The translations under genes and the position numbers were made by a program. Under the pieces are notes generated by a model. That model saw only the letters and a program-made list of their open reading frames with translations, did not search any database and was not told the origin of the DNA. From an uncultured bacterium (GTDB lineage: Bacteria > Oederibacteriota > PGYV01 > CAWJRG01), in NCBI GenBank assembly GCA_963845185.1, contig CAWJRG010000005.1, forward strand, positions 448,001 to 512,000: a stretch of 64,000 bases of DNA. The letters run 5' to 3'. How positions within the stretch are numbered: the first letter of the stretch is position 1; each line of letters begins with the position of its first letter. Shown here in pieces: positions 1 to 64,000 of this stretch.

Positions 1-1967
1 ATACTTTCGGGAAATACCGTAAAAAAAGTCCTTAAAATCATGCGGTTATCCAGCTTGGTTCCTCCGGGAAACCACATGCACATAACACCGCCCGGGGTCA
101 GGTGTTCTTTGCATAATTCAAGAAATTCACGTGTGTACAGGTTTACTGTACCGGCGCTGTAGATCGGTGGCGACGGATCTATGCTAATCATGTCATATTT
201 ATCCGACGAAAGCAGCAGAAAATTGCGCCCGTCTTCAACATTAAGATTTAGCTTCCCGTATTTTAAAATCTCTGCCGCGTTTTTGTGGTAATACCCGAAG
301 CATTTATATACCTCGGGTACAAGTTCTGAAATTGTTATATCAATATTGCCGTATGTTACTGCTGATTCAAGTATAGTTCCCATGCCGAAACATATTATAA
401 GCATTTTATCAGGTTTATCTGCGAATAATACGGGCAGATGAGCCATTAGTTTCGTCTCTGTGCACAAAGACGTTTGCCCCACGCCGTTGATCTCAAGCAC
501 TTTAGAATCGTTAAAGTAGCAGCTTGTCACCGTGCCCTGCACGCCTTCTTTGTTATAATATATTTCACTTTTGGGATATTTGCTTATTCTGTTCTTTAAC
601 ACGTCCAGAAATACGTCTTTGTTCAGTGCTCCCGCCATCAACAACACGATAATCACAGCAGCTGCCCCATATGCAAAAACGGATTTTTTCGTTTTATCCG
701 GCGCTATAAATAATAAACTGATCCCGACAACCATATTGACAGCCGCGAGCAGCATGATTGTCTTTGTGGACCCTATCAGGCTTATAAAAATAAAACCCGT
801 AACTATGGAGCCAAGCACATTTCCAGCTGTATTAAAACTGTAAATCGTACCTATGTCCCCGCCTATTTCGTCCTTGTTTCCGGCATAACACACGGCTGCC
901 ACAGGGAATATCATGCCGAAAATAAACGCTGTAGGAAAGACCAGGTATATCGGGGATAATAATCTCAAATACTTATTGATATCGAACAAAGGAAAAATAT
1001 ACAGGCTGATAAGAGAGACTATGCTTAATGCGAGTTGGAGTGTACCGAACATTATAAGCCGGTTGCCTTTCTTTCCAAGCATTTTGTTTGCAAATAGACT
1101 GCCTGATGCAATGCCCAAAAGAAATACCGCAAGCATCGCAGAAAAGGCATAAACCGAAACTTGAAGGTACAGAATTAACTGCCTTGTCCAGATCACTTCA
1201 TACGCAAGGGCTGTAAATCCGCTTATTAAAACAAAAATCAACACGGCAGTCCTTGTTTTGCCGGAATAAAGCGAATCAGGCTCTGATTTAGCCGTCATGC
1301 CGTCAACGCCAGCCTCCGTTCCTGCTCCGGACCACATAGTTTTTATACCGATAATCAAGACTGTTCCGGAAACCAGCAGGTTTACAGCTACGCCGAGCAA
1401 TATTGTCTTCCATTCTCCGAGTTTCCCGATTGTAATAAATCCGCTTAGGAGCACGCCAGTAACTGCCCCGAAAGTATTGAAACCATACAACAGGCTTAGA
1501 TTGTTGCCAAATAGCCTGTCTTTTTTAGTCAAATAACCCGTCAGAACCGGCAAAGTTCCGCCCATAAGCGTCGTTGGGATTAAGAGAGTTAAAAAAGACA
1601 CAAGGCATCTGAGCAGCATAATAACCGGCCTATTATGGTCGCTTAATTCGTATAGGCCTTTATACAGTGGCACCGAAAACTGAAAAAGGAAAGGCGTTAT
1701 CACTGCGGTTATGGCAATCAACATTTCAAGCAGCGCATACAATTTCAGCAGGCTTTTTAGCCTGTCGCTGAATTTGCCGAATATATAGCTACCTATGCCC
1801 AGCCCGGCCATAAAAGCCGCAATCGTAATCGATGTGGCGTATGTTGTCACGCCAAGTACCCGTGACAGCATCCTGAGCCATACAACTTTGTAAACAAGCC
1901 CGCTGATCCCGGATAGGAAAAATAACAAAATCAGTATCCTTTTTTCCTTCGAAAAAACCGTAAGCAT
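1..1967 (-). CDS. Fused MFS-like membrane domain / spermidine synthase-like methyltransferase (3' end runs off window)
   Basis: Manual translation from ATG 1967: MLTVFSKEKRILILLFFLSGISGLVYKVVWLRMLSRVLGVTTYATS...; later in the same frame KLMAHLP, ICFGMG, VEDGRNFLL, YDMISIDPSPP, NLYTREF. Not in the ORF track, consistent with no stop inside the window. Confidence 0.85.
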   Translation of the reverse strand, partial: MLTVFSKEKRILILLFFLSGISGLVYKVVWLRMLSRVLGVTTYATSITIAAFMAGLGIGSYIFGKFSDRLKSLLKLYALLEMLIAITAVITPFLFQFSVPLYKGLYELSDHNRPVIMLLRCLVSFLTLLIPTTLMGGTLPVLTGYLTKKDRLFGNNLSLLYGFNTFGAVTGVLLSGFITIGKLGEWKTILLGVAVNLLVSGTVLIIGIKTMWSGAGTEAGVDGMTAKSEPDSLYSGKTRTAVLIFVLISGFTALAYEVIWTRQLILYLQVSVYAFSAMLAVFLLGIASGSLFANKMLGKKGNRLIMFGTLQLALSIVSLISLYIFPLFDINKYLRLLSPIYLVFPTAFIFGMIFPVAAVCYAGNKDEIGGDIGTIYSFNTAGNVLGSIVTGFIFISLIGSTKTIMLLAAVNMVVGISLLFIAPDKTKKSVFAYGAAAVIIVLLMAGALNKDVFLDVLKNRISKYPKSEIYYNKEGVQGTVTSCYFNDSKVLEINGVGQTSLCTETKLMAHLPVLFADKPDKMLIICFGMGTILESAVTYGNIDITISELVPEVYKCFGYYHKNAAEILKYGKLNLNVEDGRNFLLLSSDKYDMISIDPSPPIYSAGTVNLYTREFLELCKEHLTPGGVMCMWFPGGTKLDNRMILRTFFTVFPES

Positions 1968-2180
1968 TCATCACCTCTTGTATATAATCCATTTTATTTT
2001 TCTAAAGTTTTCAGGGTAATATTGCCCTTATAATTAATAATGTTTATATATAATAGCTAAAAAATATCAAAAGTAAAGGCAAAAATCCGGTACTGTAAAT
2101 ACAAAATAACATTATCATATTTTTGAAAAAAAATTAAATTTGTTATTATTGAACCCCCCTCCTGTTTTTTTATGCTTGGA

Positions 2181-2429
2181 TTACAAATAAATAAATATGT
2201 TTTTCCCGTTGCCGTGCTTACCAACAACTCTTTTGCAGCCTTTTTGAATAAAAAATTCTTGCATATCGTAGGCTATTTCTTCTGAATTTGCTTCCCATAC
2301 ATACCATTCTCTCGGATTTCCGCGTTCTTTTTTCTTTTCTTCTGGTTTATCCGTAACCCCAATGGTCCATATCGGATAATTACCTTTGATAATGCCTTCT
2401 ATCAGCAAAATCAGCTGAAATTTTTCCAT
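2181..2429 (-). CDS. Small hypothetical protein
   Basis: ORF with GAGGTG RBS before ATG 2429 (MEKFQ...); WTIGVTD...EFFIQKGC pattern. Confidence 0.6.
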   Translation of the reverse strand: MEKFQLILLIEGIIKGNYPIWTIGVTDKPEEKKKERGNPREWYVWEANSEEIAYDMQEFFIQKGCKRVVGKHGNGKNIFIYL

Positions 2430-2745
2430 AAAGCACCTCAAAAATCCTTCACCACTATTATAATTATAATATATTTTATCTATTTTGTCAAGTATAATAG
2501 TAATAATTTAGTTAGTAAATTTTAAAATTTAAACTAATATTATCTGTTATGTAATAATACTAATTAATATAATATTGCATTTTATAGTATTCTATACGAA
2601 ATTTTTCGAAAGCATATAAATAAAAGTATTTTAGCATCATATCCTTCAGATATTATAATTCATTAAAATTTTAACACTTTATGCTTGTCAGCTTTTTCTC
2701 TTTCTAATATAATCATTTTGTTCATTTAATTATACGAGGATAAAA

Positions 2746-4152
2746 ATGAAAGATTTAACAAAAGGAAGTATTGTAAAAAATCTCATAGCATACGCTGCTC
2801 CGGCAGTATTAGCAGACTTTCTTCAGTCTCTATATAGCGCGATTGACGCTTTCTGGACCGGCAGACTGATAGGTGCAAAAGCTATTGCTGCAGTTTCCGC
2901 AAGCTTGCCGATAGTGTTTTTCCTGGTTTCCCTTTTGATTGGGCTCGGAGCTGCAACTGTCATAATGACAGGCCAGGCCTATGGAAAAAAAGACATGGAA
3001 CTTCTGTCAAAGATACTTGTTAATTCTTTTTTTACGATACTTGCGCTTTGCGCCATAGTTACAGTAGTTGGCGTTATTTTTGCCTTGCCTATACTTAAAT
3101 TTTTGCATACACCGGCTGATATTATAAACAGTGCTCATTTATTCATTATAATAATATTATATGGAACTGTGCTCATATTCGCCACGAACTGGTTTTCCTC
3201 GATACTGCGCGGCCTCGGTGATACAGTAACGCCCCTGATTTTACTAGCAATAGATGTAGGAATAAATATAGTTCTCGCGCCATTTTTAATAGCAGGCATG
3301 GGCCCATTTCCCAAAATGGGCATAGCTGGCTCTGCTGTCTCTACCCTCGTCGCAGGCCTGGTTATCACAATTATCTCGTTTATTTATTTAGGAAAAAAAT
3401 ACCCGTTTTTTAATGTGACAAAATGGAAATTTAAATTTAACTTTAAAATAATCACGGATATATTTGCGATCGGAATCCCGATTACCCTGCAGATGATGAT
3501 TGTTTCGACTGCCTCAATCATACTTGTATCGTTTGTAAACAGGTTTGGCTCTGATGTGGTTGCTGCATACGGCATAGGGCTCAGGATAGACCAGTTTTCA
3601 TTTATACCCGCAATGTCTCTCGGCGGCGCCGCGTCCGCCTTTGCCGCGCAGGCAATCGGCGCGAATAAAGAAAATATGCTGAAAGAAATCGTAAAATGGG
3701 TTGCTATTCTTTCGCTTGCATTTTCCCTTTTCTTTTTTGCTCTGATAAATATTTTTCCTTCAGCCATAACATCCATTTTTACCAACAGCCCAGGTGTGAT
3801 TTCAAGCGCATTTTATTATTTCAGGATAGATTCCTTTACTTATTTTGCTTTTGCTCTGCTTTTTACCTACCAGGGTATAATCAGGGGCGCTGGAAACACC
3901 CTGCCCTCTGCTCTAATTTCGCTGGTTTCCCTGCTTTTATTCAGGGCCGGCCTTGCATGGTTTTTAATAGAAAAAACTCATTTTGCGGAAAAAGGCATCT
4001 GGCTTGCCATGACAGCAAGTTCTTATCTTGCAATGCTGCTGAATTATTTTTATTACAGGTTTGGTAACTGGAAGGATAAGTTCCTGCTGGAAAACATCGA
4101 GGTAAAAAAGGAATGCCTTGACTGCCTGCCCGGCACCGAGCACAGGCGGTAA
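2746..4152 (+). CDS. MATE family efflux transporter
   Basis: MKDLTKGSI start, about 12 TM segments, LRGLGDTVTPL and RGAGNT motifs typical of MATE. Confidence 0.92.
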   Translation: MKDLTKGSIVKNLIAYAAPAVLADFLQSLYSAIDAFWTGRLIGAKAIAAVSASLPIVFFLVSLLIGLGAATVIMTGQAYGKKDMELLSKILVNSFFTILALCAIVTVVGVIFALPILKFLHTPADIINSAHLFIIIILYGTVLIFATNWFSSILRGLGDTVTPLILLAIDVGINIVLAPFLIAGMGPFPKMGIAGSAVSTLVAGLVITIISFIYLGKKYPFFNVTKWKFKFNFKIITDIFAIGIPITLQMMIVSTASIILVSFVNRFGSDVVAAYGIGLRIDQFSFIPAMSLGGAASAFAAQAIGANKENMLKEIVKWVAILSLAFSLFFFALINIFPSAITSIFTNSPGVISSAFYYFRIDSFTYFAFALLFTYQGIIRGAGNTLPSALISLVSLLLFRAGLAWFLIEKTHFAEKGIWLAMTASSYLAMLLNYFYYRFGNWKDKFLLENIEVKKECLDCLPGTEHRR

Positions 4153-4194
4153 AAATATTTAAGCAACATATTTCTTTGTTAATTTATGACTTAA

Positions 4195-5527
4195 CAGGCT
4201 GCTGAAAAAGTCAGTTTAAAAGTAATGCCAATGTGTTAAAATGGTAAAAATCATAAAACACGGAGGCTACACAAATGCGTGGAAATGAAACAAAACAGGG
4301 ATATATGTTCAGTTATCTATCGCCGGAATTTAGAGTTCCAAAAAACCATCCGCTCCGCAAGATAAAGAAAATGGCAGAAGAAGCGCTAAAAAGGATGTCG
4401 CCGCTCTTTGATAGAATATACAGTATCATAGGAAGGCCATCAATACCGCCGGAAACGCTATTGAAAGCGCAGCTTTTAATAGCGTTTTATTCGATAAGGT
4501 CGGATAGGCTGTTTTGTGAGAAAGCGGATTTGGATATATTATTCCGGTGGTTTTTGGATATGAATATGGAAGAAGAAATGTTTGACGCAAGCGTATTTTC
4601 CAAAAACAGGGAAAGATTAATGGAAAACGAGGTTGCTTATCGTTTTTTGAATGAAGTGATAAGAATAGCCCGGGAGAATGACCTGATGTCGGATGAACAT
4701 TTTACTGCCGACGGAACGCTGATAGAAGCATGGGCTTCAATGAAAAGTTTCGTGAAGAAAGACGGCGGAGACAAGCGAAAAGACGACGGAGATCCGGGTA
4801 ATCCATCGGTGGATTTTCATGGCGAGAAAAGGAAAAACGAGACGCATCAAAGCACAACGGATCCGGAAGCATTGTTAATGAAGAAGGCCAAAGGCAAAGA
4901 AGCAAAATTGAGCTTTTGTGAAACCGTATTAATGGAAAACCGTAACGGGCTCATAGTGGATGTGTCGCTGACACAGGCAAGAAAAGACGCGGAAACCAAA
5001 GAAACGCTGAGGATGTTAAGGAAAGAACGACGGCGAGGAAAAGGCAGTATAAAAACCATAGGCGGAGATAAAGGATTCTGTAATAATAAATTTGTCGGCA
5101 AGGTAAGAAAAATGAAAATAAAACCGCATATAGCGAAGATAGAAAAATGGAAAATATTCGGGCTTGACGGAAGAACCATAGGAAGCATCGGTTACGCGAT
5201 AAGCAGAGTGAAAAGAAAACTGGTTGAAGAGATATTTGGATGGAAGAAAACTGTTGGCGGAGCAAGAAAGACCAAACTTATAGGAGTAAAACGAAACCAG
5301 GAACAATCAAGTATTATATCGGTGGCGTATAATCTTCGGCGAATGGCCAGATTGATACCTGCAACATAGTGAAAAAATCGAGATATGAAAAACAGCGCAG
5401 AAAACATTAAAAGAAAAATAAGGAAATAGGAAAAGTTAAGGTAAAGTAATAGATGAAGGGTTGAAAAATTGAAAAAAATAGCGGCAGGAAAAGAAAAATT
5501 CTTAAAAAGTTATTTTTCAGCAGCCTG
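4195..5527 (+). mobile_element. IS5/IS1182-like insertion sequence, 1333 bp
   Basis: Perfect 15-bp terminal inverted repeats CAGGCTGCTGAAAAA (4195-4209) / TTTTTCAGCAGCCTG (5513-5527); TTAA duplicated at 4191-4194 and 5528-5531. Confidence 0.93.
4275..5369 (+). CDS. IS5-family DDE transposase
   Basis: MRG..Q..MFSY..PE.RVP..HPLR N-terminus, GRPSIPPE, DGTLIEAWAS, GDKGF, RKLVEEIFGW.K. Confidence 0.92.
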   Translation: MRGNETKQGYMFSYLSPEFRVPKNHPLRKIKKMAEEALKRMSPLFDRIYSIIGRPSIPPETLLKAQLLIAFYSIRSDRLFCEKADLDILFRWFLDMNMEEEMFDASVFSKNRERLMENEVAYRFLNEVIRIARENDLMSDEHFTADGTLIEAWASMKSFVKKDGGDKRKDDGDPGNPSVDFHGEKRKNETHQSTTDPEALLMKKAKGKEAKLSFCETVLMENRNGLIVDVSLTQARKDAETKETLRMLRKERRRGKGSIKTIGGDKGFCNNKFVGKVRKMKIKPHIAKIEKWKIFGLDGRTIGSIGYAISRVKRKLVEEIFGWKKTVGGARKTKLIGVKRNQEQSSIISVAYNLRRMARLIPAT

Positions 5528-6446
5528 TTAAATATTTTTTTCGTTCTTCAAAAAGTACTAACTGTTTTTCTTCTGGAATCAATTCATAATTGTGCTTTTT
5601 AATATGTGATTCAAAATTATAAACAAGAGCTTCGACAATAGAATTTCTATTTTCTATCTTGCCGCCCGAATGATAATAATGATTTTTTGTAACAATATTA
5701 AACTTTTTCCAATACTTTTTTATCATAGAATTTTCTCTGTAATCGTTATGATGCCATGTTGATAATATAAACTTTGCTTTTGTATTATTTAAAGCCTCAA
5801 ATAAATCATGTTCATCTTCGTCAGTCCAGCCGTTATAATAATCAACATAACGGCCATGATAAGGAGGATCACAATAAATAATATCATTAGCTGTTGCCGT
5901 TTCTATAGCTTTTCGAAAATCTTTACATATAAATTGCCATTTCACTGAAATTAGGCAGCCAATTTTCGATACTTGGTTAACAATTTTTGTTATATAGGAT
6001 TTACTAAAACGTTCCGGTTTTTTACAAAACGGAATGTTCCATTTGCCGCTTTTATTGAAACGTATCATTCCATTAAAACCAGCTCTTGATAAAAACAAAA
6101 AATCCAAGGGCTGAAAATTACTGTTGAATCTGTCCCTAATATATTTGTAGTGTTCATATCCCCGATCTCCTGAATGTTTTAATATATTTCCTTCTTTTTC
6201 AAGGTACTGTCTGACAATTATTGGTGTAATTTGATCGGTTTTTATAGCATTATAAAAATTGATTAAATGTGGATTAATATCAAAAAGTAAATTTTCTTTG
6301 AATCCTACATTAAATGCAACTACTCCCGTTCCCATAAATGGTTCTATCCAACGTCCGGTATTTTGCGGAATTAAAGCATTAATCCATATGACAAGCTTTG
6401 TTTTTATCCCTTGACTTTTGATAGGCGGTACTATTATTTTACCCAT
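5517..6446 (-). CDS. Dam-family DNA adenine methyltransferase, M.EcoRV-like (predicted GATATC)
   Basis: VPPIKSQGIKTKL, EPFMGTGVV, FNGMIRFN, YCDPPY, STWHHNDYREN closely match M.EcoRV as I recall it. Confidence 0.9.
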   Translation of the reverse strand: MGKIIVPPIKSQGIKTKLVIWINALIPQNTGRWIEPFMGTGVVAFNVGFKENLLFDINPHLINFYNAIKTDQITPIIVRQYLEKEGNILKHSGDRGYEHYKYIRDRFNSNFQPLDFLFLSRAGFNGMIRFNKSGKWNIPFCKKPERFSKSYITKIVNQVSKIGCLISVKWQFICKDFRKAIETATANDIIYCDPPYHGRYVDYYNGWTDEDEHDLFEALNNTKAKFILSTWHHNDYRENSMIKKYWKKFNIVTKNHYYHSGGKIENRNSIVEALVYNFESHIKKHNYELIPEEKQLVLFEERKKYLTGC

Positions 6447-7273
6447 CAATTTTCACCCGACCTTTTTGGAACTATTAAGGAAGTATTCCCTTTTCTATAT
6501 TTTACAAAATCCAACAAATTATTTATTTTTTTTACTTTCCCTGCTTTTTTGATGGCTATCTTATTAAAATTCATCCAGTAATCGTCAAACCAATTTTCAC
6601 CCAAACGTGAAAACATACCATTTTCGTTTATAATATCGCTTATTAAATTTATACTGCCAATATTTGCGGTGTTTCCACTACCTCCTTTATCGCTGGCAAT
6701 CTTCCATTTTTCAGCAATAAAGAATTGGAAATTTTTTACTACGGATGTAATCGATTGTAATTCATTGAGGTCGTGGGCTTTTGTTTCATTGATGCTTGAA
6801 CCGATTACTCTGTCATAAATAATTCCAAAACAAAAATGGCCCAAATATTCATCGTAAGGAAATTGAATGTTCTTTTTGCTGTTACGATTTATGAAATATT
6901 CTCCGTGGGAACCCAGTGTAAAGCCGTTGCACAATTTATTATTTTCCGGTTTTCGATAAGTTGTTTTAAAATCGACTGCGAATTTGATTTTACTATTATC
7001 CTTTTTTATAAAAGTAATATCTGGATAATAATTCTGATGGTCGGCCAATATGATACTATAACCAGCTTTCTCCGCAAAAGCCAATACTTTTGGAAATAAA
7101 TGTATTTCTAATATTTTTGATACTATTTTTGTATCTGAAGAAATTGTATAAACATTTTTAAAAATATCAATAAAACCTTTAACAGTCCATTGCCCATCTT
7201 CGGAACTAACATGGGTTGTTATTGTTTTTGTAAAATTGCTTAAGTTTTCTTTGAATTTTTGCTTTTCAGACAT
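6446..7273 (-). CDS. EcoRV-like type II restriction endonuclease
   Basis: QNYYPD...VDFKTTY (PD-D/ExK), FTLGS, KNIQFPYDEY, GSGNTANIGS recognition loop; GGAGG RBS before ATG 7273; adjacent to the methylase. Confidence 0.88.
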   Translation of the reverse strand: MSEKQKFKENLSNFTKTITTHVSSEDGQWTVKGFIDIFKNVYTISSDTKIVSKILEIHLFPKVLAFAEKAGYSIILADHQNYYPDITFIKKDNSKIKFAVDFKTTYRKPENNKLCNGFTLGSHGEYFINRNSKKNIQFPYDEYLGHFCFGIIYDRVIGSSINETKAHDLNELQSITSVVKNFQFFIAEKWKIASDKGGSGNTANIGSINLISDIINENGMFSRLGENWFDDYWMNFNKIAIKKAGKVKKINNLLDFVKYRKGNTSLIVPKRSGEN

Positions 7274-7427
7274 TAATTGCCTCCAAATTCTTCCCAAACA
7301 TCTTGCGAAAGCTTTATTTTTAATAATTATAACATGTTTGCATTCAAAAACAAGTTAGAAAACCATCATTGGTTTTTGAATATGGTAAGAATATATTATA
7401 ATTTCATTACCAGCTTAAATTATTATA

Positions 7428-10400
7428 TTACTCCGCCACGGCTCCCGTGAACTGCGCCCGGTATAAGTCAAAATAAAAACCCTTATCGTCTATCAAAGAC
7501 TTATGGTTTCCTGTTTCGACAATCTTGCCGTTGTTCATCACGAGTATGAGCTCTGCGTCGCGTATTGTTGACAGCCTGTGCGCTATTACAAAGGATGTCC
7601 TTCCCTTCATAAGCGTCTTCATCGCCTTCTGGATGAGTATTTCAGTGCGTGTATCTACGCTGCTTGTTGCTTCGTCCAGTATCAGTATTTCAGGGTCAGC
7701 GAGCAAAGCCCTTGCTATTGTAATAAGCTGCTTTTCTCCGGTCGATATGTTCGACGCGTCCTCGTTCAGCACTGTGCCGTAGCCTTCCGGTAATGCGCGT
7801 ATGAAATGGTCCGCGTGCGCAGCCTTTGCCGCTGCTGTGATTTCCTCGTCGGTTGCGCCCGGCCTGCCGTATGCAATATTTTCCTTCATTGTCCCCTTAA
7901 AAAGCCACGTATCCTGCAGCACCATGCCGAACCGCCTGCGCAAAAATCCGCGCTTGTATTCTCGTATGTCCCTGCCGTCCACTTTTATTTTTCCTCCCCA
8001 CACATCGTAAAACCTCATGAGCAGGTTTACAAGCGTTGTCTTGCCGGCGCCTGTCGGCCCGACTATTGCCACGGTCTGCCCCGGCTTTGCGCCTATGCTT
8101 AAATTCTCAAAAAGCTTTCTGTCCTCGCTATAGCCAAAGCTTACGTTTTCAAACGAAACATTCCCGCACTCATCGCACGCTTCCGCTCCATTGGCATCCG
8201 TAGACTCTTCCTGCGCGTCCTCCAGCACCTCGAATATCCTTTCACCCGACGCCACCGCAGACTGCAGCATGTTTATCATCGCAGCTGCCTGCGCCACAGG
8301 CTGTGTGAACATGCGTATGTATAATATGAATGCCTGGACATCGCCGATGTCCAGCTTTTTCCTTGCAACAAATATGCATCCCGCGACACACACTGCCACA
8401 TAGCCCAGGTTGCTTATGAAGTTCATGAGTGGAAAAATAAATCCTGATATAAACTGCGCTTTCCATCCCGCGTTATAAAGCCTGCTGTTCACGTCCTCAA
8501 ATCTTTCTATGGATTTTTTCTCGTAACCGAAAGCCTTTACTACGCCGTGGCCTGTCAGCATTTCTTCCACATGGCTGTTCAGCTCTCCAAGCGCCTTTTG
8601 CTGGGCTATGTAAAACTTCTGCGATGTCCTGGCTATTAGCACGGTAGCAAGGAACGAAAGCGGCAGGGTAATTATCGTGATTATGGTAAGCATCGGGCTT
8701 ATAACTATCATCATGATAAGCGCGCCTGCTATGCCTATGACTGCGCTCAAAAGCTGCGGCAGTCCCTGCTGCAGAGTGTTGTTTATGTTGTCCACATCGT
8801 TTGTCGTCCTGCTCATTATCTCGCCGTGCGGCCGCGAATCGAAATATTTGAGCGGCAGTCGCGATAGTTTGTCGTCTATATCCCTGCGCAGGGCATAAAC
8901 TATCCTCTGGGCAATGACGCTGAACGACCTCTGGGAAATATAAATAAAAACAGCTGCCGTCAGGTTCAGGCAAAAAAGCATGAACAGTATTTTTATAAGC
9001 CCTGTGTTGTCCGGCGGCGTACCGCTTGCAAACTTTCCGGATGTCATACCTTCAAAAAGTTTTGTTATTGCTATGCCGAGCACTTTTGGCGATATGGTGC
9101 CTATTACCGTTGACAACACCATAAGGATCCCGATTATTATCATCTGCCATGCGAATGGTTTCAAATACTTTGCCAGCCTTTTTACCGTTCCTTTGAAATC
9201 CTTTGCCTTTTCCACAGGCCTGCCTATGCCGCGCATATGGCCGCCGCCCCTTGGACCTCCTGCTCCGAACATGCCCCTGCCGCCGAACGCGCCCTGCCCC
9301 TGCTGCGGCTTGAAACCGCCTGCCGGAGGCTGCTGCGGTTTTTGGTTTCCGTTCGGGCTCATGCCAGCTCCTCCTCTGATATTCTGGGAATACACTATTT
9401 CCCTGTACACTTCGCAGGACGTCATGAGTTCTTTATGGTTTCCCATGCCTGCCACTTTACCCTCTTCAAGCACTATTATCCTGTCCGCGTCCATTACTGT
9501 TGTTACCCTTTGCGCCACTATGAATACCGTCGCCTCTCCTGTTTCCTTTTTCAGAGCCTGCCTGAGCGCTGCGTCTGTCCTGAAATCAAGCGCCGAAAAA
9601 CTGTCGTCAAATATGTATATTTCCGGTTTTCTTACCATGGCGCGCGCTATTGCCAGCCTCTGCTTTTGCCCGCCTGACAGATTCGCGCCTGCCTGCGCTA
9701 TGACACCATCAAATCCTTCATCCATTGCCGCTATGAAATCCATGGCCTGCGCTGTCTCAGCGGCATGTTTTAGCTCAGTATCCGTGGCGCCGGCCTTACC
9801 GAACCTTATGTTGTCCGCTGCTGTGCCTGTGAAAAGCATGGCCTTCTGCGGCACAAATCCAATTTTTGCGCGCAAAGTTTCCTGTGCCATCTCACGTACG
9901 TCCACGTTGTCCACAAGCACGCTTCCGTCAAACACGTCATAAAACCTGGGTATCAGGCTCACAAGCGTGGTCTTGCCCGAGCCTGTCCCGCCAATGATTG
10001 CGGTTATCTCTCCCGGTGCAGCCGAAAAAGATACGCTGCTCAGCGCCGGCTGCTCTGCGCCGTGGTACCTGAAGGAAACGTTCTTGAATTCCACGCGCCC
10101 TTTTCCCACCCCTGCCTGCGGATTTTCCTTATCCTTTATCTCAGGTTCCATTTCCAGCACTTCGTTTATCCTCTCCGCTGATGCCTGCGAGCGGGGTAGC
10201 ATGATGAAAATCATGGACACCATCATGAGCGCAAAAAGTATCTGTGTTACGTATTGTATAAAAGCCATTATGTCGCCTACATGCAGTTTGCCTGCTTCCA
10301 CGCGCAGGCTTCCAAACCATATTATGGCAATGATGGTAAAGTTCATTATCAGCTGCATCAGCGGCATCATGAGAGCCATAAGTCCTGCAAGTTTCAGCGC

Positions 10401-11084
10401 TGTCTCTGTAATGCCTTTGTTCGCCTGGTCAAACCGGTTTTTCTCATGCTCTATCATGTCAAAAGCGCGCACTACCCTGATGCCGGTTAGCTTTTCCCTT
10501 ATTACCATGTTCATGCGGTCAAGCTTTGACTGCATCAGCTTAAAGAGCGGCATTGCTACGCGCAAAATATATATTATCAGCGAAGCAAGTACAGGCACTG
10601 CCACGGCAAAAACCAGCGAGAGTTTCAGGTCGCGCGTTACCGCCATAACTATGCCGCCTATGGCCATTATCGGCGCCCTGACAAAAATGCTCATCATCAT
10701 AACTACGGTCTGCTGCACCTGGTTTACGTCGTTTGTGGTCCTCGTGATAAGCGAGGCCGAGCCTATCCTGTCAAACTCATGGAATGAAAAGCTCTCAACC
10801 TTTGAGAATATCCTGCTGCGTACTATCCTGCTGAAGCCCAGCGCCACACGTGATGAATTAAAGCTAGCGGTAAAAGCGCAGCATACTCCGCCGAGTGCTA
10901 CAAGAAGCATTATTGCGCCTTTCCTTATAATATATGCTATATCCGCATTAACCACGCCCTTGTTCACTATGTCCGCCATAAGCGTCGGCAAATACAGGTC
11001 TGCCATTGCCGATCCAAATAGCAGCACGAGTACAATCGCAATTCTGGGTATGTGTGGCTTTAAAAACCTGAAAAGCTTAAGCAT
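7428..11084 (-). CDS. Heterodimeric ABC exporter pair (two TMD-NBD half transporters) appearing fused by a +1 insertion at 9378-9384
   Basis: Two TMD+NBD units (GGTGSGKT/LSGGQKQ/FDD degenerate site; GPTGAGKT/ISTGEKQ/LDE). Removing one base gives SQISEEELA-TGA overlapping the ATG of gene 2 at 9362. Confidence 0.88.
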   Translation of the reverse strand: MLKLFRFLKPHIPRIAIVLVLLFGSAMADLYLPTLMADIVNKGVVNADIAYIIRKGAIMLLVALGGVCCAFTASFNSSRVALGFSRIVRSRIFSKVESFSFHEFDRIGSASLITRTTNDVNQVQQTVVMMMSIFVRAPIMAIGGIVMAVTRDLKLSLVFAVAVPVLASLIIYILRVAMPLFKLMQSKLDRMNMVIREKLTGIRVVRAFDMIEHEKNRFDQANKGITETALKLAGLMALMMPLMQLIMNFTIIAIIWFGSLRVEAGKLHVGDIMAFIQYVTQILFALMMVSMIFIMLPRSQASAERINEVLEMEPEIKDKENPQAGVGKGRVEFKNVSFRYHGAEQPALSSVSFSAAPGEITAIIGGTGSGKTTLVSLIPRFYDVFDGSVLVDNVDVREMAQETLRAKIGFVPQKAMLFTGTAADNIRFGKAGATDTELKHAAETAQAMDFIAAMDEGFDGVIAQAGANLSGGQKQRLAIARAMVRKPEIYIFDDSFSALDFRTDAALRQALKKETGEATVFIVAQRVTTVMDADRIIVLEEGKVAGMGNHKELMTSCEVYREIVYSQNIRGGAGMSPNGNQKPQQPPAGGFKPQQGQGAFGGRGMFGAGGPRGGGHMRGIGRPVEKAKDFKGTVKRLAKYLKPFAWQMIIIGILMVLSTVIGTISPKVLGIAITKLFEGMTSGKFASGTPPDNTGLIKILFMLFCLNLTAAVFIYISQRSFSVIAQRIVYALRRDIDDKLSRLPLKYFDSRPHGEIMSRTTNDVDNINNTLQQGLPQLLSAVIGIAGALIMMIVISPMLTIITIITLPLSFLATVLIARTSQKFYIAQQKALGELNSHVEEMLTGHGVVKAFGYEKKSIERFEDVNSRLYNAGWKAQFISGFIFPLMNFISNLGYVAVCVAGCIFVARKKLDIGDVQAFILYIRMFTQPVAQAAAMINMLQSAVASGERIFEVLEDAQEESTDANGAEACDECGNVSFENVSFGYSEDRKLFENLSIGAKPGQTVAIVGPTGAGKTTLVNLLMRFYDVWGGKIKVDGRDIREYKRGFLRRRFGMVLQDTWLFKGTMKENIAYGRPGATDEEITAAAKAAHADHFIRALPEGYGTVLNEDASNISTGEKQLITIARALLADPEILILDEATSSVDTRTEILIQKAMKTLMKGRTSFVIAHRLSTIRDAELILVMNNGKIVETGNHKSLIDDKGFYFDLYRAQFTGAVAE

Positions 11085-11201
11085 CCTTGTTTTACTCCTG
11101 GTGTTTATTCAGCTAAATTATGAGCCAGTATTATAGTACAACTGCTTTCATAATTAAATACTTTTTGTGATTTTCTAATGGCTGTTATATAAGATTGTTT
11201 G

Positions 11202-11753
11202 TTATTTCTTCTTTTTCAGCAATATGGCCCTGCTGCCGAAAATTTTGCGTACCTCGGCAACTTCAAACCCGGCTTCTTTTGCATTTCCTATGCTTCCGTT
11301 AAATTCTTCTTCATCGACCCACTTTGCCGGTTCGGCCAGCAGTATTTTTCCCTCAGGTTTCATTAATCCTGACATTTCTTTAAAAAAAGCCAAACCATCG
11401 GGTATTTCATGCACAATATAAAAACAAAGCGCGAAATCAAGTTTGTCTGATATATTTATTTTGTCTTTTTCGGTCTTAACATAAAAAATATTTCTTATTT
11501 TTTGTCTTTCTGCTTTCTTCCTTACCTTTCCAAGCATTTCATCCTGTAAGTCGCAGGCTATTACCCTGCCTTTTTCGCCTGCCATGCGCGCCATGGTTAT
11601 TGTAAAAAATCCCGGTCCGCAGCCTATGTCAGCCGCTGTGTCTCCGGGGTTGATAAGCCCCTGCAGGATTTTTTCCGGATTCTGGCCGATTTTTCTTATC
11701 CAGTTGTCAAGTATCCATGAGCGCCATGCCGGAAAAACATGATGATGCGGCAT
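11202..11753 (-). CDS. Class I SAM-dependent methyltransferase
   Basis: ADIGCGPGFFT motif I, ACDLQ. Confidence 0.88.
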   Translation of the reverse strand: MPHHHVFPAWRSWILDNWIRKIGQNPEKILQGLINPGDTAADIGCGPGFFTITMARMAGEKGRVIACDLQDEMLGKVRKKAERQKIRNIFYVKTEKDKINISDKLDFALCFYIVHEIPDGLAFFKEMSGLMKPEGKILLAEPAKWVDEEEFNGSIGNAKEAGFEVAEVRKIFGSRAILLKKKK

Positions 11754-11756
11754 TTT

Positions 11757-12332
11757 TTAACCTCTTCCTATCTTGGCTGCCATACTTTTTACTTTCTCAA
11801 TTATATCCGGTCTGTCCGCTGCCGTGCCATCGGGCGGCAGGCCTGCCGAAACAATCGGGTATACTTCATCAAAGCCGAACCTTTTGAACATCCTGTCGTA
11901 TTTTTGCGGGAGCGCGGCAAATGTACTTTCATCGGGATTTCCCTGTGTAATTATAAAAACCAGCTTCTTACCCGGTGTCAGCCTGCCCGGTTTCGGGTTT
12001 GTTCTGTAATCTTTTGTAAGAAACGAATAGCACCTGTCCGTAAAGCTCTTTGCCTGTCCGGTAATTTCCTGGAAATATACCGGCGATGATAAGATTACTA
12101 TATCAGACATCCGTACGTCTTCCAGCACGTCGGTCAGCCCGTCCTCGACCGTGCATTTGTCTGCCTCGTTTTTGCACTTCATGCATCCCTGACAGCCGCG
12201 GAAAAATATCTTGTTCAGCTCGTATGTCTTAACCTGCGCGCCCTTGCCTGCAATATTTTCCACCAGCAGCGCTGCAATTGCAGCGCTGTTCCCCTTGCTG
12301 CGCGGGCTTCCTATAATGTTTACAATTTTCAT
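11757..12332 (-). CDS. Flavodoxin-fold iron-sulfur flavoprotein / NADPH-dependent FMN reductase
   Basis: GSPRSKGNS, CQGCMKC...C, SSPVYF. Confidence 0.88.
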   Translation of the reverse strand: MKIVNIIGSPRSKGNSAAIAALLVENIAGKGAQVKTYELNKIFFRGCQGCMKCKNEADKCTVEDGLTDVLEDVRMSDIVILSSPVYFQEITGQAKSFTDRCYSFLTKDYRTNPKPGRLTPGKKLVFIITQGNPDESTFAALPQKYDRMFKRFGFDEVYPIVSAGLPPDGTAADRPDIIEKVKSMAAKIGRG

Positions 12333-12351
12333 AATGTGCTCCTTTATATAA

Positions 12352-12379
12352 GTAGAGACACGCCATGGCGTGTCTCTAC
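12352..12379. repeat. GTAG-type REP-like palindrome
   Basis: GTAGAGACACGCCATGGCGTGTCTCTAC, perfect 28-bp palindrome, intergenic. Confidence 0.8.
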
Positions 12380-12405
12380 TTTAAATTCTTAATTTTTCCT
12401 TTGTG

Positions 12406-12843
12406 TTACCTTTCCTTGTTCTCTTCCTGCTTTGTCCTGTTTAGGTAAGCCTCAAACGATGCCTTGCCTTCTGTTTTCCAGTATTCATCGTAATATCTCC
12501 AGTTGCTGTAATCTCCGTTCGGAGCCCAGTCGTCAGCGAACCTGTGCTTATGCCTCCAGTGTTTCCAGTGTTTGTCGTGGCCCCTGCCGTGGTGTCCTTG
12601 CCCGTGGCTGCCTCCGAAAAATATTTTCGCCAGCACTATCAAGCCAAACGCCTGCCAGTAGGTGATTGCCTTCAGGCCAAAAATAGATGGCATCAGCCAG
12701 TTCCAGAGCCACATTACGACATAGCCGAAAACAAATGCCAGCAATACCGCTATTGCTATGCCGCCTATGGCCATGCCTACGATTTTAAGAACCCTAAAAA
12801 TTCCATACATGTGATATTCTTCATGCGAATCATGCTCGTTCAT
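12406..12843 (-). CDS. Small membrane protein co-encoded with the ECF sigma factor
   Basis: Two TM segments, VMWLWNWLMPSIFGLKAITYWQAFGL, His-rich tail; overlaps the sigma stop codon. Confidence 0.75.
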   Translation of the reverse strand: MNEHDSHEEYHMYGIFRVLKIVGMAIGGIAIAVLLAFVFGYVVMWLWNWLMPSIFGLKAITYWQAFGLIVLAKIFFGGSHGQGHHGRGHDKHWKHWRHKHRFADDWAPNGDYSNWRYYDEYWKTEGKASFEAYLNRTKQEENKER

Positions 12844-13403
12844 ATTTCAACACCTCCTTCAATTAAAATTTTTTTTATCTTCTCAAGCGCGCGCGCCTTT
12901 TTGGAAAGCAAAGTGCCTATCGGCACTTTCCATTCTTCAGATAATTCCTTAAATGATATATCCTCAAGCTCAGTGGCAACCACAATTGCTTTTTCATCAT
13001 CGTTTAATTTATCAATGGCTTCATAGACAGCGTCATAAATCTCGTCGTCTTCAATTTCATCATCAGCTGCAATGCCGTTTCTTATGGCGTTTACGAGCGA
13101 AAACTCCTCCTGTTCGTTAATCTCATCCAGGGATATATGCGGCCTCCTCGCCCTCATAAAATCAATTATCCTGTTCCTGAGCGCCGTATATATGTAGGCC
13201 GATAGCTTCTCGAGCGGCACGTTGATGTCCGCCAGCTCGAACATCCTGAGCATGACGTCCTGCACTATGTCCTCTGCGTCTCGGTGCGCCTCGTCGCTCA
13301 ACCTTTTCCTTATAAAAAATACCATTTTGTTGTATTCTTTTGCGAAAAATTCCGCTATGTTTGAGAACCCTGCTTTTTTTATTTCCTGCCCTGCCTGCTC
13401 CAT
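12840..13403 (-). CDS. ECF RNA polymerase sigma factor
   Basis: DAEDIVQDV, YTALRNRIID (region 2); ISFKELSEEWKVPIGTLLS (region 4). Confidence 0.9.
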   Translation of the reverse strand: MEQAGQEIKKAGFSNIAEFFAKEYNKMVFFIRKRLSDEAHRDAEDIVQDVMLRMFELADINVPLEKLSAYIYTALRNRIIDFMRARRPHISLDEINEQEEFSLVNAIRNGIAADDEIEDDEIYDAVYEAIDKLNDDEKAIVVATELEDISFKELSEEWKVPIGTLLSKKARALEKIKKILIEGGVEI

Positions 13404-13472
13404 TTTATGACAGCTCTCCTTTTGGAAATCAGTCTTTGCTTTTCCCTGTCTCTTTATTCATATCCAACAATA

Positions 13473-13500
13473 TAGACGTATGTAATTTTTTTTTATTGCA
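13473..13500 (-). promoter_or_regulatory. Candidate ECF sigma autoregulatory promoter
   Basis: TGCAAT-N16-CGTCTA upstream of the ECF gene; CGT-type -10 elements are typical of ECF promoters. Confidence 0.45.
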
Positions 13501-13537
13501 ATAATATTGCTGTCTATACGGTTATTTAATGTAAATT

Positions 13538-15808
13538 TTAAAACTCCGCTTCCAGCCCGAAATATCCCATCAGCGGCAGGTTCCTGATTTGTTCAGGTGC
13601 TCCGTTGTTATTCGTGGGATAAACCAGTCCGGCAGGGTTTGCCCTGTCCAGCAGGTTCAGTATCTCAAAATAAACGTTCAGTTTCCATCCCTCAAAAAGA
13701 AACGCGTAATCTGTGCGCAAATCTATCTGCAGGTAATCCTCCAGCCGCTGGTTTCCCGTACTAGTGTTTGAAAATTGCGGGTACCATGCCCCGCTCGGGT
13801 CCTGGTACAATCCGTTTAAGCTTTGCACGAGCGGTCCTGAATTGTAGCGTATTTTTATGCCTGTGCTCCACACCGGTGTTATGCTGTAACTCGCCACTAC
13901 ATCCAGGATATTCGGCTGGTCGTATTGGTATAAAACCCATTTCCCTGTCGCGGGGTCCAGCCTTTCGGATTTTGAAAGGGCGTATGATACCCATCCGAAA
14001 AACCGCTCCCCGATCCTTTCCTGCAAAAACACCTCTATTCCCTTTGCCATGCCCGGGCCTTCCCCGTTTATTACTCCGTAAGTGTTCACGCTGTATATCA
14101 TGTTTGTGTATATTTTATAATACGCGTCAATCCTGGCGCTTAACTCAACGGAAAAATCTTTTTTAATCCCCAGCACCATGTGCTCCGCCGTCTCCGGCTT
14201 GAGCCCGGGATTGCCAACCTGCGCGTTTGTCTGCACTTCATTCGGGAACTGGCTGTAATACCCCCATACAGCGTCCAGCAATGTTTGCCCGTCGTAATTC
14301 CATTCAAGCTTTACCCGCGGCAATAATGTGTCGTCAGTGATATTGCCGTACCTGTCATACCTGCAGCCTGCAGTAATTGCCAGTGCCTGGTTCAGCTCTA
14401 TTTTGTCCTGTAAATACGCCCCGCGGTTCGAAGAAACCGAGTCAATAATCACGTTAATAAGGCCTGACGGCACCCCGTTTTGTAAATTCCGGAAAAGGCT
14501 GGCGTCCGCGTCTATATTCAAAATTTCAAAATCCCCGCCGAAACCCATGGTATTTTTCACGCCCATTATTTCCCCTGCGTTTAATTCCGCCTCTTCCTTT
14601 ATTCCGTAGTGATTTACCGCTATGCTGTAGCCGTAATTTGTTCCTATCCCTGTATTTACCCATGTACGGTAATAATACGGCGTAAGCACAGAGGCAAGAT
14701 AAGGCAGGGAATTATTTTTCCATGTGACCCCTGATGTAAAAGCAGAACTGTCCGACAGGTATTGACCGGTCAGGGTCGAGGAAGAAACTTCGTTTCCGTT
14801 AAGTGTTATGCCTACGGTATCCTCATATCCAAGTCCGAACGCCCTGAAGCAATTGTCCTTGTCCGGCGAAAAATCCAGGCTTGCCCCGAGGTCCCAGAAA
14901 AAAGGCGCGGCAAAAAAACCGTTCCGTTTGAATAAATTATTCAGCAAAAGGTCTATATAGCTCCGCCTACCGGCAAATGTAAACGAAGCATTGCCAAGAC
15001 CCGCCGGCCCTTCAACCATAAACTGCGAAGTTATCAGGTTTAGATCCGCGTCAGCGTGTATGCCGTCCTTTTTTCCCGGCCTTGTTTTCACGTCAAGCAC
15101 CGAGCCCATGACTCCGCCCCATTTCGAGTCAAACCCAGCCTCATTTAAATCCACGCTCTGGATAAGATCCGTGTCAACCGTGGATGCGAGCCCTGCAAAA
15201 TGAAACGGCTGCGGCCACGGTATATTGTCGAGCAGGTACAGGTTGTCCTGCGGCCCGCCGCCCTGCACCACAAGCTCTCCTGAATAATCGCCGAAAGGCG
15301 CCGCGACTCCCGGAAGGTCATGCACCGCCCGCACGGCGTCGCCTGCCGTACCCGGGACTTTTTTCAGTTCCTCCTGCGTCAATGTCGACGATATTGCCTG
15401 TGATTCTCCCTTCTTCCCTTTGACTATTATGACATCCGAGGTGAAATCGATTTTTTCAAGGTAAACGTCGAGCTTTATGTCATGCCCTGGCTCAGCTACA
15501 ACTGTTTTTGTCTTTGAAGCATAGCCATGCGCTGAAAATTGCAGGGTATGGTTCCCGGGCCCAAGGCTTATATTATAAAATCCGTCCGCATCGCCTGCGC
15601 CCGCAAGTGTGGCATCCGGAATTTTCACTGCCGCGCCTTCTATGGCGTCCTGCGAGCCGAGCCGCATGATTTTTCCGTAAACCGCAACTGTATTTTTTAT
15701 GTTGTCTTCGGCCGTAATCGAAACAGGCACGGCAGCCGCGGTTGCCGATGCTGACAACAAAACCGGCATAAAAAATAATATAAAAGCTTTTTTTAACCCC
15801 CCTGTCAT
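13538..15808 (-). CDS. TonB-dependent receptor with N-terminal carboxypeptidase-regulatory-like domain
   Basis: Signal peptide, plug LPGV..GGGPQDNLYLLDNIP, NPGLKPE, C-terminal EAEF. Confidence 0.9.
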   Translation of the reverse strand: MTGGLKKAFILFFMPVLLSASATAAAVPVSITAEDNIKNTVAVYGKIMRLGSQDAIEGAAVKIPDATLAGAGDADGFYNISLGPGNHTLQFSAHGYASKTKTVVAEPGHDIKLDVYLEKIDFTSDVIIVKGKKGESQAISSTLTQEELKKVPGTAGDAVRAVHDLPGVAAPFGDYSGELVVQGGGPQDNLYLLDNIPWPQPFHFAGLASTVDTDLIQSVDLNEAGFDSKWGGVMGSVLDVKTRPGKKDGIHADADLNLITSQFMVEGPAGLGNASFTFAGRRSYIDLLLNNLFKRNGFFAAPFFWDLGASLDFSPDKDNCFRAFGLGYEDTVGITLNGNEVSSSTLTGQYLSDSSAFTSGVTWKNNSLPYLASVLTPYYYRTWVNTGIGTNYGYSIAVNHYGIKEEAELNAGEIMGVKNTMGFGGDFEILNIDADASLFRNLQNGVPSGLINVIIDSVSSNRGAYLQDKIELNQALAITAGCRYDRYGNITDDTLLPRVKLEWNYDGQTLLDAVWGYYSQFPNEVQTNAQVGNPGLKPETAEHMVLGIKKDFSVELSARIDAYYKIYTNMIYSVNTYGVINGEGPGMAKGIEVFLQERIGERFFGWVSYALSKSERLDPATGKWVLYQYDQPNILDVVASYSITPVWSTGIKIRYNSGPLVQSLNGLYQDPSGAWYPQFSNTSTGNQRLEDYLQIDLRTDYAFLFEGWKLNVYFEILNLLDRANPAGLVYPTNNNGAPEQIRNLPLMGYFGLEAEF

Positions 15809-15871
15809 GCAATGTCTCCCTGGTAATGATTTATTTTATATGGCATTTTTGCAAGTCTGGTTTTTCCGTTT

Positions 15872-18205
15872 TTAAAATTCCGCGCCCATGCCTATATACG
15901 GTATTCTCGGCAGGTTGTCTATAGTCCTTGTTTCGGTATAATCGTCATTATAGCCGATACTTTGCGGGTTGGGGCTGTTGAAAAAATTAATTATTTCCAG
16001 GTAAACGTAAAGGTTCCATCCCTCGAACTTAAAGGTATAATCCGTGCGCAAATCAAGCCTCATGTAATCCGCAAGCCTCTCGTTGTAAGTGGATGAAAAA
16101 ATGCCGTGCCAGTTGCCGCTGCTGTCCTGGTATTTGCCCAGCAGGCTTTCAAAAAGCGGGCCTGTGTTGTAGTGAAGCTTGGCTCCGATGCCCCACGCGG
16201 GCGTGAACTTGTAGCTTGCCACGAGCGACAGTATATTTGTCTGGTCGTACTGATAAAGCGACCACACGCCCGTAAAAGGGTCCAGGCGGTCCGACTTTGA
16301 AAGCGCGTAGGAAATCCAGCCAAAAAACCGCTCGCCATAATCAGCCTGCAGGAAAAATTCCACTCCTCTTGCTATGCCGAACCCGTTGTTGTTATATGTG
16401 GCTGTATTAGCTGAATATCCGTTTTTTGATATTGTTATGGAACCATGGCTTTCTAATATCAGGTCGGTGTATGTCTTGTAATAAGCGTCCACCCTGCCTG
16501 TAATTTGGCTTGATAATTTTTTCTCCACACTTGCCGCAAAGTGCTCTGCCACCTCCGGCTCAAGGCCCGGGTCTCCGAATTCCTTATTCAGTTCAAAACC
16601 TTCAGGAAACTGGCTGTAGTATCCCCATGCAGCCCTGCATATTGTGCTTTCGTCATACTGCCACTGGATTTGTAAGCGCGGGGTTACTGTGTCACGGCCC
16701 ACTTGGTCGTTCTTGTCGTACCTCGCTCCCGGTGTAAAAATAATAGAATTCCCAATCTTTATCCTGTCCTCCAGGAACACAGCCCGGTCCAGGCTGTTTG
16801 TGTTGATTGTTGTGCCCTCAAAGTCGCTGAACCCGGTGCTTTGTGAATAATTTTCAAAAAAATCAAGTATGGCGCTTTCATTGATAACCTGGGCCTGTCC
16901 GCCGACAACAATCTCGTGTTGCAAGCAGAGCAGCTCTCCGGCCTTCCAAGACAGTTCTTCCTTTATTCCGTAAACATTTGTTAATGTATTTATACCCATG
17001 CTGCCGTCACTGAAATTATCGTGTATTCCGGTTTGATAGAAGTACGGCGTCAGGGTCGAAACAATGCCCTGAATCGACGTGTTTACCCAGTTTATGCCTG
17101 TCGTAAATGCGCCGTTATCCATGTTAAAACTTCCTGTAAGCCCTGCTGTATCCGTTATGCTCTGCGGTATCTTGAGTAGCAATCTGTCGTCGTCGCCGAG
17201 AGCCATGACATGAAAATGGTTTGCCGGGCCAAGCGAAAAATCAACAGTTCCCGACAGGTCCCAGAAATAAGGTATCAGGACAATGCCGTCAAAGCTCATC
17301 CTTGAAAGGAAAATATCCAGATAGCTGCGCCTGCCCGCAATGGTAAAAGACGCGTCTCCCAGCCCGAGCGGCCCCTCAAGCAGCAACTGCGAGTCCAGCA
17401 TGCTGATGTCTGCCTCGCCGCTTAAACGCGTTTTATTGCCCGGCCGTGTGTGGGCGTCAAGCACAGCGCCCATGCAGTCACCCCAGCGCGTGTCAAACCC
17501 GGCTTCATTTAAATCAACCGATGAAAGTATGTCTGTGTTTATGGTGGACAATATCCCTCCAAAATGAAAAGGAAAAGGCCACGGTATGTTGTCGAGCAGA
17601 TAAAGGTTGTCATCCGGCCCGCCGCCCTGCACCGATATCTGGCTGGAAAAGTCGCTCAGCGCTGCAATTCCCGGCATGCTCTGCATGGCGCGCAGTGCGT
17701 CGCCTGCCGTGCCCGGGACCTTTTTTATCTCGTCGCTGCTTATGCTTGATGATATTGTCTCAGGTTCTTCCTTTTTGGCGTTTACCACAATAGCATCTGA
17801 AGTAAAATCCACGCGCTCAAGGTAAATATTCAATACAATGTCCTGCCCCGGTTCAACTTCAACAAGCCTGCTTTTGTCGGCGTAGCCGTCTGCCTTGAAG
17901 TCGATATAAACCTTCCCGGCCGCAATACTTTTTAGAATATAATTGCCTTTGCTGTCTGACTCCGCTGTTATTGTCGTGTAAATTATGCCAGCAATTGCAC
18001 CTTCCACAGGGTCTGATGTGCCCAGTTCCATTATCCTGCCGCGCACCTGGCCTGTAGGCGTGACATCAGCCACTGCTGTATTCGTAACCCCGGCAGTTGC
18101 AGCATCACTGGCTATCCCCGTGACCGCTGCTGGCGCATCGGCGGCTTTGGCAGGCAAAACAAGCGCTAATAAACATGTTGAAATAAATAATACCCGTTTA
18201 AACAA
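15872..18205 (-). CDS. TonB-dependent receptor, paralog of the neighbouring gene
   Basis: Same architecture: KKVPGTAGDA, GGGPDDNLYLLDNIPWP, C-terminal GAEF. Confidence 0.9.
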   Translation of the reverse strand: MFKRVLFISTCLLALVLPAKAADAPAAVTGIASDAATAGVTNTAVADVTPTGQVRGRIMELGTSDPVEGAIAGIIYTTITAESDSKGNYILKSIAAGKVYIDFKADGYADKSRLVEVEPGQDIVLNIYLERVDFTSDAIVVNAKKEEPETISSSISSDEIKKVPGTAGDALRAMQSMPGIAALSDFSSQISVQGGGPDDNLYLLDNIPWPFPFHFGGILSTINTDILSSVDLNEAGFDTRWGDCMGAVLDAHTRPGNKTRLSGEADISMLDSQLLLEGPLGLGDASFTIAGRRSYLDIFLSRMSFDGIVLIPYFWDLSGTVDFSLGPANHFHVMALGDDDRLLLKIPQSITDTAGLTGSFNMDNGAFTTGINWVNTSIQGIVSTLTPYFYQTGIHDNFSDGSMGINTLTNVYGIKEELSWKAGELLCLQHEIVVGGQAQVINESAILDFFENYSQSTGFSDFEGTTINTNSLDRAVFLEDRIKIGNSIIFTPGARYDKNDQVGRDTVTPRLQIQWQYDESTICRAAWGYYSQFPEGFELNKEFGDPGLEPEVAEHFAASVEKKLSSQITGRVDAYYKTYTDLILESHGSITISKNGYSANTATYNNNGFGIARGVEFFLQADYGERFFGWISYALSKSDRLDPFTGVWSLYQYDQTNILSLVASYKFTPAWGIGAKLHYNTGPLFESLLGKYQDSSGNWHGIFSSTYNERLADYMRLDLRTDYTFKFEGWNLYVYLEIINFFNSPNPQSIGYNDDYTETRTIDNLPRIPYIGMGAEF

Positions 18206-19714
18206 TTGTATATTCTCCTTTTCTAATTAAATCGATTATTACATGAATGTTACTTTTTGTCCTCATTTTTTATCTTTCCCACTTGCTGAATATGATTGTA
18301 TAAATTAACTAATTGTGGATCATTACCTACGGTTTGCATTCCTTCTTTCAAGGTATTTAATGCTTTGTCTGATTGCCCTAATTTATAATATGTATAGGCG
18401 ATATATACGTAAATTCCTGCGTTTTTATCCATTTCCTTTGATTTCTCGAAATATTTTAAAGCTTCCGTTAAATTATTGTTTTGAAAATAATACGCGCCGA
18501 TATTTTTACTTATAATAGCAGTACTATAATTTTTCTTCATTAAAAATTCATATATGTCCATTGCTCTTTCGTAATTACCTTTTGTCATCATGCTTGTCGC
18601 TTCATTAAATATCGCTTCATATTGCTTATTTAAATCAATTTCCCCTATTTTATCAATATATGTCTGAAATAATGCCGTGTTATTGTCTCCGTATTGTAAT
18701 GCCTTTTCAAACATTTCCTTTGCCATCGGTAAAATTCCATCCCTAAAATAAACCATGCCTAGAGTATCATAAGCTTGCCAAAAATTTTCCTTTTTCCCTA
18801 TAGCTTTTCTTAAATATTTTATTTGGTTATCCGTATCATTCAAATCTTTATAAGCAACCGATATATTGTAGTAAAAAATCGGTTCATTTTCTTTCATTAC
18901 ATCTTTAAAAAGAAAAAACATGGCTTTTTTATAAAGTTGCAACGCTCCGATTGGATTTCCTTCTGATAAGAGGTCATTGCCCTGTTGTATCATGCAAAAG
19001 GGATACCACATAACGAGTCCCGAATTTCTTGCACTGTAATCTATATATTTATCATATAATCCGTGATTATAGGAATAAGACTCAAATATTCTAGACGATA
19101 ACGGGGTGCTGTTTTTTAAGTACTTTTTTAACAATCCTATTTGTTTGAAATTATAACCTAACTTTAATTTATCTACGTCAGGCGACAAGGTACTTTCAAA
19201 TATATCAATATTATTTTTTGAATAGTAGGTAATAATGTTATTTAAATTTTGTGTCGGGTTATTTACTTCTAACGAAATACTTGAATATTTTTTAATAAAA
19301 TTATCTAATTCCCATTTAAAAGGTAAATACATAACGTTTACAAGTTTTATGTCCTGTCTTTGTTTTTCGATTGTCTGAATATAAGGTAAAATATCATAAT
19401 CACCCTCACAAAGATATAAACTATCCTTATTTATAGTTTTTAAAATATTGTTGCCATAATCGTACGCTTGATAATCGTATCTGCTGTTGTTTTTATTTAA
19501 ATTGTTATATCCCATAAATAAAATCAATAAAAATATTACGGTTAAAAAAATATATCTGAAGCCCTTTTGCTTAAAAAATTCTAAAATTAAATACATTCCT
19601 GTGATAATAAATAACATTAAAATATACTGAACAGGCATAAGGAAAATATCAATAATCCACATTTCATTTTCAAGGCTGCGATTTGGAATGAACCCCTTCG
19701 TTTGGACACTCGGA

Positions 19715-20524
19715 TTAGAACAAACCGGCCTGTTCCTGTAGTTTAGTTTCAAATTCTACCGGTGGAACGTAGCCTATTGCCGAATGCAATCTTTTTTGAT
19801 TATACACCTCCTCTATAAAAAATGGAATCCTTTTCAAGACGTCATCGATAGTTTTATAATCCCACATATAAACTTCTTCACATTTAATTGTTTTCATAAA
19901 ACTCTCGGCTCCGGCGTTGTCGTACGGGTTGCCTTTGCGCGACATGCTGATAGTAAATTCGTGTTCCTTCAAGATGCCAACGTAATCGTTGCAGGCATAC
20001 TGCACGCCGCGGTCTGAATGATGGACTACGCCTGTTCCGGGCTTACGTCTCTCTATGGCCATTTTAAGCGCTCCTATAGCAAGGTCGGCATCAAGATACA
20101 GCGAAATATTGTAGCCTATGACCTTTCTTGAAAAAGCGTCCAGTATCACCGCTAAATACACGAAGCCAAGCAAAATTCTGATGTATGTTATGTCTGAACG
20201 CCAGAGCTGGTTTAACGTTGTCAGGATCATGTCCTTCGCTATATTCGGGTAAATCCTGAACGGGTGATTGGAGTCTGTGGTTTTTACCCACTTGCGTTTG
20301 TACACCACCAAAAGCGAGCTTTCACGCATGATTCTTTGTACTCTTTTGTGGTTTACAATCACACCTTCACGGTGAAGCTGTTTTGTAACCCGCCTATATC
20401 CATATCCTGCAAACTCAAGAACTATCCGTTCAATTTTATCTCTTAAATCACAGTCCACCTTTAATTTTTTCTGGTTTTTTTCTTTGGGTTTGTAGTAATA
20501 ACTGCTTCGGCTCAACCCAGTCAT
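19715..20524 (-). CDS. IS3 transposase OrfB (DDE/integrase core)
   Basis: YGYRRV, W.SDITYI, HHSDRGVQY, SRKGNPYDNA.AESF; the frame stays open upstream to the A7G slippery site. Confidence 0.93.
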   Translation of the reverse strand: MTGLSRSSYYYKPKEKNQKKLKVDCDLRDKIERIVLEFAGYGYRRVTKQLHREGVIVNHKRVQRIMRESSLLVVYKRKWVKTTDSNHPFRIYPNIAKDMILTTLNQLWRSDITYIRILLGFVYLAVILDAFSRKVIGYNISLYLDADLAIGALKMAIERRKPGTGVVHHSDRGVQYACNDYVGILKEHEFTISMSRKGNPYDNAGAESFMKTIKCEEVYMWDYKTIDDVLKRIPFFIEEVYNQKRLHSAIGYVPPVEFETKLQEQAGLF

Positions 20525-20880
20525 TTTGCACCATCTTTTAACTTCTCCTTGCCTTCTTCGCCCGGATATGGCCCGCCGAATAAACTCTCTCTTTTCTTTG
20601 GTGCTTTTGCAAGGTGTTGACAGGCTTTTTTTAAAAAGTCATTGTCCATAGTCATCTGCCCAAGCTTGCGTTCAAGCTCCCGGACATGTTCTTTAAGCCC
20701 CTCGACTTCATCAGGTTCATTGCCGTATTTGCCACGGGCATAATTTTGCTTCCAATTCTGGAGTAATCCCCCTGATATTCCATATTTCCGGCTTATCTGC
20801 GCCGGCGTACTTACCTTGGATAGCAATTCTTCTACTACTTGTATCCTAAATTCTTTGTCAAAAACTCTCTTTGGTTTCAT
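20521..20880 (-). CDS. IS3 transposase OrfA (HTH)
   Basis: HTH plus leucine-zipper-like ELERKLGQMTMDNDFLKKA; TTA AAA AAA G -1 frameshift motif near 20625-20633. Confidence 0.9.
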   Translation of the reverse strand: MKPKRVFDKEFRIQVVEELLSKVSTPAQISRKYGISGGLLQNWKQNYARGKYGNEPDEVEGLKEHVRELERKLGQMTMDNDFLKKACQHLAKAPKKRESLFGGPYPGEEGKEKLKDGAK

Positions 20881-21917
20881 AGATGGTCTCCTTTGCCTTA
20901 TCAGGCCAGGTCTCCGTCTATTCTAACACATGTGTCCAGTCTCTTGGGTGCAGCCCAATTGTAAATAACAACCATAAAAGCAATTATTAAAATCGAACTT
21001 AAGAACAAATAAAAAATTTCTTTACTTCTTTTGTTCAAAATATAACCACCTGCAAACATTAAAATCCAGAGAATAGAATAATTGTTAAATAAAAGTATAA
21101 AAAATTCCTTTATTTGATACTCATATAATTGTAAAGTCGCAGGGATATCGTTTACATATCCCGACCTTAATACAGTCCACCAAAAATTTTCCCATGTATT
21201 CGGCTTTAACATATAAATAAAAATACCATCTGTGCCTGCTCTTATAGGCAGATAAAAATACGGGCTTAACCCAACAAATAGTAATAACGCTGCCGTTATA
21301 ATATTTTTTTGATTTATTTTTTTTCTGCATTTAAAAAACAAATAACCGAAAACCGGTAAAAGTATTATCATGGTAGGCCAGTGATTACAAAGCGAAAGCC
21401 CGTAAATAAACGACATAAGATAGAAATATTTAATATTAAATCTTTTAAGCAGTTTCATACTTAAATATATTAATATTGCGAGGAACAAAAGATTTAATAT
21501 ATATATCCCGCCTTTTGCTTCGATTGCTTGGTTCCAAAAAATATAGGATAAAGCAAGTATAAATATACCTAAAAAATTTATTGTTTTATTTTCACAATTA
21601 AAAATATATAAAATAATTTTTCTAATAATAAAATAAGAAAATAAAAGTACCAGCATGGCAAGAAATATGGCGAATAAGTTAATCCTGAAAGCTGGTGAGC
21701 CGACAGGCAATGAAGAAAATACTTTTCCCGCCATTGTAAAAAGTGGGTAACTGGGTGAGTGGCTTATACCAAGAGTATATGCAGATGTTATTGTTTCAGG
21801 TGAGTCATCGCTTTTAAATGCCGGAACCATGGTGTAAAGATATAATTGCAATATAACAATTAAAAAAACTATCAATACTATAATTTCTTTGTATTTTTTA
21901 ATCATTTTTACTCTGCA

Positions 21918-22529
21918 TTATTGCAACTTAAATATTACCGGAATTACCATGCGGACGTTAATGGGCCTGCCGTCACTGTCAAGAGCGGGCTTGAACCTGG
22001 CGTATTTAAGTTTCTCTTCCACGACGCTGCCGAACCTCGGGTCGCTTGATTCGAGTATTTCCACTTTCCTGACAATTCCCGAGAAGTCTATGAGCACCTC
22101 TGCCTTTACGGTCCCTTCTACGCCCTCTTTCCTGGCGTCCTGCGGATAGTCGGCGTCTGTTATCATTCCCGTTATCCATTCCGGCCTGTAGGAAGCCGAT
22201 GCAACAGCCAGCCAGTCCTGCGTGTTTTGCGGGCAGGGAGGCGGGCATTCAGCCGTAGCTTCTTCCTGGGTTTTTTCAGGTATTTTCAGCGGCTGTTTTG
22301 GGACAACCCCTAAATGTCTGCCTGTCTGCAAAAACCACAATTCTTCACGCCTGTATTGCTGTGCACCCTTCAGCGCATTTGCCGGTTTCAATAACAGCGA
22401 CGAATGTTTCAAGTCAATGTCCATTGACGAAAGCAAGTTTATTTTCCGCCACTCCACATAGCCGTAAAGTATCCCGAATATCGATACATGTATGAATGCC
22501 GATAAAACAAGGCCTTTCAGAAAATTCAT
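21918..22529 (-). CDS. tonB: Energy transducer TonB
   Basis: N-terminal TM SAFIH, YPQDARKEGVEGTV, FKPA...PVIFKLQ. Confidence 0.88.
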   Translation of the reverse strand: MNFLKGLVLSAFIHVSIFGILYGYVEWRKINLLSSMDIDLKHSSLLLKPANALKGAQQYRREELWFLQTGRHLGVVPKQPLKIPEKTQEEATAECPPPCPQNTQDWLAVASASYRPEWITGMITDADYPQDARKEGVEGTVKAEVLIDFSGIVRKVEILESSDPRFGSVVEEKLKYARFKPALDSDGRPINVRMVIPVIFKLQ

Positions 22530-22927
22530 TTTCTCTCCACCGCGAGCGCTACTTTTACCACGCCTGCCAGTTTTATTGCGTCAAGAACTTCAGCTACTTT
22601 TTCATACGATACGTCCTTGTCTGCCTTTACCAGAATCTTCACTCCGGGGTCAAGCTGCGCCTCGTGCTCTATTTTTTCCCTCAGTTCCGCCAGGCTCACG
22701 TCCTTTTTTATAAGCTTTATCTCCCCGTTTTTCGCCAGCGCCACGCTTATCGCCGGGCTCGGCGCGTTTTCACGCGTGCTGACTTTGGGCAAAACCACGC
22801 TCAGCGCCTGCTCGCTCATAAATGTGGCCGTTACCAGAAAAATAATAAGCAGAACCATCATTATATCCACAAGAGGGGTTACGTTAATGCCGGTTACAAG
22901 CATCTGGTCTTCGTCGTTTGTATTCAT
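22526..22927 (-). CDS. exbD: Biopolymer transport protein ExbD/TolR
   Basis: INVTPLVDIMMVLLIIF, ADKDVSY. Confidence 0.92.
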   Translation of the reverse strand: MNTNDEDQMLVTGINVTPLVDIMMVLLIIFLVTATFMSEQALSVVLPKVSTRENAPSPAISVALAKNGEIKLIKKDVSLAELREKIEHEAQLDPGVKILVKADKDVSYEKVAEVLDAIKLAGVVKVALAVERK

Positions 22928-23553
22928 TTTGCCCTCCTTGTTTCCTTGAGGTACGCGAGCAAAATATGCGACAGGCTTTCGCTGTTTTGCTGTATCTGCT
23001 TCAGCCTTGACACAAAATAATTATTCGCAATTACAGCCGGTATTGCCACCAGGATACCGAAGGCAGTGGCGATGAGTGCGGTAGAAATGCCTGCCATGAC
23101 CACGGTAACTCCGGACTGGCCAGTTACAGCAAGGTCGTTAAACGCCTTTATTATGCCGAGCACCGTGCCGAAAAGCCCCACAAAAGGCGCGTTATTTCCC
23201 ATGGTGGCAAGTATGATGAGGTTTTTTTCAAGTTTCATCTTTTCCCTGAGCCAGCGCGAGGTCATGACTTCCTCCACTGCAGCAGAGCCCTTTGGTATGC
23301 TGACGAGTCCCTCAAGCGCGACTTTTGCCTCCACGCGAGAAGATAAAGTAGCGAGTTTTATCGCGGACTTTATGTTCCGCCTGTTTAAACACTGGGCAAG
23401 GTTGTCCATAAAAGCCGCAATGTCGCCTTTGCCTTTTGAAAAAACTATGTACCTTTCGACCATGACTGCCACGCTTGCAACGCTGGCAGCCAGAAGCAGA
23501 TAAAGTACCCATACGTCTCCTGATAGTGCAAGGGTTTTGAATATCTCGTTCAT
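22924..23553 (-). CDS. exbB: ExbB/TolQ/MotA proton channel
   Basis: APFVGLFGTVLGII, GISTALIATAFGILVAIPA. Confidence 0.92.
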   Translation of the reverse strand: MNEIFKTLALSGDVWVLYLLLAASVASVAVMVERYIVFSKGKGDIAAFMDNLAQCLNRRNIKSAIKLATLSSRVEAKVALEGLVSIPKGSAAVEEVMTSRWLREKMKLEKNLIILATMGNNAPFVGLFGTVLGIIKAFNDLAVTGQSGVTVVMAGISTALIATAFGILVAIPAVIANNYFVSRLKQIQQNSESLSHILLAYLKETRRAK

Positions 23554-23581
23554 GTAAGCCTCCTTTTCAGGTTTTAAAGAT

Positions 23582-23605
23582 AAAATGAGGCTTTTGCCTC
23601 ATTTT
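23582..23605 (-). terminator. Hairpin in the exbB leader (terminator/attenuator-like)
   Basis: AAAATGAGGC-AAAA-GCCTCATTTT on the minus strand. Confidence 0.5.
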
Positions 23606-23634
23606 TGAGTATAAACTTTGACTTCCGGCTTCCT

Positions 23635-23663
23635 ATATTACGGCAACAACCTTTTGCTGTCAA
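23635..23663 (-). promoter_or_regulatory. Sigma70-like promoter for the exbB operon
   Basis: TTGACA-N17-TAATAT. Confidence 0.6.
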
Positions 23664-23812
23664 GATTTACCATATAATCCTATTTAGACGTGTGCCGTTT
23701 ATCATATGTTTCCTTATGTTAACAACAAGCCTGGGGTTTTCTTTAGAAAATAAGCCTAGAATTAATCTTGCTCAAATCCGATAGGTTGATTTTTCAGGTC
23801 AAATCTCAGGTT

Positions 23813-24841
23813 TTAACGATTATAATTGCTTTTAGGTGAATTTTTCTCAGTAAATCTAATTATTTCACTCATCATTTCAACGCAGGCGTCCGGATACAGG
23901 CCTGCAGCGGTTTCAGCAGAAAGCATGACATAATTTGTGCCGTCGAGTATGGCGTTTGCCACGTCAGACACCTCTGCCCTTGTGGGCATGTGGTTCTCAA
24001 CCATGCTTTCCAGCATCTGCGTGGCTGTAATGACAAATTTTTTCGCCCTGTTGCATTTTTTTATTATTTTTTTCTGCATAATCGGCACTTCGTAAACAGG
24101 CAGGGATACGCCCATGTCTCCCCTCGCTACCATTATCCCGTCGCACACGCCGATTATTGAGTCAATATTTCTAATCCCGTCACGGTTTTCAATTTTGGCA
24201 ATAAGCTTTGCTTTATGCTTTCCGAGGTATTCTCTTATTTCAATTATATCGTCTTTGCTCCTCACAAACGACTGTGCGATACAATCAAGGTTGTTTTCCA
24301 CGCAAAAATCAATATCTTTTTTATCCTTTGAATTCAATCCATGTAAATCCAGTGTAAGGTCGGGTATGATAATGCCTTTTCTTTCCTTTATCATGCCCGG
24401 GATAAGCATTTTTGCCTTAACCATGTTCTTTTCAACACCCTCAACCATAAGCCCGATATTGCCGTCGTCAATGTAAATATGCATGCCTTTTTTAATCCTG
24501 TTGATTGGGCCCGTATAATCAAATGGGATTAGGTTGCCGCTTCCCTTGATATTTCCCTGTGTAAGCCACACAACCCCGCCTTTGTTAACCTTTATAGGCT
24601 CGCCGTTTTTTAGCCTGCCTATCCTTATCCTGTAACCCTCGAGGTCGCCGAGTATCTTTACATTGCTGCCGTATTTTTTGTTTATTTCTCTTATCTGCTT
24701 TATTCGGCCAAGATGCTCATCAAGGCTGCCATGCGAAAAATTCAGTCTTATTATGCCCATTCCTGCCCGCACCATTTTTAAAAGCATGCCCGGCTTATCC
24801 GACGCCGGGCCTATTGTGCAGATTATTTTTGTTTTCGGCAT
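23813..24841 (-). CDS. pyk: Pyruvate kinase (short form lacking the C-terminal domain)
   Basis: [58 protein letters not shown]. Confidence 0.93.
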
Positions 24842-24893
24842 TGAAAAACTCCTTTTATGCGGGAATTTAATTATTAGAATCTAGTATAGTGAA

Positions 24894-26645
24894 TTATTTT
24901 AGCACTTTGCTGCCATTTGCTTGATATTCCCAATCAAACGATACTGATGCCTTAGAACTCAATCCTTCCCCTTCCAGGCATTTTATTTTGTTAATCTTAA
25001 TTATTCCAAAACAATTTTCAGTGCTTTTAAAAGCATATAAATGACCTTCTATAATAGGCATCATATTCCTATTTTCCGGCACATCAGGTATTTTGTTTAT
25101 ATCCTTGATATTGTTAATGCCCATGTCCAAAAAATACCCATTAATACTCACATTGCATTGCGATTTATTGATTTCAGTATCCTTGTGAATCCAGGCGTCA
25201 AAATACAAATCCGACCTGAAATTATGCTGAGAATTGACTTCACCTCTGGAAAAATCAAAGCCCACGGAATTTTTATTATTGCCGGTTACTATACTGACAT
25301 TTTTGCCGTTTGTAATTTCAGAAGGTTCTTTAACATCATCAAAAGAATACAACATTTTATCTTCATATTCCTGTATCATCATAACATTATTTTTTTCAAT
25401 TTCAGATAAATCACCTTTAACAATTTCTTTCGGCCTAAAATCTTTATGCGTAGATAATAAATTATTTCCAGGATTAAAAACTTTTTTGTAAAATTCATTT
25501 AAAATGTTGTCTTCAAAAACTTTGCCGTGCCTGGCATAATAATAATTACGCAGCAGCCTGAAAAATATGCGCTGTTCCCACGGATCCAATTTACGTGCCC
25601 CTTCTCCCATGCACCAATTAAGTAACAACAGAAAATGCGCCGCTTCTTTATAATCCATGATTTTCTCATTGAGCATTTGTTTTACCGGTACAAAATCACA
25701 CAAACTTAAAAAATATTGAGTATTCCAATAAATCTCGGCGTTTATGGGACCATTCCTGTCTATTTCAAGTCCTTCGCCGCCGCCAAACGAATACGTAAAT
25801 TCAATATCATCCATTTCTTTTACATAATATTCATGCCATTCAATCGTGTTTTCTTTTGAATTAAAAAAGTATTTTTGAGGCGAAATATTAAATATACGGA
25901 TTTTGTCAAGTTTATCAACAGGTTCTTTTAACCATCGCTGATCAAATGTTTTTTCCAGCCCTGTAAGATGAATATAAAAATGCGCCTCGTATATTTTATC
26001 CTCCCAGAACTTCGCGGTATTCCTGATATATCTTATAGTACGGCTGACTCCTTCTTTGTTCATACTTAAATCCGAAGGGGTCTTGTAAGTGCAGACAACT
26101 TCCACAGTTTGTTGCGCTTCAATCGATTGTTGCCATAGAAAAACAACGTCATAAAGAGGTGTTTCATTATCTTGGTTTTCTTTTTTTATTTCAATCTTGT
26201 GTATTGTTTTTTTCAGAGGATAATTGTTACTTATAATTTTCTGTATTTTCTCCTGTTCTCTTTTTAATGCGTTTGTTTCATCAATATCGTTTATTCTTTT
26301 ATTTACAGTTACATTTTCTCCGTTACTCTTAACTTCAAAATCAATCTCGTTTATTATTTTTTCAAAATTCCTTTTTGACTCTTCGTATGTCCCGCTCTGA
26401 TCCATAGTCATATTAAAAGGAAATCCCATCTGAAAAATAATATCTTTTTTACCCAAATTTTTTAAATAAAATCTGCATACTGTTTTATCGTAATATATGT
26501 GCACTATTTCCTTAATAAGTTGTACCCCTTTAATATCATATGGTACTACTGTTATTCCATAAGCTCCCGGTGCAAAAGACGCACCATTTGCAAGAACAAA
26601 ATTGTAAAAAATCAAAGAAACAATTAAAAAAATGCTTTTTTTCAT
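24894..26645 (-). CDS. Secreted DUF4424-like / YARHG-domain protein
   Basis: Signal peptide, ANG...F.L.N...MGFP N-domain, RLLRNYYYARHGKVF and LSEIEKNN YARHG motifs; AT-rich. Confidence 0.75.
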   Translation of the reverse strand: MKKSIFLIVSLIFYNFVLANGASFAPGAYGITVVPYDIKGVQLIKEIVHIYYDKTVCRFYLKNLGKKDIIFQMGFPFNMTMDQSGTYEESKRNFEKIINEIDFEVKSNGENVTVNKRINDIDETNALKREQEKIQKIISNNYPLKKTIHKIEIKKENQDNETPLYDVVFLWQQSIEAQQTVEVVCTYKTPSDLSMNKEGVSRTIRYIRNTAKFWEDKIYEAHFYIHLTGLEKTFDQRWLKEPVDKLDKIRIFNISPQKYFFNSKENTIEWHEYYVKEMDDIEFTYSFGGGEGLEIDRNGPINAEIYWNTQYFLSLCDFVPVKQMLNEKIMDYKEAAHFLLLLNWCMGEGARKLDPWEQRIFFRLLRNYYYARHGKVFEDNILNEFYKKVFNPGNNLLSTHKDFRPKEIVKGDLSEIEKNNVMMIQEYEDKMLYSFDDVKEPSEITNGKNVSIVTGNNKNSVGFDFSRGEVNSQHNFRSDLYFDAWIHKDTEINKSQCNVSINGYFLDMGINNIKDINKIPDVPENRNMMPIIEGHLYAFKSTENCFGIIKINKIKCLEGEGLSSKASVSFDWEYQANGSKVLK

Positions 26646-26675
26646 AACTAGTCCCCTTTGTTTTTTGTAATCCTG

Positions 26676-27479
26676 CTATTTCCCTGCCGACCCCGGCTGC
26701 CAGCCGTTGCTGCCGTAAAAATCGCCGGTCATCGATTGTATTGACTGATAAATTGCCTTTCCGCGCAAATCGGCAAACATGCTGCTTTTCGGGTATATCA
26801 GTCCTCCGCCGCTGTTCTCATCCATAACAAGCGGTTCTTCGTCGTTCTTGTTCGTTACCCTGTTTTTCACCAGGTTTGCCAGGTCAACAAACTGACCTAT
26901 CTGGTCAAATACAGCCACGTTGTTTGGTATAGGAAGAGGGTTCCATTTATTATCCCATGACCATCCGTTCCCTTTATTGGTCCATAAAATAGTCCCGTTC
27001 TGCGCGTCCATGATTTTTGCCTTGCTGTTTACAACTACCTTGCGCTTGGTGTAAAACCCCCATCCCTGGTCCGTGTGTTTTGGCGTATCATCTTTTAAGA
27101 ATTCGTTATATGCCTCTGCAGAGCCTATAAGCAACAAATCGCATTTAAAATGCGCCGCCACCCTTTGCCGCAGGTTCATATCGGTCGCCACGTCAGAAGC
27201 TTTTGCCTTGACTGCCTTCAGGTAAGCTGCAACCTGCCCGGGGTCTATTACGGACGCTGCGTTCACATTTACGATTTCACTTGTCATTTCCTCCTGCAGG
27301 GCTTTTGCGAGCGCCGGGTCCTGGGTGTTGTTGTCAAAAGGAATTACTGCCACCCTGTTATAAATATAAAGGTTAAAAGCCGGAGGTACAGGCACAGGCG
27401 GCGCTGAAGCGCACCCCGCGATAATAAATGCAATTGTCAATAATGAAAATTTAAGGAATAAAGAAAATATCCTGCGCAT
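26676..27479 (-). CDS. Lipoprotein with CsgG/TolB-N-like fold
   Basis: Lipobox IAGC, RVAVIPFDNNT, IMDAQNGTILW. Confidence 0.65.
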   Translation of the reverse strand: MRRIFSLFLKFSLLTIAFIIAGCASAPPVPVPPAFNLYIYNRVAVIPFDNNTQDPALAKALQEEMTSEIVNVNAASVIDPGQVAAYLKAVKAKASDVATDMNLRQRVAAHFKCDLLLIGSAEAYNEFLKDDTPKHTDQGWGFYTKRKVVVNSKAKIMDAQNGTILWTNKGNGWSWDNKWNPLPIPNNVAVFDQIGQFVDLANLVKNRVTNKNDEEPLVMDENSGGGLIYPKSSMFADLRGKAIYQSIQSMTGDFYGSNGWQPGSAGK

Positions 27480-27584
27480 TTAAAGCTCCTTTCCTTGCCT
27501 TGGCAGGCAAATAAAGATTCAGTCCTAATAATTCCATGTTATTATATATAAAAAAGGTGCCAATTGTAAAATCAAAACCTGTTT

Positions 27585-29567
27585 TTAATTGGTCTTTTTA
27601 AACTCCAGCACGGTTATGGAATACGGCTGGAATGAATAATTGAATTTGGCCGATACGTCCTTGACAGTGTTTTCCGTCGGCGGGTTGTCAGGGTCTGCGT
27701 GGTACGGAGCAGAGTCTGTCTCCCACTTGTAATTTGTCTTGTCAAAGCTCCATGCTTTTGCCTCAGCCGCGGGCTTAAAGCCCTTGATTTTTATTGCGGC
27801 ATTGTATGCATTCTCAGGGTCTTTGTTTACGACCAGCAAAGAAAGCGAGCCGTCAGGCCTCAAGTCCGAGTAAGAAGCAAGCATTGTATTTCCGCTTTTC
27901 GCGTCCACCATTTTATGCTCCTTATCGTCGCCCGACGCAGACCAGTAATTGGTCAGCATCTTCATTGCCCAGTAATGGGCCCGTTCCTGGTACTGGAAAG
28001 ATCCTCCTTCTGATTGCAAATAGCCGGCATCGCCGCCGTTCGGGTTGCTTATTGCGCTGCCGCCGTTTAATACGTCCCACATGGTCATATAGCCCCGGCT
28101 CCCAAACTGGTGTATAAACTCACAGGCATACTGCGCGAGCCATAATCCGTTTTCAAGGTGCACAGTGATGTCGTGCGGCAGCACATGGTCTGACGTGTTG
28201 TACTCTGTTATCCATATAGGGATATCTTTAAGTTTGGGGTATTTTTCCAGCGCTTTTTTTACCTGCCCCGCCATGTCTTCCATCCCCTTTGCAGGCGACG
28301 CGAGCAAATCTTCCACCTTTTGTCCCCAGTTGGGGTATTGGTGTGTGACCAGGCCTTCGGCGTAATTCTCTTTTTTCTCCTTTGCCAGCCGCCCCAATAA
28401 GGCACTTATAGCTGATACCCCGTCATACATACCAGACTTCCCGTCTGCCTGGCCCTGCGCTATTATAGTAATTGAAGGGTCCTCAGCCTTCATTGCTTCG
28501 TAAAATTTGATGTATCTCCTCGCGTAATCATACATGTTTAAAGGACCGCCCACCTCCCACTGCCCGCCGCTCTCATTGCCTATTTCCCAGTACTTAATGC
28601 CGTAGCCTTTTATCTTATTCGCGTATTTTACCCACGCAGCTGCGAGCTGCGGCGTGCCGCTTCCCATGTTTACTATTATCAGCGGCATGGCCTTGACCAG
28701 CCCAAATGAGCTGATAAAGTCCATGTACTTTTCAAACCCGAAAATCCAGGAAGCGCCGCTGCCCAGCTTCGCCGCTGTATCGCACGACGAAGCGACAACC
28801 GAGTTTTGGTCCTTTGGAAGTATCTCCTGGCCCTTTTCAAATATTTTCAGCTTGGAAATTGAATATGCGCCATTTTTCCCGTCAGAGCTTTCTGTCATGA
28901 GTATTCTTATGTACTGCGTATTAACGGTTTTGAATGAAACTTCCTGTGTGCCTCCGGTCCCTGTGACGCCGGCCGCCGACGTGGGAATCCATGAGTCTTT
29001 ATCCGCATCATAAGGCATCCACTGCCTGCTGTCGGCCGGGTCCCAGTACTGCACTGTAAATTTTTTCGCGTAAGGCCATGCTTTATTAGCCGCGTCTCCC
29101 CACACGATAACCACCCTGTCCGGTTTCTTTTTTCCCTGCAGGTCCATATATACCCACTGGTGCGCCGGGAAATCCGTATCGACGTTTGACCTCCATGCTG
29201 TTGAATTGTCCGGGTCAATCATTTTCTGCGCATTATACACCAGGTCGCCCGTGGTGCTGTTCGCATATTCTGTCATGCTTGGTACCCAGTTGCCGTTTTT
29301 GTCGTAATCGCCGCTGCTGTTCCAGAAAAAACCGTCGCCCCACGACCCGCCCGGGTATCGCAGCAGATAGTTGCCGGCTGCCTGTATTTTATCCTTAGCC
29401 GCTACAGGGCTTGCCCAGCCGTTTGTATTATTACCGAAAATATTGATTGGCTTGAAAGTGTTGATTGTGACGCCTGCGTTTATGTCAAGTGTCGTGTCAA
29501 CAATTGCGGAAAAAATAAAAACAGGAACAAATAAAAGCATAAATAGAAAAATCGTTTTCTTCGTCAT
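27585..29567 (-). CDS. Secreted clan GH-A glycoside hydrolase with inserted discoidin/CBM32-like domain
   Basis: LRYPGGS, YWEIGNE (acid/base), WITEYN (nucleophile); insert W..S...QWVYMDL...QYIRI. Confidence 0.75.
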   Translation of the reverse strand: MTKKTIFLFMLLFVPVFIFSAIVDTTLDINAGVTINTFKPINIFGNNTNGWASPVAAKDKIQAAGNYLLRYPGGSWGDGFFWNSSGDYDKNGNWVPSMTEYANSTTGDLVYNAQKMIDPDNSTAWRSNVDTDFPAHQWVYMDLQGKKKPDRVVIVWGDAANKAWPYAKKFTVQYWDPADSRQWMPYDADKDSWIPTSAAGVTGTGGTQEVSFKTVNTQYIRILMTESSDGKNGAYSISKLKIFEKGQEILPKDQNSVVASSCDTAAKLGSGASWIFGFEKYMDFISSFGLVKAMPLIIVNMGSGTPQLAAAWVKYANKIKGYGIKYWEIGNESGGQWEVGGPLNMYDYARRYIKFYEAMKAEDPSITIIAQGQADGKSGMYDGVSAISALLGRLAKEKKENYAEGLVTHQYPNWGQKVEDLLASPAKGMEDMAGQVKKALEKYPKLKDIPIWITEYNTSDHVLPHDITVHLENGLWLAQYACEFIHQFGSRGYMTMWDVLNGGSAISNPNGGDAGYLQSEGGSFQYQERAHYWAMKMLTNYWSASGDDKEHKMVDAKSGNTMLASYSDLRPDGSLSLLVVNKDPENAYNAAIKIKGFKPAAEAKAWSFDKTNYKWETDSAPYHADPDNPPTENTVKDVSAKFNYSFQPYSITVLEFKKTN

Positions 29568-29629
29568 GTTTTTCACCTCAGATTTAATATTTTTCCCTAA
29601 CCACTTACCACATACCCCTTACTACTTTT

Positions 29630-30388
29630 CTATATCCTTACCGGTATCCCGTGTTTTTTCAGGTATTCCTTGACTTTCCTGACTGTATATTGTTTGTAGT
29701 GGAATATTGACGCGGCTAAAACCGCATCTGCTTTGCCTTTTTTCAAAACGTCAACCATGTGGCCGGGCGAACCTGCGCCGCCCGAAGCTATGACCGGAAT
29801 CCTGACGGCTTCCGATACCCTGCGGGTCAGGGCTATGTCATACCCTTCTTTTGTGCCGTCAGCGTCCATGCTTGTAAGCAGTATTTCGCCTGCCCCGAGC
29901 GCTTCAGCTTTTTTCACCCATTCAATCGCGTCCATATGGGTATTATACCTGCCGCCATGGGTAAAAACTTCCCATTTATCCCTGCTTTTCTTTTTCGCGT
30001 CTACTGCCAGCACTATGCTCTGGCTTCCGAACTTCTTCGCGCCCTCCCTGATTATTCCCGGTTTTTCTACCGCCGCGGTGTTTATTGATATTTTTTCAGC
30101 GCCGTTTTTTAAAATTAGTTCCATGTCTGCGGTTGTGCTGATGCCGCCGCCGACTGTCAGCGGGATAAAAACTTTCTCAGCCGTCCTGCGCACAACATCA
30201 ACAATTGTTTTTCTTTTTTCATAAGACGCGGTTATATCAAGGAAAACAAGCTCGTCCGCTAATGCTTTGTTGTAAAATATAGCGGCTTCCACCGGGTCCC
30301 CGGCATCCTTCAGGTTCAGGAATTTTACCCCCTTTACAACCCTCCCTTTGTTTACGTCAAGGCACGGTATTATTCTTTTTGTAAGCAT
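29630..30388 (-). CDS. hisF: Imidazole glycerol phosphate synthase cyclase subunit
   Basis: [35 protein letters not shown]. Confidence 0.97.
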
Positions 30389-30390
30389 GT

Positions 30391-31125
30391 TTACATGTCC
30401 TTTGCGAGCTTCACGGCTTCCTTTAAATCTATCGTGCCGGTATAAAGGGCCTTGCCTATTATGACTCCCTCGAGGTTGTCGTATTTTTTTTCAAGTTCCA
30501 AAAGCCTTTCTATATTTTTCAGCCGGGTGATGCCGCCGGAAACTATCACATTCATTTTTGTGCTTCTTAATATCTGGATTATACTCTTGAAATTCGGGCC
30601 TTTTAACACACCGTCCCTTTTTATGTCGGTATAAATTATCCTCTTTGCGCCCTTTTCCTCGAGTTGTCTGATAAAATCAAGGGTTTTTATTTCTGTAAGG
30701 TCCTTCCACCCTTTTATCGCGATATAGCCGTCTTTGGCATCCACGCCTATGACTATTTTTTCCCTGTATTCAGACAGCATATCCTGCAGGAACTTTTCCG
30801 AAGTTATCACGGAAGTCGAAAGAATTACACGCTTCGCCCCGGCATTGAGGTATCGCCTTGCATCTTCTTCAGAGCGCAGCCCTCCTCCCACCTCGATATT
30901 TATTTTCAGCGACCTGATAATTTTCATTATTATCGGCAGGTTCCTTGGCCTGCCCGTCATGGCGCCGTCAATGTCAACCACGTGTATTATTTTTGCGCCT
31001 TTTATCTGCCAGAGCTTTGCTATTTCAACAGGCTCGTTTGAATATATTGTTTCGTCTCTCACATCCCCCTGTATAAGCCTGACGCATTTTCCTCTTCTTA
31101 TGTCTATTGCCGGTATTACCTGCAT
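30391..31125 (-). CDS. hisA: ProFAR isomerase
   Basis: [33 protein letters not shown]. Confidence 0.96.
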
Positions 31126-31152
31126 GAATTACTCGCTCCCTCTGCGTTATCT

Positions 31153-31181
31153 GTAGAGACGACCCGGCGGGTCGTCTCTAC
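31153..31181. repeat. GTAG-type REP-like palindrome
   Basis: GTAGAGACGACCC-GGC-GGGTCGTCTCTAC, identical to 57859-57887. Confidence 0.8.
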
Positions 31182-31182
31182 C

Positions 31183-31818
31183 TTAATTTTTATATCTTTT
31201 TACAGCCTTATAAAAATTTTTGTAAATCTTCAGCGCGCTTTCGCCGCTTTTTTCCGGGTGAAACTGTACGCCGAATATGTTTTTATATTCCACTGCTGAG
31301 GTAAAAATAATATCCCCGTATTTTGTTTTTGTCAATGCCGCTTTTTTATCAAGCGGTATTGTGTAATATGAATGCACGAAGTAAAAATAAGTGCCGCTTT
31401 TTATGCCTGCAAGCAGCTTTGTTTTTTTATTTATTATGTCCGCGCTGTTCCATCCCATATGCGGCACCTTGAGTTTGTGCCTGAACCTTATTACCCTGCC
31501 TTTAATGAATCCGAATCCGCTGTTTACCCCGAATTCATAACTTTTTGAGAATAAAAGCTGCATCCCCAGGCACACGCCCAGTATTGGCTTGCCTGAATCA
31601 ACTTCCTTTTTTATCACGCCGAAAAGTTTCCTTTTCCTTATGCCGCGCATGCCGTCGCCGAAAGCGCCCACGCCGACCAAGATGATTCCCCCGCATTTTT
31701 TTATGTCTTTTGCTTTATCCGTAAGTACAGCTGGTATTTTCTCATGCTGCAGCGCTTTCAGCACGCTGTGCAGGTTGCCCATGCCGTAATCGACAACGGC
31801 TATTTTTGCCTTGGGCAT
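31183..31818 (-). CDS. hisH: IGP synthase glutamine amidotransferase subunit
   Basis: DYGMGNL, GVCLGMQ, PHMGWN, YFVHSY, QFHPEKS. Confidence 0.96.
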   Translation of the reverse strand: MPKAKIAVVDYGMGNLHSVLKALQHEKIPAVLTDKAKDIKKCGGIILVGVGAFGDGMRGIRKRKLFGVIKKEVDSGKPILGVCLGMQLLFSKSYEFGVNSGFGFIKGRVIRFRHKLKVPHMGWNSADIINKKTKLLAGIKSGTYFYFVHSYYTIPLDKKAALTKTKYGDIIFTSAVEYKNIFGVQFHPEKSGESALKIYKNFYKAVKRYKN

Positions 31819-32403
31819 TACAAACTTCCTTTGGTGCTTGGCATCCCTTTTCCGTGCACGCCGAGCGCGTCCCGCAGGGCAAGCGCAAAGCCTTTGAAAA
31901 CAGCTTCAATGCTGTGGTGGGTGTTGCTGCCTTTGATCCCGTCAATGTGCAGCGTCATTTTGGCTCCGCGTGAAAATCCCTGGAAAAATTCCTCCACGAG
32001 CTCGGTGTCAAAATTTCCTATGCGCTTTTTGGCAAGTTTAAGGTTGAAATTAAGATATGGCCTGCCTGAAAAGTCAAGTACCACCCTTGCAAGGGCTTCG
32101 TCCATGATGCCGTAGGCAAACCCGAATCTTTTTATGCCTTTTTTGTCGCCCATGGCGTCGCATATCGCGTCGCCAAGGGTTATTCCAATGTCCTCGGTTA
32201 TATGGTGTGCATCGATGTCGGCGTCGCCCATGGCTTTTATATTCATATCAATGAGGCTGTGTTTTGAATATCTGCTCCAGCATATGCGTTAAAAATGGCA
32301 CCTGGGTACTTATGCTGTACCTGCCCTGTCCGTCAATGCACATTTCTATGGCAATTGACGTTTCCTTTGTTTTCCTTTTTGCTGAAGATTTCCTTTTTTT
32401 CAT
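31818..32403 (-). CDS. hisB: Imidazoleglycerol-phosphate dehydratase, apparent +1 frameshift at 32266-32272
   Basis: N-part RKTKET...FLTHMLEQ and C-part [24 protein letters not shown] are in different frames; deleting one T restores LEQISKHSLID. Confidence 0.92.
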
Positions 32404-33452
32404 TTTACACCTCTTAAAAGCATTTTTAATACTGCCCTGTTTTCTTCGGGCCTGCCTACAGTGAGCCGCATCCATGCTTTTGCCGGCCCGAATTCGAATA
32501 TTCTAATTGAAAACCCGTTTTTTTGAAAGAACTTTTTGGATTTTTCAGCGCCGCCTTTGGTTTTGATGAAAAGAAAGTTCGCGTCGCTCCTTACAATCCC
32601 GTAATGATTTTTCAGCATATCGAACATTTTATCCCTTTCTTTTATTATGATAACAGCCTTGTTTTTTGTGTAATTGCCAAGCTTTAATATTTCCATGGCA
32701 ATCAGCTGGGAAAAAGAATTGACGTTATAAGGAAGCCTGACTTTGCTTACCGCGCCGATAATCTTTTTGTGGGCTATCATGTAGCCCAGGCGTATTGCGG
32801 CTGAATAAAGCTTTGAAAAAGTCCTGAAAATAATCAGGTTTTCATGTTTGTTCAGTTGCTCCAGGAATGTTCTCCCTGAAAAATCAAGGTATGCCTCGTC
32901 TACCACCACAAGGGAATTTGCTGATTTGATTATATTTGATATTTTGCCTGCTGTAAAGCAATTGCCGGTTGGGTTGTTCGGGTATGCTATGAATATCAGT
33001 TTAGCCTTTGTTTGTCTCGCCTGTTTGATTATTTTTGTATCGTCAAGGTCAAAGCTCTTGTCAAGCGGGACCTCTATCACCCTGTTGCCGTTTATTATGC
33101 CCGCTATTTTATACATCTCAAAAGTCGGCGTCGGTATTATTATTGATTCGCCCGGGCTGCAGAATGCCTGCAGCAGGTAATTTATGATTTCATCCGAGCC
33201 GTTTCCAAAAAGGATATTTTCAGGTTTTACCCTGTTTTTTTTTGCGATTGATTCCCTTAAAGCGCCGGCGCATGAATCAGGATACCTGTTAAATGCGATT
33301 TTCTGTATTTTGGCCAGTATTGGTTTTTTTAAAGACAAAGGCAGGTCATATGGGCTTTCATTTGCGTCCATTTTATATTTTGCGTTGAAAAGCCCGGGGT
33401 TGTAAGCGCGCAAGCTCCTTATATTTTTCCTGGCCATATTCTCAATTTTCAT
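32400..33452 (-). CDS. hisC: Histidinol-phosphate aminotransferase
   Basis: DANESP, GNGSDE, PNNPTG, DEAY, RTFSK, RLGY. Confidence 0.95.
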
Positions 33453-33481
33453 TATGTTCCTTATTATTGTTGTGATTTGTG

Positions 33482-33509
33482 GTAGAGACGTTTTGCAAAA
33501 CGTCTCTAC
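33482..33509. repeat. GTAG-type REP-like palindrome
   Basis: GTAGAGACGTTTTGCAAAACGTCTCTAC, perfect palindrome. Confidence 0.8.
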
Positions 33510-33547
33510 TTTATTTCAATTTATTTTGTATATTAAAATTCTGCCTG

Positions 33548-34798
33548 CTACCGCCTTATCCTTATGCTGTTCCTGTGGTACTCAAGCTTCTCAAACCCTG
33601 ACATTATCTCGATATCTTTTCCGAATGTTTTAATGGCTTTTGGTGTGCATTCCACTATATGTGTGTGCTTCATGAATTCAAGCACGGAAAGCGCAGAAAA
33701 AAACCTGGCCGTGCCGTTTGTTGGCAGTATATGGTTCGCACCGGCGATATAATCCCCGAATGCTACGGCCGAATAATTCCCGGCGAATATTGCGCCTGCG
33801 TTTTTGATTCCTGCTAATATTTTTTCCCTGTTTTTTGCTACCACAAGAAGGTGCTCCGGGGCTTTATAATTGGAGATTTTTACTGCATCCGCAATTTTTT
33901 TGACGGTAATTACGGTCACGTCAAAGCTCCTGTTTTTAAAAGCCTTTTTCATGCCCTTTTCCACGTCATCGGCAATTTTTAAGGAAGTTGTCAGGAGCAG
34001 GGCATGCCCGCTCGCGTGCTCCGCCTGCGCGAGAAGGTCGTAAATAATAAATCTTTCGTTTGCCGTCTCGTCCGCGATTATCGTTATCTCGGATGGTCCG
34101 CTTATGCTGTCAATGTCAACCATGCCGAACAAATACTTTTTTGCCATGGTGGAGTAGACATTTCCCGGCCCGACTATCTTGTCTACTTTCGGCACTGACT
34201 GTGTGCCGCAGGCAAAAGCCGCGATTGCCTGCGCCCCGCCCATTCTGTAAATATCATTAATGCCTATCATGTCTGCCGCCACAAGTATGTATGGGTTGAC
34301 TTCGCCCTCGTACCTCGGCGGCGAGGCAATCGCTATGTTTTTTACGCCTGCCACTTTGGCCGGAATTCCTGCCATAATGACCGTGGAAAATAAAGGCGCC
34401 TGACCGCCCGGTATGTAAATGCCTGCGGAATCCAGGGCAAGGTATTTCTGCCTGATTTTATAACCCGTGTTTTTATATACGTAATTTTTCAATGATTCCT
34501 TTTGTTTTAAGTGAAAATCCGTTATGTTTTTTATTGCTTTCTTTATTGAGGGCAAAACCCTTTGGTCGATTTTCAAATAAGCGGACCTGATAACTGATAA
34601 TGGTACCTTAAAGCCTTTAACCGCGGTTTTATCAAACATTATCGTGTACTTTAGCAGCGCTTTGTCTCCGTTTTTCTTCACATCCTCGATTATTGAAATA
34701 ATTTTCGGGGATATGGTCAGGTCCACGTTATTTATGTCGTCAATATGCTTGCAAATCTGTTTCTCTGTTTTTTTACTTAAAGTAAAACGCTTTATCAT
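33548..34798 (-). CDS. hisD: Histidinol dehydrogenase
   Basis: GIYIPGG, GGAQAIAA, GPGNVY, GPSE, QAEH, APEHL, GDYIAGANHILPT. Confidence 0.96.
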   Translation of the reverse strand: MIKRFTLSKKTEKQICKHIDDINNVDLTISPKIISIIEDVKKNGDKALLKYTIMFDKTAVKGFKVPLSVIRSAYLKIDQRVLPSIKKAIKNITDFHLKQKESLKNYVYKNTGYKIRQKYLALDSAGIYIPGGQAPLFSTVIMAGIPAKVAGVKNIAIASPPRYEGEVNPYILVAADMIGINDIYRMGGAQAIAAFACGTQSVPKVDKIVGPGNVYSTMAKKYLFGMVDIDSISGPSEITIIADETANERFIIYDLLAQAEHASGHALLLTTSLKIADDVEKGMKKAFKNRSFDVTVITVKKIADAVKISNYKAPEHLLVVAKNREKILAGIKNAGAIFAGNYSAVAFGDYIAGANHILPTNGTARFFSALSVLEFMKHTHIVECTPKAIKTFGKDIEIMSGFEKLEYHRNSIRIRR

Positions 34799-34872
34799 TG
34801 TATGCTCCTGTTTCTATACGTTTTTTTATCTAATATCATTCCCCGCCCGTTACAATTGGTGCCCGGTCCCAT

Positions 34873-37206
34873 TCACGCCTTTCTTTCCTGCGCGTATGTT
34901 TTCCTGTGCTCCGCGCTTACTAGGTTTGCCCTTCTTAACTCGCTTTTTACCATTTCCTCGGTTATTATAGCATTATATTTTTTTGACATTTCTTCGGCGT
35001 ATTTTGATACTGATTCTTCCGGCTTGTCCACCACCATTTTCATCAATTCCTTTTTCTGTTCGAAAGTAAGGAATATAATCTCTTCTTTTCCTTTTTCTTC
35101 TTTTTTCTCTTTAACCAGTTCCTTGAAGTTATCCATTCTTATGCCCAGCCTCTTTTCTATTTCTTCGGTAGGCACTCGTTTTTTCCTGAGTTTCTTTATT
35201 TCCCTCGCAATCCTGGCGAACATCACCTTGTCCGTGCTTTTTTCCTTTATTACCACTATGGTGATGTCGTCGCTCTGCGGGAATCCGCCTGTAAAATTCT
35301 TTATCTCCTTGTCGAGGTTGTCTATGAATTCTTTCGGGGTAAGATGCGCGTATTTTTTTATTATATCAATAAACTTCTGCTCGCCCCACTGTTCCCTTTT
35401 CATGTTCATTGCTTCAGTTATTCCGTCAGTATATATAAGCATCAGGTCACCCTTTTCAAGCTTTATTTTTTCCTCGCCCATTATCTTCCTGAAAAGGTCG
35501 TCATCAGGCAGGTTTATGCCGAGCGGAAAACCCTTGGGCTTTATATAATAAACCTTGTCCTCTTTTGCCCTGTACAATATCATGGGGTTATGCCCCGCGC
35601 TTGAAAAAATTATTTTTCTCGATACTGAATCCAGTATTGAGTAAAAGGCCGTTACAAACATGCCCTTTTTCATGTCTTCTTTTACGAAATTATTGACCTT
35701 GCAAAGCACGGCTTTTGAAGACCTGTTCCTGAAGGATACAAGCCTGACAGCCGTTCTTATTATAGTCATAACTAGCGAGCCGGGCACGCCTTTTCCAGAT
35801 ACATCGGCGACTATCACGCCTATCAAATGCGGCCCCACTTTATTTATGTCAAAATAGTCCCCGCCCACATCTTTCGCCGACCTGTATAATGACGCTATGT
35901 CAAAACCTTCGGTGTCCGGTATGTTTTTCGGCAGCAGGGTCTGCTGGATGTCCTTGGCTACCTGTATTTCCTTTTGCATCTTTTCCTGTTCTACCATTGC
36001 CTCCTGTGCGCCCTTGAACTTGACGGCCATGTCGTTAAAAGCGTTTGCAATCTGGGAAAATTCATCAGTGCCGTCTATTTCAATCCTGTGCGAAAGCCTG
36101 CCTTCTCCTATGGCAAGGACGCCTTCCCTCAGCGTCTCCAACGGCTTGATTATGAGGTTTAAAAGCATATAAATGCCAAGCGCCGTAAGGATAAGAACAA
36201 GCATGCCGAGGCTAACCCCGACAATATTTAATCTTTTTGATGCCATAACCTGCTCAAAATCAGCCGGTGTTAGTATCAGGTGCACATCGCCGAGTTTCTC
36301 GCTGTTAAAAATTATCGGCTGGGTTATGTCGTATTTGGAATTTAATTTTTTGCCGAATTTTACGACCCTGACTTTCTGCGGATATTCGTTTTGCACCAGC
36401 ACCTTGCCGCCGTCTTCCGTATATGAAAACGGCTTATATAAATACTTGCTTTCGTTATGCGCCATTATTAAGCCGCCGGCATCGGTAATAAAAATTTCGT
36501 GTATATTTCCGTTGTTGGTTTTTATCTCGTTTAAAAGTTTGATAAGGTTCAGGTAATTCCCTTTTATCATGATATTCTTGCTGCTCTCGGATATGCCTCT
36601 GACAAGGTCCATGCTGTAAGTTATGAATTTGTCCTTTACGCTTTCCCTTTCATGGAATATGAAATAAAAATAAATAGAGGACATGAGCGCCACGATAAAA
36701 ACCGTGGTGGAGAGTACGAACTTTTCCTTTACGCCCTTTATGGATAATACGCTGAAAACTTTTTCAATCACACGCGTTTTTGAGTGATTTTTTGTCAGGT
36801 GAAGCTCGTTGCCCTTCTCGGTAATGACATAATCGCTTTGATTTGTGAGTTTTCTTATTATCCAGAGCCCCAGGCCGCCTTTTTTCCCCACGCGCGCGTA
36901 TTCATTTAAATCCGGCGTTTTAAAATGCTTCCAGTCGAAGCTCTTGCCTTTGTCTATGATTGTCATGTCAAGCCCGCGTTCTTTTACGGCTACTATAAAT
37001 TCGATATCGCCCATTGTGTCTTTATACGCATGACGGATTATATTAGAGGTGGCCTCATCAATAACCACCAGTATCGAATTCAAATCCTTGTAGGCAAAAT
37101 CGTGCTTTTTGCATATATCTATGAATTCCTGCTTTATCGTTTCGACATTTTCCTTCAGGGCGGGGTATTTGAATTTATATTGCGCGATGGTCTTGTTGCT
37201 GAACAT
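34873..37206 (-). CDS. Fusion: RsbW-like anti-sigma kinase domain + membrane sensor + HAMP + SpoIIE/PP2C phosphatase
   Basis: DEATSNIIRHAY, DKG, GGLGLWII (HATPase_c_2); two TMs; DEFSQIANAFNDM (HAMP); VGGDYFD, ADVSGKG, AGHNP, YTDGITEA, DDIT (PP2C). Confidence 0.88.
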   Translation of the reverse strand: MFSNKTIAQYKFKYPALKENVETIKQEFIDICKKHDFAYKDLNSILVVIDEATSNIIRHAYKDTMGDIEFIVAVKERGLDMTIIDKGKSFDWKHFKTPDLNEYARVGKKGGLGLWIIRKLTNQSDYVITEKGNELHLTKNHSKTRVIEKVFSVLSIKGVKEKFVLSTTVFIVALMSSIYFYFIFHERESVKDKFITYSMDLVRGISESSKNIMIKGNYLNLIKLLNEIKTNNGNIHEIFITDAGGLIMAHNESKYLYKPFSYTEDGGKVLVQNEYPQKVRVVKFGKKLNSKYDITQPIIFNSEKLGDVHLILTPADFEQVMASKRLNIVGVSLGMLVLILTALGIYMLLNLIIKPLETLREGVLAIGEGRLSHRIEIDGTDEFSQIANAFNDMAVKFKGAQEAMVEQEKMQKEIQVAKDIQQTLLPKNIPDTEGFDIASLYRSAKDVGGDYFDINKVGPHLIGVIVADVSGKGVPGSLVMTIIRTAVRLVSFRNRSSKAVLCKVNNFVKEDMKKGMFVTAFYSILDSVSRKIIFSSAGHNPMILYRAKEDKVYYIKPKGFPLGINLPDDDLFRKIMGEEKIKLEKGDLMLIYTDGITEAMNMKREQWGEQKFIDIIKKYAHLTPKEFIDNLDKEIKNFTGGFPQSDDITIVVIKEKSTDKVMFARIAREIKKLRKKRVPTEEIEKRLGIRMDNFKELVKEKKEEKGKEEIIFLTFEQKKELMKMVVDKPEESVSKYAEEMSKKYNAIITEEMVKSELRRANLVSAEHRKTYAQERKA

Positions 37207-38636
37207 TATTTTGTATTCCCCCCGATGTTTTCCAGGCGCATGATAATGTCGTTCACTTCTTTTATGTTTTCCAGCGCAAGCTTGTTATAGGGGTCGATAG
37301 AGAGTATCTTTTCCCATTCTGCTTTCGCTCCTTTGTAATCCTCTTTCATGTATTTATCCACGCCTTGTCTGTAAAGCTGCAGGATTTGCTCGCTGTAAAC
37401 CTGCGCACCCTGCTTTTCAATGATATTTTTCAGCAGCGCGTAATAATATTTGATGTTTATGTAATTCGGGTCATCTTTGTAAACCGTTTCAAACTCCGCG
37501 TAGGAGAGTTTGTAATCATTCGCATAATACCCTTCCAGGCCTTTTGCATAGTGAAATGACTTAAAATACTCCCCTTTGACCGCATCATTCTCGTGCGCCA
37601 GCATGGATGCCTTCAGCTTCTCAAGTTCCTTTTTGGCGTTTTCGAGGTCTTTGGCAACAAGTTCTTTTGCTTTTTCCGCGATTTTCTTGTCTTCAATTTC
37701 CTGTTTATTATTGCGCATTGATGTCATGCTGTCGCCGAACCTGACTTTCAGCGATACCCTTTGCTCAGTATCAATCTCGCTCATAAACATCCCGTAATCA
37801 ACCGATACCGTGCCTAATATATCAAGGCCCGCGCCGATTGAAGTAATGCTGTATGAATCGTATCCAGCCCTAAGATAAAGCATCTTGAAAAATCTCAGCT
37901 CCACTCCCAGTTTATATTCAAAATCAACCGCGGTTGGCAGGGTGAAATCAGCGTATAACCCCATGCGTGCATCCGGATTTTTTAAAAAATCCCTAAAAAA
38001 ACTTAAGCCCAGGGTGCAATACCTCGCTATGCTGTCAAAATCATTTTCAAGTTTTATCTGAGGCTCGATTAAATTTTTCACTATCAATCCAGCGTTCATC
38101 TGGTTTTCTCCGGATTCATAATTATATAAAAGCCCGAAGTCAGCGGCAAACCCCGTGTCGTGCGCGCTGTCCAGTCCCTGGTAATCCAGTTTAAGGCTGA
38201 TGCCCCCTGTGAGGTTTTTGATGAAAAAACTGCTTCCCCATCCGCCTATTATTTCTATAAGGTCCTGTGATGTTATATTTGTTGGCGCGCCTGATGAGTC
38301 CCTTAATTGAATGTTGCTTGTGCCCAGCCTGGCAAAAGAAAGCCCGAACGCCCCGTAATCAAGCGTGGGTATCCCGGCTGCTGCGTACTGGTACACGCTG
38401 TCAGAAAGTAAATTTATAGATGCTGCCTGAACCTCAATCCTGTCAATGGTGTCAAGGCCGGCGGGGTTGAAATAAATGCTTCCGCTGTCGTTTATTCCCG
38501 ATACAAAAGCACCGCCGAGCGTCTGCGCCCTCACGCCTATTCCTATGTCAAGCGGCGAAGTGAGCCCCGCGACGGACGCGAAAGCAAAAGCCCCTGTAAG
38601 GAATATAAATCCCGCCGTGAACGCGTATTTTTTCAT
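37206..38636 (-). CDS. PorV/UPF0164-like outer-membrane beta-barrel with C-terminal TPRs
   Basis: GIGVRAQTLGGAF...D...IYFNPAGL motif, LRAGY, coiled linker and TPR tail. Confidence 0.72.
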   Translation of the reverse strand: MKKYAFTAGFIFLTGAFAFASVAGLTSPLDIGIGVRAQTLGGAFVSGINDSGSIYFNPAGLDTIDRIEVQAASINLLSDSVYQYAAAGIPTLDYGAFGLSFARLGTSNIQLRDSSGAPTNITSQDLIEIIGGWGSSFFIKNLTGGISLKLDYQGLDSAHDTGFAADFGLLYNYESGENQMNAGLIVKNLIEPQIKLENDFDSIARYCTLGLSFFRDFLKNPDARMGLYADFTLPTAVDFEYKLGVELRFFKMLYLRAGYDSYSITSIGAGLDILGTVSVDYGMFMSEIDTEQRVSLKVRFGDSMTSMRNNKQEIEDKKIAEKAKELVAKDLENAKKELEKLKASMLAHENDAVKGEYFKSFHYAKGLEGYYANDYKLSYAEFETVYKDDPNYINIKYYYALLKNIIEKQGAQVYSEQILQLYRQGVDKYMKEDYKGAKAEWEKILSIDPYNKLALENIKEVNDIIMRLENIGGNTK

Positions 38637-40747
38637 TTTTCGGTTTCCTCTAATTCAAGGTGTATTTTCTGCGCGTCAATATCGACCCTTGCGATAATAA
38701 CGTTTATTTCCTGCCCCATCCTGAAAGTCTTTTTGCTGCGCCTTCCTCTGGCGCTCATGGTCTGCGCGTCAAACATGTAGTAGTCGTCGTATATCTTATC
38801 AAATTCTATGAAACCTTCAACCGGATAATCTTTGAATTCCAGCCCGATGCCATTTTTTGCTATTTTTGTAATTATAGCCGGAAGCGACTCCCCGAGCTTG
38901 TTTTTCATAAAATCCATGGCATATATCCTGAATACGTTTGATTCTGTTTTCTCAACCTTTTCCTCGGTTTCTGTTATATGGACGGCAGTGTCCTTAAAGA
39001 ACTTTTTTGAAAAATTGGTCATGCTCGCCCTGCCTAAAAAGTGCTTGATCAGCCTGTGCACTATTACGTCGGCATATCTCCTTATGGGCGAGGTAAAATG
39101 CGTGTATTTCTCAAGGCCCAGCCCGAAATGCCCGGTGTTTTCCTCGGAATAAGTCGCAAGCTTCATTGCCTTAAGCAGGTTTTTCTCTATCAAAAACCTC
39201 TGCCCGTAATTTTCAAGCATTGAAAGCACCCGCTGGAACTCGTTATTTGTCCCGTCCTGCAGCCTGAACTTCAGCCCCATGCCTTTCATCAGCATATTGA
39301 ACTCATCTACATCTTTTTGCGCAGGCGACGGATGGATCCGGAACATGCCGTAATTGATGTGTTTTAAAATATAGTCGGCAGCGCAGATATTTGCATAAAT
39401 CATGAAATATTCTATGATTTTATTCGACTTTTTTGCTTCCTTTCTTATTATGTCCGTAACATCCCCGTTTTCGTCAAAAACCAGTTTCGGCTCGCCCAGG
39501 GTAAAATCAATCATGCCTTTGCTTTTTAAGCTGGCTGCCAGTATTCCGCGCAAATCGTCCATTAGCATAAGCATGTTTTTAAGGCCCTTTTCTTTTGCCG
39601 TTACACTGCCGTCTATTATGTCCTGCACTTGCTCGTACGTAAGACGCTTCTTGTTGTTTATGACAGTTTCTTCTATTTTATACGATAAAATTTCCCCTTT
39701 ATTGTCTATTTCCATGAAAATCGAAAACGCCAGCCTGTCAAGGCCTTCGCGGAGCGAGCACAGGTCGTTTGACAGCGCCTCGGGCAGCATTGGTATGACC
39801 TCAACCGGAAGGTAAATGCTTGAGCTTCTTTTTCTCGCCTCAATGTCCAGCGCCGAATTCTCGCGGACATAGCGCGTGACATCCGCTATGTGCACCTCGA
39901 GAAAGTATTTTCCGTCTTTTTTCCTTAAGGACACAGCGTCGTCAAAATCTTTCGCGTCCACCGGGTCCACTGTTATTATAATATTTTTCCTCAGGTCCCT
40001 CCTGTTTTGAAAGTCCGACTCCTGCAGGGACAGCCTCGAAGCCTCGTTCTCCACTTCCCTCGGAAACTGCGTGCTGAATTCATACTTGCTCAGGAAAAGG
40101 TGCTTGTAAGCGCTTATCGGGTCGTTGCTTCCTATGTGCGATATTACATCGCCGTATATCATGCCGTTTCTTTCCACAATCCTGGAAACAAGTATCGTAT
40201 TTCCTTCCTTTATGTCGGAATCAGCTTCGTTAAGCCTGATGAAAGGCATTGGTTTGTTCACAGGCACGGCCTCGTACCTGCCCTTAAAGATCCTTGCCTT
40301 GCACAGCACGGGCATGCTTGTCCTTTTTATCACGCGTATTAAAGTCCCTTCTTTTTTCCCTTCCCTTCCTTCCCTGACGACCACTTCCACCTCGTCGCCC
40401 TGCAGCAGGTTTTTTATGGAATCCCTGCCGATAAAAATATCTTTGCCGTCGGGCATTATGACAAACCCGAAATCTTTTTTCAGCTCGACTTTTCCCGTGG
40501 CTGTCCTGCGCCCCGCTCCTGGCTGGCTGCCATGCTCCTCATGCACCCCGGCTTGAGTTAAAACCGCATATTTGTTTTTGTATTTTTCAATTTTGTTTTC
40601 CGTGATTAACTGGTTTAATATCTTTTTAATCTGCGATTTCCGCACGCCGAAACTTTTCAGCCTGTGTATTATGTACTTTATCCCGGCAGGCCTGCCTTCG
40701 TTTTTCAGCAGGTCGTAAAGCATTTCCTTGTCTATAATTTTACTCAT
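38633..40747 (-). CDS. rnr: Ribonuclease R (RNB family)
   Basis: DPVDAKDFDDA, VHIADV, PMLPEALSN, GHFGL, YTHFTSPIRRYAD, S1 tail. Confidence 0.93.
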   Translation of the reverse strand: MSKIIDKEMLYDLLKNEGRPAGIKYIIHRLKSFGVRKSQIKKILNQLITENKIEKYKNKYAVLTQAGVHEEHGSQPGAGRRTATGKVELKKDFGFVIMPDGKDIFIGRDSIKNLLQGDEVEVVVREGREGKKEGTLIRVIKRTSMPVLCKARIFKGRYEAVPVNKPMPFIRLNEADSDIKEGNTILVSRIVERNGMIYGDVISHIGSNDPISAYKHLFLSKYEFSTQFPREVENEASRLSLQESDFQNRRDLRKNIIITVDPVDAKDFDDAVSLRKKDGKYFLEVHIADVTRYVRENSALDIEARKRSSSIYLPVEVIPMLPEALSNDLCSLREGLDRLAFSIFMEIDNKGEILSYKIEETVINNKKRLTYEQVQDIIDGSVTAKEKGLKNMLMLMDDLRGILAASLKSKGMIDFTLGEPKLVFDENGDVTDIIRKEAKKSNKIIEYFMIYANICAADYILKHINYGMFRIHPSPAQKDVDEFNMLMKGMGLKFRLQDGTNNEFQRVLSMLENYGQRFLIEKNLLKAMKLATYSEENTGHFGLGLEKYTHFTSPIRRYADVIVHRLIKHFLGRASMTNFSKKFFKDTAVHITETEEKVEKTESNVFRIYAMDFMKNKLGESLPAIITKIAKNGIGLEFKDYPVEGFIEFDKIYDDYYMFDAQTMSARGRRSKKTFRMGQEINVIIARVDIDAQKIHLELEETEK

Positions 40748-42432
40748 TCCGCGTCCTCGGTTACTTTTAATACTTCCTCAATCGTAGTTATGCCTTCCTT
40801 AACCTTTTCCATGCCGTCCATGAACATTGTTTTCATCCCGTTCTGTACCGCCTTTTCCTTTATCTTTACCGACGGTGCCTTTTTGATTATAAGTTCCCTT
40901 ATATCCTCGTTGATATCCAGGAATTCGGATATCACGGTCCTGCCCCTGTATCCTGTATCGAAACAATATACACAGCCTTTACCCTTGTACAATTTATCCA
41001 TGCTATTGTTTTTAAAATATTTCTGCGAAATTTCCCTGTCTATTTCGTATTCTTCCCTGCATCTGTTGCAAATGCTCCTGACAAGCCTCTGGCTTATCAC
41101 GCCTTTTAAGGATGAAGCTATAAGGTACGGCTCGGCTCCCATGTCAAACAGCCTTGTCACGGCGCTTGAGGCGTCGTTTGTATGCACCGTGGCAAAAACC
41201 AGGTGCCCTGTAAGCGATGCCCTAAGCGCTATTTCTGTTGTCTCAAGGTCCCTTATCTCGCCTATCAGCACCACATCCGGGTCCTGTCGCAGTATCGAAC
41301 GCAAAATGTTTGCGAATGTAAGCCCTATTTCCGCGTGCACCTGTATCTGCGTTATGCCTTCTATCTCGTATTCGACCGGGTCCTCGGCTGTGGTTATATT
41401 TTTCTCACCGTTGTTTATTGCGGCAAGGGCGCTGTATAAAGTTGTTGTCTTTCCGCTCCCCGTAGGGCCTGATATTAGTATTATGCCGTTTGGTTTTAGA
41501 ATAATTTCCTTTAATTTCATAAGCACCTGTTCGGTGAATCCCAGGCTGTCCAGCCCCAGGATTATGGCGCTTTTGTCGAGTATCCTTAAAACCGCTTTTT
41601 CCCCCTTTATCGTCGGCGTTACCGCCACCCTGAAATCAATGTCCCTTCCTTCTATATTTATATGAAAGCTCCCGTCCTGCGGCATGCGGCGTTCTCCTAT
41701 GTCGAGCCGCGCCATTATTTTAATTCTCGAAATTATGGCCGGCGCCATAGCTATGGAAAACGACTGGTCTTCATTAAGTATGCCGTCTATCCTGTAAAGT
41801 ACTTTCAGTTTGTCGCTTAGCGGCAGTATGTGTATGTCGCTCGCCCTTTTAAGCAGGGCGCCCAGGATAATAAGGTTTACTGCTTTTATTACCGGCGCTT
41901 GCGTCGATACTTCCTGTATGCCTTTTATCTCAAAACCGAGTTTTTGCGTAAGCTGGTATGTTTCGTCGCTTATAGTTGATAAAAGTTTTCTTACCATGCT
42001 TGATTTAAAATGGTCCGAATATTCGTTTATTTTCCTCAATATGCCGCCGCGCGAGGCGAGTACGGGCCTGATTTTAAATTTGCTGTTTTTTTCAATCTGG
42101 TCTATTGTCATTACGTCGGTCGGGTCTGCCATGGCAATAGTCAAAACATCTTCCTTTTCTTCCAGGGGTATGATGACTTTTTGCGTGCATATTTCCTGCG
42201 ACAGCAGTATTACTGTCTCTGGTTTGGGCGCCTGTTCCGAAATATTTATGTAAGGCATGTTTAAAACTTCTGCCTCTGCCTTTAGCACAGGTTCTTCATC
42301 TATTTTGTTTTTAAGCATCATGTCTTCCACGCTGTCCTTCCCGCTGTCCGTGTATTTTTTTATTTCCGCTTCTTTAAATATCCCTTTTTTTACGAGAATT
42401 TCAGCGAATCTGGTGTTTTTTAATCCAAGCAT
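40744..42432 (-). CDS. GspE/PilB family secretion ATPase
   Basis: ASDIHI, ERRMPQDG, GPTGSGKTTTLY, EDPVEY, LRQDPD, TGHLV, Cys pairs. Confidence 0.93.
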   Translation of the reverse strand: MLGLKNTRFAEILVKKGIFKEAEIKKYTDSGKDSVEDMMLKNKIDEEPVLKAEAEVLNMPYINISEQAPKPETVILLSQEICTQKVIIPLEEKEDVLTIAMADPTDVMTIDQIEKNSKFKIRPVLASRGGILRKINEYSDHFKSSMVRKLLSTISDETYQLTQKLGFEIKGIQEVSTQAPVIKAVNLIILGALLKRASDIHILPLSDKLKVLYRIDGILNEDQSFSIAMAPAIISRIKIMARLDIGERRMPQDGSFHINIEGRDIDFRVAVTPTIKGEKAVLRILDKSAIILGLDSLGFTEQVLMKLKEIILKPNGIILISGPTGSGKTTTLYSALAAINNGEKNITTAEDPVEYEIEGITQIQVHAEIGLTFANILRSILRQDPDVVLIGEIRDLETTEIALRASLTGHLVFATVHTNDASSAVTRLFDMGAEPYLIASSLKGVISQRLVRSICNRCREEYEIDREISQKYFKNNSMDKLYKGKGCVYCFDTGYRGRTVISEFLDINEDIRELIIKKAPSVKIKEKAVQNGMKTMFMDGMEKVKEGITTIEEVLKVTEDAE

Positions 42433-42539
42433 GTTCTCTCCTATATATCAGCGTTCAGCGCTCAAATGCTCAATATTCAAAAGACCAGCGTTTGATTTAG
42501 CCTTGAACTTTGAACTTTTGAACCTTGTCCTTTTCCCTC

Positions 42540-43400
42540 TTAGTCCTCGTCCTTGCTTCTTGCCGCCGCTCTTTTATCGCTGTTGATTATGTAATTGAAT
42601 TTAAGCAAATAAAGCAAAACATTGCTTTTGTTGAGCACTGTGTTGTCCGCGTGCAGGACCGTTTCGACGCCTATGATAAATGTGAAATCGTCAAAAAACC
42701 TGACGTTAAACTGCGGCGCAACTGTCAGGACATTTGAGACTACGCCGCTGTATTCATAAGCATGGTAATCCGCCTCAAGGACAAAATCAACTTTCTGTTT
42801 TTCCTCTTCATCGGAAAAATTCGCTCCTATTGCCGCGGACAGGTCCACTTCGCCGTTATAGCCGGCTTTGAATTCCAGGCACTGTTCCGCGACTGCCTGG
42901 TAAGAATAAAAAAACCATTTTATGTAATCCTGCTTGAGTATTCCGAGCACGGCGTTGAACTTGTTGTTGTCGTAAATAAACCGGCCGTTGTCCATGACTT
43001 TGTTCTGTATGGGCAGCCGCACCCCGTATATCAGCCCCGGGCCGTTATAATTGAATTTTTCGACAAGAACGGAAAAAAGGTGCGGGTTGTTGTAATCTAC
43101 CGGCGCAGCCGGCTCCTGCAATTCCTGAAAAATGTAAAGCAGGTTGAAGTTTAAAACCGTATTTACGTCTGCCGCGTACCTCAACCCGAAATTCTGGCTT
43201 AACCCGCTGAGCATGTCCACCTGCCCTGTGCTGGGGTCGTTGCTGTAAGGGTATTTATAGTCATACTCGAAATACTTTTCCTTGTAATAAGCCTGAAACT
43301 TGCCATAGTCGAGCCTGTCCCCGCCGTAATAATAAAATGTATCAGCTTTTATTGCTGTAAAAACAGCCGCAGCTGCCAGCGCGATAAGAATTTTTTTCAT
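42540..43400 (-). CDS. Hypothetical exported (probable outer-membrane beta-barrel) protein
   Basis: Signal peptide; Tyr/Phe-rich alternating strands. Confidence 0.55.
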   Translation of the reverse strand: MKKILIALAAAAVFTAIKADTFYYYGGDRLDYGKFQAYYKEKYFEYDYKYPYSNDPSTGQVDMLSGLSQNFGLRYAADVNTVLNFNLLYIFQELQEPAAPVDYNNPHLFSVLVEKFNYNGPGLIYGVRLPIQNKVMDNGRFIYDNNKFNAVLGILKQDYIKWFFYSYQAVAEQCLEFKAGYNGEVDLSAAIGANFSDEEEKQKVDFVLEADYHAYEYSGVVSNVLTVAPQFNVRFFDDFTFIIGVETVLHADNTVLNKSNVLLYLLKFNYIINSDKRAAARSKDED

Positions 43401-43403
43401 GGT

Positions 43404-44426
43404 TTAATTATGGTTCCTTTTTTTGTTTCTTAACTTCGCCTTTACATGATGGGTGAAATCCTCGGAAAAAACATGCGAGCCGTCCGCCTTAACCACAAAA
43501 AACATGTAATCCGTCACAGCAGGCTTTAGCGCGGCAGCCATGCTTTTTATTCCCGGGTTGCATATCGGAGCCGGCGGCAGGCCCCGGTGCCTGTAAGTGT
43601 TGCATTTCGAATTAAACTGCAAATCATCCAGGGTCAGCGGGTCGTGTTTTTTATTCATGGCGTATCTTACGGTCGCGCAGGATTCCAGCCTCATGTTTGC
43701 CCGCAGCCTGTTATAAAAAACCGAAGCTATAATTTCGCGTTCCGCGTCGAACTTGGCTTCTTTTTCCACGATTGACGCCATTTTTAAAATATCGTATCCC
43801 GTAAAATCCTTGCCGTCCTGTGAATATGACTTGTTTGGTTTTATCAACGATCTCTCGATAAACCTCTGGTACATAGTCCCGATGATTTTTTCATCGGTCT
43901 CGCCCCTGATAAAATTATAAGTGTCGGGGAACAAAAATCCTTCCGCGGTCCCGTATTTTATCCCTATTTTATCAAGGAAAGCCCTGTCTTTTACAAGCGC
44001 CAGGAATTTATTCCCGTCCATAAGTTTTTGCCCCTCCAGAAGAGCGGCTATATCGTATATGTCCGACCCTTCGGGTATGGTTATCTCGTGCTTCAACACG
44101 TCGCCTTTAATCATTTTTGCCGCCACGCCTGCCATATTCTCGTTTTCGGCGAATTCGTATTCGCCTGCCCTTAATTTTTTGTACTTCGCGCCCGCGAACA
44201 GATACGCGTCAAAAATAAATTTGTTTCTCACCACTCCTTCGCTGCCCAGCATCCTAGATACTTTCTTAAAACCCGTGCCGTAATTGATGTAAACCTGCCT
44301 TTTATCCCCCGGGGAAAGCGACCACGGCAAATAAACAGAAAACACGCATCCTAAAGCAAGGGTAAATACCGCAATGCCGAGGAGACTTATGTTGTTTTTA
44401 AAATTAAAAAAGCTGTTTTTACTCAC
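43404..44426 (-). CDS. mltG: Endolytic transglycosylase MltG
   Basis: TIPEG, EGFLFPDTY, ASIVEKE, VFYNRL, NTY..GLPPAPICNPG. Confidence 0.93.
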   Translation of the reverse strand: MSKNSFFNFKNNISLLGIAVFTLALGCVFSVYLPWSLSPGDKRQVYINYGTGFKKVSRMLGSEGVVRNKFIFDAYLFAGAKYKKLRAGEYEFAENENMAGVAAKMIKGDVLKHEITIPEGSDIYDIAALLEGQKLMDGNKFLALVKDRAFLDKIGIKYGTAEGFLFPDTYNFIRGETDEKIIGTMYQRFIERSLIKPNKSYSQDGKDFTGYDILKMASIVEKEAKFDAEREIIASVFYNRLRANMRLESCATVRYAMNKKHDPLTLDDLQFNSKCNTYRHRGLPPAPICNPGIKSMAAALKPAVTDYMFFVVKADGSHVFSEDFTHHVKAKLRNKKRNHN

Positions 44427-44850
44427 TTTTCGCCTTCCTGGAATTGTTGTAAAAATCAAGGTAATTTTGTAGTATTAATGCCGCACTGATTTTATCTATT
44501 ATGCCTTTCCTTTTTTCCCGGCGGACGTCGCCTTTTATGAGCAGTTTTTCAGCCTGCATTGAGGTCAGCCTCTCGTCCCAGAATATAACATCCGTACAGC
44601 CCGTGTTTATTTTCAGCCCTTCCCCGAATTCGTTTACTGCCGTGGTTTTTTCTCCCGGCGTCCCGTCCATGTTGATAGGGTTGCCTATTACAAGCCTTGC
44701 CGGAGAATATTTGGCAAAGAGTTTTTTTATTTCCTCAAACAGATTGCCGTCGTTGCTTATATAGCCTATCGGGCTTGCTATCAACGGCATCTCGTCGCTT
44801 ATTGCGACGCCTATCCGCTTTGTCCCGAAATCAAAAGCCATTATCCTCAT
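44419..44850 (-). CDS. ruvX: RuvX/YqgF nuclease
   Basis: AFDFGTKRIGVAISD, DERLTS, DKISAALILQNYLD. Confidence 0.94.
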   Translation of the reverse strand: MRIMAFDFGTKRIGVAISDEMPLIASPIGYISNDGNLFEEIKKLFAKYSPARLVIGNPINMDGTPGEKTTAVNEFGEGLKINTGCTDVIFWDERLTSMQAEKLLIKGDVRREKRKGIIDKISAALILQNYLDFYNNSRKAKSE

Positions 44851-44853
44851 AAA

Positions 44854-47481
44854 TCAGGTCTTTGCCTTTATAAGGGAAGGCAGCTGCTTTAAAGCCGCGT
44901 CCAGTTTCGACACGTTTTTGCCGCCTGCCTCTGCCAGGTCTTTCCTGCCTCCGCCGCCGCCCTCGCATACGGACGCTATTTCCTTCACTATCTTTGACGC
45001 GTCTATCCTGTCAATCAGGTCGTTTGTGACCCCGCACAAAAAACTCACCCTGTCGTCCTTCACCACCGATATAAAAACGACTCCTTTTTTAAGCTTTGAT
45101 TTCAGTATATCTGCCAGCTCGCGTGTAACCTTGCTGTCTATGTTTTCAAATTTCAGGTTCACGAGCTTTACCCCGTCCACTTCCTCGGCTTTGGAAACAA
45201 ATGAGTCAGCCTCCCTGAGTATATTGTTCTTGCTTATCTCGCCGATTTTCTTTTCCAGGTTTTTAAAATCCGAAAACATCTTTTCCACCCGGTCTTTCAG
45301 TTCAGAGACCTCTCCGAGCTTGAACATTTCTTTTAAATGCCCGATGAAATCCTCATGCTGAACAGTGAGGTTGTAGGCGTTTTCCCCGGTCAAAGCCTCT
45401 ATCCTCCTGATTCCTGCCGCTGTCGAGCCCGATGATATAATCTTAAAAAGACCAATCTCTCCTATGTTTTTCAAGTGCGTGCCCGCGCACAGTTCTTTTG
45501 AAATATCATCCACGCTGATAACCCTTACCCTGCCCTTGTATTTTTCCTCAAAAAGCGCCATTGCGCCTGTCTGCTTTGCCTCTTCCACGTTCATGACTTT
45601 TACGTTCACAGGCAGGCTTTCCTGCACCCATTTATTGACCGTATGCTCTATGTCCCTGATTTCAGGCCCGCTTATTGCCGCAAAGTGCGTGAAGTCAAAC
45701 CTTAGCCTGTCCGGCCCAACGTAAGAGCCTGCCTGCTCCACGTGCTGGCCAAGGATGCCCCGCAGCGCTGCCTGAAGCAAATGCGTGCCTGTATGGTTTT
45801 TCATTATTGCCTTTCTTCTTTCCTTGTCCACCTCGCCCTTTACCGTATCCTGCTTGCTTATTTTTCCTTTTACGATTTTCGCCCTGTGCAAAAATATATC
45901 CTCTGCTTTTTGCGTGTCAATTATTTCAACCCTGGCATTTTCATTTGAAAAATACCCTGTGTCGCCAATCTGACCGCCTGACTCGCCGTAAAAAGGCGTT
46001 TTATCCAGCACTATGAAAACCTCCTGGCCTTCATTTGCCTCGTTTATCTCTTTTGAGTCTTTTACTATTGCCAGCACTTTGCATTTATCCTCGCTGAAAA
46101 CCTCATAGCCCGTGAATTCGGTTTTTGCCAGCCTGTTTATCAGTTCTTCCGGGATAAACTTCATGGCCTCAACATTCACGCCCTGCCATGCTTTTTTTGC
46201 CTGTTCCCTCTGCCTTTCCATAAATTCATTGAATTTATCCATGTCAAGCTTGAGCCCGGCTTCAGTTAAAATCTCTTCTGTGATTTCAACAGGGAATCCG
46301 AAAGTATCATAAAGCTTGAACGCTGTTTCCCCCGGAAATGCGCCTGCTCCTGCGTTTTTCAGTTTCTTTATCTCCTCGTCGAGTATTGCTATGCCTTTAT
46401 CCATTGTTTCCTGGAACTTGTCTTCCTCGGTCTTGATTATCTGGGTTATGTACTCCTTGCGCCGGACAAGCTCAGGGTATCCGTCTGCCATGGCTTTTAC
46501 CACCACCGGAACTACCTTGTATAAAAAGGTTTCGTCAAGCCCGAGCAGCCTTCCGTGCCTTACCGCCCTCCTGATAAGCCTCCTTAACACGTACCCCCTG
46601 CCTTCGTTTGACGGCAAAATGCCGTCGCCGGTAAGAAAGACAACCAACCTTGCGTGGTCCGCGACGACGCGCAGTGAAACGTCGGACTTTTTTTCTTTTT
46701 TGTACGCGACGCCTGATTTGTCTGACACGTCTTTTATAATCGGCATGAAAAGGTCGGTTTCAAAGTTGGAATAAACCCTCTGCGACACGGCTGCCAGGCG
46801 CTCAAGCCCCATGCCTGTGTCTATGTTTTTCTGTTTTAATTCGGACATTGTGCCGTCCTCTTTTTTGTCGAACTGCGTGAACACAAGGTTCCATACCTCC
46901 AGGAACCTGTCGTCGTTATTTTCTATGTCGTGCGCCGTAACTTTTGCGGTCTCGCCTCCCTCAAGGTCAAAATATATCTCGGAGCAGTACCCGCACGGCC
47001 CTACCGGCCCCATTTCCCAGAAATTCGTGGCTTTTCCCAGCCTGAAAATCCTGTCTTCGGGTATTTTCATTTTGTTTTTCCAGATTCCCGCGGCCTCGTC
47101 GTCGTCCTTGTAAATCGTGATGTACAGCTTGTCTTTCGGCAGCTTTACTACATCGGTGAGAAATTCCCATGCCCATCTTATCGCGTCTTCCTTGAAATAA
47201 TCCCCGAAGGAAAAATTGCCGAGCATTTCAAAAAACGTGTGGTGCCTGCGCGTCTTACCCACCTGCTCTATGTCGTTTGTCCTGATGCATTTCTGGGACG
47301 ACGCAGCCCTCGTGTAAGGAAGCGTCACTTTCCCCTGAAAATAATCCTTGAAAGGCACCATGCCCGCGACTGTAAAAAGCAGGCTCGGGTCTGACGGGAT
47401 TAAAGAGGCGCTCGGCCGTATCGTATGGCCGCGCTCCTCGAAAAATCCCAGGAATAACTTCCTGAGTTCATTGCTGTTCAA
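44854..47481 (-). CDS. alaS: Alanine--tRNA ligase
   Basis: LLFTVAGM, HHTFFEMLGNFSFGDYFK, DTGMGLER, NHTGTHLL, ELCAGTH, GGGG. Confidence 0.98.
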   Translation of the reverse strand: MNSNELRKLFLGFFEERGHTIRPSASLIPSDPSLLFTVAGMVPFKDYFQGKVTLPYTRAASSQKCIRTNDIEQVGKTRRHHTFFEMLGNFSFGDYFKEDAIRWAWEFLTDVVKLPKDKLYITIYKDDDEAAGIWKNKMKIPEDRIFRLGKATNFWEMGPVGPCGYCSEIYFDLEGGETAKVTAHDIENNDDRFLEVWNLVFTQFDKKEDGTMSELKQKNIDTGMGLERLAAVSQRVYSNFETDLFMPIIKDVSDKSGVAYKKEKKSDVSLRVVADHARLVVFLTGDGILPSNEGRGYVLRRLIRRAVRHGRLLGLDETFLYKVVPVVVKAMADGYPELVRRKEYITQIIKTEEDKFQETMDKGIAILDEEIKKLKNAGAGAFPGETAFKLYDTFGFPVEITEEILTEAGLKLDMDKFNEFMERQREQAKKAWQGVNVEAMKFIPEELINRLAKTEFTGYEVFSEDKCKVLAIVKDSKEINEANEGQEVFIVLDKTPFYGESGGQIGDTGYFSNENARVEIIDTQKAEDIFLHRAKIVKGKISKQDTVKGEVDKERRKAIMKNHTGTHLLQAALRGILGQHVEQAGSYVGPDRLRFDFTHFAAISGPEIRDIEHTVNKWVQESLPVNVKVMNVEEAKQTGAMALFEEKYKGRVRVISVDDISKELCAGTHLKNIGEIGLFKIISSGSTAAGIRRIEALTGENAYNLTVQHEDFIGHLKEMFKLGEVSELKDRVEKMFSDFKNLEKKIGEISKNNILREADSFVSKAEEVDGVKLVNLKFENIDSKVTRELADILKSKLKKGVVFISVVKDDRVSFLCGVTNDLIDRIDASKIVKEIASVCEGGGGGRKDLAEAGGKNVSKLDAALKQLPSLIKAKT

Positions 47482-47941
47482 TTAAATTTCCTCCTGAGTA
47501 TTCATTTAAAATTTTTTCAACTGAGTCGTAGGAAAAACCGCGCGACATGAGGCTCCTGTAAATAAATTTTTTTGCCTCTTCCTCGGTTTTTCCCTTTATT
47601 TTGTAGAGTTTTTTCAGGATATATTTTCTTGCCGTATCAGTCTCGTCTATGTTTTTAATTTGCTGTTCAAAATCATCCTGTTTAATGCCTTTTTGTTTCA
47701 ACTTCTTCATTATTATATATTTGCCCCAGGGCCTGTCTTCTGAATATTTTTTCACAAGCCTGGCGGCATAGGTTTTATTGTCAATGAAACCGTGCTCTTT
47801 CAGGTATTTTAATGTTTTTTCCGCGGCATCCCTGCTGTATCCTCTGTCCGCCAGTTTCTCAAGAAGTTCTTTTTCTGAAAAATCCTTTATTTTAAGGATT
47901 TTCAGCATGTATTTCCTTGCTTTTTCAAGCTCATTTTCCAT
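47468..47941 (-). CDS. recX: Regulatory protein RecX
   Basis: SEKEL..KL, GFIDN..YA, WG...I..KLKQKGI, LMSRGFS; directly upstream of alaS. Confidence 0.85.
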   Translation of the reverse strand: MENELEKARKYMLKILKIKDFSEKELLEKLADRGYSRDAAEKTLKYLKEHGFIDNKTYAARLVKKYSEDRPWGKYIIMKKLKQKGIKQDDFEQQIKNIDETDTARKYILKKLYKIKGKTEEEAKKFIYRSLMSRGFSYDSVEKILNEYSGGNLIEQQ

Positions 47942-47949
47942 ACTAAATG

Positions 47950-47978
47950 ATTATAAAGTATTTACACTCAAAAGTCAA
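47950..47978 (-). promoter_or_regulatory. Sigma70-like promoter for recX-alaS
   Basis: TTGACT-N17-TATAAT, ending 8 nt before the recX ATG. Confidence 0.65.
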
Positions 47979-48004
47979 AGGTCAAATTCCATGCAATTTC
48001 CCCC

Positions 48005-48111
48005 TGTTAATTACTGCTGCAAAATTCGGAGCATGAGGACCAGGTATTTCGGAGCAAAAGGACCAGTCGTTTCGGCCGAAAAGGACCAGACATTTCGGTC
48101 CAAAAGGACCA
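48005..48111 (+). repeat. IS21 left end: terminal IR plus 4 repeats TTCGG-N7-GGACCA
   Basis: TTCGG at 48025, 48048, 48071 and 48094. Confidence 0.88.
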
Positions 48112-48212
48112 ACTTATCCACTTATTTCAGGATACTATAACGCAGCCTGAAATCCAAGCATAATCCTCAAAAACTGCCATACTGTGCCATTCTAAAATTA
48201 GGAGGCACACAG

Positions 48213-49796
48213 ATGGCACAAAAGAGGTTATGCATGAGAAAAAGCAAAGAGATTTTGAGGTTGAAGTACGAGTTAGGCAAGACAGAAAGAGAAATACGGG
48301 ACATATGCGGGCTGAAAAGCAAGACAACGGTCCACAGGTGCCTTGAAAGAGCCGGGAAGGCGGGTATAACATGGCCGTTGCCCGAAGGCATGACCGAGGA
48401 CGTGCTGGAGGCACAACTGTTTCCGGCCATACAGCCTTGCAAGGAATTCAAAAAAATCGCAATAGATTGCGCGCATGTTCACGAACAGATGCAGATGGAT
48501 AACGTAACCAAAAAACTCATTTGGGAAGAATATGTCGAATCAAATCCAAACAACCACTATGGATATACTCAATTCTGCCAATATTACAACAGATGGACAA
48601 ATAACCTGAATTTCAGCATGAAACAGGTATATAAGGCCGGGGAAAAAGTATTTGTGGATTTTGGCAGCGGGTTATCCGTAATCGATAAAGAGACCGGCGA
48701 GATAATGAAGACGCATGTGTTTGTAGCAGTGCTCGGTGCGTCAAAATATTCGTATGCGGAAGCGGTATTTAACCAGGACCTGCCGTCATGGATATTGGTA
48801 AACAGACATATGCTTGAATTTTTTGGATGCGTACCTCAGGTAATAATCCCGGATAATTTGAAGGCGGCAGTAGATAAAGCTGATTGGTATGAGCCGTTTA
48901 TTAACCGGTCATACGAAGAATTTGCCGGACATTACGGGACAAATATATTTCCAACAAGGCCCAGACAGCCCAGGGATAAAGCTCTTGTAGAAAATGGCGT
49001 CAGACTGGTCAAGCGGTGGATTCTGGCTAGGCTGCGGAACAGGATGTTTTTCAGTCTCGCAGAGTTAAATGCGGCAATACGCGAACTGCTTGAGAAGTTT
49101 AACGACAACATAATGAAAAAAGTCGGTAAATCAAGGAGAGAACTATTCCTCACGTTGGACAAACCCAATATGAATCCCCTGCCTGAACATCCTTTTGAAT
49201 ATGCGGAATGGAAAAAAGCCAGAGTTGGTTGTGATTACCACATATCTTTTGGGAAGCACATGTATTCCGTGCCGCATTATTTGAAAGGCAGCGAAATAGA
49301 CATAAGAGCGACAAGTTCAATCGTAGAAGTATATTTAAAGGGCAACCGGATATGCTCGCACAAAAGAAGTCACAAAGAACATGATTTTACCACGGTAAAA
49401 GAGCATATGCCGGAAAGACATCAGGCAGTAGCCGGTATAACCCCGCAAAGCCTATTGGATTGGGCTGAAAAAACCGGGCCCAATGTCCTAAGAATGGTAC
49501 AGACTAAACTCGATTCAAAAATGTTTTATGAACAGTCATACAGGAGCTGCCTTGGAATATTGAACCTTGCCCGTAAGTACGGGAATGAGCGCCTGGATAA
49601 GGCGTGTAAACGTGCCTTGCACTTCGGCACTATGTCCTACCCTAAAGTTTCAAGTATTTTAGAACAAAAACTTGAAGATCAGGAATATGAAAAGTTGTAT
49701 ATAACAAGGCCTCACTTGAACCACGAAAATATCCGCGGCGGTCAGGAATTTGCAGACAGACTTCTTGAAAAACAAAAAACGGAGGAAATACAATGA
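48213..49796 (+). CDS. istA: IS21 transposase IstA
   Basis: N-terminal HTH, GEKVFVDF, PDNLKAAV, PRDKALVE. Confidence 0.95.
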   Translation: MAQKRLCMRKSKEILRLKYELGKTEREIRDICGLKSKTTVHRCLERAGKAGITWPLPEGMTEDVLEAQLFPAIQPCKEFKKIAIDCAHVHEQMQMDNVTKKLIWEEYVESNPNNHYGYTQFCQYYNRWTNNLNFSMKQVYKAGEKVFVDFGSGLSVIDKETGEIMKTHVFVAVLGASKYSYAEAVFNQDLPSWILVNRHMLEFFGCVPQVIIPDNLKAAVDKADWYEPFINRSYEEFAGHYGTNIFPTRPRQPRDKALVENGVRLVKRWILARLRNRMFFSLAELNAAIRELLEKFNDNIMKKVGKSRRELFLTLDKPNMNPLPEHPFEYAEWKKARVGCDYHISFGKHMYSVPHYLKGSEIDIRATSSIVEVYLKGNRICSHKRSHKEHDFTTVKEHMPERHQAVAGITPQSLLDWAEKTGPNVLRMVQTKLDSKMFYEQSYRSCLGILNLARKYGNERLDKACKRALHFGTMSYPKVSSILEQKLEDQEYEKLYITRPHLNHENIRGGQEFADRLLEKQKTEEIQ

Positions 49797-50533
49797 GCAT
49801 AGAACAGACAATAGACAAGCTTATTGAAATGAAGTTGACAGGTATGTCACAGTCCTACAAAGAAAGAAGGATAAAACCGGATCACAAAGACCTCTCGTTT
49901 GACGAGTTTTTTGGGCTTGTGGTAGATGACGAGCACATATACAGAAAAAACAAACGACTTAAAAAACTTTTAAAAAAAGCCAAATTTAAATTCGCTTCTG
50001 CCTGCCTTGAAGATATTGATTACAGGCAGCAAAGAGGCATGCTAAAAACGCAGGTGGTAAATCTTCAAAATCCATCGTGGCTGGAAAATCACCAGAATAT
50101 TCTCATTACTGGCCCTACAGGCATCGGAAAAACATATCTTGCCTGCGCGTTTGGTACCTGGGCATGTAGAAATGGCTTTACAGTCTATTATTCCCGCTGG
50201 TCAAGGCTTCTCGCTGATATACACGCTTCCCGCAGCGATGAGAGTTATCTTAAGTATCTTCGAAAACTCGCTAAGATAGATTTGCTTATAATCGATGATT
50301 TTGGAATGAATTCTCTTTCCGAGAATAACAGAGATGATTTTTTTGAAATTATTGAAGAAAGGTACTTGATCGGCTCTACTATTATTACAAGCCAGTTGCC
50401 TATCAAAAATTGGCACGAATTCATGGGCGAGGCTACAATCGCAGACGCAGTAATGGACAGGCTTCTTCAGGTTTCGTATAGATTCGAACTAAAAGGAGCT
50501 TCCATGCGGAAACAACAAAAAAACATCGAATAA
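49793..50533 (+). CDS. istB: IS21 helper ATPase IstB
   Basis: GPTGIGKTYLA, LLIIDDFG, IITSQLP, ADAVMDRL, GASMRK. Confidence 0.95.
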   Translation: MSIEQTIDKLIEMKLTGMSQSYKERRIKPDHKDLSFDEFFGLVVDDEHIYRKNKRLKKLLKKAKFKFASACLEDIDYRQQRGMLKTQVVNLQNPSWLENHQNILITGPTGIGKTYLACAFGTWACRNGFTVYYSRWSRLLADIHASRSDESYLKYLRKLAKIDLLIIDDFGMNSLSENNRDDFFEIIEERYLIGSTIITSQLPIKNWHEFMGEATIADAVMDRLLQVSYRFELKGASMRKQQKNIE

Positions 50534-50645
50534 AGCATTTGGTTTTATCGGCGGTTATTAAAATCTTGATAAGCGCAAATGAAAGTAATATAATAATATT
50601 ACTGAATTAGTTGTTTATTTTAAATAAAATCGCGAGGTGTTCAGA

Positions 50646-51059
50646 ATGCCTGAATTATTAAGATTTGGAGTTTCATTGGACAGCCACCTTCTTAAAAAAT
50701 TTGATAACCACGTTAAAAATAACAAATATCCAACAAGGTCAAAAGCCATAGCCGATTTGATAAGAAAGGTATTTGTGGAACAAGAATGGGAGGATGGCAA
50801 AAATGTAGCTGGAGCCATAATAATTGTTTATGACCATCACAAGAGAGATCTAGTAAATAAGTTGATTAACACACAACACGATTTTCAGGACATTATAATA
50901 GCCTCACAGCATGTTCATCTTGATCACAACAATTGTCTCGAAGTGGTCGTTGTAAAGGGGAAAACGTCAAAAATTCGTGAGCTGGCGTCGATTTTAAAGT
51001 CCGCAAAAGGAGTAAAACACGCAGCTTTATCCGCCGCCACAACTGGTAAAAATTTTTAA
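50646..51059 (+). CDS. nikR: Nickel-responsive regulator NikR
   Basis: RHH RFGVSLD, RSKAIADLIR, YDHH, HVHLDHNNCLE nickel ligands. Confidence 0.95.
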   Translation: MPELLRFGVSLDSHLLKKFDNHVKNNKYPTRSKAIADLIRKVFVEQEWEDGKNVAGAIIIVYDHHKRDLVNKLINTQHDFQDIIIASQHVHLDHNNCLEVVVVKGKTSKIRELASILKSAKGVKHAALSAATTGKNF

Positions 51060-51113
51060 TTCCATGTCAGCAATTCTATACTTATAATAATTAAACAATG
51101 TGGAAAAATCCTG

Positions 51114-51163
51114 TTGACATCTGGCTTCTATTCGTGCTACATTTTTTATAAACGTGGCACGAA
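51114..51163 (+). promoter_or_regulatory. Promoter with overlapping putative NikR operator
   Basis: TTGACA (51114) with TACATT (51138); inverted repeat TTCGTGCTAC-N13-GTGGCACGAA (51131-51163). Confidence 0.7.
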
Positions 51164-51175
51164 AGGAGCAATGGT

Positions 51176-51865
51176 ATGAATAAAGAAGGGTTAATATTAG
51201 CTTTGTTTTTTGTTCTTTTCGTCGTGGATAATGTATTTGCCTCAAGACCGCTTTCTACCGACGACGCGTACACAATCGAAAACGGCAAGACCGAGATAGA
51301 GCTGGGCTATGATTTTGTAGGAGGAACGGCTGGAGAAGATAATACACATATGGCCGGCATCCAGGTAGGACACGGCATTACGGAAAAGATGGACATAAAG
51401 GTCGTATTCCCCTATTCCGTGAGCCCAGCAAGAGGCGCGGAAGGTGTTTTAATCGGCTTAAAGCTGACGGTTTTAAGTGAAGCCGAAAATATACCCAGCG
51501 CTGCGGTGAGCGTTTTTACCGAGCCGGGGCAGCCGGAATACTCGGTAAACGGCATAATCTCAAAAACGCTGGGTTCTGTCAGCCTGTACCTGAATTTTGG
51601 CTATGAATCAACTGGTGTTCCGGGTGAGCAGGGAGGATATACATGTTCGATAGCCGGGGATTACAATATAACCGAAAATATCTCGATCGGAGCGGAAATA
51701 ATTGACTCAACGGAAGAAAAGTTTATTCATCATAATGTTACGCCGTTTATAGGCGCACGTTTTTCAGTGGCAGAATGGATCACGATAGATGCAGGAACAG
51801 GAATTAACTTTAGCAAAGAATCTCGATTAGTTCATGTGACATCTGGATTGACGTTAAAAATATAA
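51176..51865 (+). CDS. Putative outer-membrane beta-barrel transporter (MetA-pathway-like)
   Basis: Signal peptide then RPLSTDDA...G..EIE; C-terminal GLTLKI strand. Confidence 0.7.
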   Translation: MNKEGLILALFFVLFVVDNVFASRPLSTDDAYTIENGKTEIELGYDFVGGTAGEDNTHMAGIQVGHGITEKMDIKVVFPYSVSPARGAEGVLIGLKLTVLSEAENIPSAAVSVFTEPGQPEYSVNGIISKTLGSVSLYLNFGYESTGVPGEQGGYTCSIAGDYNITENISIGAEIIDSTEEKFIHHNVTPFIGARFSVAEWITIDAGTGINFSKESRLVHVTSGLTLKI

Positions 51866-51881
51866 TTAAAAGGAGGAATAT

Positions 51882-52568
51882 ATGCACATACCTGATGGTT
51901 ATCTCGGCCCACCTACCTGTGCCGTAGCTTTTGCGGCTATGGTACCTATTTGGACGGTTGCCGTAAATAAGGTTAGGAAAACGCTCAAGACAAAACAGGT
52001 CCCTTTACTTGCATTAGGAGCGGCGTTTAGTTTTGTTATAATGATGTTCAATGTCCCTATACCTGGAGGTACGACCGGTCATGCTGTAGGCGGTGTTATC
52101 ATCGCAATACTGCTTGGCCCATGGGCTGCGTGCATAGCTATTACCGTAGCGCTCGTGATACAAGCGTTGCTTTTTGGTGACGGTGGAATCACAGCATTGG
52201 GCGCAAACTGTTTTAATATGGCTTTTGTCATTCCATTTACTGGCTACTATCTGTATAAACTTTTTGCTGGAAAGTCAAAAATTGGCTCAATGCGGCAAAT
52301 AATATCAGCTGGGGCCGCAGGATACCTAGGAATAAACCTTGCGGCTTTTTGTGCAGGAGTGGAATTCGGTTTACAACCTATTTTTCATCACACAGTATCC
52401 GGCCAATCTTTGTATTGTCCTTACGGTTTGAACGTGGCGGTACCAGCAATGTTGCTTGAGCACATAATACTTTTCGGCTGGGTGGAAGCAATCGTGACGG
52501 CGTTGGTGCTTGTTTACATCGGAAAACAAATGCCCGAGCTATTACAGAACGGGGGTGCAGATAAATGA
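51882..52568 (+). CDS. nikM: ECF nickel transporter S component NikM/CbiM
   Basis: MHIPDGYL N-terminus (Ni-type), GGTTGH, QALLFGDGG. Confidence 0.92.
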   Translation: MHIPDGYLGPPTCAVAFAAMVPIWTVAVNKVRKTLKTKQVPLLALGAAFSFVIMMFNVPIPGGTTGHAVGGVIIAILLGPWAACIAITVALVIQALLFGDGGITALGANCFNMAFVIPFTGYYLYKLFAGKSKIGSMRQIISAGAAGYLGINLAAFCAGVEFGLQPIFHHTVSGQSLYCPYGLNVAVPAMLLEHIILFGWVEAIVTALVLVYIGKQMPELLQNGGADK

Positions 52569-52903
52569 AGCCAACGATAAAATTGTGGATAGGACTAGCA
52601 GTGTTGGCAATCCTGTCACCGCTCGGATTGCTGCTGCCGTTATTTTTTAAGGCCGGGGCTGCGTGGGGCGAGTGGGGCACTGATGAAATAAAACAAATTG
52701 CAGGCTATGTTCCAGAGAAACTGAAAAAATTATCGGAATTATGGAAAGCTCCAATGCCTGATTACTCTTTTGCGGGCTGGGAGAATAAAAACATGGAGCA
52801 TTTGAGCTTTGCTTATATTTGTTCGGCAATTTTAGGCATAATAGTAATTGTTGGGATATCTTTTATTATAGGCAAGCTGCTTGTAAAAAAAGAGGAAAAA
52901 TAA
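52565..52903 (+). CDS. PDGLE/NikN-like auxiliary membrane subunit
   Basis: LSPLGL...AWGEWG...APMPDY plus C-terminal TM. Confidence 0.85.
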   Translation: MKPTIKLWIGLAVLAILSPLGLLLPLFFKAGAAWGEWGTDEIKQIAGYVPEKLKKLSELWKAPMPDYSFAGWENKNMEHLSFAYICSAILGIIVIVGISFIIGKLLVKKEEK

Positions 52904-52904
52904 A

Positions 52905-53756
52905 TTGAAACGAAACAGTTTTATTGAAAAAACAATCCTCGCTGCGGTATCTATTATAAAAGAGTCTGTTTTTTCAGAAGAAATAGCATCCAAAATAGGT
53001 TTTCTGCAGGGACTGGATGCCAGATTTAAGGTTTTGTCTATTTTTGTTTTCGTGTTCTGCGCTCTTTTTCTGAGACATGAGCAATTGCTTCTAATACTTT
53101 ATGTATTATGTCTTGCGCTTACGGTTTTATCCGGCGTAAGTCTTATTTTTTTCTTTAAACGTACTCTGCTGTTCATACCCCTTTTTTCATTTTTAATAGT
53201 ATTCCCTTCAATATTCGGTTTTTTTACGCCGGGACAAGTAATATGGGAGGGACATATCGGCAGTGTTGTGTTTTCAATAACCAAACAGGGGCTAAATGGC
53301 GCTGTATTAATTATAACGCGTGTAACGGTTTCGGTATCCCTTATAATCTTACTCAGCCTTACAACCCGACATTTTGAATTGCTTAAGACGCTTAGGACGT
53401 TCGGAATACCGGATATTTTTGTAATGGTGGCCGGAATGTGTTACCGCTACATATACCTTTTCGCTGGAATTGTCGAGAACACTTTTCTTGCTATAAAGAG
53501 TCGAACCGGAGGAATCATAAAGACAGGGCACGGCCAAAAAATAACAGCCTGGAATATAGCAATGCTGTGGCGTAGGTCATATATATTAAATGAAAATGTA
53601 TACGACGCTATGCGCTCACGCGGTTTTACGGGTGAACCGGTATCGTTAAATGCGTCTATGGCAAAAATGCGGGATTTTATCTGGTTTGCATTTTTTATTA
53701 CTGCGGCAGCATCTTTTATTGCTCTTGATTATTTTATTAAAGGCTGGAAAACATAA
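52905..53756 (+). CDS. cbiQ: ECF T component NikQ/CbiQ
   Basis: DARFK, YRYI, SR, AMRSRGF. Confidence 0.9.
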   Translation: MKRNSFIEKTILAAVSIIKESVFSEEIASKIGFLQGLDARFKVLSIFVFVFCALFLRHEQLLLILYVLCLALTVLSGVSLIFFFKRTLLFIPLFSFLIVFPSIFGFFTPGQVIWEGHIGSVVFSITKQGLNGAVLIITRVTVSVSLIILLSLTTRHFELLKTLRTFGIPDIFVMVAGMCYRYIYLFAGIVENTFLAIKSRTGGIIKTGHGQKITAWNIAMLWRRSYILNENVYDAMRSRGFTGEPVSLNASMAKMRDFIWFAFFITAAASFIALDYFIKGWKT

Positions 53757-54583
53757 TGAATGAAAATATTTTTGAACTAAAAAATATTGAGTATACTTAT
53801 CCTGGTAAAGTGCCAGCCCTAGCAGGCATCCGTCTTGATATAAAAAAAGGTGAACGTATAGCGCTAATAGGCGCAAACGGATCGGGGAAGTCAACTTTAC
53901 TTACTATGCTGAATGGTCTTATTTATCCGAGTAGTGGAACAATTGTTTCTTTCGATAGAGAACTTTCAGAAGCAGCGTTTAACGACATGGATTTTGTAAA
54001 ATTTTTCAGGGCAAAAACAGGTTTTGTATTCCAAAATCCCGAAGTACAACTTTTCTGCCCTACCGTGAGAGAAGATATAGCTTTTGGTCCGCTCTGTATG
54101 GGAATGCCTGCTGAAGAAGTCCGGAAACAAACGGAAGAAACAGCAGCAGAACTCGGTATAACAGAACTGCTCGACAGGCCGCCGCATCGTTTAAGCATAG
54201 GCGAAAAAAAGAAAGTGGCGTTAGCCACGGTGCTGGTGATTAACCCGGATGTCATGCTTCTTGATGAGCCAACAGCTGGGCTTGACCCGCTCACTACTCA
54301 ACATATAGTGGACATACTAGCCAAGGCTTCCACGGAAGGAAAAACAATAATAACAGCAACACACGACCTTCATATAGTTGAGGAGATATCTGACAGAGTG
54401 ATAATTCTATCAAGGCATGGTAACATAGCTGCCGAAGGTAAACCTGACGTACTTTTGAATAACTTTAAATTGTTGGAAGAAAACAATCTCGTTCATGCAC
54501 ATGGACATAAGCATGCGGATGGTACTACAATGCACGTACATCCGCATCAGCATTTACATCACAAACACGAACACAAAGAGTGA
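53756..54583 (+). CDS. cbiO: ECF ATPase NikO/CbiO with His-rich tail
   Basis: GANGSGKST, FQNPEVQLF, LSIGEKK, LDEPT; tail HAHGHKH...HVHPHQHLHHKHEH. Confidence 0.92.
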   Translation: MNENIFELKNIEYTYPGKVPALAGIRLDIKKGERIALIGANGSGKSTLLTMLNGLIYPSSGTIVSFDRELSEAAFNDMDFVKFFRAKTGFVFQNPEVQLFCPTVREDIAFGPLCMGMPAEEVRKQTEETAAELGITELLDRPPHRLSIGEKKKVALATVLVINPDVMLLDEPTAGLDPLTTQHIVDILAKASTEGKTIITATHDLHIVEEISDRVIILSRHGNIAAEGKPDVLLNNFKLLEENNLVHAHGHKHADGTTMHVHPHQHLHHKHEHKE

Positions 54584-54687
54584 GTGGACGCCTTAAGCGG
54601 ATTTTTCAGATTTCCGGACAGATAAAAAGCTTGAAAGAAGCAAAATTTTAAGCTATTATTCACATTGGATTAAGCTTGGATGTTGCG

Positions 54688-54770
54688 TGGTTCTTTTAAA
54701 ACGAATTGTTTGGTCCTCATGAAACGAAAACCTTGGTCCTTTTGACCGAAATTTGCACTGCGTTAATACA
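54688..54770 (-). repeat. IS21 right end: 3 inverted repeats plus terminal IR
   Basis: TGGT(C/T)C at 54688, 54711 and 54734; reverse complement begins TGTATTAACGCAGTGCAAATTTCGG. Confidence 0.85.
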
Positions 54771-54878
54771 GGCAATATATTGCGTTTTGCTGGAAAATAC
54801 AGGGATTTATTGACGAATAGCTGCAGGTAAGGCAAAACCTTTGACAAGACTCTTCGGCACGCTGTCTTTGGCGTGGAT

Positions 54879-55304
54879 TTAAGTAAAAATTGAAATTATA
54901 ATGCCGGTTATAAGGACAATCACTGCGTAAAGCGAGCCCTTCCAGGGCGTATCAGCCTTTGTATCCTTGTACAAAGAATAATTAACGGCAAATATGCCGA
55001 TGCAGTATATTAAAGCCACGCAGGGAATTGAATATTTATAGAATATCCCCGGCAAAAAATAATTCACAACAGGAAAAATCATCAATAAAATTGATATTAC
55101 CAAAAAGCCGAGGCCCACAAGCCTTAGAAATGACAAAATTAAAAATTTAAGCGGGCCTTCTATTTCATCCCACGGCCTGCCGGCAGCCTGTTCTTGAAAT
55201 GGCAAAAATTTCCCGGATAAAAAGCTTTTTAATGCCATAACCAGGAAGACCAGGCCTACTAAAAAAAATAATACTATTGGTATTGCTTTAATGATTTCCG
55301 TCAT
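54879..55304 (-). CDS. Hypothetical 4-TM membrane protein
   Basis: GAGGTG RBS; four hydrophobic segments; TKADTPWKG. Confidence 0.7.
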   Translation of the reverse strand: MTEIIKAIPIVLFFLVGLVFLVMALKSFLSGKFLPFQEQAAGRPWDEIEGPLKFLILSFLRLVGLGFLVISILLMIFPVVNYFLPGIFYKYSIPCVALIYCIGIFAVNYSLYKDTKADTPWKGSLYAVIVLITGIIISIFT

Positions 55305-55360
55305 TGATTGCCACCTCAACAAGTTTTTAATGTTCTTTTTTTGATTTTTTGCAGTCTGCA

Positions 55361-55400
55361 AATAAAAAAAGGAACGGCTGTTTCTTGGCCGCCCTTTTTT
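55361..55400 (-). terminator. Intrinsic terminator-like hairpin
   Basis: A-run, CGGCT...GGCCG stem, T-run, downstream of the propeller lipoprotein gene. Confidence 0.5.
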
Positions 55401-55485
55401 GATTCTTCTTAACACGCTGCACATAGCAAGTCCCACGCCTTTGCTTACCACTCACCCCATCCCACTTACCACTTATTTTTCCTTC

Positions 55486-56622
55486 TTATTGCGAGTGCCA
55501 CACATCGTTTACCTGGGTGCCGTATTGACCGCCTGCTTCAAGCCCGCCTATGACCCACATTTCATTATTAAACACAACGCTGCTGTGGAATTCCCTTGCA
55601 GGAAAAGCAGTGTATTGATTGACAATGCTCCAGTTCATACCGTCCATCGAGCCCCAAATATCATCGAGCAGATTTCCGTGATAGTCGCTGCCTGCTATGA
55701 CGTACATTATGTTGTTATATAAAACCGCGGAATGGCCGTCCCTCGGCGAAAACGCTGCTGCTTCTGTTCCAAGCGACCAGGATGTCCCGTCAATTGAATA
55801 AAACGTGTCATTCATATCATAACCATAATTATTGACGCCCCCAAGAATCCACAATTGATTTGAGGTAGTAATACTCGCGAACTCGTCCCTTGTGTCAAAC
55901 GCTGCCGAAGCCGCGGCCTCGGTCCATGTTATGCCGTCTGACGAATACCATGAATCATTCAAGAAGTTCCCTGACTCTTCGGATCCGCCTATTACCCACA
56001 TATAATTATTAAATACCACACTGCAATGGCCGTAGCGCGGATTAAATGCCGCGCCGCCTGTGGCTTGCGCCCAGTTTTGCCCGTCCGACGAATACCAGAC
56101 ATCGTTTAATGCAGCGCCGTTATCGTTGTCTAAAAAGACATCCCATCCGCCAATAACCCACATTAAATTATTGTATACCACACTGCTGTGGCTGTCCCTC
56201 GCGCTGAAAGCCGCGCCGCCCGTGGCATCATTCCAGTTTACGCCGTCGCTGGAATACCATACGTCGTTATAATCCCCATCATTGTTGTTAAATCCACCTA
56301 TTACCCACATTTCATTATTAAACACTACGCTTGTGTGGCTGTCCCTTGGGCTAAAAGCCGCATTGCCAGTGGCTACCACCCAGATGCCACCAGGATAAGG
56401 TGTCGGAGAAACAGTGAAGGTCGGAGAGATTGTATAAGTTGGAGATATGGTGGGTGTTGTAGTCTTTGTCCATAATGTAGCTATTGCGGTCAGCGTCAAA
56501 TTAGGAGTCGGCACAAAATGGCCTTGCAATCCCGGCCCCGAAGGTGTTGTTTTTTGGCTGCATGAAAATGCGATCAATGCTAAAACCAAAAAAATCAAAA
56601 TAAAAATATAATATTTTCTCAT
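55486..56622 (-). CDS. Lipoprotein with Thr/Pro linker and Kelch-like beta-propeller repeats
   Basis: AFSC lipobox; six repeats FSPRD.H.SVVFNN.MWVIGG...NDVWYSSDG..W. Confidence 0.82.
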   Translation of the reverse strand: MRKYYIFILIFLVLALIAFSCSQKTTPSGPGLQGHFVPTPNLTLTAIATLWTKTTTPTISPTYTISPTFTVSPTPYPGGIWVVATGNAAFSPRDSHTSVVFNNEMWVIGGFNNNDGDYNDVWYSSDGVNWNDATGGAAFSARDSHSSVVYNNLMWVIGGWDVFLDNDNGAALNDVWYSSDGQNWAQATGGAAFNPRYGHCSVVFNNYMWVIGGSEESGNFLNDSWYSSDGITWTEAAASAAFDTRDEFASITTSNQLWILGGVNNYGYDMNDTFYSIDGTSWSLGTEAAAFSPRDGHSAVLYNNIMYVIAGSDYHGNLLDDIWGSMDGMNWSIVNQYTAFPAREFHSSVVFNNEMWVIGGLEAGGQYGTQVNDVWHSQ

Positions 56623-56767
56623 TTTTACCTCCAAGCACGAGTTTATTTTGGAAACTTTAAATAATATGCTGATTTATATAATATTTGACGAATCCAAAAG
56701 GTCAAAAGTTTACTGGTTTAACACGCCATCGCATGCTTTAAATCCGGTTCTTCGGCAGTCTGCCAAT

Positions 56768-56802
56768 AAAAAAAGGCGGCTGTTTTTTAGCCGCCCCTTT
56801 TT
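56768..56802 (-). terminator. Intrinsic terminator
   Basis: AAAAAAAGGCGGCTG-TTTT-TAGCCGCCCCTTTTT downstream of the Bor-like genes. Confidence 0.6.
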
Positions 56803-56812
56803 AAGCTAAAAT

Positions 56813-57145
56813 TTACTTAATAACATCTACTTCGGTAGTGGTGGAAATAACTGTGACATTTGAACCGATACCATTAATCAGCCAATTTAAAAAACTCGTA
56901 TATGTGGTCACCTTGACCTTTTCTTTCGGCTGGATAAGATCTCTTGTGCTGTTGTCCCCGAGCGGTACAAGCCCCCATAGTAAATAAAAATTCATTTGGG
57001 TACGGACTTCTTTTACCTGGTATTTTTCCTGGTCAGGCATTAAATAAGCGTAGGAATTGTCTGGTGCTTCAACATTTACCGTAGAACAAGAAATAAAAAT
57101 AAAAACAATAAATACTGCAAGTAAAACCACGATTATTCTTCTCAT
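56813..57145 (-). CDS. Bor/Iss-like lipoprotein, copy 2
   Basis: FISC lipobox, FYLLWGLVP. Confidence 0.7.
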   Translation of the reverse strand: MRRIIVVLLAVFIVFIFISCSTVNVEAPDNSYAYLMPDQEKYQVKEVRTQMNFYLLWGLVPLGDNSTRDLIQPKEKVKVTTYTSFLNWLINGIGSNVTVISTTTEVDVIK

Positions 57146-57170
57146 ATTCGCCTCTTTTTTAAGCTAAAAT

Positions 57171-57503
57171 TTATTTAATAACATCTACTTCGGTAGTGTT
57201 TGTGCTAATTGTAACAAAACCTATAATATAATTAAGAATGTAATTTACAACGGTTAAAGATGTGGTGACCTTGACTTTTTCTTTCGGCCGAATAAGGCTT
57301 TGTGAGCTGTTGTCGCCGAGCGGTATAAGCCCCCACAGTAAATAAAAATTCATTTTACTGCGGACTTCTTTTACCTGCCATTTTGCAGAATCTGGCATTA
57401 AATAAGCAAAGGAATTGTCCGGTGCTGCGACTTTTACCGTAGAACACGAAATAAAAATAAAAACAATAAATACTGCAAGAAAAACCAAGATTATCTTTTT
57501 CAT
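57171..57503 (-). CDS. Bor/Iss-like lipoprotein, copy 1
   Basis: FISC lipobox, FYLLWGLIP; same length as its neighbour. Confidence 0.7.
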   Translation of the reverse strand: MKKIILVFLAVFIVFIFISCSTVKVAAPDNSFAYLMPDSAKWQVKEVRSKMNFYLLWGLIPLGDNSSQSLIRPKEKVKVTTSLTVVNYILNYIIGFVTISTNTTEVDVIK

Positions 57504-57819
57504 CTTCGCCTCCTTTTTTAAGTTGTTTGTTAGAATCCCATAATTATATGAATTATATCAGTATTAATTTAAAAATCAACTGATAGCGGAAAATAAAACC
57601 AGATTAGTTTCATCACTTAAAACCAAAACAATGACTAAGGAATCGGCGGGACAAGACACTGAACTTGCTTTCTCTACTGCAACCCCGGCTTTATTCCGAA
57701 GAACCGCCTATCTTATATGACAAACTAAAGAATTTGTCAGGTTAATACCCACGCCTCGCTGACTTTCAACAACTGAATAATAAACCAGTCTGCAACTGCC
57801 CTCATAGCAAGCTTTTATT

Positions 57820-57887
57820 GTAGAGACAGGCCCCTGCGCCTGTCTCGCTCTCATATCAGTAGAGACGACCCGGCGGGTCGTCTCTAC
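57820..57887. repeat. REP doublet
   Basis: GTAGAGACAGGC...GCCTGTCTC (57820-57846) and GTAGAGACGACCCGGCGGGTCGTCTCTAC (57859-57887). Confidence 0.75.
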
Positions 57888-57897
57888 ATCTAATCCG

Positions 57898-58170
57898 TTA
57901 TATCCTGTCATACTCATCTTTTGTAATAACGCCTAAAACCTTTATATTCCTTTTATGCAATAACTTGCCCATTAAACTGTCATCATCCACCATTTGCGCA
58001 GAATAAATCCATCGGCCGTTCCTGCTTATAGCCAGAAAGAAATCACCGTAATAAGCATTGGGTGCAAATCTGTCTTTTAAAATATCTTTCTGGATACCGC
58101 CGACAAATGGAGTCCCGCTTACTTCCTGTTCCCATTGCTCTTTAGTATATACTTTATCTTTTTCAAGCAT
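57898..58170 (-). CDS. Hypothetical protein
   Basis: AGGAG RBS; 90 aa; no recognisable motif. Confidence 0.55.
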   Translation of the reverse strand: MLEKDKVYTKEQWEQEVSGTPFVGGIQKDILKDRFAPNAYYGDFFLAISRNGRWIYSAQMVDDDSLMGKLLHKRNIKVLGVITKDEYDRI

Positions 58171-58266
58171 TGATACTCCTGTGGAGAAAAGTCTGAAAGG
58201 TTAACCGCAAATTTTATACAATAAATTAATGAATTTGTCAGGTTAATATCGCCAAAAGAATAAATG

Positions 58267-58758
58267 TTATTTGATTATTTGCTCGGCAGCATCATTTGCA
58301 CTCATATCAGAAACATCAATTTTTATTGTATCCAAATTGAAATATAGCGGAATCCGGGCGACGCTTCTGCTGATAACGTCTTCTTGTCTTATGCCGGCAT
58401 CAATATCTTTTTGCAGCCTTGCAATTAAATTTTCTTTTTTACAGATTAACGATATTTTCTTTATCTCGCAGGTATCAGCATTTAAATTGGAAATAATACC
58501 GTCAATAATACTTTGTTCATGCATCACCCAGCAAAAAATAATGTTTTCATAAGCAGAGCATTTTATAAAATTATTCAGCAGGTGGCATATATTATCAACT
58601 ACCATTGCTTTGGTTTCTTCCGTGACTTGAAACGGATTCATGTCCCAGCACCAGTCTCCGTTGAGGAATATGCTGTTAGGTAATTTCTTTTTAAGGCATT
58701 GGGCTACAGCAGTCTTTCCTACTCCCATTGTACCGCCGATTATATATAACTTTTTCAT
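58267..58758 (-). CDS. P-loop nucleotide kinase-like (AAA) protein
   Basis: AGGAG RBS; IIGGTMGVGKT, GDWCWDM. Confidence 0.8.
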   Translation of the reverse strand: MKKLYIIGGTMGVGKTAVAQCLKKKLPNSIFLNGDWCWDMNPFQVTEETKAMVVDNICHLLNNFIKCSAYENIIFCWVMHEQSIIDGIISNLNADTCEIKKISLICKKENLIARLQKDIDAGIRQEDVISRSVARIPLYFNLDTIKIDVSDMSANDAAEQIIK

Positions 58759-58843
58759 ATGCCTCTCCTGCAAATTCCGATTTGTCATACAGTTCCTATT
58801 AACAAAGCATAGCATAAGCCGCTGGAAAAGCCAATATGATGAA

Positions 58844-59110
58844 GCGGTGGGATTGGTCACCTCGCGCCTACCTCGGCGCTCCTCGACCCCCTCTCTCACT
58901 TACGCTCGGCTCTGCCTCACTTTTCCTCGCTATCCGCTCGGCGTTCGTTCGCTTCAATTCCCTAAAGCTCATTAAATAAAAATCCCCGCGGTGGGAATTG
59001 ACTACTACGCCGCTACCCACGGCTGCGTAGTCTCCCCTCTCTCACTTACGCTCGGCTCTGCCTCGCTCTTCCTCGCTATCCGCTCGGCGTTCGTTCGCTT
59101 CAATTCCCAC
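58844..59110. repeat. Two tandem ~120-bp tmRNA-3'-end-related repeats
   Basis: Copies at 58844-58962 and 58988-59110 share a near-identical core of about 75 bp and begin GCGGTGGGA(A)TTG like the ssrA T-arm. Confidence 0.8.
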
Positions 59111-59118
59111 TTTCATAT

Positions 59119-59158
59119 AAATATAAAAAGGGAACCCAAAGGTTCCCCTTTTTATATT
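59119..59158 (-). terminator. ssrA terminator
   Basis: ATATAAAAAGGGAACC-CAAA-GGTTCCCCTTTTTATAT. Confidence 0.75.
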
Positions 59159-59498
59159 TGGTGGAGGCGGTGGGAATTGAACCCACGTCCAGACCTGCTT
59201 TGATAAAGGTCGTTACATGCTTTTTCCGGAATTTATTTTCGCGCAGCAAGCTCCTCCGGACGGGATTTTGCTGCGCTACACTCCGTATATCTTAACGCCG
59301 CCCTCCGGAGCACAAGACGGCGGGCAGCCTGCTATTTGGCCCCTTTAACTTCCCGCAGGCAAAAAAGTCAAAGAGGAGTTGCTGTTAAGCAGCTAGTGCG
59401 AAATTGTTCGCGATTACTTTGTCCACCTGTTTAACGAGGCAGTGGACCTCGGCATGCACCTTGTATCTACACGAGACCTGTCGAAACCGGTCGCCCCC
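59159..59498 (-). ncRNA. ssrA: tmRNA
   Basis: 5' GGGGGCGACCGGTTTCGAC, 3' GTGGGTTCAATTCCCACCGCCTCCACCA; tag ORF ANNFALAA* at 59411-59385; follows smpB. Confidence 0.95.
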
Positions 59499-59619
59499 AC
59501 AAAAAATTTATAAAATAAATTTTTTGAGAGAATTCGAGAGGTGAAAGTTAATAGTTGATTAAAGCAAAACCTCTTAAATTCGGTCTACTTTCTCCTATCT
59601 ACTTTCTGTATCTTTTGCT

Positions 59620-60072
59620 TTATAAGCTTATCTTGTATCTTTTTTCTTCCCTTAAAAGGTCGCGTTTTTTTATGTCCTCGCGGTGGTCGTACTCTCTCTT
59701 GCCTTTCGCGAGGGCAATCTCGACCTTGACCCTGCCACCTTTAAAATACATTGAGAGCGGCACGAGTGTCAAGCCCTTTTTATTCATCTTGCCAATGAGC
59801 CTGTTTATTTCGCTTTTGTGCAGCAGGAGTTTCCTGTCGCGCACCGGGTTGTGGTTGTTTATGTTTCCGTGGGAATATTGCGATATGTGGCAGTTTATAA
59901 GGTACGCCTCGCCCTTGATTATCCTGGCGAAACTGTCTTTCAGGTTTACTTTGCCGTCCCTTATTGACTTTACTTCCGTGCCCTGCAGGGCAATCCCCGC
60001 CTCAAGACTCTCGAGTATCTCAAAATTATGGAAAGCTTTCCTGTTTTTTGTTGCTGCTTTCTTGTCTTCCAT
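59620..60072 (-). CDS. smpB: SsrA-binding protein
   Basis: NRKAFHNF, EAGIALQGTEVKSIR, RKLLLHK, AKGKREYD. Confidence 0.97.
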   Translation of the reverse strand: MEDKKAATKNRKAFHNFEILESLEAGIALQGTEVKSIRDGKVNLKDSFARIIKGEAYLINCHISQYSHGNINNHNPVRDRKLLLHKSEINRLIGKMNKKGLTLVPLSMYFKGGRVKVEIALAKGKREYDHREDIKKRDLLREEKRYKISL

Positions 60073-63000
60073 TATTTTATCACTACAATCTTTGTGAAAT
60101 ATTCCTTGTCCGAGACTTTAAGCACGCCGTAATAAACGCCGTTTAATACAACCTTGTGGATGTCGTTTAACCCGTCCCAGGAGTATTTATAAAGCTGCCC
60201 GCCCTGCTGCTGTTCGCTGTTTACGATAGTCTTGACTTTCCTGCTTATCGGGTCATATATGTCAAAAGAAACTTTGGCGCTGCCTGGCAAATAATACTGT
60301 ATGGTCGTCTGCTGGCTGCCTGCCCTGAACGGGTTCGGGAAATTGTAAAAACTTGACTTTATGTCCAGGGTCGTTACATTTATCGTGTCAGATACAAACG
60401 GGAACTGGTGTGTATTTGTGCTTATATAAAGCAGGCTACCATCGAGCTGCTCCATATTTAAATCAAGCGGGTTCTGTACCATCAGGTTAAATCCTGTATC
60501 CGGTGCCCCGCTTTTTATGTCGATTACTATCCTGTAAGTGGCGCTTGTCCCGGCAGCAATGCCTGTGCTGGAAGTGTTTGAAAGCGGGTCTATTGATATA
60601 AACTGGCTGTTAGCCGTGCCCCATGCTGTCTGGCTTATGACATTTCCGTTGTCGTCCGTCACGTAAACCGTGCTTATCCAGTTGTTGTTCGCGCCGTTTA
60701 CCGTAAGCGTCACGCCTGTTAATTTATAATTCGGGCCTGCCGGCGCGTTCGGGTTTGTAATTATCAGGTTCATGACGTTTATACCCTGCTGCCCAGGCGC
60801 GACCGTGTTGATGTTGTAATTATTGTAATCGGCTATTGCATAGCTTGTGGCGTTTCCCGTCACGGATATCGGGTCTGAAACAGCGTTTGGATAAACTCCG
60901 TTCTGTACGCCTGCCAGTATCTGGTAAACAAGGCCGGGTTTTGTAAAATATACAATGAACTGTGCCTGGCCGTTCACAAGATTTTTGTTTGCATTGGGTA
61001 TGTCTGTATAAGGAGCCTCTGCAGGATTAAAGCTGCTGATGTTTATTGAATTTTGCGCCTGCGTATAAACAGTCCAGTTGTTTTCTTCCACGCACAGGAC
61101 CGTAATGGTAACAGCGTGCCCTGCCTGCTGCATAAGAGGAGAACCTGTATATCCCGGCGCAAAATTAGCCAATGTTTCGCCGGGCGCCAGCACAAGCAGC
61201 GCTATAACCGGCGTATTTGTGACTGTTACAGTGGCTGTAATTGTTGGCGTGCCTGTAAAAGTGCAGGTACGCGTGTCTGTTTCTGTCAATGTTACTGTAA
61301 CTGTAAATGTAGCTGTATCTGTACAGGTATTTGTGGAAGTGGATGTAGGTGTCCATGTAGGCGTATTGGTCTGTGTATTTGTAAGGGTATAAGTCGGCGT
61401 CCATGTGCCGGTTGCTGTGAACGTCGGGCTTGATGTCGGCGTCCACGTAGGCGTTGCAGTTGATGTCGGGCTCGATGTCGGTGTCCACGTCGGTGTTGAT
61501 GTTGATGTCGGGCTCGATGTCGGCGTCCATGTCCCTGTTGCTGTTGAGGTCGGGCTCGATGTCGGCGTCCACGTAGGCGTCGCCGTGAAGGTCGGGCTCG
61601 ATGTCGATGTCCATGTGCCGGTTGCCGTGAACGTCGCGCTTTCCGTGACTGTCAATGTAGGTGTTACAGTTGATGTCGGGCTGGATGTCGACGTCCATGT
61701 GCCTGTTGCCGTTGATGTTGGAGTTGACATTATTACTTCCTGCGAATAGCCGTTTGCCGTCACTCCCCTGTCATCTGCCATGCCGTTTAAATGGCTCCAG
61801 TAAAATTTATTCCCGGCGTCGCTTGTACCGTTGAATGTTATTATGTCGAAATTCGGGTTACTTGATATGTTCCATGCCGTCAAATATGAAACATCTATCG
61901 TTGTTGCTCCTACGCTTACTGTCCCTCCATTCGCACTTACCGGCAAACCTGTTATTGTCACACTTGCAGGTATTTCAATGTCTACCTGTGTTATGGGGCC
62001 CTGCCCTGCAGCTAATACATAATAAGAATACGTCACCTGCGCTCCGCTTACTGCGGTATTGGGATGAACATATACATACGCTGCTGCAGTCGCAGTATTT
62101 GTCGGCGTCACTGTCGGCGTCACTGTCGGTGATGCTGTCGGTGTCCACGTGCCTGTCGCTGTGAACGTAGGGCTCGAAGTCGGCGTTCCTGTATTTGTTG
62201 TTGTAGATGTAGGGCTGGACGTCGTAGTCCATGTAGGCGTATTCGTCGGCGTCCATGTTGACGTTATTGTGAATGTCGTCGTCACTGTCCCCGTCTCGGT
62301 TATCGTAAATGTTGTTGTTATTGTCAGCGTATTCGTGGGTGAATAATTTGGCGAAATGGTGCTGGTAACCGAAATAGTGCTTGTCTGGGTTATTGTGGGC
62401 GACACTGTATTTGTAGCTGAAATTGTTGCTGTTTCTGTAGCTGTGTATGTAGACGTAATTGTACTGGTGATTGTAGGCGTCCATGTTTCTGTAACAGTAG
62501 AAGTCGGTGTTGATATTATTACTTCCTGCGAATGTCCTGATAATGTCACTCCCCTGTCATCCACCATATTGTTTAAATGGCTCCAGTAAAATTTGTTGCC
62601 GGCATCGCTTGTGCCGGTAAATGTTATTATGTCATCATTTGGATTGCTTAATGCGTTCCATGCAACTGCGTATAATACCTCTATTGTTGTACCCGTTATT
62701 ATTACTGACCCTCCATTTGTAGTTACGATCTCACTCGAAGGCGCTGTTATTGTCACGCTTGATGGTATTTCAATGTCCACTTGTGTTATTGGCCCTTGTC
62801 CTGCCGCTGAAACAATATATGAATACGAAACCGGCTGCCCACTCACAGCAGTGTTTGGCTGAATATATACATAAGCTGCTCCCATTGGCGTACTCGTCGG
62901 CGTCGCAGTAGGTGTTATTGTGGATGTCAGCGTCCATGTACCTGTTGCCGTGAACGTAGGGCTTGACGTCGGCGTCCATGTACCTGTTACTGTAAATGTC

Positions 63001-64000
63001 GGGCTTGATGTCGGCGTCCATGTACCTGTTACTGTAAATGTCGGGCTTGAAGTTGGCGTCCATGTAGGCGTTGTAGAGAATGTAGGGCTGGACGTCGGCG
63101 TATGTGTCAGTGTCCATGTTTGAGTTGTTGTGAACGTCGGGCTGAAAGTTGGTGTCCATGTTCCTGTTACTGTAAATGTCGGGCTTGATGTCGGTGTCCA
63201 TGTTGGTGTATTTGTCAATGTCCATGTTGGTGAACTAGTCGGCGTATTTGTCGGTGTATTCGTAGGTGTATTCGTGGGCGTACATGTTGATGTATTCGTC
63301 GGCGTCCATGTCGGTGAACTGGTCGGTGTATTTGTCGGTGTATTCGTAGGTGTCCATGTCGGTGAACTCGTCGGTGTATTTGTAGGAGTATTTGTTGGCG
63401 TCCATGTCGGTGTGTTTGTCGGCGTATTTGTAGGTGTGCTCGTCGGCGTCCACGTCGGCGTGAATGTAGGCGTTGTTGTGGATGTTGGTGTCGTGCACAT
63501 CACTGTCTGCGAATATCCGCCATTCGGCACAGGGCATGGGTTTCCGTTTACCGCACTTATGTATGTTTCGCTCGGACCGCCCGATATTGCGCTGAATATT
63601 ATTATATCAAAATTCGGGTTGCTTGTATCGTTCCATGCTGTACCGTATGTCACTGATATTGTATTCGCTCCCAAAACTACTGCCCCTCCATTATTGCTTG
63701 TTGGTGTGCCCCCTGTTACTGTTACGCCTCCGGGTATTGTTATTACAAGGCTCGTTATCGGCCCTTTACTTGCCGCGTCCACATAATAACTGTATGATAC
63801 CGTGTCTCCGTCAACTGCAACTGTCGGCTGGATATATGCGTATGCGAATGCCGTTGCCGTGTTTGTAGGCGTTGCTGTCGGCGTCACTGTATTTGTCGGC
63901 GTCCATGTCCCTGTTATCGTGAATGTCGGGCTCGATGTCGGCGTATTTGTAGGTGTACTTGTCGGCGTGCTTGTGGCCGTATTCGTCGGTGAACTGGTCG
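60072..64000 (-). CDS. Large Thr/Pro-rich secreted surface protein with repeated beta modules and FlgD-Ig/T9SS-like C-terminal domain (5' end outside window)
   Basis: Frame open to the window edge; TPTWTPT/TPTSSPT tracts; three AY.Y..P..AV.G..V.YSY modules; C-terminal YNFPNPF...IYD...WDG.N...NGVY...KIVVIK. Confidence 0.85.

Follow-up and report, generated by a model that had tools for sequence, protein, structure and literature searches.

The 64-kb window, i.e., the whole stretch of DNA analyzed in this study, carries an IS21-type left end followed by istA and istB, while the matching right end appears only after a set of genes for nickel uptake. This raises the question of whether these genes move together with the insertion sequence (IS) or belong to the chromosome beside it. 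Based on the comparison of three copies described below, the locus is very probably a non-composite transposon of 6,740 bp, an IS21-family "transporter IS" that moves its nickel-uptake cargo as one unit.

Extent, ends and target site of the element

Comparison of the copies within the assembly set the borders of the element at 48018 (TGCAAAATTCGG...) and 54757 (...CCGAAATTTGCA), with the following features at its ends:

48014..48017, no strand: left target-site duplication CTGC (flank ...TTACTGC, then TGCAAAA)
48018..48111, + strand: left terminal inverted repeat, 5'-TG terminus, then four 18-nt repeats TTCGG-N7-GGACCA at 48025, 48048, 48071, and 48094
54688..54757, - strand: right terminal inverted repeat, three 23-nt-phased repeats, terminus ...TTTGCA-3'
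54758..54761, no strand: right target-site duplication CTGC (right flank starts CTGCG)

Three genome copies fixed the left terminus, as did a metagenome contig with an IS of 94% identity that starts exactly there; the right terminus was fixed by the copy part on contig C1, where the flank diverges past ...TTTGCA. A preliminary description, made from the sequence of the window, had recognized the bounded element but placed its ends at 48005 and 54770, 13 nt too far out on each side, since the copies share only 48018-54757. Thus, the TGT...ACA taken there for the termini is target sequence, the true termini are TG...CA at 48018 and 54757, and 7 nt, instead of the proposed 20 nt, separate the first TTCGG from the terminus at both ends. 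The target around 48005/54770 is partly palindromic.

Repeat scans recovered the IS21-type ends as described, with four repeats on the left, three on the right and no right end after istB. TTCGG-N7-GGACCA without mismatches occurred at exactly four sites in the window, 23 nt apart and all in the left end, and the right-end inverted repeats at 54688-54705, 54711-54728, and 54734-54751 revealed 2, 1, and 2 mismatches, respectively. The inverted-repeat arms (57 nt) were 72% complementary, and no repeats of the right-end type were found between the istB stop codon and nikR in a scan of the element. TG...CA termini (TGCAAAA and TTTGCA), multiple direct repeats and short target duplications (CTGC, TTTAC, and probably CTATG) all place the element in the IS21 family. 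IS21 elements duplicate 4-8 bp of their target; a section of a paper on IS21 gives 5 bp (PMC10122671). When the empty sites were reconstructed, two of the three folded with the insertion point near the top of a hairpin (z -1.4 and -2.1), unlike the third; three sites are too few to claim a preference for hairpin targets. A promoter at the junction of abutted ends was likewise discarded: TTTGCA at the right end was scored as a -35 box, yet the left end offers no convincing -10 box.

Genes for transposition and cargo genes

The left end is followed by the two transposition genes, istB lying directly downstream of istA with an overlap of 4 nt:

48213..49796, + strand: istA, 527-aa DDE transposase (PF00665, PF22483; NF033546)
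49793..50533, + strand: istB, 246-aa AAA+ helper (PF01695, E 3.5e-68; NF038214)

IstA scored 253.2 bits against the model for IS21 family transposases (NF033546, cut-off 160) and IstB 242.3 bits against NF038214 (cut-off 200). Furthermore, IstA could be aligned to IstA of IS5376 (8b4h) with D, D, and E conserved in the VDW/FDN/VE columns, which we take to be the catalytic residues.

The cargo, 4.15 kb with six genes, follows the istB stop codon and precedes the right-end repeats, so that the element exceeds a classical IS, which holds only istA and istB between its ends:

50637..51059, + strand: nikR, 140-aa nickel-responsive repressor (PF08753, E 1.1e-31)
51176..51865, + strand: 229-aa outer-membrane 12-strand beta-barrel protein with signal peptide (COG4313/PF13557-like channel, based on predicted fold and relatives)
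51882..52568, + strand: nikM, S component of the CbiM family, N-terminus MHIPDGYL (PF01891, E 6.4e-63)
52565..52903, + strand: 112-aa PDGLE-domain membrane protein, partner of NikM in the NikN/NikL position (PF13190, E 1.2e-10)
52905..53756, + strand: nikQ, CbiQ, ECF T component (PF02361; TIGR02454, 135 bits, cut-off 111.8)
53756..54583, + strand: nikO, ECF ATPase with histidine-rich C-terminal tail (PF00005)

The gene content given in the preliminary description (nikR, a barrel gene and nikM-N-Q-O inside the IS ends) was matched by family models except for the barrel gene. NikR scored 171.8 bits against a whole-protein model (NF003381, cut-off 105) and 109 bits against PF08753 (cut-off 22), and CbiM/NikM, the small partner, CbiQ and an ABC ATPase occur together as in NikMNQO operons (PF01891, PF13190, PF02361, PF00005). 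The best solved relative of NikM was 4m58 (E 2.8e-78), the 112-aa PDGLE protein matched the C-terminal part of a fused 323-aa CbiM model (NF005598), and for NikO, which ends in ...HAHGHKH...HVHPHQHLHHKHEHKE, ECF ATPase models scored best, yet under their curated cut-offs. The barrel protein itself had no Pfam match even at E 10; it has 271 representatives at E<=1e-3, and PF13557 was matched by 16 of 61 aligned relatives. Its AlphaFold2 model (pLDDT 91.1) displayed 12 strands, and Foldseek matches included FapF (5o68, E 3e-8), the COG4313 channel 4rl8 (E 1.4e-6, TM 0.65) and KdgM (4fqe). The outer-membrane channel of the preliminary description therefore holds as a predicted barrel fold, and a role as a channel is suggested by these relatives.

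Copies within the assembly

Three loci carry the unit with an identity above 99.5%, namely contig C5, contigs C6 and C1 together, and the plasmid-like contig C8:

C5:496018-502757: complete copy
C8:39827-46420: element positions 1-6594, then contig end
C6:142562-147387: element positions 1-4828
C1:334805-331421: element positions 3350-6740

Identities of the copies ranged from 99.5 to 99.9%, with most differences close to contig ends, and istA was 100% identical and open in all three. The flanks differ from copy to copy, diverging exactly at TGCAAAA and TTTGCA, and each is unique in the assembly. Direct repeats were detected at C5 (CTGC) and for the left side of C6 with the right side of C1 (TTTAC), the join of C6 and C1 being based on this 5-nt repeat; C8 starts with A+CTATG, and the left flank of its copy ends in CTATG, so that its duplication is probably CTATG (closure on 6 nt). 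Because three near-identical copies share neither flanks nor their 4-5-bp target duplications, we conclude that the unit transposes as a whole. This bears out the proposed non-composite cargo transposon, for which a search for the same unit at other loci had been suggested, and passenger genes within one pair of IS ends, copied as a unit three times, are what characterizes a transporter IS or unit transposon. The element would appear to be currently active. Neither circle or tandem junctions of abutted ends, through which IS21 elements transpose, nor empty-site alleles were seen in the contigs of four sequencing runs, and the X2 contigs matched both flanks at 100% identity, none of them bridging the site.

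That the additional copies arose from segmental duplication, assembly chimeras or a strain mixture instead of transposition of the unit is very unlikely. Contigs C8, C6, and C1 do terminate within the element, and contig C2 repeats the start of C5 at 96.8%, which indicates redundancy or strain heterogeneity; however, an assembler is expected to break contigs within a 6.7-kb repeat, homology ends exactly at TG and CA in every copy beside short direct repeats, and a few SNPs specific to one copy are located at some distance from contig ends (element positions 2354, 3332, 3340, 6283, and 6373). Even in a strain mixture, the unit would have had to insert at different sites. Since the assembly shows some redundancy, the three insertions could sit in different strains of one population and not in one cell.

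A decayed composite transposon (IS-nik-IS), whose second IS was mostly lost and which may move only with help or not at all, would plausibly account for how the present structure arose. As a description of the present element, it is extremely unlikely, since each copy harbors just one istAB and one left end without internal ends, and since the near-identity of the copies and their intact, identical istA suggest that the element's own enzymes moved it recently. The similarity that the sequence from nikO to the right repeats seemed to have to the 3' end of istB proved to be due to chance, as 86 of 300 shuffles reached its score, and local alignments of 54584-54690 with the istB 3' ends of the element and of genomes G022 and G048 did not surpass those of shuffled sequences, leaving no trace of capture there.

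Related IS21 elements and distribution of the cargo

In a further alternative, an ordinary IS21 copy has inserted next to a resident nik operon of the chromosome that does not itself move, and the right-end repeats past nikO are a stray remnant of another copy. In favor of this, related IS21 elements (IstA 33-66% identical) are ordinary ISs of 2.4-2.8 kb. In G022, the closest one in the order, three right repeats end about 122 nt past istB; inverted repeats lay 2.37-2.80 kb apart at 20 of 28 relative loci and at 16 of 20 in another set, and were not found at the relative loci L043 and L108. The nearest full-length IstA proteins in the protein database (61-66%) are mostly encoded on contigs of 2.0-3.2 kb, the best IstA reaching 52% in contigs of other genomes and 42-48% in metagenome contigs. 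In X4, two contigs of an about 93%-identical IS depart from the element at 50533 and 50524, by the istB stop codon, with 30 letters beyond compared; these variants may be IS-only or hold other cargo. The transporter genes are also about as close to their counterparts in G017, a genome of the same order (66-76% aa), as is AlaS (64%), so that the cargo may be native to the lineage.

Nevertheless, this explanation is as improbable as the decayed composite, because all of the 6.74-kb block, both junctions included, is found three times, each time with target duplications and between unrelated flanks. In the genome, a right end never follows istB: the IS was not found there as an IS-only copy, and all three IstA genes are followed by the nik cargo, so the copies ending shortly after istB that would have spoken against a cargo transposon did not appear. 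All matches to PF01891 (NikM) and PF08753 (NikR) in the genome fall inside the element copies. Vertical inheritance of a syntenic nik operon was not borne out either: a NikM homolog occurs in 3 of 24 comparison genomes, which are from the same order and include none of the host's own family or genus, and in G017, the one close case, NikM lies in a lar cluster on a separate contig from alaS-recX.

A second case of a passenger was identified in G048, a genome of the same phylum. Its single-copy element (contig C71; 1886-5526 of locus L106; 3,641 bp) likewise carries a passenger gene between istB and the right-end repeats and has a similar terminus (TGCAAATTCCGA) and a short direct repeat (4 bp, TTGA), but its cargo is a single gene of the APH/choline-kinase family. 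Since its IstA and IstB are only 44% and 60% identical to ours, it is another IS that captured its cargo independently.

Putative regulation, metal specificity and host

A consensus scan revealed two promoter-like sites in the cargo:

50566..50602, + strand: TTGATA-17-TATAAT upstream of nikR (11 of 12 matches)
51114..51160, + strand: TTGACA-18-TACATT, overlapped by the inverted repeat GTGCTAC-N13-GTGGCAC (51134-51160)

A palindrome (GTAATAT-N4-ATATTAC, 50585-50602) covers the -10 box of the first, a putative nikR promoter. The pattern of the inverted repeat at the second occurs once in the window (0.03 expected) and presumably resembles the NikR consensus, making it a candidate NikR operator. 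The self-regulated operon of the preliminary description is thus backed by NikR-box-like sites, and regulation itself is suggested by these sequences. Nickel rather than cobalt may be the substrate, judging from the adjacent NikR, the His-rich tail of NikO, the linkage to lar genes in G017 and the lack of a cobalamin riboswitch (no B12 riboswitch or other Rfam match in the element); however, the S component is named CbiM by NCBIfam.

By analogy with the IS21 model system, IstA would bind and synapse the two ends through their phased repeats, and IstB would pick the target, the whole unit being inserted with a 4-5-bp duplication. When nickel is plentiful, NikR probably represses two promoters, that of nikR itself and that of barrel-nikM-PDGLE-nikQ-nikO; the barrel would pass nickel through the outer membrane, and an ECF-type NikM(N)QO pump would import it.

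The host genome has [NiFe]-hydrogenase and LarC genes, while PF03824 and PF04955 were not found in it. Since the host, which has nickel enzymes, seems to have no NikM-type importer other than that of the element, a core nutritional function is located on a mobile element, with one copy on a plasmid-like replicon. The hydrogenases and the LarC pathway would benefit from it. We tentatively consider it quite possible that the spacer between istB stop codon and right repeats is a cargo slot in this IS21 clade, filled more than once (by the nickel operon here, by the kinase gene in G048), giving rise to unit transposons through which nutrient-acquisition traits, as opposed to resistance, spread within and among sediment bacteria (in the present case also via a plasmid-borne copy), and that the element is the host's sole nickel supplier for hydrogenases.

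Comparison with known systems

A literature search, with ISfinder and TnCentral outside its reach, found no cargo-carrying IS21, in agreement with the preliminary description, which knew of no such example, and nothing relevant on nikR or nickel uptake with insertion sequences or transposases.

With IS21 and IS5376, the element shares a DDE transposase IstA, an overlapping AAA+ helper IstB, TG...CA termini, phased direct repeats and a 4-5-bp duplication. A section of an IS21 paper describes members as two ORFs flanked by terminal inverted repeats of multiple repeats, designated L1/L2 and R1/R2 (PMC10122671), whereas ours has four repeats on the left and three on the right, measures 6.74 kb versus roughly 2-2.8 kb, and harbors six non-transposition genes past istB. 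For transposases under control of an AAA+ partner, IS21 currently serves as the structural model, and a natural, recently active member moving 6.7 kb with a regulated six-gene operon indicates that IstA and IstB can cope with large cargo. In the same section, IstA/IstB are related to MuA/MuB and TnsB/TnsC (PMC10122671), and our element indeed resembles Tn7, Tn552, and Mu-type transposons in its two-protein machinery, multi-repeat ends and mobilized cargo; unlike these, it lacks TnsA, TnsD/E, a resolvase or other extra transposition genes, and its IstA and IstB match IS21-specific NCBIfam models.

The cargo corresponds to NikMNQO and Lar(MN)QO ECF importers with NikR (S component starting with MH, small partner, CbiQ, ATPase, linked NikR). 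In our case, it lies inside a transposon. In G017, the same four transporter genes follow a barrel gene and larE-larB-larC; the barrel there is of the DUF5777 type and ours PF13557-like, without sequence likeness between the two. Finally, as in transporter ISs (tIS) of other families, IS-type ends and a transposase enclose passengers in one moving unit. A passage of an IS6 review mentions passengers in "a number of IS families" and illustrates them with an IS6 element carrying one gene (PMC7986276), compared to which our cargo is a large, six-gene regulated operon. The element thus extends the transporter IS idea to the IS21 family, with an unusual cargo: a metal-uptake system including a sensor and a putative outer-membrane channel of its own, as opposed to metal or drug resistance.

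Ends and gene content of the element

Four copies of the motif TTCGG-N7-GGACCA, spaced by 23 nt (positions 48025, 48048, 48071, and 48094), form the left end of the IS21-family element and are the only matches without mismatch in the 64-kb window, and three inverted copies with one to two mismatches each make up the right end (54688–54751). Comparison of the copies in the host genome placed the start of the homology at 48018 (TGCAAAATTCGG) and its end at 54757 (CCGAAATTTGCA), so that the element comprises 6,740 bp with TG...CA termini. The preliminary description had set the ends at 48005 and 54770, i.e., 13 nt too far out on each side, thereby including a partly palindromic target, and the first TTCGG 20 nt from the terminus, which is 7 nt at both ends according to the copy comparison. 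A contig from a peat metagenome (X4) carries an IS about 94% identical, which starts exactly at the position corresponding to 48018 and is preceded by unrelated sequence.

The remaining structure was present in the window as previously described, namely IS21-type repeat ends with istA-istB and the nik genes between them and no right end after istB; a repeat scan revealed no end-type repeat within the 100 nt downstream of this gene. In total, eight genes are enclosed:

Genes between the ends of the element (window positions)
48213–49796, + strand: istA, IS21-specific NCBIfam model (253 bits, cut-off 160)
49793–50533, + strand: istB, IS21-specific NCBIfam model (242 bits, cut-off 200), 4-nt overlap with istA
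50637–51059, + strand: nikR, equivalog model (171.8 bits, cut-off 105)
51176–51865, + strand: gene for a 229-aa protein, no Pfam hit, signal peptide, predicted 12-strand barrel
51882–52568, + strand: CbiM/NikM gene, protein starting with MHIPDGYL
52565–52903, + strand: PDGLE-domain gene
52905–53756, + strand: CbiQ gene
53756–54583, + strand: ABC ATPase gene, histidine-rich C-terminal tail

A second in-frame methionine was detected at codon 8 of IstA (48213–48236). For IS21, PMC10122671 describes a shorter "cointegrase" lacking the first eight residues, which is made from an internal start; by analogy, such a shorter IstA may also be produced here.

Copies of the whole unit in the host genome

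Besides the copy in the window (C5:448001–512000), which is flanked by CTGC on either side, the element sequence recurs in the assembly at C8:39827–46420, C6:142562–147387, and, on the minus strand, C1:334805–331421. As the left flank on C6 ends with the same TTTAC with which the right flank on C1 starts, and both contigs stop inside the element with a mutual overlap of 1.5 kb, C6 and C1 represent the two parts of a single copy. The left flank on C8 ends with CTATG, the contig stops 146 nt before the right terminus, and it starts with A followed by CTATG; these contig ends are what a circle closed through the missing piece of the nik transposon would give.

None of the six flanks occurs a second time in the assembly. 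The istA gene is open and identical in all three copies, and differences from the C5 copy amounted to 4, 10, and 16 positions, mostly near contig ends, with five located elsewhere. The preliminary reading of a single cargo-carrying IS21 would have been called into question by copies stopping shortly after istB, of which none was found in the genome; the cargo comes after istA in each of the three copies, to the extent covered by the contigs. Judging from these sequences, the element appears to transpose as a whole unit.

Regarding copy counts, C2:10031–14822 and C5:1–4791 overlap at 96.8% identity, reflecting assembly redundancy or strain heterogeneity. Because C2 repeats the start of C5, close strains are perhaps mixed in the assembly and the three insertions perhaps not all present in one cell; even then, the entire unit would have inserted three times.

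Two of the three insertions are located at the apex of palindromes that can form hairpins (48000–48017 with 54758–54775; C6:142540–142561 with C1:331380–331420); the hairpin at the C6/C1 site resembles a terminator, and the third site has no such hairpin. Within the Kelch-repeat gene adjoining the element (55486–56634), a stretch of about 55 nt has several further occurrences on C5 and C10 (79–89% identity), presumably in paralogous Kelch-repeat genes.

Contig C8 (46.4 kb, GC content of 39.9%) looks like a plasmid in its gene content, encoding a RepA-family initiator (PF10134), two ParA/ParB pairs, and a TraG/TrwB type IV coupling protein, along with a type I-C cas operon, a tyrosine recombinase, Fic, RadC, a serpin, and IS3- and IS4-type transposases. 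Because C8 is plasmid-like, the element copy on this contig would be in a position to leave the cell.

Cargo with a probable nickel-uptake function

The best solved relative of NikM was 4m58 (E 2.8e-78), which we take to be the structure of nickel-bound NikM2. The 229-aa protein belongs to a family of proteins of about 220 aa with 271 representatives at E ≤ 1e-3, 16 of whose 61 aligned members matched PF13557. Its predicted model, a 12-strand barrel (pLDDT 91.1), was closest to FapF, the COG4313 channel 4rl8, and KdgM in structure comparison.

Two promoter-like sites were detected, one before nikR, with its −10 covered by the palindrome GTAATAT-N4-ATATTAC, and one before the barrel gene, which overlaps with GTGCTAC-N13-GTGGCAC; the latter pattern has a single occurrence in the window vs. 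0.03 expected. This candidate operator presumably resembles the published NikR box. No riboswitch was found in the element.

In G017, another genome of the host's order, four genes encoding proteins 66–76% identical to those of the cargo are located behind a DUF5777 barrel gene and larE-larB-larC, which ties this transporter type to nickel. The cargo is presumably regulated by NikR and may be specific for nickel rather than cobalt. The G017 operon (contig C4; locus L021, 7496–13860) is organized as DUF5777 barrel, larE, larB, larC, nikM, PDGLE, nikQ, and nikO; its nickel ECF importer is thus headed by an outer-membrane barrel of a different family than that of the element.

All matches to CbiM/NikM and NikR in the host genome, which is 99.4% complete, lie inside copies of the element, and a search of the genome for the NiCoT and HupE/UreJ families gave no hits. 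Two [NiFe]-hydrogenase large-subunit genes are present on C9 and perhaps a third on C11, and larB-larC is also present, followed by a GAF-domain gene instead of nik genes. Of the 24 genomes of the order, only 3 yielded NikM homologs. The IS part has a GC content of 42.4%, compared with 40.9% in the cargo and 43.6–45.4% in the flanks. Since the transporter diverges from that of G017 about as much as AlaS does (64%), the cargo may originate from the host's own lineage.

Related IS21 elements

The comparison covered 24 genomes of the order and 99 of the phylum, all from outside the host's family and genus. The closest IS within the order, in genome G022 (istB 74% identical in nucleotides, IstA 49% identical), possesses three right repeats with 23-nt phasing and ends about 122 nt past the istB stop. 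Directly after this right end (contig C128; L010, 1881–2260), a unit of about 134 nt with a GC-rich hairpin occurs about three times in tandem.

Among public contigs encoding IstA proteins 32–48% identical, inverted repeats lay 2.37–2.69 kb apart at 20 of 28 testable loci, and five of the remaining eight revealed the same arrangement at laxer settings or by general repeat search (L043, L053, and L058 fall outside both counts). Within the phylum, right repeats followed istB after 62–298 nt at 16 of 20 loci, which include several copies of one IS in genome G076, giving IS sizes of 2.46–2.80 kb; of the others, L107 is ordinary by eye, L109 lies on a contig too short, L106 is the exception treated below, and L108 is unassigned. 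The closest full-length IstA proteins in a large protein collection (61–66% identical) are mostly encoded on contigs of 2.0–3.2 kb. Relatives of the IS thus appear ordinary with one exception.

This exception, a single-copy element of 3,641 bp in genome G048 of the same phylum (C71:8385–12025; L106, 1886–5526), harbors a 345-aa APH/choline-kinase-family gene between istA-istB and the right-end repeats. Its two ends share a 31-nt perfect inverted match (termini TGCAAATTCCGA.../...TCGGAATTTGTA) and are flanked by the 4-bp repeat TTGA. As IstA and IstB are 44% and 60% identical to those of the nik element, respectively, it is a different IS with a different passenger in the same slot. Being single-copy and located within a polysaccharide gene cluster, between DegT and sugar-transferase genes, it is only a probable example of an IS21 with a passenger between istB and the right repeats.

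In G021, a genome of another family within the order, a solo 54-bp remnant of the IS left end (terminus and two repeats, 98% identical) was identified on contig C15 (L020, 5209–5262), suggesting that this IS or close kin was once present in that lineage, too.

Comparison with known systems

According to PMC10122671, IS21 members carry two ORFs between TIRs built of repeats and generate 5-bp duplications, and their right TIR contains a −35 box. Transporter ISs, i.e., those with passenger genes, are mentioned in the IS6 review (PMC7986276) as occurring in a number of families. Our search, which covered the full-text literature, did not reveal any passenger-carrying member of the IS21 family, in agreement with the preliminary description, which knew of no described example. 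The structure of an IS21-family cargo transposon is very probably correct, and we infer that the element is presently active. By its machinery and ends, it belongs to the IS21 family; unlike classical IS21, it holds more than two genes, and in function it corresponds to a unit transposon, or transporter IS.
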